Source of the DNA: a virus
Reading direction: 5' to 3' (one strand)
DNA: 39,503 nt
IMG/VR virus record: IMGVR_UViG_3300028837_000601
Span: 1 to 39,503 of that record
Made by a program: the position numbers and the translations under genes. Position 1 is the first letter of the stretch. Each line of letters opens with the position of its first letter. The notes beneath the pieces are model-generated. The model worked only from the letters and a program-made list of their open reading frames with translations. It searched no databases and was not told the origin of the DNA. Positions 1 through 39,503 of the stretch are shown piece by piece.

Positions 1-144
1 GTAACCATCAACAGCAGTCAATCCCCTACAGAATAGCATTCTATGAGCAGTCAAATCATCAATATAACCCCTAGCAACAATAGAGAAGTCCCCAGCGGTA
101 AAGTTTAACTGAGCATGAGCAGCAGGAATTTCTACATAGCTAGG
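1..144. repeat. terminal direct repeat, copy 1 (assembly overlap of a circular or terminally redundant genome)
   Basis: 1-144 is base-for-base identical to 39360-39503 (compared along the whole length). It lies inside an open reading frame. Confidence 0.95.
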
Positions 145-324
145 AATAGTAGGGTCAAAGTCAAGGGCATATCCCAGTCCGTATTTATCTTCTGGGACTA
201 ACTTCTCCTCGCCTAGATAATCAAACTTAACAGTTGAAATCCTTTTGCCCAGTGTGGAATTTATTTCTAGGCTTCTCTTTATAAGCCTGACTACTGCACC
301 ATTTACTTTAATCTCTACCTGCAT
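1..324 (-). CDS. tail-tip/baseplate protein with LamG-like domain, 5' part (codons 1-108); continues at 39359 once the duplicated 144 bp is removed
   Basis: ATG at 324 (MQVEIKVNGAVVRLIK...) lies 9 nt after the stop of the upstream gene. The frame is open to base 1. Codons 91-108 (LTAHRMLFCRGLTAVDGY) are the same bases as 39413-39360. Confidence 0.8.
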   Translation of the reverse strand, partial: MQVEIKVNGAVVRLIKRSLEINSTLGKRISTVKFDYLGEEKLVPEDKYGLGYALDFDPTIPSYVEIPAAHAQLNFTAGDFSIVARGYIDDLTAHRMLFCRGLTAVDGY

Positions 325-333
325 ATTTATACC

Positions 334-1425
334 TTAAGAATACTTAAATCTCACACCAAGAGCATGGAAGTCGTGACCAGCATCCTTCAAGGTTATCTTG
401 ATACCGACATAATCATCGGCTGCTAGGTCATCTAAAATCCCATTGGTAGCATCGTCTAAGTCCACTGCAAATAATTGGTTAGCAGTAACATTGTAGGTAG
501 TAGCAACATCGCTTTCAGAGTGAGTATTATATGCCTGACCTACTGCCCCATAATCACTATCAATATCCCAATTAGCAGTACCTTGAGTAAATAAAGGAAT
601 AACAATAAATTCAGCATTGGTGATAGCGGTGAAATCATGGGGAACCTTAAAGGCAACATGGGCTACATCATTTATAGCATCAGTGGAGGTGCCTGGAAAA
701 TCTCCCAGAGCCTCTAATTTCCAGACTGCCCCCTGAGTTCCATAAGTAACGGGGACAAAGAATTCTCTGGTAGCTACAAATCCCGCACTTGTTGTCCAGT
801 CCCAATCTGTACCGTCACTTAATGGAAGAAAACCTGCTGCCCCTATTGCCTTGCGAGTAACTGTATTGGCATCTCTATAAAGCATATCACCCCGAACAGT
901 CATTATCTGCTCGGGTGTAATGTCGTTCCTTTCAACAAAACAGTGGACATAGGTTATATGTGCATCGTAAGTTACAGAAGCGTAGTATTCCATTTCAGGG
1001 ACATCATCAAATCTATAAGCCCCATCTCCACCATAGGCTACTCCTGTGGTGATATTCCCACCTTGCTGTCCAGCCCCAGGGACGGCATCATCTACAACTG
1101 GGGGTGTGATTGTCTCATCATTGATGACTGTGGTTGCGATATGCTGAGCAGCAACAGTTCCATGCCAACCCCTGATAATATAAATCGTGTCTCCCGATAT
1201 TGCCCATATCAGAACACACTCATTCTCCATTTTAACGACATCACCAACGGCAAATGCCCCACCGCCCGATGTAAGACATTCCACATCCCATAGTTCTAGT
1301 GGAGCATCTAATACAGTTTCGCCACTATCTGCATAAGCAGCAAAGGCTGTTATCTTCCATAATTGAGCAGTAGCCCCATTCAGTGGGTCTCCATTATGTA
1401 AGAAGACTTTATTTATCGTGCCCAT
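334..1425 (-). CDS. tail-tip / fibre-like structural protein (function from position only)
   Basis: 363-aa ORF starting 1 nt after the tape-measure stop. The segment GDTIYIIRGWHGTVAAQH resembles the RG-x-GT-x-A-x-H motif I recall from phage fibre and tip proteins. Confidence 0.65.
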   Translation of the reverse strand: MGTINKVFLHNGDPLNGATAQLWKITAFAAYADSGETVLDAPLELWDVECLTSGGGAFAVGDVVKMENECVLIWAISGDTIYIIRGWHGTVAAQHIATTVINDETITPPVVDDAVPGAGQQGGNITTGVAYGGDGAYRFDDVPEMEYYASVTYDAHITYVHCFVERNDITPEQIMTVRGDMLYRDANTVTRKAIGAAGFLPLSDGTDWDWTTSAGFVATREFFVPVTYGTQGAVWKLEALGDFPGTSTDAINDVAHVAFKVPHDFTAITNAEFIVIPLFTQGTANWDIDSDYGAVGQAYNTHSESDVATTYNVTANQLFAVDLDDATNGILDDLAADDYVGIKITLKDAGHDFHALGVRFKYS

Positions 1426-1426
1426 C

Positions 1427-2935
1427 CTAACCTCCCTGTAAGCGGACTTCTTTAATTATTCTCTGGCTGATATAACCTTCTAATTCTGTCCCATCAAGGT
1501 AAATATGAAAAACATTCGTGGTCAGTTGTCCTTTTGGTGTTACTGTTTCCCCTTTGTGAACTAAAGCTAGGCCTGTCTGAGCAACAATACCACCTGTCTG
1601 AAAGCTAGGTGGGCGACCTATAGCTCCTGGTAGGTATTCATAGGGGGCTGCGACAGCAAAGCCAACAGCAGCCATAGGGGCAACTAAGCCCATCATAGCG
1701 GCTGCCATTTCCTTAAGAGATGCTGTATGAGCATCTGCTGAAGCTGTGCTTGCATCTAATGCCCCTGTCCATTTGAAAGCCTCTTCTTTGGCATCTCTAA
1801 GAGCCACTGTTTCCCGAAGAAGTTGCTCTCTCAGCATTTCAAGGCGATATATGGCTGCATCATAACCCATACTCGTCTTGTCCATAGTTTCTATCCACTC
1901 TTCTTGCCTCTTTATTGCTTCCTGTGTTGATATGGTAAATTCCTCTTCCGCTTCCTTTAGTAGATATAAACCTGTAACAAGCATGCCAATTCCAATCAAG
2001 AAAAGACCAAGCGGTGTCGTTAGGAAAAATAAAGTAGCTGTGCGGAGTGCAATCATCGCTGCTGTGGCAGCGTGTATCGCTTTAGTAAATAGGCTGAAGC
2101 CAACCAAAAGTGCACCACCAGCAACAAGGAGACCACCTAATTTCATAAGCCCTTTTATCAGCTTGGGGTTTTCCTCTATCCAAGCCGTTATCTTTTGAAT
2201 AAGCGGGACAAGTTGTTCCTCTAAAAGTTCGGTAAGTATAGGGGCTAATACTTCACCTATTGTTATCTTAACGCCACTTATGGATTCATCCAGCCGTGTC
2301 ATTGCATCGGTAAATTCCGCTGCCTTATCTGCTGCCTCTTGGTCAAAGACAATGCCTAATTTATGTGCTTCCTTTCGGAGTTCAGCCATACCATCAGCAC
2401 CCGCAGCAAATAAAGGTAAGAGTTGAGTTCCTGCCCTACCGAATATATCCTGTGCCGTTGCTGCTCTCATCGTGGGGTCTTCAAGTCCAGCAATCGCCAT
2501 AGCAATTTTATCAAACTGTTCTTCAGGTTTTAATCCTATCAAGTCTTCGGCTGCTAAACCTATGCGGTCAAATGACCTTATATAAGTAGCCATTCCCTCA
2601 GAGGCATCAATAATAGTCTTAGACATCCTCTTGACACCCTTTTCAAGAGTCTCAAGGCTTGCCCCTGATATATCGGCAGCGTGCCTTAATTCAGATAGAG
2701 CCTCAGTGGAGAAACCAGTCCTCAATGCCATCTTCTGGACTTCATCACCCATCTTAGCAAAGGTCTTGACACTCAGTGCCCCAGCAGCTAAGATGGCACC
2801 ACCCACAGCCATCATACCAATGCCGATGGCTTTCTGGTGCTTCTTAATAGATGCACCGATGCCTTTCATACCCTTATCAAGGTCTTTTGTGTCTACTCCG
2901 ACCTTTAATACGGCATCTCCTATGCTAATTGCCAT
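1427..2935 (-). CDS. tail tape measure protein
   Basis: 502-aa ORF directly after the chaperone pair. It has a TP901-type TMP core (KMALRTGFSTEALSELRHAADISGASLETLEKGVKRM), a helical A/L/E-rich composition and a central hydrophobic stretch. Confidence 0.9.
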   Translation of the reverse strand: MAISIGDAVLKVGVDTKDLDKGMKGIGASIKKHQKAIGIGMMAVGGAILAAGALSVKTFAKMGDEVQKMALRTGFSTEALSELRHAADISGASLETLEKGVKRMSKTIIDASEGMATYIRSFDRIGLAAEDLIGLKPEEQFDKIAMAIAGLEDPTMRAATAQDIFGRAGTQLLPLFAAGADGMAELRKEAHKLGIVFDQEAADKAAEFTDAMTRLDESISGVKITIGEVLAPILTELLEEQLVPLIQKITAWIEENPKLIKGLMKLGGLLVAGGALLVGFSLFTKAIHAATAAMIALRTATLFFLTTPLGLFLIGIGMLVTGLYLLKEAEEEFTISTQEAIKRQEEWIETMDKTSMGYDAAIYRLEMLREQLLRETVALRDAKEEAFKWTGALDASTASADAHTASLKEMAAAMMGLVAPMAAVGFAVAAPYEYLPGAIGRPPSFQTGGIVAQTGLALVHKGETVTPKGQLTTNVFHIYLDGTELEGYISQRIIKEVRLQGG

Positions 2936-3122
2936 GCTTCACCTTTATCCCCATTTTTGCCAATAGCTCCTTATCGCTTACAACCTTATCCCCTGGTTTT
3001 TTACTTTGCATAGCATCAAGCTCTCTCTTCTTCCGCTCTGTTAATTTCTCACACATTAAAGTAAAGAGTTCGTCAGTCCAATTATTAGATATATAGTCTG
3101 GTGTTATATGCCATTCCACCAT
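2925..3122 (-). CDS. tail assembly chaperone, frameshift-extension (gpT-like) segment
   Basis: 65-aa ORF in the -1 frame relative to 3122..3547. That frame stays open upstream through the CCCUUUA site at 3203-3209. It occupies the canonical position between the major tail protein and the tape measure. Confidence 0.75.
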   Translation of the reverse strand: MVEWHITPDYISNNWTDELFTLMCEKLTERKKRELDAMQSKKPGDKVVSDKELLAKMGIKVKHGN

Positions 3123-3547
3123 TAAGAGTTCAAAGATTCCTCCGATTGAGATTTCCTCTCCTCCTTGAACAGCCTCGTTATCACCTCTGGGGAGCTTTGG
3201 GCTAAAGGGAATGCCACAGCGATTACCTCCTTAAAGGCATCTGCCAGTTCTTTATCAGTGGCTTTACTCTCTATCTCTTCCCTATTCAAGTCTTTAGCAT
3301 AATCAAAAAAGAAGTCTACCACTTGGTCGGGCATAGTCACCAACATAGTAGTCAATACCTGCTCAAAGTCCTCCAGTGTGTCTGTAGTAACCTTGACAAG
3401 CTCAGGTATAGGGGCTATCAGTTTAATAACCTTTGCCCTCCATTCCCTTGATTCTCGGATAACCAGGGGCTTAACCTCGTATTCCTCTCCCCCTAGAATG
3501 ACCCTTATCCCAGCCTGAACGATTTTCTCCTCTTCAGTTCTAGCCAT
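3122..3547 (-). CDS. tail assembly chaperone (gpG-like)
   Basis: 141-aa acidic ORF between the major tail protein and the tape measure. AAGGAG-type RBS. Contains the slippery heptamer near its 3' end. Confidence 0.8.
   Translation of the reverse strand: MARTEEEKIVQAGIRVILGGEEYEVKPLVIRESREWRAKVIKLIAPIPELVKVTTDTLEDFEQVLTTMLVTMPDQVVDFFFDYAKDLNREEIESKATDKELADAFKEVIAVAFPLAQSSPEVITRLFKEERKSQSEESLNS
3203..3209 (-). promoter_or_regulatory. candidate -1 programmed frameshift site C_CCU_UUA (G to GT chaperone fusion, about 205 aa)
   Basis: The zero-frame codons are ttC CCT TTA (F113 P114 L115). The -1 frame from this point reads SPKLPRGDNEAVQGGEEISIGGIFELL-MVEWHITPDY... without a stop to 2925. Confidence 0.65.
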
Positions 3548-3569
3548 TTTTAACTCCTTTCAATTAGAT

Positions 3570-4076
3570 TTATACATCGGTTATAGAGCAAACATCTTCT
3601 GCCGCATCGCCCTTGTAGGCAAGGAAACTCATTGGGACAATAGTCTTTTCACCTTTCTTGTAAGACATCCCTACAGCCCCTATAGGGTGAGCATAGAGAA
3701 CATCAATAGTGCGACTAGTGCCACCCCCAACCGGGGGAATCCCATCTATTCTTAGTGAGCATGTTTGCAAAACTCCACCACCCACTGCTGCACCGATTAA
3801 GATAGGGCTTGCATGTCCATCTGCGCCAGCTATAGCGTAGCCAATATTGGCGATGGATGATTCGGCACAATTGCAGGTGATTGTGATGGTCTCTTTGGTG
3901 ATAGCTCGGTTGATAGGGAATGTTTCCTCTTCCGTTTCTATGTCGGCAACATCTGCAGTATATTCAATAGTCACGCCATCTTCGGTATAACCCACCGCTG
4001 TAGCTGCAGCTACCCCCGCTACTCCTATTTTTAGTACCGCCACCCCTGTTAATACATTTCCGATTACATTAGCCAT
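3570..4076 (-). CDS. major tail (tube) protein, short paralogue
   Basis: 168-aa ORF upstream of the chaperone pair. It is about 75 percent identical over VGYTEDGVxxEYTADxADIExEEETFPIxRAITKET to the C-terminal part of 4090..4964. Confidence 0.8.
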   Translation of the reverse strand: MANVIGNVLTGVAVLKIGVAGVAAATAVGYTEDGVTIEYTADVADIETEEETFPINRAITKETITITCNCAESSIANIGYAIAGADGHASPILIGAAVGGGVLQTCSLRIDGIPPVGGGTSRTIDVLYAHPIGAVGMSYKKGEKTIVPMSFLAYKGDAAEDVCSITDV

Positions 4077-4089
4077 TTCTACCTCCTAT

Positions 4090-4964
4090 TTATGCTATAT
4101 TATCCACTATCGTGCAGGCATCCGTAAGACCTTTCAGGGCTTGGAATGTTACGGGAACTATTGTCTTTTCACCCTTCTTGTAGCTCATACCAACCGCACC
4201 TGTAGTAGTTGCCAATGGGACAAAGATTTCACGATTAAAACCTAATGGGGTAACTCCTTTTATCTTGAGATTCATTGTCTTATTTACACCATCATCAAGC
4301 GTTAAGACGGTGCCAGCCACCACAGCACCAGCCATCGCATTATTTATATTAGCCAGTGAGCTTTCCGCCATATTGCAGGTTATAGCCAGGGTTTCCTTTG
4401 TTATTGCCCGTTGTATGGGAAAGGTCTCTTCCTCAACCTCAATATCAGCAGTGTCAGCAGTATATTCAAAGACCACACCATCCTCGGTATATCCTACCTC
4501 AGTGAATGGGCTACCCAATGACATGCCTGGTGCGCTTCCGCCAGGTTCTATCGTATAGTCGGCATTGTTGATTTTTACTGTATCAATATACTGAGTCCTT
4601 TCGGGTGATGCTTCCCACAGCTCAATTCGGACTCTTTTAAGCACCCAGTTAGCCATAGTATCAGCAAGATGAGTAGTGTTAATTTCGGCATAAACATCAC
4701 TCCAGTCATTCCCCAAGTCCCAGTCAGAGAATCCTGAGCCATCTTCTTTCCAGCCACCAAACCCGACTTTATCAGCATTAGCTGCTGTCTGTTGCACCCA
4801 ACCTGCGTGCTACCCGCATTTCCAGTCCCCCCTTTATAGAGTTTTACTGAATGAGTGCCAGCCCCCTGATGTTGGTCAGTTGACCACTCTGCGATGGCAT
4901 CATTGGGTTGCCTGACCCCTAAAGTTGCCACTCCTACTAAAACATTTGCTATTGTTAAAGCCAT
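4090..4964 (-). CDS. major tail protein paralogue with about 115-aa insertion, split into two frames (-1 shift needed between 4809 and 4575)
   Basis: ORF 4575..4964 carries the N-terminal strand (MALTIANVLVGVATLGV versus MANVIGNVLTGVAVLKIGV of 3570..4076). ORF 4090..4797 carries the conserved C-terminal domain. The downstream frame is closed by TAG at 4810-4812. Confidence 0.6.
4758..4764 (-). promoter_or_regulatory. candidate -1 slippery heptamer G_GGU_UUG inside the split tail gene
   Basis: The zero-frame codons are tcG GGT TTG (S67 G68 L69 of ORF 4575..4964). A -1 slip continues GGWKEDGSGFSDW... in the frame of ORF 4090..4797. Confidence 0.4.
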
Positions 4965-4983
4965 TTTTATACCTCCTGTCTAT

Positions 4984-5424
4984 TTATTCAGCCCGTATCA
5001 TCACACTAAAGAATGTTAGAACTCTATACATTCCAATAATATCTACATCAGCTAAATCCTGTCCCTGCACCTCCTCAATAGCTGATAAAATCCTATAAGT
5101 ATTGACCCCCACTGTAACTGCCTGCTCCTGTATTCCCTGTAAGGCATCATAGAGAACACGATATACATCTCTAGCTCCTCTTTGCCCAACCAAGCCGACC
5201 TCATCCTTTGCCCAGCAGTCAAACTGGACTGATGGGGTAACTATCCCTGGAATATATGGGGTTGAAACACCCCCTCTTGTAAGAAAGCTAATTGCCGGTA
5301 AGGTAGTGTTCTCAGGCAATCTAGGGCAATATATTCTAGGTGAGGCAGGAGCAAAGAAGGCTATAATCCCCGCATCATTTACCAGATATGTCCATATAAT
5401 CCTAGTGGTATCTGCTAAACTCAT
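4984..5424 (-). CDS. tail terminator / tail completion protein (DUF3168-like)
   Basis: 146-aa ORF immediately upstream of the tail tube genes. Pattern IYCPRLPENTTLPAISF...VQFDCWAKD. Shares a 4-nt overlap with the upstream gene. Confidence 0.6.
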   Translation of the reverse strand: MSLADTTRIIWTYLVNDAGIIAFFAPASPRIYCPRLPENTTLPAISFLTRGGVSTPYIPGIVTPSVQFDCWAKDEVGLVGQRGARDVYRVLYDALQGIQEQAVTVGVNTYRILSAIEEVQGQDLADVDIIGMYRVLTFFSVMIRAE

Positions 5425-5756
5425 CCTAGATACACCTTTATATTCTTGGGCAAATTCTTAATGTTCTTATCTAAAGCTGGTTTGAAGTAAGGGAAAGCTG
5501 GCATATTTACCGTCCCTGTTTCAAGGTATCCCCCATAACCACTTGTGGAATATACAGAGCCTTCCAACTCTTTAGCCTCAAACATTATTGACCTAGCATT
5601 ATTGCCCGTCTGTGTTTTCCACGGGTGTTCTTTTATAACCATATTGGCAATATCGGTTATCACATCTTTCAGTCCTTGCCCAGATGCCTTCTCAACCTTG
5701 TCGGTAGCCTCTTTTGTTTTAAGATTGGTTATAACCTTTATTTTTAATTGTGGCAT
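5421..5756 (-). CDS. HK97 gp10-like neck protein
   Basis: The C-terminal NMPAFPYFKPALDKN fits the gp10-family signature. Start placed at ATG 5756 (MPQLKIKV), 2 nt after the upstream TAG, rather than the track start at 5783. Confidence 0.65.
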   Translation of the reverse strand: MPQLKIKVITNLKTKEATDKVEKASGQGLKDVITDIANMVIKEHPWKTQTGNNARSIMFEAKELEGSVYSTSGYGGYLETGTVNMPAFPYFKPALDKNIKNLPKNIKVYLG

Positions 5757-5758
5757 CA

Positions 5759-6109
5759 CTACCTCACAGTTCGTAACCAACATTCTTTATGATGACTAAC
5801 TGCACTATCCTGCATATTAGAGACTAATAAAATCTCATATCTTATCCACGTTGCCGTAGCTACATCATACACATCAACCCTGTTCCGCTCGGTGATAACT
5901 ATATCCCCCAAGAATAGTTTATAATCAGCTACAATGACCTCAGCTCCTACCATTACTTCTCTTCCACTACTAGCCATCAAGCGACAATCAATCTCTATCT
6001 GTCCCGCTACTTGTGTCCAGACAGGGATTATACCCCCATAACCATCTGTGGCAACCCCAGTATCCTCAAGGACGGTGCAACTATTTATCAATAAGGTATC
6101 ATAAGCCAT
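5759..6109 (-). CDS. head closure / head-tail joining protein (SPP1 gp16 / HK97 gp9-like)
   Basis: 116 aa. Pattern WTQVAGQIEIDCRLMASSGREVMVGAEVIVADYKLFLGDIVITERNRV is typical of the Phage_H_T_join family. Synteny supports the call. Confidence 0.65.
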   Translation of the reverse strand: MAYDTLLINSCTVLEDTGVATDGYGGIIPVWTQVAGQIEIDCRLMASSGREVMVGAEVIVADYKLFLGDIVITERNRVDVYDVATATWIRYEILLVSNMQDSAVSHHKECWLRTVR

Positions 6110-6459
6110 TAGTCGTCCTCTTCCCCAATCAAGTCCATTTCAGCCCAAGTTAAATAAGGCGTTGTCGCATCCTTTTCCCTTAACTCCTTCTGTAATTTGT
6201 TCATATTAGCAATTATCTTCTGCGTGTAGGCATAGTCTCCTATCTTTTCACTATCGGGAGCTGCGGCATATTTAGCCATCCACGCTGCCAGTGCATCAGC
6301 AGCAGCTAGATTGATGTTATTTGCATTAGCAGTTAGGAAATATGTTATCTCCTTATCGGTGAATACGGCATCAGTCGCTGGGGTCACATCAGTATCACCG
6401 ATTATCAGACGAACCTTACTTACATCATCACCTACGTTAGGGTCATAAGTAGCTGTCAC
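6109..6459 (-). CDS. head-tail adaptor (gp6-like connector) candidate
   Basis: 116 aa. Contains VSKVRLIIGDTDVTPATDAVFTDKEITYFL and an Ala-rich helix. First gene of the connector set. Confidence 0.5.
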   Translation of the reverse strand: MTATYDPNVGDDVSKVRLIIGDTDVTPATDAVFTDKEITYFLTANANNINLAAADALAAWMAKYAAAPDSEKIGDYAYTQKIIANMNKLQKELREKDATTPYLTWAEMDLIGEEDD

Positions 6460-8441
6460 GGAAACCTCCTTATTATCCAGCGGTATAGAGGCATACGGGA
6501 TATATTTAGTCTCTTAATTGGTATTCTGGAAATCTGTTGCCTAGCATAAGTTCTTAGCCTAAGAATACCAAACATTGAGTCAGTTATAGTTACTACATCA
6601 GACTTAACGATAGAAAATGCCTTCTTTATTACATCAGCGATAGTAACTGTTTCTCTTTTAACTAACCCCATTGATTTGCTTAAAACATCAGTGATTGTAA
6701 CTGTATCGGCTTTCCTTAACCCCATTCCTTTAATCAGAGCATCAGCTATAGTGATAGAATCATCAAAGGGTAAGCCGAACTTCTTAGAGATTGCATCAGC
6801 TATGGCTATCGTATCGGTTTTAGCAATGCCGATGCCTTTAACTAGAGAATCGGATATTGCGATAGAATCGGCTTTACCCAATCCAACAGCCTTAATCAAG
6901 GCATCTGCAATAGTTACCGTATCTGCTATGGAGAGGTAAAACTCCACCACATCTGCTATAGAGTCGGAAATTGCAACATTATCAGCCTTCACTAATCCTA
7001 TTGCCATCTCTATAACATCTGCTATTGCGACAGAATCGGCAAGGCTTCTCTCATATGTTACCGCCCTCGCAAATGTGTCTGCGAGAGCTATGCTATCCGC
7101 CTTATTTAATCCCACCTCTTTTGAGATAGCGTCAGCTATAGCAATAGAATCGCTATGCGGTTGACCTACCCCTTTTGAGATAGCATCGGCAATAGTTTCT
7201 GTATCAGAAAAAGCCCTTTCAAATGTTGATACCAATGAAGGACTATCAGCAATGGCAACACTATCAGATTGAGCCTGACCGACTGCTTTAGAGACGGCAT
7301 CCGCTACCCCCACAGAATCAGCCTGCGGTTGCCCTACCCCTTTTGAGATGGCATCAGCTATTCCTAGACTATCTGAATGCGGTTGTCCGACAGACTTCAT
7401 GATGGTATCGGCTATTGTAACTGTATCGGATAATGCTTTTTCGTGGTCAATGCCTGCTACTGTATAATGTATCCTTATAGAAACACAATCAACATAAGCG
7501 TGGCAGGATGTTGAATCACGGGTGTTGTATGCCGAGATGTCTATACCAAAATCTTCACTTACAATATCAGTATCAGCTAATTCAGCGTTCCAAGTATCCG
7601 TCGCCCCCCCATAAGTTACTTCCTCATCTGGGGGGGTAAGAGTGTGGTCCCTCCAGATTGAAGCTGATGCCTTGTTATCCCCTATCTGCCCGGCTGTTTT
7701 GCGAAGATATAAAGCACTATCGTTAATAAACACCTCATCAACAGGCTTTTCGGCACTACGCTCCATCTTCATCTCAATACCATCTATAGTAGCCCCTTCA
7801 GGTATATCCTCAGAGGTAAAACCAAAGTTAGTAAGTCGTAGCCAATCACTATAATCTTCCTTATCAACATCGCAGTCTGCCCAGGCATCATCGCTTGCCT
7901 TAGCATTATCTGGGTTTTGCCAAGAGTTTTTACCATCTCGGTCAACATTTGCTGCTGTGCCTGGGAACTTCCAATCTGTTACTTCAGACATCTGACCTTC
8001 TGCTTCCTCACCTATACCATAAAGACTTATTGCATAATCAGCTAATAATGTGTAAGTTGTTTCATCATTCGGGTCTATGTTTTGACCATCTGCGAACCAA
8101 GCTCCATCCCCTCCAGTTGAGTCTCGTTCTATTCTACCCGCAGTAGCATATAACCCAATATAATCGCCTACTTCAACAGCTATTGAAAGCCCGCCAAATG
8201 TTTGCTCTGAGCCAGCAACTACATTACCGATAGCTACACTATCCCGACATTTTAGTGTATCGCCATTTGTAGTAAAAAATGTTCCAACAATACAATTTGC
8301 TAACTCAAGCGATGCCCAAATTTTAACAGTATCAATTGTGCCATTAGCATTAGCAGGGTTAGTTTTGGAGACATACGTCCTATCGGCAATAGTTGACCAA
8401 CTTGAACGGTCTATTGCGAGTGCACCAATATCAATAGCCAC
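6456..8441 (-). CDS. large virion-associated protein with sixteen 18-20-aa tandem repeats (fibre or beta-helix candidate)
   Basis: 661-aa ORF. Residues 343-618 are repeats of the form IADAISKxVGxxxxDSxx. Two globular N-terminal regions and a very basic C-terminal tail. Confidence 0.8.
   Translation of the reverse strand: MAIDIGALAIDRSSWSTIADRTYVSKTNPANANGTIDTVKIWASLELANCIVGTFFTTNGDTLKCRDSVAIGNVVAGSEQTFGGLSIAVEVGDYIGLYATAGRIERDSTGGDGAWFADGQNIDPNDETTYTLLADYAISLYGIGEEAEGQMSEVTDWKFPGTAANVDRDGKNSWQNPDNAKASDDAWADCDVDKEDYSDWLRLTNFGFTSEDIPEGATIDGIEMKMERSAEKPVDEVFINDSALYLRKTAGQIGDNKASASIWRDHTLTPPDEEVTYGGATDTWNAELADTDIVSEDFGIDISAYNTRDSTSCHAYVDCVSIRIHYTVAGIDHEKALSDTVTIADTIMKSVGQPHSDSLGIADAISKGVGQPQADSVGVADAVSKAVGQAQSDSVAIADSPSLVSTFERAFSDTETIADAISKGVGQPHSDSIAIADAISKEVGLNKADSIALADTFARAVTYERSLADSVAIADVIEMAIGLVKADNVAISDSIADVVEFYLSIADTVTIADALIKAVGLGKADSIAISDSLVKGIGIAKTDTIAIADAISKKFGLPFDDSITIADALIKGMGLRKADTVTITDVLSKSMGLVKRETVTIADVIKKAFSIVKSDVVTITDSMFGILRLRTYARQQISRIPIKRLNISRMPLYRWIIRRFP
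6570..7433 (-). repeat. in-frame tandem repeat, 54-nt (some 60-nt) units, 16 copies
   Basis: The protein repeats include IADTIMKSVGQPHSDSLG, IADAISKGVGQPQADSVG, VADAVSKAVGQAQSDSVA ... IADVIKKAFSIVKSDVVT. Three units carry a 2-aa insertion. Confidence 0.85.
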
Positions 8442-8451
8442 TTAATCTCCC

Positions 8452-8844
8452 TTAAAGGTCTTCAACCTTCTCCCTCTTTACAATACCATTAGCCAGCTCA
8501 GCTTCAGCAGTGGGTAGCTTCCCCCTGAACTTAACCTCAAGCAGTTTGTCTTCTTCGTCTGTAAGCCAAGCCAATCTAAGGTAAAGACTAAATGCCATCA
8601 TCGGGTCTTTGATATGAGCAATCATAGCTTTCCGAAGTTTAACATCGTTTTCCCTACCCAAGACAACTAGATACCAAGTAGCCCAGCTTTGGTCTGGGGT
8701 TTCATCAACCATATCTTTAATTGTCTTGCCAGCATATTGCTCATAGAAATCCTTAGCTTCACCGCAAATATTTAGTCGCCTAAGAATAACCAAAAGCTCA
8801 TCGGCTGAGGTTTCTGGTTTATATTTGTTGCTAATCTCAGACAT
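8452..8844 (-). CDS. hypothetical protein (helical)
   Basis: 130-aa ORF in the structural operon with a GGAG RBS. Confidence 0.7.
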   Translation of the reverse strand: MSEISNKYKPETSADELLVILRRLNICGEAKDFYEQYAGKTIKDMVDETPDQSWATWYLVVLGRENDVKLRKAMIAHIKDPMMAFSLYLRLAWLTDEEDKLLEVKFRGKLPTAEAELANGIVKREKVEDL

Positions 8845-8869
8845 TTAATCTCCTATAAACTATTACCAA

Positions 8870-9349
8870 TTAACTTGCCCCAAATGAAACTGTCCAAGTA
8901 ATTTCTAGTGTATCGGCTGCACCTTTGTTGATAACAGCAAAACTGGCAACTGTCATCATTGAGGTGTTGTCTGAAGTCAAGAATATGCCAGCTTCTGTAA
9001 TAGCACCTGTGCCGTCAGCAGCAGCCCAGTCTCCGATATAAACCAAATCATTGTCAACTACCCCCGCACCTTGGGTAGTAGAAGTTAGGGCATTGATGTC
9101 AAGTTGGTTAGCCAGTCCAACATCCCCCGAACCTTGTCCAGTCCCCGTGCCAACTGCCATAAAGCCAATCTGTCCATCAGTGGGGACATCAGCTAACTGG
9201 TCGGCTACTTGGGCATCCATAAGCTCGGTGATGGTGTTGTGGATAACACGCTCTTCCTTCAATTCACCATCGAAGCCGAATAGCTTTATATGACACGTCC
9301 CCTTGATTCCCATCTTACTATGAAGTCCTTGACTTTTTTCCCGATACAT
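8870..9349 (-). CDS. hypothetical structural protein
   Basis: 159-aa ORF with an alternative start at ATG 9313 (MGIKGTCHIKLFGFDGELKEER). The segment NTITELMDAQVADQLA...FMAVGTGTG belongs to a type I recall from phage virion proteins. Confidence 0.65.
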   Translation of the reverse strand: MYREKSQGLHSKMGIKGTCHIKLFGFDGELKEERVIHNTITELMDAQVADQLADVPTDGQIGFMAVGTGTGQGSGDVGLANQLDINALTSTTQGAGVVDNDLVYIGDWAAADGTGAITEAGIFLTSDNTSMMTVASFAVINKGAADTLEITWTVSFGAS

Positions 9350-9473
9350 TTCTAACCCCCTGTGTTACTTTCCGCTCCCTTGGCTTCCGTTCGTCCTTCA
9401 CTTTGCCATCAGCACCACGTAAGACGATATGAACCTTATCTTTGATTCCAATTTGTTCTTTTATTTCTGCCAT
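9318..9473 (-). CDS. 51-aa ORF that duplicates the N-terminus of the next gene (gene-fragment relic or slippage-fused leader)
   Basis: AAGGAG RBS 7 nt before ATG 9473. Its GIKDKVHIVLRGADGKVKDER matches GIKGTCHIKLFGFDGELKEER of 8870..9349 at 12 of 21 positions. Confidence 0.45.
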   Translation of the reverse strand: MAEIKEQIGIKDKVHIVLRGADGKVKDERKPRERKVTQGVRNVSGKKSRTS

Positions 9474-9483
9474 AATTCACTCC

Positions 9484-9930
9484 TTAATGCGGATGATGTC
9501 TAAAATGAACTGTGCAAGTATCGGCTACAGCCGTCTCAGTTTTCATCCTATAATAGATTAATTGCCCTGCTGGAAACTCAGGAGCCCAAAATCTATCCTG
9601 TATATGGGCTGCTTGAAACTTACCAGCCCCAGCAAACCGCCCTGATGTTATTGGATTCTTAGCAGCTCCCCATGCTATCTCAAACATATAAATAGCGTTA
9701 TTATCGCTGATTGTCTCAATCAATATAGATGTGATGTGCCCTGGAACCGTAGCGAATGAAGCCGACAATAAAGTAGCTGCACTATCTTGAATTTGAGCCC
9801 ACGCACTCCAAGTATGAGCATTGGCATGAGCTGTAAAGGTGCAAGTTAAATTAGTATCCGATGGGAATATGCTAGTTATATGCTGGACAGCATCATCAAC
9901 ATCGTGAATTCTTCCTGTTTTATCTATCAT
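9484..9930 (-). CDS. hypothetical structural protein
   Basis: 148-aa ORF sharing a 4-nt overlap with the upstream gene. Confidence 0.7.
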   Translation of the reverse strand: MIDKTGRIHDVDDAVQHITSIFPSDTNLTCTFTAHANAHTWSAWAQIQDSAATLLSASFATVPGHITSILIETISDNNAIYMFEIAWGAAKNPITSGRFAGAGKFQAAHIQDRFWAPEFPAGQLIYYRMKTETAVADTCTVHFRHHPH

Positions 9931-10649
9931 GACCTAAACCATTCCACTTCTTTTTCCCATATCTGTTGCCATTCAATTTCTGTTAATGCTCTTTCAAACC
10001 ACCATCTAGGTCTCCACAATCCGCCTTTATAGTGATTGTCATTTAAGGGATTGCGTCCAATATTAAGATTTACGGCACAGGAGTCGGGGTCTAACAAGCC
10101 ACCATCACATATCGTAGTAAGGGCATTAAAGTTGCCCTCCACATCACCACGATAGAATATTGCATTCTGAGTAGCCTGAAGCCGACTGAAGCCCATAAAA
10201 TACCAATTGCCATAAGCCCATCCATGAGAATAAGCAGATGTGCGAAGATTAGGAGCTAGGCTCAAATGATGATGACGCATTTGAAGTGTCAAGGTCGTAT
10301 AATGATACATTTCCCATCCAGTATTATCTAATAGAAAACGGCTCATCAAGGTTTTGTCATCATCTCCACCACTATCAATCCGAAACCATCCCCCAACGCT
10401 GTAGTCCGTATTGGTGAAGTCTAAGAGTGTAGTATCTGCTGCGGAAGCCCACAGATAATCAGTAGCCCCATTGAGAGTAAGAAAAGGCAAATTTGAATCA
10501 AGAATTGACCACACGCCAGGTGCACCCACTATTGTAACTAAAGGATGCGTCCTTGCTATGCTGTGAGTAATAGCCCCAGTGCCTTCCCGAAATGGAAGGT
10601 CTAATGCCATATTTCTGTTTATAGCTAAAGCATCATAATGCACACTCAT
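9927..10649 (-). CDS. LamG / concanavalin-like domain protein
   Basis: 240 aa. The pattern LNGATDYLWASAADTTLLDFTNTDYSVGGWFRIDSGGDDDKTLMSRF...IFYRGDVEG is typical of Laminin_G_3-type domains. Confidence 0.65.
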   Translation of the reverse strand: MSVHYDALAINRNMALDLPFREGTGAITHSIARTHPLVTIVGAPGVWSILDSNLPFLTLNGATDYLWASAADTTLLDFTNTDYSVGGWFRIDSGGDDDKTLMSRFLLDNTGWEMYHYTTLTLQMRHHHLSLAPNLRTSAYSHGWAYGNWYFMGFSRLQATQNAIFYRGDVEGNFNALTTICDGGLLDPDSCAVNLNIGRNPLNDNHYKGGLWRPRWWFERALTEIEWQQIWEKEVEWFRS

Positions 10650-10658
10650 TTTTGCACC

Positions 10659-10946
10659 TCACCTAGATTCCTTTTTATTTTCTATATACCCTTTAAGTGC
10701 TTTCTCTACATTAGGTCTTTGGGTAAAAGCTAACCTAGATATATTTTTTAACTCCGATGCTGAAAGCCCTGAGACTGCTTCCGATGTTATCATACGCCTT
10801 AAAAATTCCTTGCTCATTTCTTGAGGCATAGCTTTAAGAGTAGCAACCATATCCAAGTTCTCGTAGGCTAAATTCTCCTCTACACAATAACTTTCTAACC
10901 AAAGCCAAATAGGGTCATCCTTATCTAGCTCCCAAGTTGTACTCAT
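10659..10946 (-). CDS. hypothetical protein
   Basis: 95-aa ORF whose start overlaps the stop of the upstream gene. Confidence 0.65.
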   Translation of the reverse strand: MSTTWELDKDDPIWLWLESYCVEENLAYENLDMVATLKAMPQEMSKEFLRRMITSEAVSGLSASELKNISRLAFTQRPNVEKALKGYIENKKESR

Positions 10947-11416
10947 TATGGAGCCTCCTCGTAAAATACTTCCCAGTCATAAGCCCGATGTGTTCCAATC
11001 GCTGTATTCTGAAGCGTTATCGCAACACCATATCTGTTAGGTTCTAAATCTACATTGATTAACTCAGGACTAACTACCCCTGCATAGGTTACTGTATCCT
11101 GTAGGACAAGAGCACCGCCTGGGACTATCTGATAGTAAGTTCTTAAAACTATAGTCTCAGTAGCCGTCTGATTTGTCATATCTATCTTGAAGCATACTGG
11201 TCTAAAAACACCTGCTGGAGCTGCATTGATATAGACATCCTGTTCAGCAGCAGTGGTTGTGATTTGACCGCTTGTCTCGGTAAGTATAGCCTCACTATCG
11301 GTGACTTCCCTAATAGCTCCCGTGTCTTCCAGAATTGCATCACAGAGTGCATCAATGATAACGATTAAGGATAACAAATAGGTATCATCATAAGGATTGT
11401 GTATCATACTTGCCAC
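10946..11416 (-). CDS. hypothetical structural protein
   Basis: 156-aa ORF overlapping the upstream gene by 13 nt. Confidence 0.7.
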   Translation of the reverse strand: MASMIHNPYDDTYLLSLIVIIDALCDAILEDTGAIREVTDSEAILTETSGQITTTAAEQDVYINAAPAGVFRPVCFKIDMTNQTATETIVLRTYYQIVPGGALVLQDTVTYAGVVSPELINVDLEPNRYGVAITLQNTAIGTHRAYDWEVFYEEAP

Positions 11417-11712
11417 TCTCCTTCGCTTATAGTAATACTGCCGTCCTCACCTACATTGCAGATAGCTGAAAAGGCACCTAGATATAGGTTCTGAGTGTCC
11501 ATAGTGTAAGAACCGCCATTGGGGTTTAATCTAATCCCTGAGCCAACCACAGCAGTATCGCCCCTAGCAAGATAAACAACCACGTCTAAATCGTTGACAA
11601 TCTCTATGTCTGCTCTTTGCTCATTAGCTACAACAACAATGACACTGGCATCTGTCACTCCTGCCGTAGCATTATTAGTTCTTAGTATTGGGTGTATTCT
11701 TGGGTCAGGCAT
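11404..11712 (-). CDS. hypothetical small beta-rich protein
   Basis: Start placed at ATG 11712 (MPDPRIHPILR), which follows a GAGGGAGGG RBS. The track start at 11790 lacks an RBS. Confidence 0.65.
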   Translation of the reverse strand: MPDPRIHPILRTNNATAGVTDASVIVVVANEQRADIEIVNDLDVVVYLARGDTAVVGSGIRLNPNGGSYTMDTQNLYLGAFSAICNVGEDGSITISEGEWQV

Positions 11713-11872
11713 CTTTCCCTCCCTCTGGCGGATACTCGCCGTAAATCTCCCAGTATAAAATCCACTTATGGTTATAGATGCACTCTTCAACCAAGCATTT
11801 GTTACCAGACCGATGAGTACAATCTACTAATTTGCAAAATTTAGAATTATAAGGTTCCCTGTCTTTTGGCAT
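11705..11872 (-). CDS. 55-aa Cys/His-rich microprotein
   Basis: Not in the ORF track. GGAG RBS, ATG at 11872. Translation: MPKDREPYNSKFCKLVDCTHRSGNKCLVEECIYNHKWILYWEIYGEYPPEGGKDA. Its stop overlaps the next start (ATGCCTGA). Confidence 0.45.
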   Translation of the reverse strand: MPKDREPYNSKFCKLVDCTHRSGNKCLVEECIYNHKWILYWEIYGEYPPEGGKDA

Positions 11873-11879
11873 GATTCTC

Positions 11880-12179
11880 CTATTTAAACATTACAGTGAA
11901 ATCACCTACTAGATTAGTGAACACCATATGTATCCCGACATCCATTTCGCAATCATAAATAAAGGGCATTGGTTGACAGGAAACATGGATGAGATTCGTG
12001 AGATTAAGTGTTCCGATTAGGGTTCCAGTGGCATCTATGCCATCATAGATAGCACAAGTGCCCACTACGGTCATCCCATTAAATATTATTGAATGCAACA
12101 CGCAAGCACCCGTATGCACCGTTCCCGTACCCGTTACATTTAATTTATCCCAGGGATAATCTATTGCTGGATTTCCCAT
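11880..12179 (-). CDS. hypothetical small beta-rich protein
   Basis: Start placed at ATG 12179 (MGNPAIDYPW), which follows AAGGAGG. The first 20 codons of the track ORF run through the stem-loop. Confidence 0.65.
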   Translation of the reverse strand: MGNPAIDYPWDKLNVTGTGTVHTGACVLHSIIFNGMTVVGTCAIYDGIDATGTLIGTLNLTNLIHVSCQPMPFIYDCEMDVGIHMVFTNLVGDFTVMFK

Positions 12180-12196
12180 ATTAACCTCCTTACAGT

Positions 12197-12236
12197 CTAG
12201 CCGAAAGGGGGAAAGGAGCAACCCCCTCCCGACTAG
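12197..12236 (-). promoter_or_regulatory. 15-bp stem-loop immediately after the major capsid gene (partial terminator or mRNA stabiliser)
   Basis: Minus-strand RNA is CUAGUCGGGAGGGGG-UUGCUCCUUU-CCCCCUUUCGGCUAG. It forms 15 pairs including 3 G-U pairs. No U-tract follows. Confidence 0.5.
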
Positions 12237-12262
12237 CAAGTTTAGTATCGTTTATTCTCCTT

Positions 12263-13387
12263 TTACGTTATTGCGCCATCTCCGCCTAGATAAGTGGCTC
12301 TCCAGTCAAGAGTAGTTCCACCAAAGACATGCCTTACTCTGTAAAGCACATTATCGGTAGCAAAATCGCCACTCATCGGCCCAATTGCTCCGCCACCAAC
12401 AGTTACCTTGTCGCTTGCCTTCATGCAAATCTCTGGTCGCTCATGTCCTCTGAGATGAGCAAACTCAAGAGCTGCAATATCCTTCGGGTCAGCGAATAGA
12501 TACCACTGGGATAACCTAGCCGCAGCATTGGTGCCGTATATCGCCAGATATGGGTCAACTATTAGAGTCAATCCATATTGAGCTATCGTGTTGGTCATCG
12601 GGTATGCTGTCGCAGCAGCAGGGTCTGTATCTGATAGCCACATCTTGTTGGCTGAAGTCAGGATTTGGCGAGCCGTCATTTCAAGACCTGGAGGTACAAC
12701 AAGATATTTAGCCCTATTCTGTATTGGCTGATTATTAGCATCCAGGACGGACGCCATATACTCCACCCCTGTCTCAAGACTGGCGATGGACAAAGCAGTT
12801 CCTACAGCGTTGTTTGGGGCAGCAACCCTCTTATAGAGGGTGGTATTCCCAGCATAGGTAGAAGTGACTAAATCGTGTTCAGTCCTTACCGCAGCCCTAG
12901 CAAACCTCTCTGGCGTATCCTTCAAAGCTCCCAAGTCATCGTTGATTAGAGTTTCCCAAGAGATGTCAAACTGTTGACCATATTTCAAGACTGACAAATC
13001 GTAGTAATCTTCAGTCCTGTCAGTTGCCAGATATTCTCCCTTCTCGGGAACCCTGGGAAGTACGCTATCTCCGCCAGCAATAGCAAAGCGTCTTGATGTC
13101 TTGAAGTCTCTTACAGTAGACATCTTGACAATAGCTTTCCAAACAGGGTCAACAGCTTTATAGGATGCGAGAACCTGTCTATCCAAGACATCGCCAAACA
13201 GATGAGGGAAGTCAGAAGTTGTCATTGCTTCCCTGAGTAGATATTCGTGTTTATGGGCTGGAAGGTTATTTGCGTTACTGAGCAGGTCAATAGTCTCCTT
13301 TAGTTTCAGCTCATATCCCTCACCACGATTTACATCATTGAGGGCAACATAACCCTTCCAATCCTCCATTAACTTCATCAGTTCCAT
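12263..13387 (-). CDS. major capsid protein (HK97 fold, Mu gpT-like)
   Basis: 374 aa. Pattern LREAMTTSDFPHLFGDVLDRQVL...RDFKTSRRF...LPRVPEKGEY...ISWETLINDDLGA, as I recall for Mu-T-type capsid proteins. Lies downstream of the scaffold and MuF genes. Confidence 0.75.
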   Translation of the reverse strand: MELMKLMEDWKGYVALNDVNRGEGYELKLKETIDLLSNANNLPAHKHEYLLREAMTTSDFPHLFGDVLDRQVLASYKAVDPVWKAIVKMSTVRDFKTSRRFAIAGGDSVLPRVPEKGEYLATDRTEDYYDLSVLKYGQQFDISWETLINDDLGALKDTPERFARAAVRTEHDLVTSTYAGNTTLYKRVAAPNNAVGTALSIASLETGVEYMASVLDANNQPIQNRAKYLVVPPGLEMTARQILTSANKMWLSDTDPAAATAYPMTNTIAQYGLTLIVDPYLAIYGTNAAARLSQWYLFADPKDIAALEFAHLRGHERPEICMKASDKVTVGGGAIGPMSGDFATDNVLYRVRHVFGGTTLDWRATYLGGDGAIT

Positions 13388-13406
13388 TAGGATTATCCTC
13401 CTGTGT

Positions 13407-13853
13407 TTATTTTTTTACCATCTTGATAAACTTCAATAAAGCCAACAAGATGCTTGGTTCAATCTCCAACTCTATAGTAGAGGGGATTTCAACCACATCA
13501 AGCACTATTTCAGTTTCCTTAGCCATCAATTCCCCATGCTCCGAAGCAAACTTCTCTAGTTTAGGATTCGGCACCATATTAACGTTACCAGCCTTATCCT
13601 TTATTTCATTACCGTCTGCGTCAGTTTCAACAATCAGAGCTGGCGGCGGTATGAGCTGCATCGGATTTTGGGGATTAGGCACGCCATAGGTTTGAAACAA
13701 TCCCTGACGGACTTTATCAATGACTCCTAATTGGTCATTGAGTTTAGCCGCCAGTGTTGCCAACCCATAGCTAATTTCAAATGGTGGCTTGGAAGCCATC
13801 AATTTCTCTAGTGGTTCCCTTGCGTTAAAGATTTCTCCATTTGTTAGTTTCAC
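13407..13853 (-). CDS. hypothetical head-module protein
   Basis: 148-aa ORF between the decoration-like gene and the capsid gene. Confidence 0.65.
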   Translation of the reverse strand: MKLTNGEIFNAREPLEKLMASKPPFEISYGLATLAAKLNDQLGVIDKVRQGLFQTYGVPNPQNPMQLIPPPALIVETDADGNEIKDKAGNVNMVPNPKLEKFASEHGELMAKETEIVLDVVEIPSTIELEIEPSILLALLKFIKMVKK

Positions 13854-13901
13854 CTTTTTACTCCTTTTTTAGTTTAGTTTAGGCAGCAGCTGCGTAGACT
13901 C

Positions 13902-14936
13902 TCACCCACTTGACGGAACCTCCATCAATATCGCACATAAGCGGGATACTACCGCGCCTGTGATAGTTGTAGATGCTGGTGCATAGACTCCATCATTTCT
14001 GGGTGAACAAACATTGACATTACTAGCATCAAGTTTAGCTGTGCCAACAACGTTTACCCAAGTGGAGGAGGCAACTGAGCAAACAGTAGCTTCGCCAGTC
14101 ACGGTGAGGTCAATTTCAACCATTCCAACGCCGTCACCCAATGTAGGAGTTGCCATAGTTCCGTGGTAACTTGCTATTCTAGCGTCGTTTCCAAGGGTAG
14201 TATTGACTAAGGACATCCTGGCTATATCGGTATCATAGAGCCAATAGGACGCTACTCCTATGCCGAATATCTGGACGCTGTTAACGTGGTGGGTTGCATT
14301 ACCGATTAGGATAGAACCAGTGTCATCAGTCAGGGGTAGGATTTCAAGGTTGGTTCCATCCCACTCTACGCTCACATCTCTGTCATCACCAAAGTAGAGC
14401 ATCTCGTCATCAAGCAACCAGTGTGCTCTCGGGTCCCAGTGAACCTTGACAGCGATGACACCAAATGCGTTTGCAGCGATAAAGCCCAGAGCATAGCCGA
14501 ATGGAATCTGGATTGCGTTGTTCCTTATCTTGCTGATAACAGCATTCCCCACACCATCGTGAGAAGAGTCATCAGTACCAGCAGAATCATCGCTGATAAA
14601 TAGCGCATCGCCTGGGTTGACATCCACACCACCATTATCATCAAAGGCATTGACATTAAGATTAAAGATGCCTTCAGTATCAATGGCAATCAGGTCAGTC
14701 AGAGCCGCAGCATCGTTCAAGGCTACACCCACTGCCAGCCCATAGGCAGTATGAGGAGTAGCACCAAGAGCACGGGCGATAATGACGGGGTCGCCTTTGT
14801 TTACAAAGGCATCAGCAGCATGTAGAGGATGCATTAACTCATCTTCTACCATTGTTAGATGCCTTCCCTCATAAGTAGAAGACACCTCGGTTCCATTTTC
14901 TAAATCCGCAGTATAAACTCCTGCAGTTGTAGGCAT
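13902..14936 (-). CDS. capsid decoration / cement-like protein with DUF2190-like N-terminal domain
   Basis: The segment FVNKGDPVIIARALG...GLAVGVALNDAA...IAIDTEGIFNLNV fits the DUF2190 pattern. 344 aa, GGAGG RBS. Confidence 0.55.
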   Translation of the reverse strand: MPTTAGVYTADLENGTEVSSTYEGRHLTMVEDELMHPLHAADAFVNKGDPVIIARALGATPHTAYGLAVGVALNDAAALTDLIAIDTEGIFNLNVNAFDDNGGVDVNPGDALFISDDSAGTDDSSHDGVGNAVISKIRNNAIQIPFGYALGFIAANAFGVIAVKVHWDPRAHWLLDDEMLYFGDDRDVSVEWDGTNLEILPLTDDTGSILIGNATHHVNSVQIFGIGVASYWLYDTDIARMSLVNTTLGNDARIASYHGTMATPTLGDGVGMVEIDLTVTGEATVCSVASSTWVNVVGTAKLDASNVNVCSPRNDGVYAPASTTITGAVVSRLCAILMEVPSSG

Positions 14937-14962
14937 TGTTTTACCTCCTAGTTATTTTTTAC

Positions 14963-16276
14963 TTAACGCCCAGAAACGGCAGTCTCTATCTGTTCGTCCG
15001 TCCATTCTGGGTGTAGTTTCTTGAAAGACTCTTTTAAGGCTTCCCTATCCTTCTCGGCATTAGGTTGTGAGCCTCCAAAGCCCTTCACTTTGCCTGCTTC
15101 AGATAATTTAGCAATATAATCCACTTCAGACTGTATCGCTTCTACTATTCCATCAGCAGACTCAGCGTCCTTGAACCTCTCAATAAGACGTTCTTTGGCA
15201 GCATCGGGTAGCTCGGCTTTGTCTACAGCCTCTTTTATGGTGGCTTGTGCTTCAGCTTTTGCCTGTGCCTTCTCCGCCTCAGTTATCTTGGTTTTGAGGT
15301 CATCACGCTCCGTGGTCAAATCGGTAATCTGACCCTCCAGTTCCGTTACTCTCTCTTCCAATTCCATCTTGTGCTTTACCTCCTGTTGTATTTCGTCCCT
15401 AACTTTAGCTTCTACAGCCTTGATTAAGTCAGGACGCTTCTCCTTTAGGGTCGCTAGTTCTATCAGGTCAATGTCCTGGCATCTGTCAGCTTCGTAGAGT
15501 GTAACAACACCACCGGCACCGGGTTCGGTTACAAAATCAACCGACCTGCAAGCGACAAGTTTCTCTATCACCAATGTCTCCTTACCATCTACCATAGCTT
15601 TAGAAGCACTCCCTACTGCATTGATTGAAATGCCCATCTCTGATAGCATCTCCTTATCTCGCAGTGAAGCTAACTTCTGCATCAGCCAGGGCTCAACGAT
15701 TTCAGCGACACCGGTAACAGTTCCCTTCTCATCGCAAGTTACCTCGGTTAATGTAGCCACCCAGTCCCTTATTGACCTCTCAGGACGTGCTTTCTCTTCT
15801 TCATCTGTCGGGTGGTCGGCATACATCTTCATATTTTCAAATATGCCATAATCCCTCTTCAAAACTTCTTCAGGATAATATCTATCTTCAGTAGCATTAA
15901 AGCCAGCCTTAATAACGACTACAGTAGCCCGACCTTTATCAAACTTGGCCTCAGTAAGAGGCGTATAACCCTTAATTAGTTCTCTAGTCTCTTTCTCCTT
16001 CACCCATCTCGGTATATCTTCTTCTTCAACATCTAATTTCCTATATTCAGCCCGTATCTTCCTTTTAACAGCAGCCAATTCAGCGGGGGGTATAGTCGCT
16101 TTACGCCCCCTTAGCCCTCCAGGGCTAAGAGCTGCGGCTATTCTGCCTAGTTGAGCCTTGGTTACTTTCTTATCAAGGTCTTCCCACATCCTGAGTTGCC
16201 ATGTGCCAGGTCTATGCGAGTTGGGGGCATAAGCAAACGCTGCCATAGGATAATCACTTCCCTCTTCAGCCTTCAC
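14963..16276 (-). CDS. scaffold / prohead-maturation protein (Mu gpI/Z-like position), C-terminal coiled coil
   Basis: 437 aa. The C-terminal 150 aa are heptad-like and E/K/A-rich (ELEERVTELEGQITDLTTERDDLKTKITEAEKAQAKAEAQ). Start uncertain: GTG 16276 or ATG 16246. Confidence 0.55.
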   Translation of the reverse strand: MKAEEGSDYPMAAFAYAPNSHRPGTWQLRMWEDLDKKVTKAQLGRIAAALSPGGLRGRKATIPPAELAAVKRKIRAEYRKLDVEEEDIPRWVKEKETRELIKGYTPLTEAKFDKGRATVVVIKAGFNATEDRYYPEEVLKRDYGIFENMKMYADHPTDEEEKARPERSIRDWVATLTEVTCDEKGTVTGVAEIVEPWLMQKLASLRDKEMLSEMGISINAVGSASKAMVDGKETLVIEKLVACRSVDFVTEPGAGGVVTLYEADRCQDIDLIELATLKEKRPDLIKAVEAKVRDEIQQEVKHKMELEERVTELEGQITDLTTERDDLKTKITEAEKAQAKAEAQATIKEAVDKAELPDAAKERLIERFKDAESADGIVEAIQSEVDYIAKLSEAGKVKGFGGSQPNAEKDREALKESFKKLHPEWTDEQIETAVSGR

Positions 16277-16320
16277 CGCTGGTTGCTCTTTGAGCCAAGT
16301 TAAGACTGACTTAGCCTCTT

Positions 16321-16743
16321 TCAGGGTCTCCTTAGCCTTCTTCTCTTCTGGCTCATTCTCGTCTGACGCTCATTGTCAAATACCTCTTCAATGGTCAGCT
16401 TCTTAGGTATAGGTGATTCAATCCCTAACCCGTATTCTGAAATTAAAGCTGACTGGAGTAGATTTCTTTTGTTTTTATCACTTAGCATAATAGCCTCCTT
16501 GGTTGCTGCCTCAAAAGCACCATCATTCTCCTTACAATGGGTGCGAGCCCTTCCCTCTGTCCAGATTTCCTTATCATAGCGATAAGCCTGTGTAGCCGTA
16601 GTAGTCTGCCCTTTAGGTCTACCAATAATAATTGTTAGCTTCTCGCTACCTTCACCCCTATCAATCCGCCTGAAACTCTCATCCTGAAACTCTCCAGGGT
16701 CTCTAATTCTACAAGCATGTTCATTAGGATATGGCATAAACAC
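16321..16743 (-). CDS. conserved head-module protein of unknown function
   Basis: 140 aa. The N-terminal MPYPNEHACRIRDPGEF is a motif I recall from phage head-gene clusters. AGGAGG RBS. Confidence 0.65.
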   Translation of the reverse strand: MFMPYPNEHACRIRDPGEFQDESFRRIDRGEGSEKLTIIIGRPKGQTTTATQAYRYDKEIWTEGRARTHCKENDGAFEAATKEAIMLSDKNKRNLLQSALISEYGLGIESPIPKKLTIEEVFDNERQTRMSQKRRRLRRP

Positions 16744-16749
16744 CTCCTA

Positions 16750-16783
16750 AAATAAAAAGAGCCGACAAGCTTTCGCCTATCGG
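16750..16783 (-). terminator. intrinsic terminator (9-bp stem, GAAA tetraloop, U-tract)
   Basis: Minus-strand RNA is CCGAUAGGC-GAAA-GCUUGUCGG followed by CUCUUUUUAUUUU. The U-tract runs into the AGGAGG RBS of 16321..16743. Confidence 0.7.
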
Positions 16784-16891
16784 TTCTTCCGTTTTCGGCT
16801 ATTCTATTTAATTGTTAATCTAATTTAATCCAGTTTAACTGTCCTCTCTATAGTTATCAGGGTCGGCTTGCCTGCTCGCACCTGCACTTTA

Positions 16892-16921
16892 ATTATACCA
16901 TACTCAAGAAACTTTAGCCAA
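16892..16921 (-). promoter_or_regulatory. sigma70-like promoter with extended -10 (TTGGCT-N18-TGgTATAAT)
   Basis: On the minus strand the -35 is at 16921-16916 and the TATAAT at 16897-16892, preceded by TGG. It lies in the 220-bp gap after the MuF-like gene. Confidence 0.55.
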
Positions 16922-16964
16922 TTAACCTTCTCCAGTTCCTTCCTGAGCTCTGTATCTTTATCTA

Positions 16965-17756
16965 TCATCTCTTTAATCTGCTTGGTGCTAATGTGCATCT
17001 ACAGTCGGGATGTTGAGGTGGAGCCATCACCCCACCGCTGAACTCTTGATTCACCGGTATCACCCCCTCTGCTTCATTGCCCAAGCATTCATCACTGACT
17101 AAATCATCACCAGCAGTTACCCACTCTTTCCCTTCAATTCCCATATCCTCCATTCTATCTAAAGACGCTTGGGAGAGAGCATTAGTAGTCTCAGTTCGGG
17201 CTATTAACTGACTTCTATATCGGCTCATATCTCCAAATTCAGTTTTAATATCCCTAGCCAATCCAGGAATGCCTCTCTTAGTCTCTATCCCTTGACTAAT
17301 AGTGTGAGCCAATCTTCTTTTAGTTTCTTCGTCCATTTGAGTAACTAATCTAGCACCTTGCTTCTCTGCCCAGTCTATTGCCTGCGAAATTGGCGGTCCC
17401 TCATAGGCTATCGGCACACCAGCCTTAGTCTGACCCCAAGTTATCATCTCAGCACTACCAGAAAAGTAAATCTCAGCTACTTGACCACTTATATCAGCCT
17501 GAAGTTTATCATCAAAGGTAGCCAGCAAGGGGTCTAATATACCTCTAGTTTCAGACCCTAAACTCTCCTTGACATACCTATTATAAATACCCGACAATTT
17601 CCCATAAGGAAAGGCATCTTCAAGCTTGTTGAAATACTTAACGAGTTCTCTTTGTAGTGCCTTTTCCCTTCTTTTGTTTGCGGGTGCGTTGGGGTTTGCT
17701 GGTATCCTCGCTTCTAGTAATGTTATCAGGCTGTCCAGTTCTGCTACTACTGTCAC
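16965..17756 (-). CDS. head morphogenesis protein (SPP1 gp7 / Mu F family)
   Basis: Pattern RYRSQLIARTETTNALSQASLDRMEDMG...EWVTAGDDLVSDEC...PPQHPDCRCTL is the MuF-family signature. GTG start at 17756. Confidence 0.85.
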   Translation of the reverse strand: MTVVAELDSLITLLEARIPANPNAPANKRREKALQRELVKYFNKLEDAFPYGKLSGIYNRYVKESLGSETRGILDPLLATFDDKLQADISGQVAEIYFSGSAEMITWGQTKAGVPIAYEGPPISQAIDWAEKQGARLVTQMDEETKRRLAHTISQGIETKRGIPGLARDIKTEFGDMSRYRSQLIARTETTNALSQASLDRMEDMGIEGKEWVTAGDDLVSDECLGNEAEGVIPVNQEFSGGVMAPPQHPDCRCTLAPSRLKR

Positions 17757-17904
17757 TTTCTATCTCCACTTCACTTGCCGTCATTGCGACTTCCCCCACT
17801 ATCTCCTTTCTCTTCTCCATCCCCTTCTCACAGTCACAGAACGCCATAATCAGTCCGTGTTCAAACTCTACAAATCCCCTATCTTGACACTTTTCACATT
17901 CCAT
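17638..17904 (-). CDS. Zn-ribbon-like microprotein with basic tail
   Basis: 88 aa with an AAGGAG RBS. Contains MECEKCQDRGFVEFEHGLIMAFCDCEKG. Its 3' 119 nt overlap the MuF-like gene. Confidence 0.55.
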   Translation of the reverse strand: MECEKCQDRGFVEFEHGLIMAFCDCEKGMEKRKEIVGEVAMTASEVEIESDSSSRTGQPDNITRSEDTSKPQRTRKQKKGKGTTKRTR

Positions 17905-17907
17905 TAT

Positions 17908-18084
17908 TTACTCCTTTCTACCCAGTATTCTTGTCACCATATTTATGCGCTCTTTATCGCTGAACATATGGCCTCTTGTGGTATATATCTTTTGAAGGTG
18001 GTCGGTTATGTAATTCTCTGTTTCTTTATTTATTGGCAAGCAGGCATCTCTAGTCCAAAGATATATCAACGCTTCCAAAAACAT
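17908..18084 (-). CDS. hypothetical 58-aa protein
   Basis: Not in the ORF track. ATG 18084 lies 3 nt after the portal stop (MFLEALIYLWTRDACLPINKETENY...). It fills the gap to the next gene. Confidence 0.45.
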   Translation of the reverse strand: MFLEALIYLWTRDACLPINKETENYITDHLQKIYTTRGHMFSDKERINMVTRILGRKE

Positions 18085-18087
18085 TAC

Positions 18088-19485
18088 TTACTCCTTTTTG
18101 CTTAGACTCTCCCTGAGCCATTTTAAGTCTCTGGCTAATGCAATCTCAGGATTTGCTTTAACTACTTCTGCTATCTGCTCAAGGGCTTCAGCAGGGTCGT
18201 TTACCCCCAGCGTCATCAAGGCTATCTGCTTGACATCCTCAGAGTCGCCAAGCGCCGGTAAGACCTGAAGTATCTGAACTAGAGCAGTCGCAGCCTGTGC
18301 TATATCAGCAGGGGCGATAGCGGGGAAGTCCATATCCACATACCACTTATCATCTGGCACATTATTATGTTCAAGAACTATATCGTTTATGTCTTTATAA
18401 GCGTCAGCCCATATTGCCTGATAGGACTGAAACATCTTCATCATCGGGAGTTCAACTGTCTTGGCTGTAGCCAGATTACCTGTTGATATATCACCAAAGT
18501 ATTGCTCTGGTATCCCAACCGCAGCACAAACCTGATATTTAATCATCTTGCCATCTTGATAGGCAGCCGAAGCCCCAGATTCTGTTTTAATGGGTGTGGT
18601 ATCTACTCCTAAGTTCTCCACTTCGTGAGAACCAGCAGGTATATCCTTTCCGTGAGTTTTAGCCTTAATAGCATCTACTTGTGCTTGACCGCCTTTTACC
18701 TTTGACCTCCAAGCAAACTTTGCCAGAGCTAACATAACCGCTATACGGCTACCTAAGAACTTCGTATAATACTTCATCCAAAGCAGAGCAGGTAATAATA
18801 GGGGATTGCCCCTTTGAGTAATTGTATTGTATGTCAGATGATAGACTAAAGCATCTTGGGTCTTTGTGACGCTTGTTCCGAGTGAGTCCGTTGTGGCTTT
18901 ATCCTTGACATTGGTTGTGCTCCGATATATAGCCTTGTGAGGCGTGCCTGCAGTATCCGACCATTCCCTGCGATAGTATCTTACATCCTCTTTGTCATCC
19001 GGGTCAGTGATTATCTCTGTTATCTCTAGCGGGTCTATTGTCCTTATCTTGGTTTCCCCATTAGCACCTAAAAAGAGGGCAAAGAATATCTCCCCCTCTA
19101 TTAAGAGTTTATCAGATGACTTACGCTGTCCTCTAGCTGATAACACGCCTTGATTGGCTTGGGCATCCCAGAATCCCTCTAATACCTCTTTAGTTTTCTC
19201 ATCTTCCGTATCCCAAACCATACCAGTGCCAAAAGTATAGTCAGTCCATAATCTTATAGCCTGTTTCCCTAATGGGTCTTTGGTAGAATAAAGTCTAGAG
19301 AGCTGAAGGTTCGTTATCCTCTCTTGTGCCGTGATAACATCCCCCGTAGTGCCACTCAGGCTAATCCATCCCGCATCTTCTAGGGCTAAATCAGCTTCTA
19401 CACTAGCAGTAGCTTCCCGCAATAAAATCCCCAATTCGTCTCTTGGTGCATTATCTCTTAATATCTTTGCTTGCTTTTCTATCAT
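18088..19485 (-). CDS. portal protein
   Basis: 465 aa from ATG 19485 (AGGAG RBS, ATGA overlap with the upstream gene). The call rests on size and on its position between terL and the MuF-like gene. Confidence 0.75.
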   Translation of the reverse strand: MIEKQAKILRDNAPRDELGILLREATASVEADLALEDAGWISLSGTTGDVITAQERITNLQLSRLYSTKDPLGKQAIRLWTDYTFGTGMVWDTEDEKTKEVLEGFWDAQANQGVLSARGQRKSSDKLLIEGEIFFALFLGANGETKIRTIDPLEITEIITDPDDKEDVRYYRREWSDTAGTPHKAIYRSTTNVKDKATTDSLGTSVTKTQDALVYHLTYNTITQRGNPLLLPALLWMKYYTKFLGSRIAVMLALAKFAWRSKVKGGQAQVDAIKAKTHGKDIPAGSHEVENLGVDTTPIKTESGASAAYQDGKMIKYQVCAAVGIPEQYFGDISTGNLATAKTVELPMMKMFQSYQAIWADAYKDINDIVLEHNNVPDDKWYVDMDFPAIAPADIAQAATALVQILQVLPALGDSEDVKQIALMTLGVNDPAEALEQIAEVVKANPEIALARDLKWLRESLSKKE

Positions 19486-19835
19486 AATTCTCCTGTCAAT
19501 GGCTCTACTGCTACATAGCCAGCCATATCTTCCAAGCATCGCCTATAACCATACCATCTCTTATAAGCTACCGAGTTTCCATCGTTTATATCCCATGCTT
19601 GTTGTGCCTTTAACTCGTAGGGATTCTCGGGTAACTCCCTATCTACCTTTATCACCACACCTTGAGAGTCCTCATATCCCATTATTTCCTTTGCCATTGC
19701 CCTAGTTAATCTCTTTGCAGCCCCACCTTCAAGTAGACCCTCCCATTCATTATTAGCCTGCAGGCCAGAGACGCTACGCCTAAAATCCCATATTCTCTGT
19801 GCTATCCCTTCCCTTATCTCTTCTTGCTTAGTCAT
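19482..19835 (-). CDS. hypothetical protein
   Basis: 117-aa ORF translationally coupled on both sides. Confidence 0.7.
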   Translation of the reverse strand: MTKQEEIREGIAQRIWDFRRSVSGLQANNEWEGLLEGGAAKRLTRAMAKEIMGYEDSQGVVIKVDRELPENPYELKAQQAWDINDGNSVAYKRWYGYRRCLEDMAGYVAVEPLTGEL

Positions 19836-20161
19836 AACTCAAGCTCCTTAATCTTTACAATATAATTATCTATACCATGAACACCCGCAACTTTAAGTTG
19901 ATTTATCATATCCAATATTGCATTCATAGTTTCTTCATAATTACCACCGCCCAAAATAATATTATCTTGCATAATGTCTACTTTATGGGGATGGGCAAGT
20001 ATCCTAAACTGCTCAAGCTCTTCCCTAGAGATATAGAAGCCATCCTTACTCCTGCAAAATACAGCTTTAAGCCTATCCATTACTTCTTGAGGGGGGTCTT
20101 CTCCTGGGAAATATACTTCATGCCCAACATATTCGCCCTCTTTGAGATAAGTTTCATTCAT
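19832..20161 (-). CDS. hypothetical protein
   Basis: 109-aa ORF sharing a 4-nt overlap with terL. Confidence 0.7.
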   Translation of the reverse strand: MNETYLKEGEYVGHEVYFPGEDPPQEVMDRLKAVFCRSKDGFYISREELEQFRILAHPHKVDIMQDNIILGGGNYEETMNAILDMINQLKVAGVHGIDNYIVKIKELEL

Positions 20162-21354
20162 AGCTCCAGCTCCTTTACTGCTTCCATTGCATCATAGACT
20201 ATTATGTTCTCTTCTTCTGTCGGCTCTGCTCTACCCATTATACCATATCTTCTGGCATCTATGCCATGCGAGAATGTGTGAGTGGTCTTATCAGTAAATT
20301 TGCCGTTCTTATCCTGTATATATCTGAAGTTTCTTTGTTCCTTGATACAGTTTGTAGAATTCTTAGTCCAGAACTGCTTATACTGCCTGACTTTTTGATG
20401 CCCGTATTCTACACTCCCTGGTCCCTTTGGTGCTCCCTTAATATTGAAGCCATATCTAAGTATCTCGTCTATTGACTTTGGCTCAGCAGAATCAGCAAAT
20501 ATCTCATCATAATTACGCTTAACTCCTAGCTCATCCATCCTATAAGCTATGGCATCGTTAGTTAATCCCGCTTCGTATATCAGTTCCTCGCTGTATAGCT
20601 CATCACCTCTTATAACACAACGGATTAGAGCAGTGGGATCGTTAGAGTAACCAAAGTCCAGTCCATAAAATACGTCACCCCCGGGCAATTCATCCACCTG
20701 CCCAAAGAAGGGATAGACAAGCCCCTCTACTTTACCCAGTTTCCCATAGATGTAAATATTGGCCCAATTAGGGTCTCGTTCTCCGGTAGCCAAGATATTA
20801 CTGATTACTTCGGGGGGAAGCACATATTCGGCATCTTTATAGGTTGAATGGATATAGGCATTCTCAGGCTGTCCCATCCAGTTTGTATGTGCCCAGAATT
20901 CACTAACAGGATTCCAGTCAACGAAGGTAAACTTGGCGGTTCGTATATCTAGTCCCCTAGCCGTCTCCCAAGGTACATTATTACCCTCGTTTATGAAGAG
21001 AATATCACGCCTCGGTCCCCTTACTTTATCCGCCTCATCAGCCCCAAAGAATTCAATTACACCCCTACCAAAAGTATAGGTATGCTCGGTCTTGTTATAC
21101 CGAGGACTGGCATCCTGGCTTTCCCCAAGTATCCTAAAGAAATCTCTTATTGCTCCCCTTTTAAGGTGCGGTAAGGATTCGCTAACAACCGAGATTAATA
21201 ATGGCGATTTAGTATTCTGGGCTATAAGGATAAGAAGCTGTAAAATTGACCAGGTCTTACTTGAGTAAGTTCCCCCCTCGTTTAATGCCCGCCTCTTATC
21301 ACCCAGCCAGGCCTTAGCATTCTCTTCATAAATTTTAGTTGTTGTTATTTTCAC
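20158..21354 (-). CDS. terL: terminase large subunit (PBSX / Terminase_3-like)
   Basis: 398 aa. N-terminal P-loop-like NEGGTYSSKTWSIL, then FINEGNNV (Walker B-like), then a C-terminal nuclease-type region. GTG start without an RBS. Confidence 0.85.
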   Translation of the reverse strand: MKITTTKIYEENAKAWLGDKRRALNEGGTYSSKTWSILQLLILIAQNTKSPLLISVVSESLPHLKRGAIRDFFRILGESQDASPRYNKTEHTYTFGRGVIEFFGADEADKVRGPRRDILFINEGNNVPWETARGLDIRTAKFTFVDWNPVSEFWAHTNWMGQPENAYIHSTYKDAEYVLPPEVISNILATGERDPNWANIYIYGKLGKVEGLVYPFFGQVDELPGGDVFYGLDFGYSNDPTALIRCVIRGDELYSEELIYEAGLTNDAIAYRMDELGVKRNYDEIFADSAEPKSIDEILRYGFNIKGAPKGPGSVEYGHQKVRQYKQFWTKNSTNCIKEQRNFRYIQDKNGKFTDKTTHTFSHGIDARRYGIMGRAEPTEEENIIVYDAMEAVKELEL

Positions 21355-21513
21355 TATTTCATTATATCGTTAATGTTTATTTACAAAGATTTTAAAACTT
21401 TTTAATTTTGAACAGTTGGTACATTTTTGAGATTTTTTTTCTTAAAAATGAGCAAAATTCACTCGTAAAATGCCGTTTTTAAGGTCTTTTATTTTGCAAG
21501 CATTAAACCCCTC

Positions 21514-21989
21514 GCTAAATAATACGGTTTTTAGGACACTAGCCAAAAACCTGTGTTTTTCGGACAGGTGCCGAATTTCGCTGTTTTCTGACCCTTAGCC
21601 AAAAAACTCTGTTTTCTGGACGGCGGCCGAATAACGCTATTTTTTAGACCCGTGCCAAACTTTGATGTTTTTTAGACAGTGGCCTAAAAATGATGTTTTC
21701 CAGACCAGTGCCAAAATCCATTGTTTTTTTGGAGGTGGCCAAGAAATGCAATTTTTTTGACTGGTGCCAAATAATGCACTTTTTTTAATCAGTGCCAGGA
21801 AATGATGTTTTTCGGATGCCCGCCAAAAAACGGTGTTTTTTTAACCCTAGCCAAATCCCGTAGTTTTTTTGCCCCCTGCCAAAACTTACAGTTTTTTAGA
21901 GCCTAGCCAAAAAGCTAAGTTTTTTGGAGCCGTGCCAAGATTCGTAGTTTTTTAGCCCCCAGCCAAATTCGTTACTTTTTCTGGCAAAT
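21514..21989. repeat. 17 tandem units of exactly 28 bp, consensus GCCAAA-N7-GTTTTT(T)-N8; non-coding
   Basis: GCC (GCT in unit 1) starts at 21514 and then at every 28th base through 21962. TTTT occupies unit positions 15-18 in all 17 units. The variable blocks keep a fixed length. Confidence 0.95.
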
Positions 21990-22098
21990 TTTAAAACTAA
22001 AATAAAGTACATCAAAAAGTGGCATTTTGAGACTAGAAAAGGGTCAAAATTAAATATTTTTTCCCTAAAATGTACCAGTTGCACAGAATTAAAATATA

Positions 22099-22197
22099 TT
22101 ATAATATTGCTAAGGCACAAGTTCCCAAAAGGGCAACCCCTATCAGTACCATGCCCAAGCCAATTAGTAAAAGTCCAAGCTTCTGAATATTACTCAT
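22099..22197 (-). CDS. 32-aa hydrophobic (single-TM) peptide
   Basis: Not in the ORF track. GGGGAG RBS, ATG 22197. Translation: MSNIQKLGLLLIGLGMVLIGVALLGTCALAIL. Confidence 0.4.
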   Translation of the reverse strand: MSNIQKLGLLLIGLGMVLIGVALLGTCALAIL

Positions 22198-22211
22198 TGT
22201 GTTTGCTCCCC

Positions 22212-22388
22212 TTAGTATTCGGGTATTACATTGCCATCAGCGTCTACACACTGTATAGAGGTCTTAGCAAATCCGCTGGTAGAAGTCCATTTGGGTTGCA
22301 CGGATTTTGATTTCTGCGGTGGGAGAAGTAGGGCGTGTAACCTGATTCGCTTCATTCTCTCCCGATTCCTAGCCTTGCTCAATGGCAT
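22212..22388 (-). CDS. small basic protein
   Basis: MPLSKARNRERMKRIRL...QCVDADGNVIPEY. Start placed at ATG 22388, so it overlaps the terS-like 3' end by 20 nt. Confidence 0.5.
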   Translation of the reverse strand: MPLSKARNRERMKRIRLHALLLPPQKSKSVQPKWTSTSGFAKTSIQCVDADGNVIPEY

Positions 22389-22752
22389 CTTCAGTCCTCT
22401 CACCCCTTGTAATCTGTTCAGTCAATCTCTTTGCTGTTTCACTGGAGACATTAATAACATAAATGGGTTTCTCGGTATCTCCCCCTATGGGGAGGGTAAC
22501 TTTCCCCTCTGTCCTATCAAAGATTATATCTAATGCCCTCGTATCACCGGTTAAGGCTTTCCTTAATAATGCCTTAACCACTGCTTCCTTGAGCTTCTTA
22601 TTATCCCCTTCGGGTATCTGGTCTAATAGTTCTCTCAATACAGCAGTTAGGCTCTTGCCCTTCTGCATACCCCCAGGATTGCCAGATTGCCCAGGCTTCC
22701 ACTGGTGTTCTATAAATTCCTTGTTTTTACCTTGCCTTTGAGGATTTCCCAT
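22369..22752 (-). CDS. small-terminase-like DNA-binding protein (DUF5681-type GNPxG motif)
   Basis: 127 aa. Contains KPGQSGNPGGMQKGKS and ALLRKALTGDTRALDIIFDRTEGK, as I recall for DUF5681 / TerS-annotated phage proteins. First gene of the late operon, upstream of terL. Confidence 0.55.
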   Translation of the reverse strand: MGNPQRQGKNKEFIEHQWKPGQSGNPGGMQKGKSLTAVLRELLDQIPEGDNKKLKEAVVKALLRKALTGDTRALDIIFDRTEGKVTLPIGGDTEKPIYVINVSSETAKRLTEQITRGERTEDAIEQG

Positions 22753-23065
22753 ACTACTCCCAGTGTCCCCAACCGTTATCCCGCCTATGACCAGAATATA
22801 GGCATAGGCACTCCGCTATTTATAAGTATAACATATCTATTCAATTATCACTCTGTGGGGCTAATAGAGTTCGGTTAATCCTCAGTATGCGGCATCCCCT
22901 ATGTGGTTCTGCCCCTCCGACTAACCGATAACTAGCATCACCTCATTCGCCCCACAGCCTTTGACCTGAACTGGAGTCCCCTCCACCTTTTAAGGCTTCA
23001 CCCTGTGGTGTCTTCCACCCACTTACTCAGCCACCCTATTAGCTCAGGTTGAGCACCTTCCTGCT
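22753..23065 (-). promoter_or_regulatory. long GC-rich structured 5' leader of the late operon (candidate cis-regulatory RNA)
   Basis: No ORF on either strand. A 9-bp helix pairs CUGUGGGGC (22957-22949) with GCCCCACAG (22861-22853), enclosing a nested UCGGUUA/UAACCGA helix. An alternative pairing of the same CUGUGG exists with CCACAG at 23008-23003. Confidence 0.45.
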
Positions 23066-23071
23066 ACTTCC

Positions 23072-23100
23072 ATTATACCACATCACTGCTTTATCCGCAA
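23072..23100 (-). promoter_or_regulatory. sigma70-like promoter TTGCGG-N17-TGgTATAAT driving the late (minus-strand) operon
   Basis: On the minus strand the -35 is at 23100-23095 and the TATAAT at 23077-23072, preceded by TGG. Confidence 0.6.
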
Positions 23101-23169
23101 GATTATTATTTAATTATAGATAGCCTAGCTCTCAATCATCTAATTGTTGCCCCTTTGAGTCCCCTGTAA

Positions 23170-23178
23170 TGGTATAAG
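23170..23178 (+). promoter_or_regulatory. possible extended -10 element TGgTATAAG (no good -35)
   Basis: TGGTATAAG at 23170-23178, oriented divergently from the minus-strand promoter about 70 bp away. Confidence 0.3.
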
Positions 23179-23311
23179 GCAATGTAAAACAGCGAGTATT
23201 TGAGAGAAAAGCAGAGAAAATAGGAGCGTTCAGTCTCACCCCCACCAAGTTATACGCCTGCGTTACTTACAGGCAACCGCTTACAATCCTTAAATAGACA
23301 ACCGAAAATGC

Positions 23312-23339
23312 TTGACATTCAGTTTATATGTGGTAAAGT
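23312..23339 (+). promoter_or_regulatory. early promoter TTGACA-N16-TGgTAAAGT
   Basis: A perfect -35 at 23312-23317 and TG plus TAAAGT at 23331-23339, 30 nt upstream of the first plus-strand gene. Confidence 0.65.
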
Positions 23340-23350
23340 TAGGGTAGCAA
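23337..23350 (+). promoter_or_regulatory. repeated leader motif AGTTAGGGTA(G/A)CAA, copy 1
   Basis: Lies 32 nt before ATG 23369 and overlaps the -10 of the early promoter. Confidence 0.5.
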
Positions 23351-23368
23351 AGAAGAAGGAAGGATAAA

Positions 23369-23599
23369 ATGAAACACCAAGTATTAGCTGACACACTAGC
23401 AGAAAAACTTGGCAAACACCAATGGGATGTTATTCACGGGAAGGGCGGGTTCTGGATGAAAGGAGACCGATTTTATACTTTGCGAGAAGCCAGAAAAATC
23501 ACTGGATTACCATCACCCACTAGACATTGCGACCGAATGGTAATGAAAGCGTGGGGAGATTATGCGACAATAGCTCAAATAAACGGCATTAAAGCATAG
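23369..23599 (+). CDS. hypothetical early protein
   Basis: 76-aa ORF with a GAAGGAAGGA RBS. First gene after the early promoter. Confidence 0.7.
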   Translation: MKHQVLADTLAEKLGKHQWDVIHGKGGFWMKGDRFYTLREARKITGLPSPTRHCDRMVMKAWGDYATIAQINGIKA

Positions 23600-23610
23600 C
23601 TAATATATCA

Positions 23611-23624
23611 AGTTAGGGTAACAA
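23611..23624 (+). promoter_or_regulatory. repeated leader motif AGTTAGGGTAACAA, copy 2
   Basis: Lies 27 nt before GTG 23638, with TAGCTAAT (23597-23604) upstream. Confidence 0.5.
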
Positions 23625-23637
23625 GTGGAGGGATAAG

Positions 23638-24039
23638 GTGAGAATAGAAAACACTTCCCGGTATAGCACAAAGGAACTCCAGGCTACCCTCTCTCAAGTT
23701 TTGAAATCAGCTCCTCTTGGTAGGGCTAGGACTTGGTTGAAAGGTAAAGGTGGCTTGTATGTTATGGTAAATAATGCCAAGTATAGCCGAGTAAGAGGTA
23801 GGATATATCCCAATGCTGTAAATATCCACCGCAAAGGCAAGCTCATAGAGGTAAGAGGTTATATTAAACTGTATGTCTTTGCCCACACTACATTAAAGGA
23901 TGTAGCCCATACCTTTGCCCACGAATTATCCCATTTCAAAGATTGGTATGACCACGACTTCCTATTCTCACGGGGCAAAATCCCCTATGGACAAGAGAAA
24001 AGAGCTAGGGCTTTTGCTGACAGGGTGGTTAAGCAGTAG
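23638..24039 (+). CDS. putative Zn-metallopeptidase-motif protein (HExxH)
   Basis: 133 aa. Contains VAHTFAHELSHFKDWYDHD. GTG start after a GGAGGG RBS. Confidence 0.5.
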   Translation: MRIENTSRYSTKELQATLSQVLKSAPLGRARTWLKGKGGLYVMVNNAKYSRVRGRIYPNAVNIHRKGKLIEVRGYIKLYVFAHTTLKDVAHTFAHELSHFKDWYDHDFLFSRGKIPYGQEKRARAFADRVVKQ

Positions 24040-24061
24040 CTAATTTATTATAGATGATTAG

Positions 24062-24075
24062 AGTTAGGGTAACAA
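24062..24075 (+). promoter_or_regulatory. repeated leader motif AGTTAGGGTAACAA, copy 3
   Basis: Lies 26 nt before ATG 24088, with TAGCTAAT (24037-24044) upstream. Confidence 0.5.
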
Positions 24076-24087
24076 AGGGGGGAAGGG

Positions 24088-24300
24088 ATGAATTGGCAAA
24101 AGGTTTTATTTATGCAGGATATTGAACCTGATAATATCATTAAGTTTTCATTTCACGGACGCAATAAACACATTACTCACGCAAAGGTTTTGTCGGTTTC
24201 ACCTGCCACTATAGTTTATATAACATCTGGAGCGGGCTCAATTGGGGAATTAAGGCCATGTCAACTCCAAACATTAAAGGTTTATAAATTCATAGGGTAG
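24088..24300 (+). CDS. hypothetical early protein
   Basis: 70-aa ORF with a GGGGGGAAGGG RBS. Confidence 0.65.
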   Translation: MNWQKVLFMQDIEPDNIIKFSFHGRNKHITHAKVLSVSPATIVYITSGAGSIGELRPCQLQTLKVYKFIG

Positions 24301-24434
24301 AACTTTAACAATTGAATACTGGGCAGGAGCAGATAGACTAAGCACGAAGGTCGGCATTGAAAGATATGTATGACGGTGCGATGCCTGCCCTGTTCAGTAT
24401 TGAGAGGTTAAAGTAAATATAAAGGAGGAGGGGA

Positions 24435-24740
24435 ATGAACAGAATGGATATTGAAAAGTGGGTAGCGTCTAATGCTATGGGTTTAATGTCAGAAATACCC
24501 CTAAGTCCAGATGAAGTAAGGCATATTTCAATGTGTATGGAGCATATCACCAAGTGGTATTATGAGGACTATCCTATTGGCGATTTTCTTACTGCTGTAG
24601 TCAGAAATGATTTTACGGAGGCTTGCTTCCACGCTGATGATATAAATAGAAAAGCATTTTATCTTTATGCCTTATTCCTAGCCAACAAGATACCAGCCGA
24701 TTGGAGAATGAAGGCAATGGGGGTGAAGTATGAGACCTAA
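24435..24740 (+). CDS. hypothetical protein
   Basis: 101 aa with an AAGGAGGAGGGG RBS. The segment YPIGDFLTAVVRNDFTEACFHADDINR looks like a conserved phage family, but I cannot name it. Confidence 0.7.
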   Translation: MNRMDIEKWVASNAMGLMSEIPLSPDEVRHISMCMEHITKWYYEDYPIGDFLTAVVRNDFTEACFHADDINRKAFYLYALFLANKIPADWRMKAMGVKYET

Positions 24741-24900
24741 TTGTAGTGGTTGTGTTTATGATTATTACGAACCTGATACTAACTGGGGAACTTGTAAGCA
24801 TCCTGACTATAATGAGGAGTTACCCGATAAATGCCCAGGATACTACTCAAAAGAGGATGCGGAGGCAGATGCTAAATACAAAGACCGAGACAAATACTAG
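24730..24900 (+). CDS. 56-aa Cys-rich microprotein
   Basis: Not in the ORF track. Translation begins MRPNCSGCVYDYYEPDTNWGTCKHPDYNEELPDKCPGYYSKEDA... It overlaps the upstream stop. Confidence 0.45.
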   Translation: MRPNCSGCVYDYYEPDTNWGTCKHPDYNEELPDKCPGYYSKEDAEADAKYKDRDKY

Positions 24901-24939
24901 GTCATAGCTAACCCCTTCATAACAATAAAGGAGGCTGAA

Positions 24940-25239
24940 ATGGAATATTGCAAAATTTGTGGAATACATCACGATGAAGATTGTCCCGAAGAAGCTGAGG
25001 GGGAATATACTAAAGGGGAATGGGAAATAATAGAGGCAAATAATGGAACTTTCTTTTTACGGGACAGCGTGGGGGTGGAAATCTGTGAATATATCAGGGG
25101 CAAAGCCAATGCCCACCTTATCGCCCAAGCTCCTAAAATGTATGAGGCTATTGAGGCTGCAATTGTAGAGATAGAGGACGGCAGCAGTAATCACGCACAC
25201 TTAATATTGTGCAATGCACTGGCTAAGGTGAAGGGATGA
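24940..25239 (+). CDS. hypothetical protein (N-terminal CxxC...DC)
   Basis: 99-aa ORF with an AAGGAGG RBS. Confidence 0.7.
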   Translation: MEYCKICGIHHDEDCPEEAEGEYTKGEWEIIEANNGTFFLRDSVGVEICEYIRGKANAHLIAQAPKMYEAIEAAIVEIEDGSSNHAHLILCNALAKVKG

Positions 25240-25331
25240 GATACCCACGCCGGTATATGTTTAGTAGCTATCACCAATACACTGTAGCTCGTAGAATATG
25301 GAGAGTATGGAATAGGAGGCGAATAAAATGA
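25236..25331 (+). CDS. 31-aa basic microprotein
   Basis: Not in the ORF track. ATGA coupling at both ends. Translation: MRYPRRYMFSSYHQYTVARRIWRVWNRRRIK. Confidence 0.35.
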   Translation: MRYPRRYMFSSYHQYTVARRIWRVWNRRRIK

Positions 25332-25591
25332 AAGAGCTTCTAAAGGACATAATAACCTGCTCAACAAATATGAAGCAACCCGTATTTAAGTTGAGGAATG
25401 TGTCTACAATTAAGTGGTGGGAGTGGTTATTACTGAAATTTAAGAAAAAGAGGATTAGCTATGATAGGGGTATCAATGGATGGGCCATTGAATGGAAGCA
25501 GTTATTTGGGAAAATCTATGTGCTGAGATATTATCAAAGGCCACCAATGCACCCTAACTGTCGGTGTGTTGTGGAAATTGAGGAGGAATAA
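25328..25591 (+). CDS. hypothetical protein
   Basis: 87-aa ORF with an AGGAGG RBS. Confidence 0.65.
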   Translation: MKELLKDIITCSTNMKQPVFKLRNVSTIKWWEWLLLKFKKKRISYDRGINGWAIEWKQLFGKIYVLRYYQRPPMHPNCRCVVEIEEE

Positions 25592-25592
25592 A

Positions 25593-25769
25593 ATGATAAC
25601 TCAATATCAAGAAGCATTAAAGGCACAGAGAGAGTCAAGAGAAGCAACTGAAAGGGGTGAGGTTTTTACTAACTGCACCTTCTGTAAAGCAGTAATCCAT
25701 TATGAGAAGGGTAAGAAGTTCTTTGATTGCCCTGAGTGCCATCTAACTAATTATAGGGAGGGGAAATGA
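25593..25769 (+). CDS. Zn-ribbon microprotein
   Basis: Start placed at ATG 25593, which follows GAGGAGG. Contains CTFCKAVIHYEKGKKFFDCPEC. Confidence 0.6.
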   Translation: MITQYQEALKAQRESREATERGEVFTNCTFCKAVIHYEKGKKFFDCPECHLTNYREGK

Positions 25770-25999
25770 ACGAGGAAGAGGGGAAGTTCCTGGATTGGCT
25801 AAAAACAGACCAGCCAAGAGTCGGCGACCACGAGTATCTTAAAATTCGTGAGGGATTGCTAAAAACTTGGACTTTAAGAGAGGCGTTCCTATCAGGAGCA
25901 AATAGTCAAAGACATATGACTGCAAATGTATTCAACATCAAATTAGAACTAAAGGCTCTTGAGGCAAGGCAAGCACTGGCTAAGGCTGGGGGTAAATAA
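25766..25999 (+). CDS. hypothetical protein
   Basis: 77-aa ORF with an ATGA overlap. Confidence 0.65.
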   Translation: MNEEEGKFLDWLKTDQPRVGDHEYLKIREGLLKTWTLREAFLSGANSQRHMTANVFNIKLELKALEARQALAKAGGK

Positions 26000-26000
26000 G

Positions 26001-26138
26001 ATGGAGAAATTAACCTTTGCTAAGTTGTTGGGACAGGCACGATACCTGAAACGCCTAATCCTTAATAAACAACAAAGGCGTCTATATCTTCGTGGCTTAA
26101 TTGTGGGTGCAAAGTATTACTATGTGGAGCAAGGATAA
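26001..26138 (+). CDS. 45-aa basic microprotein
   Basis: Not in the ORF track. It fills the gap exactly, and its stop overlaps the YopX start. Confidence 0.4.
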   Translation: MEKLTFAKLLGQARYLKRLILNKQQRRLYLRGLIVGAKYYYVEQG

Positions 26139-26518
26139 TGAGAGAAATAAAGTTTAGGGCTTGGGATTATGTAGCGAAAGAAATGTTGGTTGTTAAGCAA
26201 TTAGAGTTTGGGCGAAATCAAAGCAATGATATATGGGCTCATTTATCAGATGGTCATATTCTAAATCAGCAACACTTTGAACTAATGCAATACACAGGGC
26301 TCAAAGACAAGAACGGCAAGCAGATATATGAGGGGGATATAATCAGATTCAAATGGAGTGACGAATGGATTAGTCCCGTCTTTTGGGATGATAAGTATGG
26401 ATGGACAATTCGGACTATCAAAGTATGGAAATATAATCTGTCCCTACACATTGATACAGTTGAAGTCATCGGCAACATCTATGAGAATAAGGAGCTATTA
26501 AATGACAACGGCAATTAA
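26138..26518 (+). CDS. YopX family protein
   Basis: MREIKFRAWD...MQYTGLKDKNGKQIYEGDII...EVIGNIYENKELL is the classical YopX signature. Confidence 0.85.
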   Translation: MREIKFRAWDYVAKEMLVVKQLEFGRNQSNDIWAHLSDGHILNQQHFELMQYTGLKDKNGKQIYEGDIIRFKWSDEWISPVFWDDKYGWTIRTIKVWKYNLSLHIDTVEVIGNIYENKELLNDNGN

Positions 26519-26636
26519 GGATAGACCGCCTAAGTGTCCTCACTGCGGGTCATACTGGACTGAGGAATATGGGACAAACTACAGATGTCGCAAGTGTTTG
26601 CTTGTGTTCCCTAAAAAGGAGAGTGAGAAATGTTAG
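26502..26636 (+). CDS. 44-aa Zn-ribbon microprotein
   Basis: Not in the ORF track. AAGGAG RBS. Contains CPHCGSYW...YRCRKC. Confidence 0.5.
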   Translation: MTTAIKDRPPKCPHCGSYWTEEYGTNYRCRKCLLVFPKKESEKC

Positions 26637-26803
26637 CATTTGAATATGAGAAGAGAGGGGGAGTTTATTGGATAGAGGGCAAGACTAAACCATGTTCCTC
26701 AAAGACCAAGATGATGGTGTATATTTCTAGGGAGATTTGCAAACAGCTTCCCGATAAGGGGAAGATAACAATGGGGGAGGTAAATAATGAGATTGCTAAA
26801 TAA
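26630..26803 (+). CDS. 57-aa microprotein
   Basis: Not in the ORF track. AAGGAGAG RBS. Translation begins MLAFEYEKRGGVYWIEGKTKPCSSKTKMMVYISREICKQL... Confidence 0.45.
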   Translation: MLAFEYEKRGGVYWIEGKTKPCSSKTKMMVYISREICKQLPDKGKITMGEVNNEIAK

Positions 26804-27053
26804 TAAGGAAATAGCCAATGCCACCTATAAAAGATATAAGGAGGTTACAGGCGATAAGGCTAAGCCTCCGATTGATTTTACGTTAGCTTCTGCCTTAAAC
26901 AAAGCCCAACAGGAACTAACCAATGAGGATTGGCGGTGGTGGCTAGACACGTTTCTTTACATAGATGATCATGGGGATTATAGGCTAACAACGAATTTTG
27001 ATTCTGCTTGGCAAGCCCGCTTAAAGGAGATAGGCAATGAACCGCAAGTTTAG
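26787..27053 (+). CDS. hypothetical protein
   Basis: 88-aa ORF with a GGGGGAGG RBS. Confidence 0.65.
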   Translation: MRLLNNKEIANATYKRYKEVTGDKAKPPIDFTLASALNKAQQELTNEDWRWWLDTFLYIDDHGDYRLTTNFDSAWQARLKEIGNEPQV

Positions 27054-27207
27054 CTTAATCGAGAATAACAAGGGGCTATGGTGCCCATACAAAAGTTTAT
27101 ACTGCCAAGAAGGATACTGTTCTGAGTGTTTTGTTTACCTAGAATACAAGGCTAAGCTCAGAGATATAGCCAAAGAAAACTTAAGGGAAGCCGTCAATGG
27201 AAGATAA
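27037..27207 (+). CDS. 56-aa Cys-rich microprotein
   Basis: Not in the ORF track. AAGGAG RBS. Contains WCPYKSLYCQEGYCSECFVY. Confidence 0.45.
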   Translation: MNRKFSLIENNKGLWCPYKSLYCQEGYCSECFVYLEYKAKLRDIAKENLREAVNGR

Positions 27208-27286
27208 GATATTAATTGGCATTTGGTTCTTGATTTGTTTTCTCTTTGGGCTTAATGTTGGGATAATCTGTATTACAGGAGGTTAG
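27197..27286 (+). CDS. 29-aa hydrophobic peptide
   Basis: Not in the ORF track. Translation: MEDKILIGIWFLICFLFGLNVGIICITGG. It fills the gap. Confidence 0.35.
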   Translation: MEDKILIGIWFLICFLFGLNVGIICITGG

Positions 27287-27288
27287 AT

Positions 27289-27498
27289 ATGGGGAAAAGC
27301 TTTGATTTTGAAGCCTTGCATCACTGTCAATTTGAGCTTTTAGACCGACAGTATAACCCATTTGATTGCGGTGACCCAGCCATATATAGGGTCTGGTGGG
27401 CAGATGATAAGAGCGATGCTATGTTAGTTTGCCCAGAGCATTTCTATATAATTTATAAGAGGGAGGTTAAAAATGGCAGAAAAGATAGTATCAATTAA
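27289..27498 (+). CDS. hypothetical protein
   Basis: 69-aa ORF with an AGGAGG RBS. Confidence 0.65.
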   Translation: MGKSFDFEALHHCQFELLDRQYNPFDCGDPAIYRVWWADDKSDAMLVCPEHFYIIYKREVKNGRKDSIN

Positions 27499-28207
27499 GT
27501 CGGGTAAGGTTATAGAGAAGGATGGGAAGGATTGGGTAGAGCTTATTGACCAAGATGATAAAACTCACCGCATATTCCGTAGTATCCAGAACAATGAGGG
27601 TAACTGGGTTCACCTAGATAAAGAGGTTGACTTCCTAAAATCCAAGATTGAGGCTGGTGAGATTGAGGGCGTGGCATTGAAGCTCAACAAGGAAAAGAAG
27701 GGCACATTCTGGAATGTTACCGGCGTTGAAGAAGTCAAAGATGTCCTCAAGAAAGAAGCCCTGCAACAAGTAACGGGTGGGAGAGAGGCTAGTATTGAGC
27801 AACAGGTGGCTATCAAGGAAGTCGGGGAGAATTGGCGTGCTGGTATATTCAATGAGACCTCACCAGAAGTAATCGCATACCAAGCTTGGATACTTGATAG
27901 ATTAAACGGCTACTTAAAAGGAGGCAAAGATGTTCCTAATAAGGTATCTACTAAAGAAACTGGACGAGTATCTGGAGAAAGACTTGGACAGGGAGATAGA
28001 GAGGCAGGAGAATTTGATGAGAAGGGAATGAAAGCAGCCCTTAACCGAGTAAAGTTCACGCAGAAGGGGGTAATCATTTGGCTCAATCAAATGTTCGGTA
28101 TTAAAGAGACCGAAAACCCAATAGATATGATGAGGCAACTAAATACTAAACAGCTTGAAGTCTTTTTGGCGGAGATAAAGTCTAGGGAAAAGGAGAAGGT
28201 AGAATGA
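27473..28207 (+). CDS. hypothetical protein (possible DNA-binding / recombination accessory; function unknown)
   Basis: 244 aa, the largest early ORF before the replication block. GAGGGAGG RBS. No motif recognised. Confidence 0.7.
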   Translation: MAEKIVSIKSGKVIEKDGKDWVELIDQDDKTHRIFRSIQNNEGNWVHLDKEVDFLKSKIEAGEIEGVALKLNKEKKGTFWNVTGVEEVKDVLKKEALQQVTGGREASIEQQVAIKEVGENWRAGIFNETSPEVIAYQAWILDRLNGYLKGGKDVPNKVSTKETGRVSGERLGQGDREAGEFDEKGMKAALNRVKFTQKGVIIWLNQMFGIKETENPIDMMRQLNTKQLEVFLAEIKSREKEKVE

Positions 28208-28383
28208 GACTAGAAAAAGCTATTGAAATCCTAACTCAACATCAAAAGGGGACTGACCCTCTCTATTTGCCTGAACTGCCTAAAGCCGAGAAGCTAGGCA
28301 TTGAAGCCCTGAAACGCATCAGGAACCGTCGCCCACTTAATGCTGGCGGACATCCCCACCTACTACCAGGTGAGACCGAATGA
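28204..28383 (+). CDS. 59-aa hypothetical protein
   Basis: Not in the ORF track. ATGA coupling at both ends, AAGGAGAAGG RBS. Confidence 0.5.
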   Translation: MRLEKAIEILTQHQKGTDPLYLPELPKAEKLGIEALKRIRNRRPLNAGGHPHLLPGETE

Positions 28384-28493
28384 ACTGGCTAAAGGATAAC
28401 TGGTGGTGGATTGTGTTTATTATCTGTGTTTATGTCTTAGGTGCGAGTGTTGGATGGGAAGTAGGTAATCTTCTAAAGGAGGGACTGAGATGA
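28380..28493 (+). CDS. 37-aa single-TM peptide
   Basis: Not in the ORF track. Translation: MNWLKDNWWWIVFIICVYVLGASVGWEVGNLLKEGLR. Confidence 0.4.
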   Translation: MNWLKDNWWWIVFIICVYVLGASVGWEVGNLLKEGLR

Positions 28494-28843
28494 AGCAGAG
28501 TAAATTTATTAGGAAGTGTGGTCCCTATGAAGTCTACAGTATATCTCAAGATAGACACGGTGTGAGGTTAGAAATATATCCTGCCTACCCGCAATATGAG
28601 GAGTTTTCCGATGGTTTTAGTTGGGCAATTCATCGCCAAAATGGAGATGGCGGCGGTCCCAGTATTTTTACAGCAATAGCTTTGGCGAAGGAGTTTGAGG
28701 AGTGGTTAAATCAGTTCTATAGCGAGGCGAAAGTTAATAACTGGAAGACCACACTAGGGAGAGCTCTAAAGAAAGTTCGTGAGAAGGCTCAAAAGCGATT
28801 TGAGAAAGCAATGGAGAAACAAGCAAAGGGGATGCCAAGATGA
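28490..28843 (+). CDS. hypothetical protein
   Basis: 117-aa ORF with an AAGGAGGG RBS. Confidence 0.7.
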   Translation: MKQSKFIRKCGPYEVYSISQDRHGVRLEIYPAYPQYEEFSDGFSWAIHRQNGDGGGPSIFTAIALAKEFEEWLNQFYSEAKVNNWKTTLGRALKKVREKAQKRFEKAMEKQAKGMPR

Positions 28844-28905
28844 TATTAGATTTACTCTATGCGATTTACTTATTTATAATAGAAAGGCTAAGGGGGGAAG
28901 AATGA
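28840..28905 (+). CDS. 21-aa coupled mini-ORF
   Basis: ATGA overlaps at both ends. Translation: MILDLLYAIYLFIIERLRGEE. Confidence 0.25.
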   Translation: MILDLLYAIYLFIIERLRGEE

Positions 28906-29153
28906 GTGATGAGCAGAGAATAGATAAGCTGGAGAAGTTATACGAGACACTGTATCACGAAATGGAGCTTCTTTCTATCTATATCCCTAGACTAACAGAT
29001 ATTCTTATAGGGTATTGGAGCACTTCTGGAAAGCATAGGGGGGCAGTTCTTACCGACATCCGAACTATCAGAGATGCCATTGACGAACACTTTAAGACCC
29101 ATTACCTTGATAAGAAAAAGGGTAAGACTAAGTATGAGAAGTATATCTCCTAA
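28902..29153 (+). CDS. hypothetical protein
   Basis: Start placed at ATG 28902 (MSDEQRIDKLEKLY), which follows AAGGGGGGAAG. Confidence 0.6.
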   Translation: MSDEQRIDKLEKLYETLYHEMELLSIYIPRLTDILIGYWSTSGKHRGAVLTDIRTIRDAIDEHFKTHYLDKKKGKTKYEKYIS

Positions 29154-29178
29154 TATAAAAATATCTTAATAAGGGAGG

Positions 29179-29273
29179 TGTCCGCCACGACTGCTAGGCG
29201 GACAAGGCGGACAATCTAGCTATGAATAGGCGGACACAGATGGACAAAGCGGACAGGGCGGACAAGGCGGACA
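29179..29273. repeat. iteron array: 7 direct plus 1 inverted copy of GGCGGACA (9-bp phasing)
   Basis: Direct copies at 29197, 29206, 29229, 29239 (GATGGACA), 29248 (AGCGGACA), 29257 and 29266. Inverted copy TGTCCGCC at 29179-29186. The array ends 13 nt before ATG 29287. Confidence 0.85.
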
Positions 29274-29286
29274 AGAAGGAGTTAAA

Positions 29287-30306
29287 ATGGCAGAGCGACT
29301 CTCGGATAAGTTAAGGGAATACTTGAGGAAGGCACAGGGTAGAATAGTAAATCTCAGAGACTTGAGGTCGGAATTAAGAATAGACCCATCTGACCCTGCG
29401 TGGGAGAGTTTGGGTCGTGAGATGAGACGGCTTGCCACAGAAAAGATAGTTCGTCCCTCCGGTAAGAATGATGGCTTCTACAAGGTTGTTACTCAGGTTA
29501 AACCCGTGAGGGTATTTATCAAGGAGCGGGAACGCAGACCGCCGTTTAATCTAATGTTCCCCAAAGACTTTGATACAGGTATGGAGATGTGCTTCGCTGA
29601 AGATATAGTAATTAGGGAAGGAGACCTAATTTCAGTTGGTGGTGTTAGTAACTATGGCAAGACTTGCATCGCCCTGAATATCTGCGGAGAGAATATACAT
29701 CATCTCCCTATACTAATGGGAAACGAATATACGACTAGAGTTGGGGAGACCAATGAATACGAACCCACTCCTAGATTTCTGAATAGACTGGACAATATGG
29801 ATTGGGTGGAGTGGGTGAATGGTAGCGGACAGGATAAGTTCACATTACTCCCTGTAAGGGCTGATTATGCAGAGCACATAGTCAAGGACAGGATAAACAT
29901 TATTGATTGGGTAAATCTGGATGCTAACAGACTATATGATATAAGCCAGTTAGAGGAAGACATTAAGGCGGAGATTGGTAGGGGAATTGCTGTTATAGTC
30001 CTCCAGAAAGGTGAGGGGGCAGATGTGGCTCGTGGCGGGCAGTTCGTTAAAGATTTCGTAGATTGCGAATTGAACATAGATAAACTTACAGAAAGAGAGA
30101 GTATGCTAACCATAGGCAAGGTCAAGGAATATACGAAGTCGGTAATGGGCAGGAAGTTTGCCTTTGGTATCTTCAAGGGGGTTAAGATTACTAACTTCAG
30201 AGAGATAGTCAAGTGTAATGTATGTTATGGCAAGGGATGGAAGAAGTCGGGCAATACAAGTATCCCTTGTGATGAGTGTAATAAAACGGGGTATGTGGAC
30301 AAATGA
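29287..30306 (+). CDS. replication initiator / helicase-like RecA-fold ATPase with N-terminal wHTH-like domain and C-terminal DnaJ-type Zn finger
   Basis: 339 aa. Walker A GGVSNYGKT, Walker B-like INIIDWVNL, and DnaB-H4-like ARGGQFVKDFVDCEL. C-terminal CNVCYGKGW...CDECNKTGYV. Confidence 0.6.
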   Translation: MAERLSDKLREYLRKAQGRIVNLRDLRSELRIDPSDPAWESLGREMRRLATEKIVRPSGKNDGFYKVVTQVKPVRVFIKERERRPPFNLMFPKDFDTGMEMCFAEDIVIREGDLISVGGVSNYGKTCIALNICGENIHHLPILMGNEYTTRVGETNEYEPTPRFLNRLDNMDWVEWVNGSGQDKFTLLPVRADYAEHIVKDRINIIDWVNLDANRLYDISQLEEDIKAEIGRGIAVIVLQKGEGADVARGGQFVKDFVDCELNIDKLTERESMLTIGKVKEYTKSVMGRKFAFGIFKGVKITNFREIVKCNVCYGKGWKKSGNTSIPCDECNKTGYVDK

Positions 30307-30647
30307 AAGTAACAGTAGAAATGCCATACATAGGGAAGGAACTGAGTGTCAATCACTATAAGTATTTCTGGTATACCAAGAGAGAGACCCGTGATTGGAT
30401 GGAGCTTTTGGGGTGGAAGATAAAGACATCTCATATTGAGGATTGGAAACTACCATTAAAAGTTCGTTTAGATGGTAGGTTCAAAGACAAAAGAAATCAG
30501 CCAGATTTAAGTAACCTCGGAAAAGTTTGCTTAGATGCTATTGAAGAAGCTACGGGGGTGAATGACAGAGATATGAGATGGGAAGATGGTGATGTAACCT
30601 ATGGTGAACCTATGCTATGGATAACTATTTCAGAGATGGTCAAATAA
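30303..30647 (+). CDS. rusA: RusA-family Holliday junction resolvase
   Basis: 114 aa. Contains ELSVNHYKY and KRNQPDLSNLGKVCLDAIEEATGVNDRDM (compare RusA DLDNLxK...DAL...DD). Confidence 0.7.
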   Translation: MKVTVEMPYIGKELSVNHYKYFWYTKRETRDWMELLGWKIKTSHIEDWKLPLKVRLDGRFKDKRNQPDLSNLGKVCLDAIEEATGVNDRDMRWEDGDVTYGEPMLWITISEMVK

Positions 30648-30671
30648 TATATGCTGAAAGGAGGGGATAAA

Positions 30672-30875
30672 ATGAACACAGATACGGGGAAAATTAGACG
30701 ATTGGCATTGGGGGAAAAACCAAAACCGAATGAAGTTCTAGTTAACGAGCCTAATCCAAATTGTCGTAGATGTAAAGGAAGGGGCTCAATTTTAGATGGC
30801 AACCGCAAACAAAGACGCCATAATTTGATACCAATGCATTATATACCCTGCCCTGATTGTGCTGGTAAGAAGTAG
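30672..30875 (+). CDS. DnaJ-type Zn-finger microprotein
   Basis: Start placed at ATG 30672, which follows AAGGAGGGG. Contains CRRCKGRGS...CPDCAGKK. Confidence 0.6.
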   Translation: MNTDTGKIRRLALGEKPKPNEVLVNEPNPNCRRCKGRGSILDGNRKQRRHNLIPMHYIPCPDCAGKK

Positions 30876-30925
30876 AGAGTGATATAGAGCTGTAATGGAG
30901 AGAATATATTAGGAGGTATAGATGA
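30869..30925 (+). repeat. 57-bp intergenic leader, copy A (about 87 percent identical to 31799..31855)
   Basis: Sequence: GAAGTAGAGAGTGATATAGAGCTGTAATGGAGAGAATATATTAGGAGGTATAGATGA. Confidence 0.85.
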
Positions 30926-31215
30926 TAAAAGAACAAGTGGCAGAGATATTACTAGAACATTTTAACAATGGATTTGTAATGGGGGAAATTGGAGTAGGTG
31001 ATGACCAAGAAGCCACGGATAAAGCACTAGGAGTAATCCTCAATCTCTTCAAAGCAGAAGTAGATAAACTGACAGTGATGGATGGGGAAAGGGTTAGTGC
31101 TATTTGGGGGATAGTGTCAGGAAGAAGCGATGCACAAAGGATGGTGGGAGCTCAGTTACAATACACCAAGAAACAACTATTGGATTTAATGGAGATGAAT
31201 TGTGAAACAGATTAG
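30922..31215 (+). CDS. hypothetical protein
   Basis: 97-aa ORF. First gene of duplicated cassette A. Confidence 0.7.
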   Translation: MIKEQVAEILLEHFNNGFVMGEIGVGDDQEATDKALGVILNLFKAEVDKLTVMDGERVSAIWGIVSGRSDAQRMVGAQLQYTKKQLLDLMEMNCETD

Positions 31216-31501
31216 CGATAAACAGAGAAGGCTAGAAGCTAGAAGAGCTAAGGTAAAGGCTGAACGCATAGAATATCTAGTGGATAAATATGGGTTTAAT
31301 ATATGTGAATATTGCGGTCAAACTGGCTTCATTGGTGGCGATGAACTTCTGACTTTGGATATGCACGAAATAGATGGCAATCACCAAAACTGTGACCCTA
31401 ACAATGAATATATCTGCCACAGAAAATGCCATTCGTATATCACCGACCACAATATTTTAGTAACACAAGAAGATTTTCAAAGTAGGGAATTATTCTTATA
31501 A
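31202..31501 (+). CDS. HNH-type endonuclease-like protein
   Basis: 99 aa. ISDKQRRLEARRAKVK...CEYCGQ...MHEIDGNHQNCDPNNEYICHRKCH. Paralogue of 32067..32357. GTG start. Confidence 0.6.
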   Translation: MKQISDKQRRLEARRAKVKAERIEYLVDKYGFNICEYCGQTGFIGGDELLTLDMHEIDGNHQNCDPNNEYICHRKCHSYITDHNILVTQEDFQSRELFL

Positions 31502-31512
31502 GGGGGAAGTAA

Positions 31513-31797
31513 ATGAAAGCTGATAAGGTTACGGGTTATGAACTAAGACCAGCAGTAAGAGTATTTGCTGAAGCTATGGAGAAAACCTTAAGGGAAAATG
31601 ATTATAAGGGTGGATGGGGACTTCAGGATTGTTCAACACATTATCTCCTTTGTCGTCTAGCTGGAGAAGTGGGCGAGTTATTTGCTCTTAATGCTAAAGT
31701 GGGTGATTACTATGTGAATGAAAAGGAATTAGAAGATATTGCTAATTTTGCTATGATGCTTTGGAATAGAAGCAAGGGCACATTAATGTATAGGTAA
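31513..31797 (+). CDS. MazG-like nucleotide pyrophosphohydrolase domain protein
   Basis: 94 aa. The segment LLCRLAGEVGELFA...EKELEDIANFAMMLWN fits the EExxE/D helical MazG pattern. Confidence 0.5.
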   Translation: MKADKVTGYELRPAVRVFAEAMEKTLRENDYKGGWGLQDCSTHYLLCRLAGEVGELFALNAKVGDYYVNEKELEDIANFAMMLWNRSKGTLMYR

Positions 31798-31798
31798 T

Positions 31799-31855
31799 GA
31801 AGTAGAGAGTAATACAGGATTGTAATGGAGAAAGTATATTAGGAGGTATAGATGA
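31799..31855 (+). repeat. 57-bp intergenic leader, copy B
   Basis: Sequence: GAAGTAGAGAGTAATACAGGATTGTAATGGAGAAAGTATATTAGGAGGTATAGATGA. Confidence 0.85.
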
Positions 31856-32085
31856 AACAGATACTATTAACTGATGAAGAGATGGAACGAGCTTTCTTGA
31901 ACCACCTATCAAATTGGGCGTTGGCTGGATATGATGATAGTTGGGGTGACAATGGTATGGCAAAGGATACTTATGGAGTTATTCGCAAAGCCCAGCTCCA
32001 AGAAGTATTAAAGCGGTTTCACGGAACGACAAATTGGGTAGCTATTGTTGAGCAAATGGAGAAGGAATGCGGAAGTCAAGAATAA
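31852..32085 (+). CDS. hypothetical protein
   Basis: 77-aa ORF. First gene of duplicated cassette B. Confidence 0.7.
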   Translation: MKQILLTDEEMERAFLNHLSNWALAGYDDSWGDNGMAKDTYGVIRKAQLQEVLKRFHGTTNWVAIVEQMEKECGSQE

Positions 32086-32357
32086 ACCCTATTAGTGATA
32101 AACAGAAAGTAGAGTTAGCACTTAGGGCAAGGATTAAAAGGGAGTTCATTGCTGAATTCGGGAATAAGTGTATGATATGTGGTAATCCACCAGACTGGAG
32201 AGGTATTCAGCTATGCCACAAGATACCCCTAAGTAGGGGGGGCAAAACAGATACCGAGAATTGCTATCTAGGATGTGGGAAGTGCCACTTTACCAAAGAC
32301 CACCATATCAGAGAAGTAAAATCTAAACCACAATGGAGCAAAGGAGGAACTAAATGA
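32067..32357 (+). CDS. HNH endonuclease
   Basis: 96 aa. ISDKQKVELALRARIK...CMICGN...LCHKIPLSRGGKTDTENCYLGCGKCH. Confidence 0.7.
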   Translation: MRKSRINPISDKQKVELALRARIKREFIAEFGNKCMICGNPPDWRGIQLCHKIPLSRGGKTDTENCYLGCGKCHFTKDHHIREVKSKPQWSKGGTK

Positions 32358-32764
32358 AAGCTGAAGATACAATTCCTGAGAATACTGTTATTGCCCTACC
32401 ACCTTACGGAGATAAATTAGATATTCGGTCAGAGTTGGTAACCCAAGCCACAGTATTTTTCAAGGCAGGGTATGAACAGAGGAAAAGTGAAGAGGCTACT
32501 GTGTCGCTGGCTGAAATGTGCTTAGAACACCGCAAGGCAGGGCAGGAAGAGGAAAGGAAATGGTGGATTAAGGAAGCAACGAAGGTTGGTATTCTAATAA
32601 CTAAGCCTGAAGAGCAGGCTGGGATTGCTATGGAATACAGGCTACAAGGGATAAATGAAGTGGTGGGGTGGATAAACAATACATTCAATAAGGCAATCAC
32701 CTTAGACCAGATGCGAGCAACTACTACTTACCAAACCAAGCTGAAGGATTGGGGGATAAAATGA
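32354..32764 (+). CDS. hypothetical protein
   Basis: 136-aa ORF with an ATGA overlap. Confidence 0.7.
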   Translation: MKAEDTIPENTVIALPPYGDKLDIRSELVTQATVFFKAGYEQRKSEEATVSLAEMCLEHRKAGQEEERKWWIKEATKVGILITKPEEQAGIAMEYRLQGINEVVGWINNTFNKAITLDQMRATTTYQTKLKDWGIK

Positions 32765-32859
32765 GCACACCATATATGGAGTTTTTCACTAACGACCACA
32801 AGATAGCGATATGGCTAGGGGTAAGGGATGGGGAGTATGTATTAAAGGAGGTAGAATGA
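32761..32859 (+). CDS. 32-aa coupled mini-ORF
   Basis: Not in the ORF track. ATGA overlaps at both ends. Translation: MSTPYMEFFTNDHKIAIWLGVRDGEYVLKEVE. Confidence 0.35.
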   Translation: MSTPYMEFFTNDHKIAIWLGVRDGEYVLKEVE

Positions 32860-33041
32860 CACGTAGAACTTGGGAGAATGATTTACAAGAAGAATTGAAA
32901 GATCCAGAATCAGTTGCTTATTTTGCCAATGCACAACAAGAGTCATTAAGGGAACTGGTGAGGGCGGGCATTAGAACTGTAGCTGATTTTACAAGCCTAG
33001 AGATGAACAGAACATGTCACTTAAAGTGGGAGGTAGAATGA
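32856..33041 (+). CDS. hypothetical protein
   Basis: Start placed at ATG 32856 (MTRRTWENDL), which follows AAGGAGG. Confidence 0.6.
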   Translation: MTRRTWENDLQEELKDPESVAYFANAQQESLRELVRAGIRTVADFTSLEMNRTCHLKWEVE

Positions 33042-33916
33042 AAGAAGAAGCAATTACAGCCGGCGAGCTAGTTTATTATGCCCACACCTTAGACACCGAG
33101 TTTGATGAGGTGCTTATAGTTCCTATATCCGATGCACACTATGGCAATCCATTATTCTCTAAGAGCCATTTCAGGAGAACGCTTGAGTTCCTAGAGAAGC
33201 CCAACGCTTTCGGTTTTCTGAATGGTGATTTGTGCGAGTCCACTTTAAGGACTTCTAAGGGAGAGATATACAAACAGGTTGGTGCACCAGAAGACCAGAG
33301 AGACCAGATAAAGGAGTGGCTAGAGCCGTATAAATCTAAACTGTTCGGTGCGGTAGATGGCAACCACGAAGACCGCATATGGCGAGAGGCTGGGATACAT
33401 ATAGTCCGTGATATAGCTAAAGCATTAGAGATACCATATAGACCCGAAGGATTACTCCATAAGATTTCATTTGGTAGCGGTAACGCCTGGCACAAGGAGA
33501 AGCCATTTGTATTCTGGTATTATCAGACACACGGGTATGGTGGAGCTAGAACTAAATCGGCTAAGGCGGTAAAGGTGGAGAGAACGGCTAGTTGGATACA
33601 TGCCGACTTCTATGCTATGTCTCACGACCATGTGGTTAATGTAGCTCCCGATGTCTATCTTTTACCAGACCCCAGAACTCGTGTTGAAAGGGATGGGAAG
33701 GGTAATGAGACTGGCTTTAGAATAGGCAGGGTTACAGCACACAGAAAGATGCTGATAAAGACCAATGCTTATTTGAAATGGGGTGGATATGCTGAGTTTG
33801 GAGGCTTCCCGCCGGTGGATATGGCGACACCCCTCATTAGGCTATTAACCCCCTATTCTAAACACTGGGAAGATTTACCAGACAAACCCCGTCAATGCGT
33901 GAAGGTGGAAGTCTAA
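33038..33916 (+). CDS. calcineurin-like metallophosphoesterase
   Basis: Motifs PISDAHYG, LNGDLCE, VDGNHEDR, THGYGG and MSHDHV in the canonical order. Start placed at ATG 33038. Confidence 0.8.
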   Translation: MKEEAITAGELVYYAHTLDTEFDEVLIVPISDAHYGNPLFSKSHFRRTLEFLEKPNAFGFLNGDLCESTLRTSKGEIYKQVGAPEDQRDQIKEWLEPYKSKLFGAVDGNHEDRIWREAGIHIVRDIAKALEIPYRPEGLLHKISFGSGNAWHKEKPFVFWYYQTHGYGGARTKSAKAVKVERTASWIHADFYAMSHDHVVNVAPDVYLLPDPRTRVERDGKGNETGFRIGRVTAHRKMLIKTNAYLKWGGYAEFGGFPPVDMATPLIRLLTPYSKHWEDLPDKPRQCVKVEV

Positions 33917-33929
33917 AGAGGAGCAATAG

Positions 33930-34175
33930 ATGGCATATCAGAAAATTTCCCAGACTGATTACGATAAAGCAAAGGGGCAATTACGCCTACAGCTCAATGG
34001 TGTGTTCCAAGCCTTTAATATCTATGGTCTCCATATCTATATTAACGGAGCTAAAGATGAGATAATGGAACTAGCAGAGCAGTTTGGGCAGAGAGTTAGG
34101 GGTGATGATATACCTATCAAATTAAAAAGGAGGCGGAATAATGAGCTGGAGACCAGAAAATTGGGCGGAACTTAG
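33930..34175 (+). CDS. hypothetical protein
   Basis: 81-aa ORF. Confidence 0.65.
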   Translation: MAYQKISQTDYDKAKGQLRLQLNGVFQAFNIYGLHIYINGAKDEIMELAEQFGQRVRGDDIPIKLKRRRNNELETRKLGGT

Positions 34176-34401
34176 ACTTAAATTCGCAAAGAAGAATATG
34201 CCAGTCCCAGAGGAGACAAGCGTAGCTTTGGGGCTTCTTTCGGCAATGGAAGTTGGTGCTGATGCTATACTAGAAGCGATAATGGAAGCCCGCCCCAGTG
34301 ATAGCGAGATTAGAATGAGGATTATTGAGACTCTATATGGCAACAGTAGCGTGCCCGCATTAGAAAGGTGGCTGAAAGAAAAGCTATTGCTAAAGCCCTA
34401 A
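34141..34401 (+). CDS. hypothetical protein
   Basis: 86-aa ORF with an AAGGAGG RBS. Confidence 0.65.
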   Translation: MSWRPENWAELRLKFAKKNMPVPEETSVALGLLSAMEVGADAILEAIMEARPSDSEIRMRIIETLYGNSSVPALERWLKEKLLLKP

Positions 34402-34422
34402 TAGAAAAAGTGAGGGAACTCT

Positions 34423-34971
34423 TTGAATAAGAAGTATCAGATAATATACGCTGACCCACCTTGGGAATATAGTGATGGTAGAGGTGCGAGAAGTAGGGGA
34501 TGTGCTAAGTCCGCCTTTCCCTTAATGCCCTTATCTGATATAAAATCACTACCTGTTAGTGAGATAACTGATAAGGATTGTGTATTGTTTTTGTGGGTAA
34601 CAATGCCTATGCTTATTGAGGGCTTGGAAGTTATTAACTCTTGGGGTTTTAATTACAGGACTTGTGCCTTTGTCTGGGTGAAACAGAACCCAAGTGGCAT
34701 GGGTATCTACTCTGGTTTAGGCTATTGGACAAACGGGAATGCTGAATTGTGTTTGTTTGCTCGGAAAGGTAACCCAAGGCGTATCGCAAAAAATATAAAG
34801 CAGATTGTCTTATCGCCGAGAGGGGAACATAGCAGAAAGCCTATTGAGGTAAGGGAACGCATTGTTCAACTAATGGGCGATTTACCACGCATAGAACTGT
34901 TTGCTCGTAGAAAAGTTGAGGGCTGGGATTGTTGGGGTAATGAAGTAGAAAGCGATGTAGAGCTAACTTAA
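34423..34971 (+). CDS. DNA N6-adenine methyltransferase (MT-A70 family)
   Basis: YQIIYADPPWEY (DPPW catalytic motif), LFLWVT, GFNYRTCAFVWVK and ELCLFARKG. TTG start. Confidence 0.85.
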   Translation: MNKKYQIIYADPPWEYSDGRGARSRGCAKSAFPLMPLSDIKSLPVSEITDKDCVLFLWVTMPMLIEGLEVINSWGFNYRTCAFVWVKQNPSGMGIYSGLGYWTNGNAELCLFARKGNPRRIAKNIKQIVLSPRGEHSRKPIEVRERIVQLMGDLPRIELFARRKVEGWDCWGNEVESDVELT

Positions 34972-34981
34972 AGGAGGGGGA

Positions 34982-35176
34982 ATGTATAACATAGAACCAC
35001 TAGAGAAAGCAATCCTAATTATTGATGCTGTGAAGGGTGAACTGGCGTTAGGGACAAAGCACTATTCTGGAGATAGATTGCTTACCACGCCACTAGAAAT
35101 AGTTAAAGCAATGAAAGAGAACAATCTAATCATTGAGCCAACCCCTGAAAGGCGATGGTTATTTGGTGGAGAGTGA
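34982..35176 (+). CDS. hypothetical protein
   Basis: 64-aa ORF with an AAGGAGGGGG RBS. Confidence 0.65.
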   Translation: MYNIEPLEKAILIIDAVKGELALGTKHYSGDRLLTTPLEIVKAMKENNLIIEPTPERRWLFGGE

Positions 35177-35185
35177 TATAGAACT

Positions 35186-35380
35186 ATGATAACTAAAGCA
35201 CAAAAGACCGCAGAAGTGGTTGAGTTTGACAGGTTGCGTCTTGGCAAAGAGATGGAGAGACGGGCTTATGAACTATGCGACCACGAAGCTTGCTGTTTTG
35301 AGGTGTGTATCAAAGATAGACATTGTTTTAACCGAGCTATTGTCGGATTCGCTTGGAGCTTATTAGTAAGGGGGAATTAA
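35186..35380 (+). CDS. hypothetical protein
   Basis: 64-aa ORF. Confidence 0.6.
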   Translation: MITKAQKTAEVVEFDRLRLGKEMERRAYELCDHEACCFEVCIKDRHCFNRAIVGFAWSLLVRGN

Positions 35381-35800
35381 GTGAAGTGCGAAGTTTGTGG
35401 AAGTGAGCGATTTGTTGATGCTCACCATTATGACTGTAAGGAAGGGAAGATTAGCCCTGATACTATTAACCTTTGTCGCCGATGCCATAGAACTTACCAC
35501 GATAACGGTATTGAATGGTTTGATGACGAGTATCTAGCTAAGGTGATTGAGATAGAAAATAAGTTCAGGGTAATCCATAATGCCAACCTCAAAGAATCAG
35601 TTAATCGTATTAGGCATAAGTATATTGATGGTCTTTACGGCGGGAAGGAATTGAGACCAATCAAGCGTGGGGATGTTCAGCGTAGTGATTATTGGAACAA
35701 AATTCACGGTATAAGAAAACGCAGAAAGCCACCAAGAGAAACTAAAGATGAAAAGCAGCTAGGATTTGATATGATAGACATTCTTTTAAGGAGGAATTGA
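35381..35800 (+). CDS. HNH-type endonuclease-like protein
   Basis: CEVCGSERFVDAHHYDCKEGKISPDTINLCRRCHRTYH. GTG start. Confidence 0.6.
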   Translation: MKCEVCGSERFVDAHHYDCKEGKISPDTINLCRRCHRTYHDNGIEWFDDEYLAKVIEIENKFRVIHNANLKESVNRIRHKYIDGLYGGKELRPIKRGDVQRSDYWNKIHGIRKRRKPPRETKDEKQLGFDMIDILLRRN

Positions 35801-35995
35801 ATGAAGAAGATTAAGCCGACAGACTGGAGGTGTATTGTTTGTGGTGCTGATTGTTCCTTTGGGGTATTTGCTATTATTAAAGGACAACCCCACTGCCTGA
35901 AATGCTTTCGTAAATATCGCAAGAAACCAGAAGGAGGATACAATGGGCGGAGAAATTTGCCATCAAAAGGGAAAGGAACGGGGCCCTTGGTATGA
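35801..35995 (+). CDS. Zn-ribbon microprotein
   Basis: 64 aa. Contains WRCIVCGADC...PHCLKCFRKY. Confidence 0.6.
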   Translation: MKKIKPTDWRCIVCGADCSFGVFAIIKGQPHCLKCFRKYRKKPEGGYNGRRNLPSKGKGTGPLV

Positions 35996-36116
35996 GATTA
36001 AATGCACCAAGGATGTAGTAAGAAACAAAGAGGCTAAGGGCGAGGATGCCAGTTTTGAAAGGATGCTGCTGAAATCGTGGTCAAGGTATAAGGGCTGGGA
36101 AGATGCCAAAATGTAA
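35943..36116 (+). CDS. 57-aa hypothetical protein
   Basis: Not in the ORF track. GAAGGAGGA RBS. Translation begins MGGEICHQKGKERGPWYEIKCTKDVV... Confidence 0.45.
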   Translation: MGGEICHQKGKERGPWYEIKCTKDVVRNKEAKGEDASFERMLLKSWSRYKGWEDAKM

Positions 36117-36194
36117 TCCCCCGCCTATCTATGAAATCAAAATCTAGGCGATTATCTGGCATATTAGTAGTTCAGGGTGTAAGGAGTAAGGTCA

Positions 36195-36566
36195 ATGAGA
36201 AGAATAGAGGTAATTTGGGTTGATGCTTGTATTGAGGAAGCGCATATTCCATTAAGCGGGGCTGAAACTCTCACCCCCCTTGTCAGGAGAAATGTTGGCT
36301 ATGTGGTTCGTGAAGATGCTGAGGCAATAATTATTCAGTTTGGTATTATAGAAAATATCTGGAAGGGGAATAGTGCGAGTGATATACCACTCTGTATCCC
36401 GAAGGGTATGGTTAAAGAGATTAAGGAACTGAAAGAATGCCCCGATGACGACATAATAGATGATGGCTTTGGTGCATCGGCTTCAGCGTATTGCCCTAAG
36501 TGTAAGGAGAAATCAATGTTTGTTTGCAGACCTGGGGATATTAGGTGTAGTAATTGCGATGGTTAA
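36195..36566 (+). CDS. hypothetical protein with C-terminal Zn ribbon; paralogue of the next gene
   Basis: 123 aa. MRRIEVIWVDACIEE...AIIIQFG...IPLCIPKGMVKEI and CPKCKEKSMFVCRPGDIRCSNC. Confidence 0.7.
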   Translation: MRRIEVIWVDACIEEAHIPLSGAETLTPLVRRNVGYVVREDAEAIIIQFGIIENIWKGNSASDIPLCIPKGMVKEIKELKECPDDDIIDDGFGASASAYCPKCKEKSMFVCRPGDIRCSNCDG

Positions 36567-36822
36567 AAAAGTTGAGCCTTTAATTAAGGGGATGAGACCG
36601 ATAATGGTTGAGTGGGTAGATTCAAGTTACTCAAACGGGTGGCACAATATTGAGGATTTAGACAATTACGTTCCTACAAAGGTTGTGTCCTTTGGTTTGC
36701 TGGCTAAGGACGCAAAGGACTTCATAATTATTTTGTTAAACTATGGCAAAACACAATTCTCGAATTCTATGACTATCCCTAAGTGTTCAATCAAGCAAAT
36801 GTGGAGGTTAAAGGTCAAATGA
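36559..36822 (+). CDS. hypothetical protein, paralogue of 36195..36566 N-terminal domain
   Basis: Start placed at ATG 36559. MRPIMVEWVDSSYSNGW...FIIILLNYG...MTIPKCSIKQM aligns with the upstream gene. Confidence 0.6.
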   Translation: MVKKVEPLIKGMRPIMVEWVDSSYSNGWHNIEDLDNYVPTKVVSFGLLAKDAKDFIIILLNYGKTQFSNSMTIPKCSIKQMWRLKVK

Positions 36823-36859
36823 TTTGGTGGCTTGAGTTATTAATAGGGAGAGGGTAGTA

Positions 36860-36970
36860 ATGATTAATTGGGCTGAAGTTGGTTTGTGTGTCTTGATATG
36901 TGCTCCGTGTTGTGAGCTTTTCCATCTTTTGTTTCATTGGCTCTGGGGTAAGTGGAGACATAGGAAATGA
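36860..36970 (+). CDS. 36-aa hydrophobic Cys-rich peptide
   Basis: Not in the ORF track. GGGAGAGGG RBS. Translation: MINWAEVGLCVLICAPCCELFHLLFHWLWGKWRHRK. Confidence 0.4.
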   Translation: MINWAEVGLCVLICAPCCELFHLLFHWLWGKWRHRK

Positions 36971-37218
36971 GCAGGAAAGCTGATAAGGAACTAGCAAAAC
37001 TAGGGAAGGATAAGGGGTGTGAGTATTGGGATTTGTGTGAGACTTGCATTTATCCAAAATGTAAGGATGACTGCGTCAGTCTAAATCAGTTCCTATGCCC
37101 AATGAGGTATAAGTGTATTAAAATGTGCTACAAAACTTTTCCGTCAGTAGCTTTACTCACTCGTGTGTTTAGGGTATCAAAAACAACTATTTATATGGCA
37201 TTAGGAAAGGAGGGTTAG
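36967..37218 (+). CDS. Cys-rich protein with C-terminal helix-turn-helix (candidate late-gene regulator)
   Basis: 83 aa. CEYWDLCETCIYPKCKDDC...CPMRYKCIKMC, followed by SVALLTRVFRVSKTTIYMAL (HTH-like). Confidence 0.55.
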   Translation: MSRKADKELAKLGKDKGCEYWDLCETCIYPKCKDDCVSLNQFLCPMRYKCIKMCYKTFPSVALLTRVFRVSKTTIYMALGKEG

Positions 37219-37377
37219 ATGACTAAGCAAGAAGAGATAAAGAGGCTTATACAGGAAAAGGTTAATCAGGTTGTTGTATATGAGGATAAAAACAATGCCA
37301 TTGAATCTGGTTTTGACCCTGAGGAATGTTCTGAATGTCATTTGCCTGGGGATTGCCCTCTTTGTGGAGGCTCTTAA
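37219..37377 (+). CDS. 52-aa Zn-ribbon microprotein
   Basis: Not in the ORF track. AAAGGAGGG RBS. Contains CSECHLPGDCPLCGGS. Last gene of the plus-strand operon. Confidence 0.5.
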   Translation: MTKQEEIKRLIQEKVNQVVVYEDKNNAIESGFDPEECSECHLPGDCPLCGGS

Positions 37378-37402
37378 TGCCAACTAGAGAAGAGATATAG
37401 AG

Positions 37403-37672
37403 TTATGAGCCTTGATTTTTAATCCAGTCTTTTCCCCAATGAAAGTGTCCCTCAAGGAAGCCAAACAAGTAGATACACCAAAAGATGGAAACTCCAAGCC
37501 ACCCCTGCCATACATAAATAGCCACTCCAATGAAGAACCATAGGGCTTGAATAACTATTGGGGCTGTGTGATAGATGTCTCTCCAGATATATGTCCATTT
37601 CCTTCCACCAATCCAATGCCAAAGCCCCCACTTGTAAGGGTTCTTCCAAAACTTCTGCCAAAACTCCTTCAC
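37403..37672 (-). CDS. Trp-rich membrane protein (2 predicted TM; holin candidate)
   Basis: 89 aa. Contains APIVIQALWFFIGVAIYVW and LGVSIFWCIYLFGFL. GTG start overlapping the upstream stop. Last gene of the late operon. Confidence 0.5.
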   Translation of the reverse strand: MKEFWQKFWKNPYKWGLWHWIGGRKWTYIWRDIYHTAPIVIQALWFFIGVAIYVWQGWLGVSIFWCIYLFGFLEGHFHWGKDWIKNQGS

Positions 37673-37824
37673 TTTAACCTCTCATCAATAAAATTCATTA
37701 GTGCTTTAATCTCTTCACAATCGTTAATGATTTCAGAAATCTTAGCAATCAAACGCCAGAGCTTTCTTAGCTTCTTGACTTCAGCTATGAGTTCAGCTGT
37801 CTCCATCCTCTCTGGGGACTTCAT
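37669..37824 (-). CDS. 51-aa helical microprotein
   Basis: Not in the ORF track. GAGG RBS. Translation: MKSPERMETAELIAEVKKLRKLWRLIAKISEIINDCEEIKALMNFIDERLK. Confidence 0.45.
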   Translation of the reverse strand: MKSPERMETAELIAEVKKLRKLWRLIAKISEIINDCEEIKALMNFIDERLK

Positions 37825-37833
37825 CTCAGCCTC

Positions 37834-38043
37834 TTACATCAAGAATAGCACGCCATATATACCAGCCACAAGAACCAAGACTCCAATTATAAGAGGGATT
37901 AGCACCTTGAGTTTCCCTGTGTTCCCAGCTACCTCTTTTGTCAGGTGGGGTAAATCGTTAGTTATAATATGCTCTAGTTGCTTGGTATTATTCCCCACCT
38001 CTATCTCTAAGGTGCTAAGTCTTTCCACTTCACTCTTGTTCAT
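37834..38043 (-). CDS. coiled-coil protein with C-terminal TM anchor (holin / spanin-like candidate)
   Basis: 69 aa. Translation: MNKSEVERLSTLEIEVGNNTKQLEHIITNDLPHLTKEVAGNTGKLKVLIPLIIGVLVLVAGIYGVLFLM. Confidence 0.55.
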   Translation of the reverse strand: MNKSEVERLSTLEIEVGNNTKQLEHIITNDLPHLTKEVAGNTGKLKVLIPLIIGVLVLVAGIYGVLFLM

Positions 38044-39503
38044 TATTCCTTCTCTTCCAGACCCTTAATCTGTCCTAGTAGAGTTATTAAATCCTTGCTG
38101 TAAGCCCCGAAGTGAACTGTAATCTTTTCCGTTGTCTTGTTCAGCATGTTGAATTTGATACCTTGAATTAGGTAGTAATCATCTATGCCCCGTAAGAAGT
38201 TGTATATCTTTACCTTCTGACCAACGACAAGTCCCTCCTGGTAGCAGACTAAACTCCCAGTCTCTTTGCCAAATGCCCTCTCGGCTAATACGGCTTCACC
38301 CACTGAGTCCCCCCAATCATTAGTGTCAATGTTTTCATCTACTACCTTACAGTAAAACTCACGCCCATAATAGGCAATGCTAGGAGCACTTATACTCTCT
38401 CGGTTTACCCCAGTCCCAATAACTCTTACCCTATTGCATACCTGAGAAGTATCCTCCCCAAACTGAATATTGTCATATCCTACTTTAGCTGGTGGTGTGG
38501 GAGAACTTGAGAGCTCAAAGGGTGCTCCTACAATAGATGGCGTGAAGTAGTGTAGCTTTTTGTTAAAGTCAATATACCACTCTCTTCCATAGATTTTAGC
38601 TATCTCATCCAAGACTTCATTTAAAGGAATTCTAGTCCAACCCAGTGTCGCTTGCACTCCAGATGAGGAGACATAAGTAGTAGTATCAATCTCAGACAGA
38701 TAGGCTGAGAACAAGAAGTCTATCATTTGCTGTTCATCTTGGTCTGCAAAATCCTTAGTAACCAGTTGTCCAGTTGGTAAAATATTATAATCCTGAGCTG
38801 TGATGCGGTAAATCCTTCTACTTCCAACCATCCTCATTTCTTTAGTAGAAACATAGCCACCAAAAAAGTCAGTCAGATAATCAGTATCTATGCCAGTAAT
38901 CTTGATTTCGTCCTTACCCCAGGGATAGGTTAATCCGCCATAAGCATTAGCATCCATAGTAGCAACGACCCCCTCATCCATCAGCCACATAGCAACAGTG
39001 TGTCCGTCAAGGATTGGTCTATTATCATTATGTATTTGGAGATGTTGGGCTTCCGAAAGTGCACAATCATAAACAGCTAGGAACTCTATCTTGCCATCAA
39101 AAGGATAAGAGGTTTTGTCGTCAAAAATACCTATCTTAGCTGACCTAGCACAAGTAGTTGGGTCTACAAGTGCTTCACTTGTAAGGGTTACATCAATGCC
39201 ATTTCTGTATATTTTGCCCGCAGCCCCATCCCGACTACACCCCATTGTGAGCCAACTCCCAGTTGTTATTGTTCCCGCATCTGCATATGCACTCTGAACT
39301 GCTGCTGGAGTCTGACTAACGTAAAGGCGAAGCCTTCCAGTAGATTCAGCGATAAAGAAGTAACCATCAACAGCAGTCAATCCCCTACAGAATAGCATTC
39401 TATGAGCAGTCAAATCATCAATATAACCCCTAGCAACAATAGAGAAGTCCCCAGCGGTAAAGTTTAACTGAGCATGAGCAGCAGGAATTTCTACATAGCT
39501 AGG
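38043..39503 (-). CDS. tail-tip/baseplate protein with LamG-like domain, 3' part (complete product about 546 aa when joined to 1..324)
   Basis: The frame is open to the window end. LamG-type pattern LFCRGLTAVDGYFFIAESTGRLRLY...SWLTMGCSRDG...IYRNG...FDGKIEFLAVYDCALS. C-terminal hub-like EVLDEIAKIYGREWYIDFNKKLHYF. Confidence 0.8.
   Translation of the reverse strand, partial: PSYVEIPAAHAQLNFTAGDFSIVARGYIDDLTAHRMLFCRGLTAVDGYFFIAESTGRLRLYVSQTPAAVQSAYADAGTITTGSWLTMGCSRDGAAGKIYRNGIDVTLTSEALVDPTTCARSAKIGIFDDKTSYPFDGKIEFLAVYDCALSEAQHLQIHNDNRPILDGHTVAMWLMDEGVVATMDANAYGGLTYPWGKDEIKITGIDTDYLTDFFGGYVSTKEMRMVGSRRIYRITAQDYNILPTGQLVTKDFADQDEQQMIDFLFSAYLSEIDTTTYVSSSGVQATLGWTRIPLNEVLDEIAKIYGREWYIDFNKKLHYFTPSIVGAPFELSSSPTPPAKVGYDNIQFGEDTSQVCNRVRVIGTGVNRESISAPSIAYYGREFYCKVVDENIDTNDWGDSVGEAVLAERAFGKETGSLVCYQEGLVVGQKVKIYNFLRGIDDYYLIQGIKFNMLNKTTEKITVHFGAYSKDLITLLGQIKGLEEKE
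39360..39503. repeat. terminal direct repeat, copy 2
   Basis: Identical to 1-144. Unique genome length is therefore 39,359 bp. Confidence 0.95.

Follow-up and report, generated by a model that had tools for sequence, protein, structure and literature searches.

A dyad-symmetric insertion of seventeen phased 28-bp units upstream of a phage large terminase gene: a candidate lattice of protein-binding sites

Directly upstream of the large terminase gene (terL) of the marine-sediment phage analyzed here lies a non-coding cassette of ~759 bp, in which two AT-rich inverted-repeat arms (~125 bp each) enclose a tandem array of strictly spaced 28-bp units whose conservation is position-specific. Situated between terL and a small membrane ORF, the cassette constitutes an insertion, which, judged by comparison with the closest relative, is specific to this lineage. 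In the reading that we tentatively prefer and consider quite possible, this dyad-symmetric cassette was horizontally acquired and acts as DNA, providing a phased lattice of 17 protein-binding sites. The features of the region are collected in Table 1, where the window stands for the whole stretch of 39,503 nucleotides that was analyzed.

Table 1. Features of the cassette and of its neighborhood in the window.
Feature	Position	Strand	Evidence or remark
Large terminase terL, GTG start	20158..21354	-	Terminase_3C, E = 2.8e-12
Inserted segment, 744 bp, no counterpart in the closest relative (L182)	21355..22098	.	blastn of L182 against the window
Left arm, imperfect inverted repeat	21381..21507	.	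Repeat-pair search and local alignment
Array of 17 tandem 28-bp units	21514..21989	.	Register, column counts, TRF, PWM, lag-28 identity, stops
Right arm, inverted repeat	21990..22113	.	Repeat-pair search and local alignment
32-aa hydrophobic membrane ORF MSNIQKLGLLLIGLGMVLIGVALLGTCALAIL	22099..22197	-	RBS GGGGAG; directly upstream of the cassette
Small basic ORF (58/63 aa)	22212..22403	-	ATG at 22388 probable start (MPLSKARNRERMKRIRL...)
DUF5681 protein, terS-like candidate by position	22369..22752	-	Pfam PF18932, E = 8.7e-16

The initial annotation had placed 17 units in a 28-bp register without indels, and both the start positions and the column counts bear this out: GC(C/T) recurs at 21514 + 28n (n = 0-16) with zero indels across 476 bp. 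Six columns are invariant (G1, C2 and T15-T18, 17/17 units each), C3 is found in 16/17 units and G14 in 13/17, in exact agreement with the counts given earlier for GCC (16/17), for TTTT at positions 15-18 (17/17) and for G14. Positions 7-13 and 21-28 had been described as variable, which holds for 9, 12 and 25-28, these being truly free, whereas others in these stretches are constrained, e.g., 10, 13 and 22-24 (Y10 and W13 16/17 each, G22 14/17, A23 and C24 12/17 each). The unit consensus in IUPAC code, GCCAAAWWNYKNWGTTTTTYDGACNNNN, has approximately the shape of a 24-bp imperfect palindrome (GYC-A5-N6-T5-GRC) followed by a free linker of 4 bp. Each unit holds ~29 bits of information, and identity between units at the 12 free positions is only 34%, i.e., these positions are near-randomized. 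The palindrome is flawed in that C2 stands opposite A23 and the A-run is less strict than the T-run; since it is imperfect, binding by a dimer is not assured. Conservation is read here between the units of a single array, in one genome from one sediment metagenome, the host of the phage being uncultured.

A PWM made from unit positions 1-24, with which both strands of the 39.5-kb window were scored, assigned 20-31 bits to all 17 units versus at most 9.4 bits to the rest of the window on either strand, and shuffled sequences yielded ~3 matches above 8 bits. Several units scored on the opposite strand as well, which marks the unit as a pseudo-palindrome. TRF detected the array with periods of 28, 56 and 84, and its lag-28 identity amounts to 0.61; a higher-order repeat of 56 or 84 bp was not found within the array, and mirror symmetry between unit i and unit 18-i was absent beyond the generic pseudo-palindrome of the unit. 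The near-copies previously reported among the units proved weak, with 21/28 shared positions in pairs 2/4 and 9/10, 22/28 in pair 13/16 and 18/28 in pair 3/5 against a background of ~17/28. The non-coding nature of the array was confirmed by 5-9 stop codons in each of the six frames, the longest open stretch being 67 codons. In an independent assembly, the Logan assembly of run SRR3085585 (L047, 1856 bp), the array is 100% identical.

Local alignment of the left arm with the reverse complement of the right arm gave 85/122 matches and a score of 74, versus 38 for the direct-orientation control and 39.7±8.8 for a Markov null, in which 74 was reached in 0.4% of trials (p≈0.004). The axis of the arm dyad (~21747) coincides with the array center (21751.5) and with a unit pseudo-dyad (21749). 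Both flanks of the array are poor in GC, with 24.5% on the left (21355-21513) and 24.8% on the right up to 22098, compared to 42.8% in the genome. With its outer 15 nt, the right arm reaches into the 3' end of the 32-aa ORF. Because this conserved membrane ORF falls within the gene-free gap, which had been put at 857 bp, the gap is corrected to 744 bp.

The terS-like gene was likewise thought to abut the gap, but both the 32-aa ORF and the small basic ORF intervene. The former has the same length as the corresponding ORF of L182 and shares 59% aa identity with it. The latter represents a conserved partner of the DUF5681 gene (43% identity to the ORF of relative L306) and gave no match in Pfam and PHROG searches. 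The DUF5681 gene itself is the first of the leftward structural operon and encodes a protein with 46 homologues, for which a profile search of PDB sequences revealed no relative of solved structure and the AlphaFold model is of low confidence (pLDDT 57); a literature search on DUF5681 and on repeat arrays between terminase genes retrieved nothing pertinent. In tblastn, terL matched annotated terminase large subunits with up to 43% identity. Ahead of terL, the inserted segment contains the mini-ORF ATGAAATAG (21362..21354) and the hexamer TATAAT (21366..21361), and a promoter and terminator scan over the region showed no excess over shuffled sequences (6 vs 5.2 and 2 vs 3.1, respectively). A Pfam/PHROG scan of 48 window ORFs detected no DNA-binding domain.

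Comparison with related phages revealed the discrete nature of the cassette. In L182 the terS-like gene is 86% identical at the nucleotide level (80% aa) and terL 77%, and the 32-aa ORF is also present; blastn leaves ~12 bp between this ORF and terL, versus the 744 bp found here. Homology with L182 extends over window positions 22209-22111, to the end of the 32-aa ORF, and starts again from 21343 in terL. The array is lacking in 8 further contigs from the close DUF5681 clade, in 46 terL relatives and in 80 more distant DUF5681 loci, and it is absent from L185-L189 and L306-L309. TRF, 8-mer clustering and sliding autocorrelation over ~140 related loci uncovered no comparable array. Because L182 and the other relatives lack the array, it is regarded as an insertion with inverted-repeat flanks of its own. 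The flanking genes retain 77-86% nucleotide identity, yet the unit linkers are saturated, which suggests that the array arrived already diverged and would be older than the split from L182. Close relatives carry short, phage-specific direct repeats at the DNA level just downstream of the DUF5681 gene, and repeat sites near terS therefore appear to be a theme of the group. The idea that the array substitutes for these short repeats was weakened, as the window retains the short motif of the clade, GTGCAACC (22301..22294), along with an imperfect inverted copy.

Searches for further copies covered several collections. By DNA similarity, neither positions 19800-23000 nor the cassette matched any of 50,697 phage records and 72,556 plasmid records, and the stringent array pattern had 0 matches in IMG/VR. 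When the pattern was relaxed to three GCC-N11-TTTT motifs spaced by 28 bp, there was one match in IMG/VR, 97 in metagenome contigs and 34 in GTDB; the matches inspected were homogeneous minisatellites or 3-copy terminator duplications, none of them related to the array. The arm motif AAAATGTACCARYTGNNCA was matched 36 times singly and never in a pair in IMG/VR, and a local blastn with the arms and the array as queries yielded nothing related among the loci collected up to that stage. Overall, no further copy of the array pattern or of the arms was found in IMG/VR, JGI metagenome contigs, 185,579 GTDB species genomes and the phage and plasmid records, a collection that does not include the window's own contig and thus covers the field incompletely. 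A cyanobacterial family (GCCCAACTACGAACTTTTTTGGGCTAAA) was considered as a homologue and rejected: it shares 18/28 consensus positions, seven of which were forced by the search, and because of this, and because it was the best of ~130 candidates, the resemblance is attributed to ascertainment and not to homology. The phage comes from Baltic Sea sediment, as was noted against the cyanobacterial resemblance.

The invariant columns, the lack of indels and the low identity at free positions together argue for selection on a spaced motif and not for recent duplication. The earlier proposal of a multi-site protein-binding array with constrained cores and spacing is thus supported by invariant columns standing beside near-random ones in 17 units, and explanations by coding or RNA structure fail. 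According to the preferred lattice reading, the cassette would work as double-stranded DNA and offer equally spaced docking sites to one sequence-specific DNA-binding protein, which might be encoded by the phage or by the host. Each unit would present two conserved contact blocks, GCCAAA and GTTTTTT-N-GAC, with the GYC and GRC triplets 21 bp, or two helical turns, apart, the A-tract and T-tract between them and the free linker after. As 28 bp equal 2.67 helical turns, and three units eight turns, neighboring sites would be rotated by ~240 degrees, a rotation expected to produce a regular helical or superhelical nucleoprotein filament and not a same-face stack; we infer both the protein binding and this geometry. 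The complex would probably act in cis beside terL, and our guess at its role is an accessory packaging or terminase-assembly platform, or a regulator of or barrier to terL expression.

If the lattice is real, it would be a rare instance in which a phage has taken up a large cis-acting DNA element, in the form of one discrete cassette, within its packaging operon, its three sites per eight helical turns would be a geometry unlike that of same-face iteron or centromere arrays, and its 476 bp with 17 sites would offer a clean synthetic target for pull-downs of sediment-phage or host proteins. A wider claim, quite improbable in our estimation, is that the cassette belongs to an undescribed class of portable non-coding elements, 'binding-lattice' modules composed of arms and a phased array, which would move between phages and build a helical filament from a trans-acting protein that they recruit, either as a packaging or assembly signal or as a decoy titrating a host defense or silencing protein.

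The initial annotation had preferred a packaging-recognition site wrapping the small terminase. Such a pac site, whose units an oligomeric DUF5681 terS-like protein would bind, wrapping the DNA and positioning terL for the first cut, is unlikely. The array does belong to the packaging module, 380 bp downstream of the terS-like gene, the short repeats of close relatives lie near the same gene, and the genome assembles as a circle with a 144-bp end overlap, which is compatible with headful packaging, although not specific to it. However, L182 has the same gene order and a terS-like protein of 80% identity, yet no array, and the ~140 related loci lack it as well, i.e., the position is not conserved among phages sharing the terminase module. 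The 'site slot' is, moreover, not empty, because the window carries the clade motif GTGCAACC; the spacing (95 Å per unit with 240-degree rotation) would misfit same-face wrapping of a small ring; and the terS identity of the DUF5681 protein is that of a candidate with no PDB relative and a low-confidence model. Adjacency to terL is the sole evidence for a packaging role, and, as far as the related sequences tell, the array is probably neither the ancestral pac site of the phage group nor an ordinary packaging signal. Known terminase sites (lambda cosB R1-R3, P1 pac hexamers, SPP1 pacL/pacR) comprise 3-7 short sub-sites over ~100-200 bp, are located within terS or upstream of it, are conserved along with their terminase and often involve bent or A-tract DNA. 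The array resembles them as non-coding repeated motifs near terminase genes; it differs in its size (17 x 28 bp), in its location between an accessory ORF and terL, and in its absence from phages whose terminase module is closely related. The comparison with related phages also corrects the natural assumption that every repeat array beside terminase genes is a pac site. The insertion and its layout, which matches the boxA-(boxB)n-boxC of BOX elements, would also suit a non-autonomous, BOX- or MITE-like selfish composite repeat of a terminal module, a tandem internal module and an inverted terminal module, an origin that we hold doubtful but worth weighing. Such an element would have landed in the operon, where fold-back of its arms in the mRNA makes it tolerable, its cores serving a mobilizing enzyme or host factor and not the phage. 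The AT-rich arms are indeed inverted and complementary around the tandem module, they pair as a long closing stem in the predicted mRNA fold, MFE and centroid structure alike (z = -5.2), and the insert brings along TATAAT as well as a mini-ORF that overlaps with the start of terL, as if downstream expression needed rescue. In S. suis, the end modules boxE and boxF of BOX variants measure 115 and 133 nt (PMC3049150), and the cassette shares with streptococcal BOX elements the ~120-nt end modules of inverted complementarity around a tandem module, the intergenic or operon site and the predicted RNA fold-back (PMC3049150). BOX elements, however, occur in multiple copies per genome, and their internal modules (boxB, 45 nt) are few, near-identical and vary by indels, whereas the cassette is single-copy according to PWM scoring of the window, the three contig collections and the phage and plasmid BLAST, and its 17 units combine saturated free positions with invariant cores. 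No target-site duplication is recognizable at the AT-rich junctions, where the insertion point is uncertain by ~15 nt. The BIME-2/REP elements of enterobacteria consist of alternating palindromic units and bind gyrase; the REP units are GC-rich hairpins of ~35-40 nt that number in the hundreds and go together with RAYT transposases. The array is similar to them in its alternately oriented half-motifs, conserved cores, variable linkers, extragenic and operon-internal position and potential to wrap a protein; unlike them, it shows neither GC-rich hairpins nor hundreds of copies nor a RAYT association.

The fold that speaks for a mobile element also bears on a role in RNA, in which the minus-strand operon transcript would expose 17 GUC-A6-N6-UUUGGC repeats looped out by pairing of the arms and act as a protein sponge, as a processing substrate or by moving the stop codon of the upstream gene into the vicinity of the start of terL; we consider the element itself and these roles very unlikely. 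The cassette is part of a tight operon, in the orientation that is transcribed, and its minus strand folds with -195.8 kcal/mol and a closing stem from the arms, but the plus strand folds well too (z = -3.1), as expected from DNA-level symmetry, and arm mismatches display no G:U strand bias (5 vs 5). RNAalifold gave 0 kcal/mol in 28/28 registers on both strands, with no consensus hairpin within or between units and no conserved secondary structure or covariation of a structured ncRNA; an Rfam search of the array matched no family, even at E = 10, and known RNA sponges need no exact period. A CRISPR array or CRISPR-repeat mimic does not fit either, as the units follow each other without spacers and contain 3-8 variable nt, the array had no match to Rfam CRISPR-DR at E<=10, and Racrs are solitary repeat units (PMC10651486). 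Highly improbable, too, is a centromere-like partition site or an iteron-type origin, at which a ParB/ParR- or Rep-like protein would bind and the AT-rich arms would serve as unwinding elements. The phased, partly palindromic units recall sopC as repeated predicted binding motifs, the flanks of ~25% GC supply an adjacent AT-rich region, and the array is near the GC-skew minimum at ~22-23 kb. Nevertheless, the skew flips at the point where gene orientation does, relatives lack the cassette, and no ParA, ParB, ParR, TubZ-type, Rep or integrase match was found among the 48 ORFs scanned, i.e., no linked genes for a partition NTPase and a centromere-binding protein. Iterons are normally spaced by about two helical turns (21-23 bp), compared to 2.67 turns in the array, which neighbors terL and the 32-aa ORF and not an initiator gene. 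By its sequence context, a likelier origin than the 28-bp array is the 9-bp iteron array in the early region, where seven GCGGACA repeats (29180-29275) directly precede the gene of the only Walker-A (P-loop) protein of the window (339 aa, 29287..30306). The centromere of the F plasmid, sopC, is built of a 43-bp unit that is directly repeated 12 times, and SopB binds the 16-bp inverted repeat contained in every unit (PMC3177203). Like the array, it is a long head-to-tail arrangement with one partly palindromic motif per unit and a non-contacted linker, and it acts as DNA that nucleates a nucleoprotein complex (PMC3177203). The sopC units, however, are near-identical, recur on the same face (~4 turns) and lie beside sopA/sopB on a plasmid, whereas the array has randomized linkers, a 2.67-turn period and no par genes found, and its carrier looks like a lytic phage. 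The family of repeats in EBV oriP consists of ~20 units of 30 bp, each with an EBNA1 dimer site, and serves as a tether and enhancer of the eukaryotic herpesvirus episome. The array comes close to it in the length and number of its units and resembles it in having a single putative palindromic dimer site in each and a non-integer helical spacing, with no relationship in sequence or protein. A neutral minisatellite or an assembly artefact without function, already disfavored, is hardly credible. Although 28-bp minisatellites are common in metagenomes (>100 from the pattern scan), those examined in detail were homogeneous; lag-28 identity ranged from 0.97 down to ~0.4 across matched loci, and the loci of low identity (~0.4) have only ~3 copies in the arrays inspected. 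The array stands apart from them with its lag-28 identity of 0.61 and invariant columns, and it displays neither homogeneous units nor indels nor any slippage signature. In addition, the two assemblies agree completely, and the units are distinct enough for unique assembly.

The base composition of the cassette is in line with an insertion. Avoided 4-bp palindromes number 6 in the cassette versus 2.2 expected (p = 0.02), and the observed/expected ratio of CpG is 0.89 versus 0.52 genome-wide. A crude wedge model depicts the array as a regular shallow superhelix, which over 84 bp is more strongly bent than any other segment and over 336 bp is straight.

The array proved genuine, and it is both unusual and constrained. 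Re-reading of the sequence from 21514 bore out the 28-bp register of the initial annotation through all 17 units without a single indel, and its column counts were reproduced (G1 and C2 17/17, C3 16/17, T15-T18 17/17, G14 13/17). More constrained columns were A4-A6 (14-16/17), T19 (14/17), T20 (12/17), Y10 and W13 (16/17 each) and, on the 3' side, G22 (14/17), A23 and C24 (12/17 each), leaving only positions 9, 12 and 25-28 free and giving a summed information of ~29 bits per unit. A weight matrix from unit positions 1-24 scored 20-31 bits for all 17 units and at most 9.4 bits elsewhere in the 39.5-kb window. TRF detected the array with period 28 and also with 56 and 84; no higher-order 56- or 84-bp structure was found among the units. 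Units previously described as near-copies proved much more divergent, with pairwise identities of 11-22/28 and only 34% identity between units over 12 free positions. The array is non-coding, with 5-9 stop codons in each reading frame. An independent Logan assembly of SRR3085585 contains 1856 bp including the array at 100% identity.

The unit can be read as a 24-bp imperfect palindrome, GYC-A5-N6-T5-GRC, to which four unconstrained linker bases are added. A distance of 21 bp separates its GYC triplets, one on the top strand (1-3) and the other on the bottom strand (24-22). The symmetry is partial, A23 standing opposite C2 and the A-run being looser than the T-run, so that the unit is also directional. 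Four units also scored with the matrix on the opposite strand, and when the array was aligned to its reverse complement, identity was 45-51% whichever 28-bp register was taken.

Coordinates of the features described in the text (window positions unless a comparison contig is named)
Feature	Contig	Position	Strand	Remark
Array		21514-21989		17 units
Unit consensus				GCCAAAAAaCGcTGTTTTTTgGACCctt, 28 bp
Inverted-repeat arms		21381-21507 vs 22113-21990		imperfect, AT-rich flanks of array
TATAAT		21366..21361	-	perfect
Mini-ORF ATGAAATAG		21354-21366 region	-	
32-aa hydrophobic (membrane) ORF		22099..22197	-	GGGGAG ribosome-binding site
Basic ORF, 58/63 aa		22212..22403	-	43% identity in another relative
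Clade motif GTGCAACC		22301..22294		
G-rich leader		22753-23075	-	
GTGTCCGCC copy and 9-bp repeats		29180-29275		
339-aa ORF		29287-30306		
MT-A70 methyltransferase gene		34423..34971		
661-aa ORF		6456..8441	-	54-bp periodicity at 6525-7477
Short-repeat sites	L182	638-689		
	L185	4379-4417		
	L186	994-1032		
	L188	6345-6469		
	L308	685-761		
	L003	5619-5664		
GCCCAACTACGAACTTTTTTGGGCTAAA arrays	L114	3422-3590, 5774-6012, 1306-1502		
	L126	4253-4504		

As judged by sequence comparison, the array is an insertion without counterpart in relatives. In the closest relative found, the ENA metagenome contig L182 (terS-like gene 86%, membrane ORF 70% and terL 77% nucleotide identity), ~12 bp separate the membrane-ORF stop from the terL start. 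The array was absent from the other members of the DUF5681 clade, L185-L189 and L306-L309, which have 18-160 bp before terL or another arrangement, and nothing comparable occurred among 46 IMG/VR terL relatives (up to 81% amino acid identity) or 80 more distant DUF5681 loci. Three methods applied to ~0.95 Mb (TRF, 8-mer clustering and sliding autocorrelation) gave the same result. Since the flanking genes differ by only 14-23% and the unit linkers are saturated, we infer that the array predates the split from L182 and arrived already diverged. The CpG observed/expected ratio (0.89 in the cassette, 0.52 in the genome) and the avoided 4-bp palindromes (6 in the cassette vs 2.2 expected) also hint at a foreign arrival.

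The array sits within a lineage-specific cassette with dyad symmetry. Its flanks (GC 24.5% and 24.8%) aligned in inverted orientation at 85/122 positions with a score of 74, against 38 in direct orientation; a first-order Markov null gave 39.7±8.8 and reached at least 74 in 0.4% of trials. The arm axis (~21747) falls at the array centre (21751.5) and at a unit pseudo-dyad. Because the arm mismatches lack G:U bias for either strand, the symmetry reads as a DNA-level property. The matrix detected no resemblance to decayed units in the flanks (best score 4-6 bits).

The minus-strand order runs from the DUF5681 terS-like gene through the basic ORF, the membrane ORF, the cassette and terL to two small ORFs and then portal. 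The gene-free gap, earlier put at 857 bp, is 744 bp (21355-22098), and the 32-aa ORF has a counterpart of equal length and 59% identity in a relative. The inserted segment holds a TATAAT box just upstream of a mini-ORF that shares one base with the terL GTG start; these may make up for the translational coupling that was broken. Within the DUF5681 gene lies a mosaic breakpoint at about 22460: as far as this point the nucleotide sequence is 86% identical to that of L182, beyond it identity is absent until the 32-aa ORF, and the last 30 residues of the protein, like the basic ORF, come from another, L306-like lineage. Between a promoter-like box TGGTATAAT and the DUF5681 gene, a G-rich untranslated leader of ~320 nt (predicted fold z = -3.2; no Rfam match at E<=1) may represent an unclassified structured leader.

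The initial annotation preferred to read the array as a packaging (pac) site wrapping an oligomeric small terminase. The DUF5681 terS-like protein is a putative terS by position (no PDB relative found; structural model pLDDT 57). A protein-binding array in general is upheld, and only its position and the repeat theme in the clade speak for packaging; the specific pac site is nevertheless unlikely on comparison with relatives, since phages whose terS-like protein is 80% identical lack the array, the window keeps the clade motif together with an imperfect inverted copy, and short repeats after terS are better candidates. The five close relatives taken up first (L182, L185, L186, L188 and L003) have a single 8-mer triple in the whole locus, situated 59-388 bp past the terS stop, and in L308 a cluster lies 127 bp beyond it, with a second further downstream; the background rate is ~0.04 clusters per kb. 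In each relative a phage-specific 8-9-mer (GGTATTAC, GGTATGAC, GCGTAACA, GGTTCACA, GTGCAACC or GTTAGACC) is present in 3-4 copies spaced 11-57 bp, mostly 11-17 bp with two gaps of 27 and 57 bp, in the ORF after terS, whose N-terminus in close relatives has the form MPxSKxxxRExMxxxR. The copies in L186, L188 and L308 fall in different reading frames and are therefore DNA-level sites in those three loci. The short repeats as a group are DNA-level candidates for terminase recognition.

The array fits as a member of no known family. A role as origin is disfavoured, seven 9-bp GCGGACA repeats elsewhere being a better candidate, and iterons have a two-turn spacing that the 28-bp period does not fit. 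As to a minisatellite, the pattern scans gave over 100 arrays with a 28-bp period, and those inspected were homogeneous or 3-copy terminator duplications, none resembling the phage array. Rfam returned no match for the array at the gathering threshold or at E<=10, and no consensus hairpin occurred in any unit register; both strands fold better than shuffles (minus z = -5.2, plus z = -3.1) because the arms pair. A CRISPR array or repeat mimic is not supported, as the units lack spacers and a CRISPR-DR match; RNA anti-CRISPRs as described are solitary units (PMC10651486). A centromere is unlikely, with no ParA, ParB, ParR or integrase match in the 48 window ORFs scanned. The nearest functional analogue is the sopC-type centromere array (PMC3177203). 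BOX-type composite repeats (PMC3049150), the nearest architectural analogue, share the three-part layout and would make the cassette a mobile element, but neither a second copy nor a target duplication was found.

The combination of exact spacing, absence of indels, free linkers and two conserved blocks that lie ~1.5 turns from each other is best explained by one protein that would bind double-stranded DNA repeatedly along the array, with neighbours in contact. As 28 bp corresponds to 2.67 turns, successive sites are rotated by ~240 degrees and eight turns equal three units. A crude wedge model predicted a regular shallow superhelix, with an end-to-end/contour ratio of 0.94 over 84 bp, below every other genome window, and of 0.93 over 336 bp against a mean of 0.875 for ordinary sequence. 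Given the spacing pattern, the rotation and the modelled path, our preferred reading is an acquired cassette that carries a helical nucleoprotein filament. Such a complex could serve packaging or assembly as an accessory platform or, alternatively, regulate terL or form a barrier for it.

Identity of bases 1-144 to 39360-39503 shows that the contig is circular and complete, at 39,359 bp; its source was sediment of the Baltic Sea (PMC9301287). An inverted copy GTGTCCGCC and then the seven 9-bp repeats (A/G)GGCGGACA immediately precede an ORF of 339 aa that has a Walker A motif (GVSNYGKT) and, at its C-terminal end, a CxxC...CxxC zinc motif; together they likely form an origin/initiator or autoregulated helicase-loader module. 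Nine 4-bp palindromes are extremely scarce genome-wide (GATC 3, TCGA 3, CGCG 1, GCGC 8, GTAC 14, GGCC 14, ACGT 18, CCGG 18 and CATG 38; expected 83-148), which together with the CpG ratio of 0.52 and an MT-A70 gene suggests strong host restriction pressure. An 18-codon periodicity (lag identity 0.61) marks the 661-aa ORF, whose product is probably a tail or fibre protein with repeats. Homogeneous 28-bp tandem arrays of GCCCAACTACGAACTTTTTTGGGCTAAA in an Oscillatoria MAG (L174), a Prochloron MAG (L156) and related metagenome contigs (L114, with several, L126, L050 and L136) are a dispersed repeat family not related to the phage array, with a hairpin TTGGGC-TAAA-GCCCAA across every unit boundary.

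Follow-up and report, generated by a model that had tools for sequence, protein, structure and literature searches.

A predicted structured 5′ leader upstream of the terS-like gene in the divergent control region of a marine-sediment phage

In a phage from marine sediment, the interval between a likely extended −10 promoter and the terS-like gene very probably gives rise to a structured 5′ leader on the transcripts of the terS operon (Table 1). We tentatively favor the idea that this leader would act in cis, and constitutively, on the mRNA of the packaging operon, as a lineage-specific structured 5′ UTR that involves no switch, as modeled from its predicted fold, its position and its surroundings. 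An earlier note on this DNA had taken mutually exclusive helices in the interval as the hallmark of a riboswitch or an attenuator; this reading of the leader is not supported by the analyses described below.

The window, that is, the whole stretch of DNA that was analyzed, corresponds to an entire IMG/VR virus record (39,503 bases), and its two ends share a 144-nt repeat, as expected for an assembly that is circular or permuted. The genes are laid out in two blocks, with the structural genes on the minus strand, from position 22752 leftwards, and mostly unknown early genes on the plus strand, from position 23369. The region between both blocks (22753–23368) is the sole divergent control region of the phage, and the leader is its terS-proximal half. 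The four genomic copies of the sequence TAGGGTRRC are all within 1 kb around this region (23030–23038, 23340–23348, 23614–23622, and 24065–24073), each on the locally transcribed strand, and the copy in the leader as well as both intercistronic early copies are preceded by AGCTAAT. On the early side, the best local fold of the plus strand in the entire genome (24302–24415, z −6.25) coincides with a 134-nt gap between early genes (24301–24434).

Table 1. Positions in the window of the predicted leader, its structural elements and the neighboring features.
Feature	Position	Strand	Basis
Putative 5′ untranslated leader of the terS/packaging operon, ~314 nt	22753–23066	minus	no credible ORF, fold, GC
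Sigma-70-like promoter: weak −35 TTGCGG, N17, extended −10 TGGTATAAT	23072–23100	minus	direct reading
Three GGGTGR hexamers, 16–17 nt spacing, 5′ part of the leader	22998–23036	minus	
CCACAG (23008–23003) plus AGCCUU (22997–22992), proposed alternative partners of 22961–22952	22992–23008	minus	direct reading
GGAG(G)-loop-CUCC hairpin (GGAG-GGGA-CUCC, 22984–22973)	22972–22985	minus	in MFE and centroid
Core folded domain, 134 nt	22838–22971	minus	RNALfold z −4.76; isolated 22848–22966, z −3.55
9-bp closing helix: CUGUGGGGC with GCCCCACAG	22957–22949 with 22861–22853	minus	direct reading; pair probability ~1.0
Nested 7-bp helix: UCGGUUA with UAACCGA	22928–22922 with 22877–22871	minus	direct reading
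AU-rich, weakly structured linker from core domain to 3′ hairpin	22810–22850	minus	reading and fold
3′ hairpin GCCUAUG-N13-CAUAGGC, ~20 nt 5′ of the Shine-Dalgarno	22783–22809	minus	reading and fold
Shine-Dalgarno GGGAG	22761–22757	minus	direct reading
terS start codon ATG	22752–22750	minus	direct reading
terS-like gene (DUF5681, 127 aa)	22369–22752	minus	PF18932, E 8.7e-16
PBSX-type TerL	20158–21354	minus	TIGR01547, E 4.9e-19 (below the curated cut-off), and PF17288
Portal (SPP1-like)	18088–19539	minus	
MuF-like gene	16965–17756	minus	
Divergent early promoter, TTGACA-N16-TAAAGT with TG	23312–23339	plus	promoter scan

The interval contains no credible ORF. Each of the three minus-strand frames has 7–10 stops, with all three stop codons represented, and the longest minus-strand ORF within the leader has only 21 aa. 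The earlier description of the interval as lacking ORFs on either strand has, however, to be qualified, because there is a 63-aa plus-strand ORF with a TTG start (22687–22878) that overlaps the 3′ end of the leader; this ORF is antisense to the start of terS and is without support. The use of an alternative genetic code in the interval was ruled out, as every frame contains the three stop codons, and so was a decayed or hidden gene, on the basis of the frame-wise stops, the periodicity and a blastx comparison with 24,367 ORFs from all the loci collected in this work. Likewise, a search for tRNA and tmRNA genes found none. As previously noticed, the interval is rich in GC, with a content of 0.494 (22753–23066) that rises to 0.533 for 22853–23066, vs. 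0.428 for the genome and 0.33–0.50 for other gaps. The composition of the leader RNA is 33% G and 17% C.

The promoter proposed for this interval (TTGCGG-N17-TGGTATAAT, positions 23100–23072 of the minus strand) is present on direct reading and is immediately preceded by an AT-rich tract. A consensus promoter scan omits this site because its −35 hexamer matches in just 3/6 positions. The exact sequence TGGTATAAT appears three times in the genome (16892–16900, 20237–20245, and 23072–23080), in all cases on the minus strand, which is the strand of the structural genes; the copy at 16892 is part of a promoter-like site ahead of the capsid genes (16921–16892) and is followed, ~110 nt past it, by a good terminator-like hairpin (16783–16762). 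Additionally, the sequence around the −10 and the start nearly repeats, in inverted orientation, that of the divergent early promoter (similarity with 23328–23349, repeat I1), and a relative whose terS is 42% identical (locus L084) shows TTGACA-N17-TGGTATATT at the same divergence point, ahead of its terS module. The three same-strand copies, the similarity with the early promoter and the counterpart in L084 make the promoter call for the terS operon reasonable, and we consider it plausible from these sequence comparisons, with a promoter of the sigma-70 type being assumed for the host. We infer that transcription of the operon starts from this site.

The predicted fold of the 314-nt leader RNA has a minimum free energy of −105.6 kcal/mol, lower than that of 100/100 dinucleotide shuffles (z −3.71); the z-score was −3.40 for the 5′ 229 nt of the leader and −2.31 for the complementary strand. 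The core domain is the 5th-best local fold on the minus strand of the genome according to RNALfold, from which this rank is taken, since a fixed-window z scan missed the domain owing to window registration. The helices and hairpins that had been read by eye in the earlier note, i.e., the closing helix formed by CUGUGGGGC and GCCCCACAG, the helix nested within it, and the hairpins on either side of the core domain, were all found at their positions. The pair probabilities of the closing and nested helices are 0.98–1.0, except for one terminal pair of the nested helix (0.61), and the core domain also holds one small hairpin. The closing helix alone is not significant, because 8.9% of dinucleotide shuffles contain an equally long or longer perfect inverted repeat (≥9 nt, within 200 nt). 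Apart from this stable domain of 105–134 nt, the 5′ 100 nt of the leader form only small hairpins, some of them missing from the centroid structure. At the other end, the 3′ hairpin is not a terminator because it has no U-tract, and both the Shine-Dalgarno (SD) sequence and the start codon are mostly unpaired, with unpaired probabilities of 0.37–0.83 and 0.62–0.96, respectively. Several coding regions of the same genome contain folds with similarly low z-scores; overall, the fold of the leader is suggestive, being stable in prediction and not exceptional genome-wide. Strong local structure is also predicted on the minus strand inside terS (22504–22670; z −5.6 and −4.2 with fixed windows, −4.56 with RNALfold), which could be a pac-related or a regulatory element.

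Blastn comparisons of the leader with 50,697 phage records did not retrieve any similar DNA. We also fetched loci around relatives of the DUF5681 terS (160 loci, viral and metagenomic) and of TerL (46 loci), plus eight loci from genomes, and no match to them was obtained with blastn, with nhmmer or with a covariance model built from the core domain as a single sequence; a search with the neighboring early gene found no relatives. Exact-pattern scans of IMG/VR with a 21-mer and with a three-block pattern common to the locus L083 (see below) had zero matches, and a scan for the closing-helix pattern yielded 18 unrelated matches, mostly in coding sequences and at the rate expected by chance. No homologue that could be aligned to look for covariation was found in ~230 related loci or in the phage database. 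The earlier note had made its proposal depend on the conservation of the helices among homologous leaders, and we found no significant conservation among the homologues fetched. Within the genome, the longest complementarity of the leader to any other position is 13 nt, on the same strand. From these sequence comparisons, the leader is best read as an orphan, specific to one lineage among the loci and databases searched.

The relatives of terS and TerL differ in what they carry in this position. Phages with a TerL up to 81% identical possess a terS of the Terminase_2 type, with tight gene packing and no leader, and the non-coding regions that flank terS on both sides are absent from these closest TerL relatives. 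The last 21 residues of terS are nevertheless 76% identical to the tail of the Terminase_2 terS from the phage with the closest TerL (L163:1950–2375). As only these C-terminal residues are common to the two terS types, terS appears to have exchanged its DNA-binding part while keeping the TerL-docking tail. Most DUF5681 terS genes have short gaps upstream, so that the leader would not be generally needed for this terS type. The closest terS homologues are 66–81% identical (P0002–P0010), and the leader comparison covered L083 (terS 63% identical) as the nearest. This locus has ~300 nt of ORF-free, G-rich sequence upstream of terS, whose predicted fold contains a closing helix (GUGGGG...CCCCAC) that differs from that of the window by one compensatory exchange, from U-A to A-U. 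Such a closing-helix motif is rare, being found only five times in 963 kb of loci (0.002 per 400 nt); however, the local alignment score between L083 and the leader equals the shuffle mean, and a global alignment restricted to the domain has a z of only 2.3, which is not significant. The resemblance was spotted by eye, post hoc, and we take it as a lead and not as evidence. In L084, two small ORFs (60 and ~42 aa), and no structured leader, fill the space from the late promoter to terS (L084:2043–2461). Judging from these loci, the promoter-terS slot is hypervariable among relatives.

The apparent exchange of the DNA-binding part of terS raises the alternative that the role of the leader, or of its 5′ half, is played by the DNA, either as a terS recognition region that is part of pac or as a regulator site for the divergent promoters, acquired together with the swapped DUF5681 module. 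Headful packaging is probable because of the PBSX/SPP1-type TerL and the 144-nt assembly overlap, which would place pac near terS. In phage SPP1, pac consists of terS-binding boxes that span the promoter region and the start of gene 1 (terS). The phage studied here is like SPP1 in the non-coding region that directly precedes terS, in its TerL of the PBSX/SPP1 type, in its SPP1-like portal and in encoding a MuF protein; however, its terS is of the DUF5681 type, and neither clear repeated boxes nor a bent-DNA signature were found in the leader. A DNA-level role would agree with a terS whose N-terminal domain differs from that of the closest TerL relatives while the C-terminal tail is the same, and with both flanking non-coding regions missing in those relatives; terS and these two flanks together are peculiar to this lineage. 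The three GGGTGR hexamers, 16–17 nt apart, would also agree with such a role, and the arms of the 9–13-nt inverted repeat (I6) could be protein sites. Conversely, these three hexamers aside, the leader lacks a convincing repeat family, and the hexamer cluster is small and was recognized post hoc: GGGTGR has 49 copies on both strands of the 39.5 kb, and the significance of three copies within 39 nt is modest. An array of 28-bp units, ~16 in number (minus-strand sequence TTGGC...AAAAAAC, 21540–21980), takes up the greater part of the 1 kb that separates terS from terL and is absent from L163, the closest TerL relative. This strictly phased array, downstream of terS, looks like a better protein-docking candidate than the leader. 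Additionally, the strand-asymmetric richness in G and the dependence of the fold on G-U pairs favor a role as RNA, although the asymmetry also follows from composition alone. On balance, we regard a DNA-level role as unlikely. A small ORF for a hydrophobic product of 32 aa, predicted as a single membrane-helix-like sequence, is located between terS and the array (22099–22197, minus strand).

The hypervariability of the promoter-terS slot could also mean that the leader is a functionless spacer, or a recombination scar left at the junction of the promoter and the terS module, and that its fold is a by-product of a G-rich composition. The slot contains two small ORFs in L084, a barely related or unrelated G-rich stretch in L083 and is tightly packed in most of the other loci; no homologues of the leader were found in any search, and coding DNA of the same genome gives fold z-scores of a like size. 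Against this explanation, a useless leader of 310 nt ahead of an essential operon would be uncommon in the compact genomes of phages, the GC content is 10 points above that of the genome, the fold is better than those of all composition-keeping shuffles, and there is no signal of a decayed gene. In view of these arguments, an origin as spacer or scar appears to us improbable, to about the same degree as a role of the DNA itself.

The earlier proposal of a cis-regulatory RNA was based on the existence of alternative helices that share one strand. The complementarity certainly exists, with one strand of the closing helix also matching a partner upstream, but the predicted energies show no real competition between both pairings: forcing the upstream alternative (23008–23003 and 22995–22992 with 22961–22952) costs 16.3 kcal/mol (−91.1 vs. 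−107.4 kcal/mol), and its probability in the full leader at equilibrium is 0. It reaches 0.22–0.23 at a single nascent length (117 nt, 3′ end at 22950), and is ≤0.02 at the other lengths tested. Complementarity sharing one strand in a G-rich sequence, taken alone, should thus be regarded with caution, as it does not indicate a riboswitch. The leader resembles riboswitches and attenuators in its position between the promoter and the first gene, its length, its raised GC content and its multi-helix domain, but differs in having no known aptamer, no expression platform and no energetically competitive alternative. The lack of a platform follows from three observations: no intrinsic terminator was found in 22753–23100; no helix was found that sequesters the SD or the AUG, leaving the SD open; and the RNA is rich in G and poor in C, the opposite of a Rho-loading site, which makes Rho-dependent attenuation unlikely. 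The Rfam search suggested in the earlier note gave no match at gathering score in the whole genome (Rfam 15), and no family even at E ≤ 10, with only chance-level matches in 22500–23500 (E 3.7–7.4) and none in 21200–22500.

The same proposal included antitermination of the put or qut type. The put RNA of HK022 has ~70 nt folded in two hairpins and causes processive antitermination, whereas the late leader of lambda (PR′-qut/tR′) ends in a terminator that gives rise to a short RNA unless Q acts. The leader shares with both systems a cis position just past the promoter of a long operon with terminator-like sites, which here are farther down on the minus strand (21551–21526 and 16783–16762). Nevertheless, it does not have a promoter-proximal terminator, a recognizable similarity to either element or an identified Q-like protein, and is far larger than put RNAs; a pair of promoter and terminator resembling that of lambda lies elsewhere in the genome (16921–16762). 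An RNA switch that responds to a ligand or a protein, or a put-like element that acts on the two terminator-like sites, would be in agreement with a structured RNA located straight after the promoter, with the transient pairing in the nascent RNA and with a possibly conserved closing helix in L083. The energetic cost of the alternative fold, the results with Rfam, the missing terminator or SD-sequestering helix, the C-poor RNA and the lack of covariation support in the loci searched argue against it, and we find this explanation very unlikely. What remains of the proposed cis-regulatory RNA is a structured 5′ leader of the terS operon, which is very probable, whereas a switch and a qut-type leader lack support and nothing specific speaks for a put-like role.

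There is also a slim chance that the leader is an undescribed cis-acting RNA travelling with one subgroup of DUF5681 terS, in which the closing helix would be kept by compensatory change, and which would control the packaging operon by put-like read-through of the sites at 21551–21526 and 16783–16762 or by binding a phage protein, e.g., terS. Finally, an independent small RNA gene, as was also contemplated in the earlier note, is scarcely credible, even though the leader has a promoter to itself and its 134-nt domain folds strongly, because there is no terminator between the leader and terS, complementarity within the phage does not exceed 13 nt and Rfam has no matching family. Resemblances to MITEs, CRISPR repeats and boxA/boxB, judged by eye, were too weak to be retained.

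The constitutive 5′ leader that we favor has its nearest parallel in the 5′ stabilizer of the Escherichia coli ompA mRNA, a long and structured 5′ UTR that acts constitutively on mRNA stability or translation. Both lie close to the promoter, contain neither an ORF nor a terminator, form stable stem-loops and leave the ribosome-binding site open; the leader differs in that its first ~8 nt are predicted to be unpaired, in being about twice as long and in showing no sequence relationship. In the model that we propose, the source is a circularly assembled, headful-packaging phage of 39.5 kb with a single divergent control region, in which terS, terL, and the portal and MuF genes would be transcribed leftward from the extended −10 promoter at 23100–23072. 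The resulting leader RNA would fold into one robust domain of 105–134 nt plus small hairpins, with a linker rich in AU and with its ribosome-binding site left open, and may influence the transcript in cis through 5′ stability, processing or ribosome loading. Any such effect on the mRNA is one that we infer from the predicted structure. The place of the leader would be the variable slot that separates the late promoter from a terS of the DUF5681 type.

The present value of this orphan leader is mainly one of annotation, since it marks where the probable promoter, the beginning of the packaging operon and the divergent control region are located. Were it a true regulatory RNA, the leader would offer a handle on the timing of packaging-gene expression in an uncultured sediment phage and, possibly, a new class of phage RNA.
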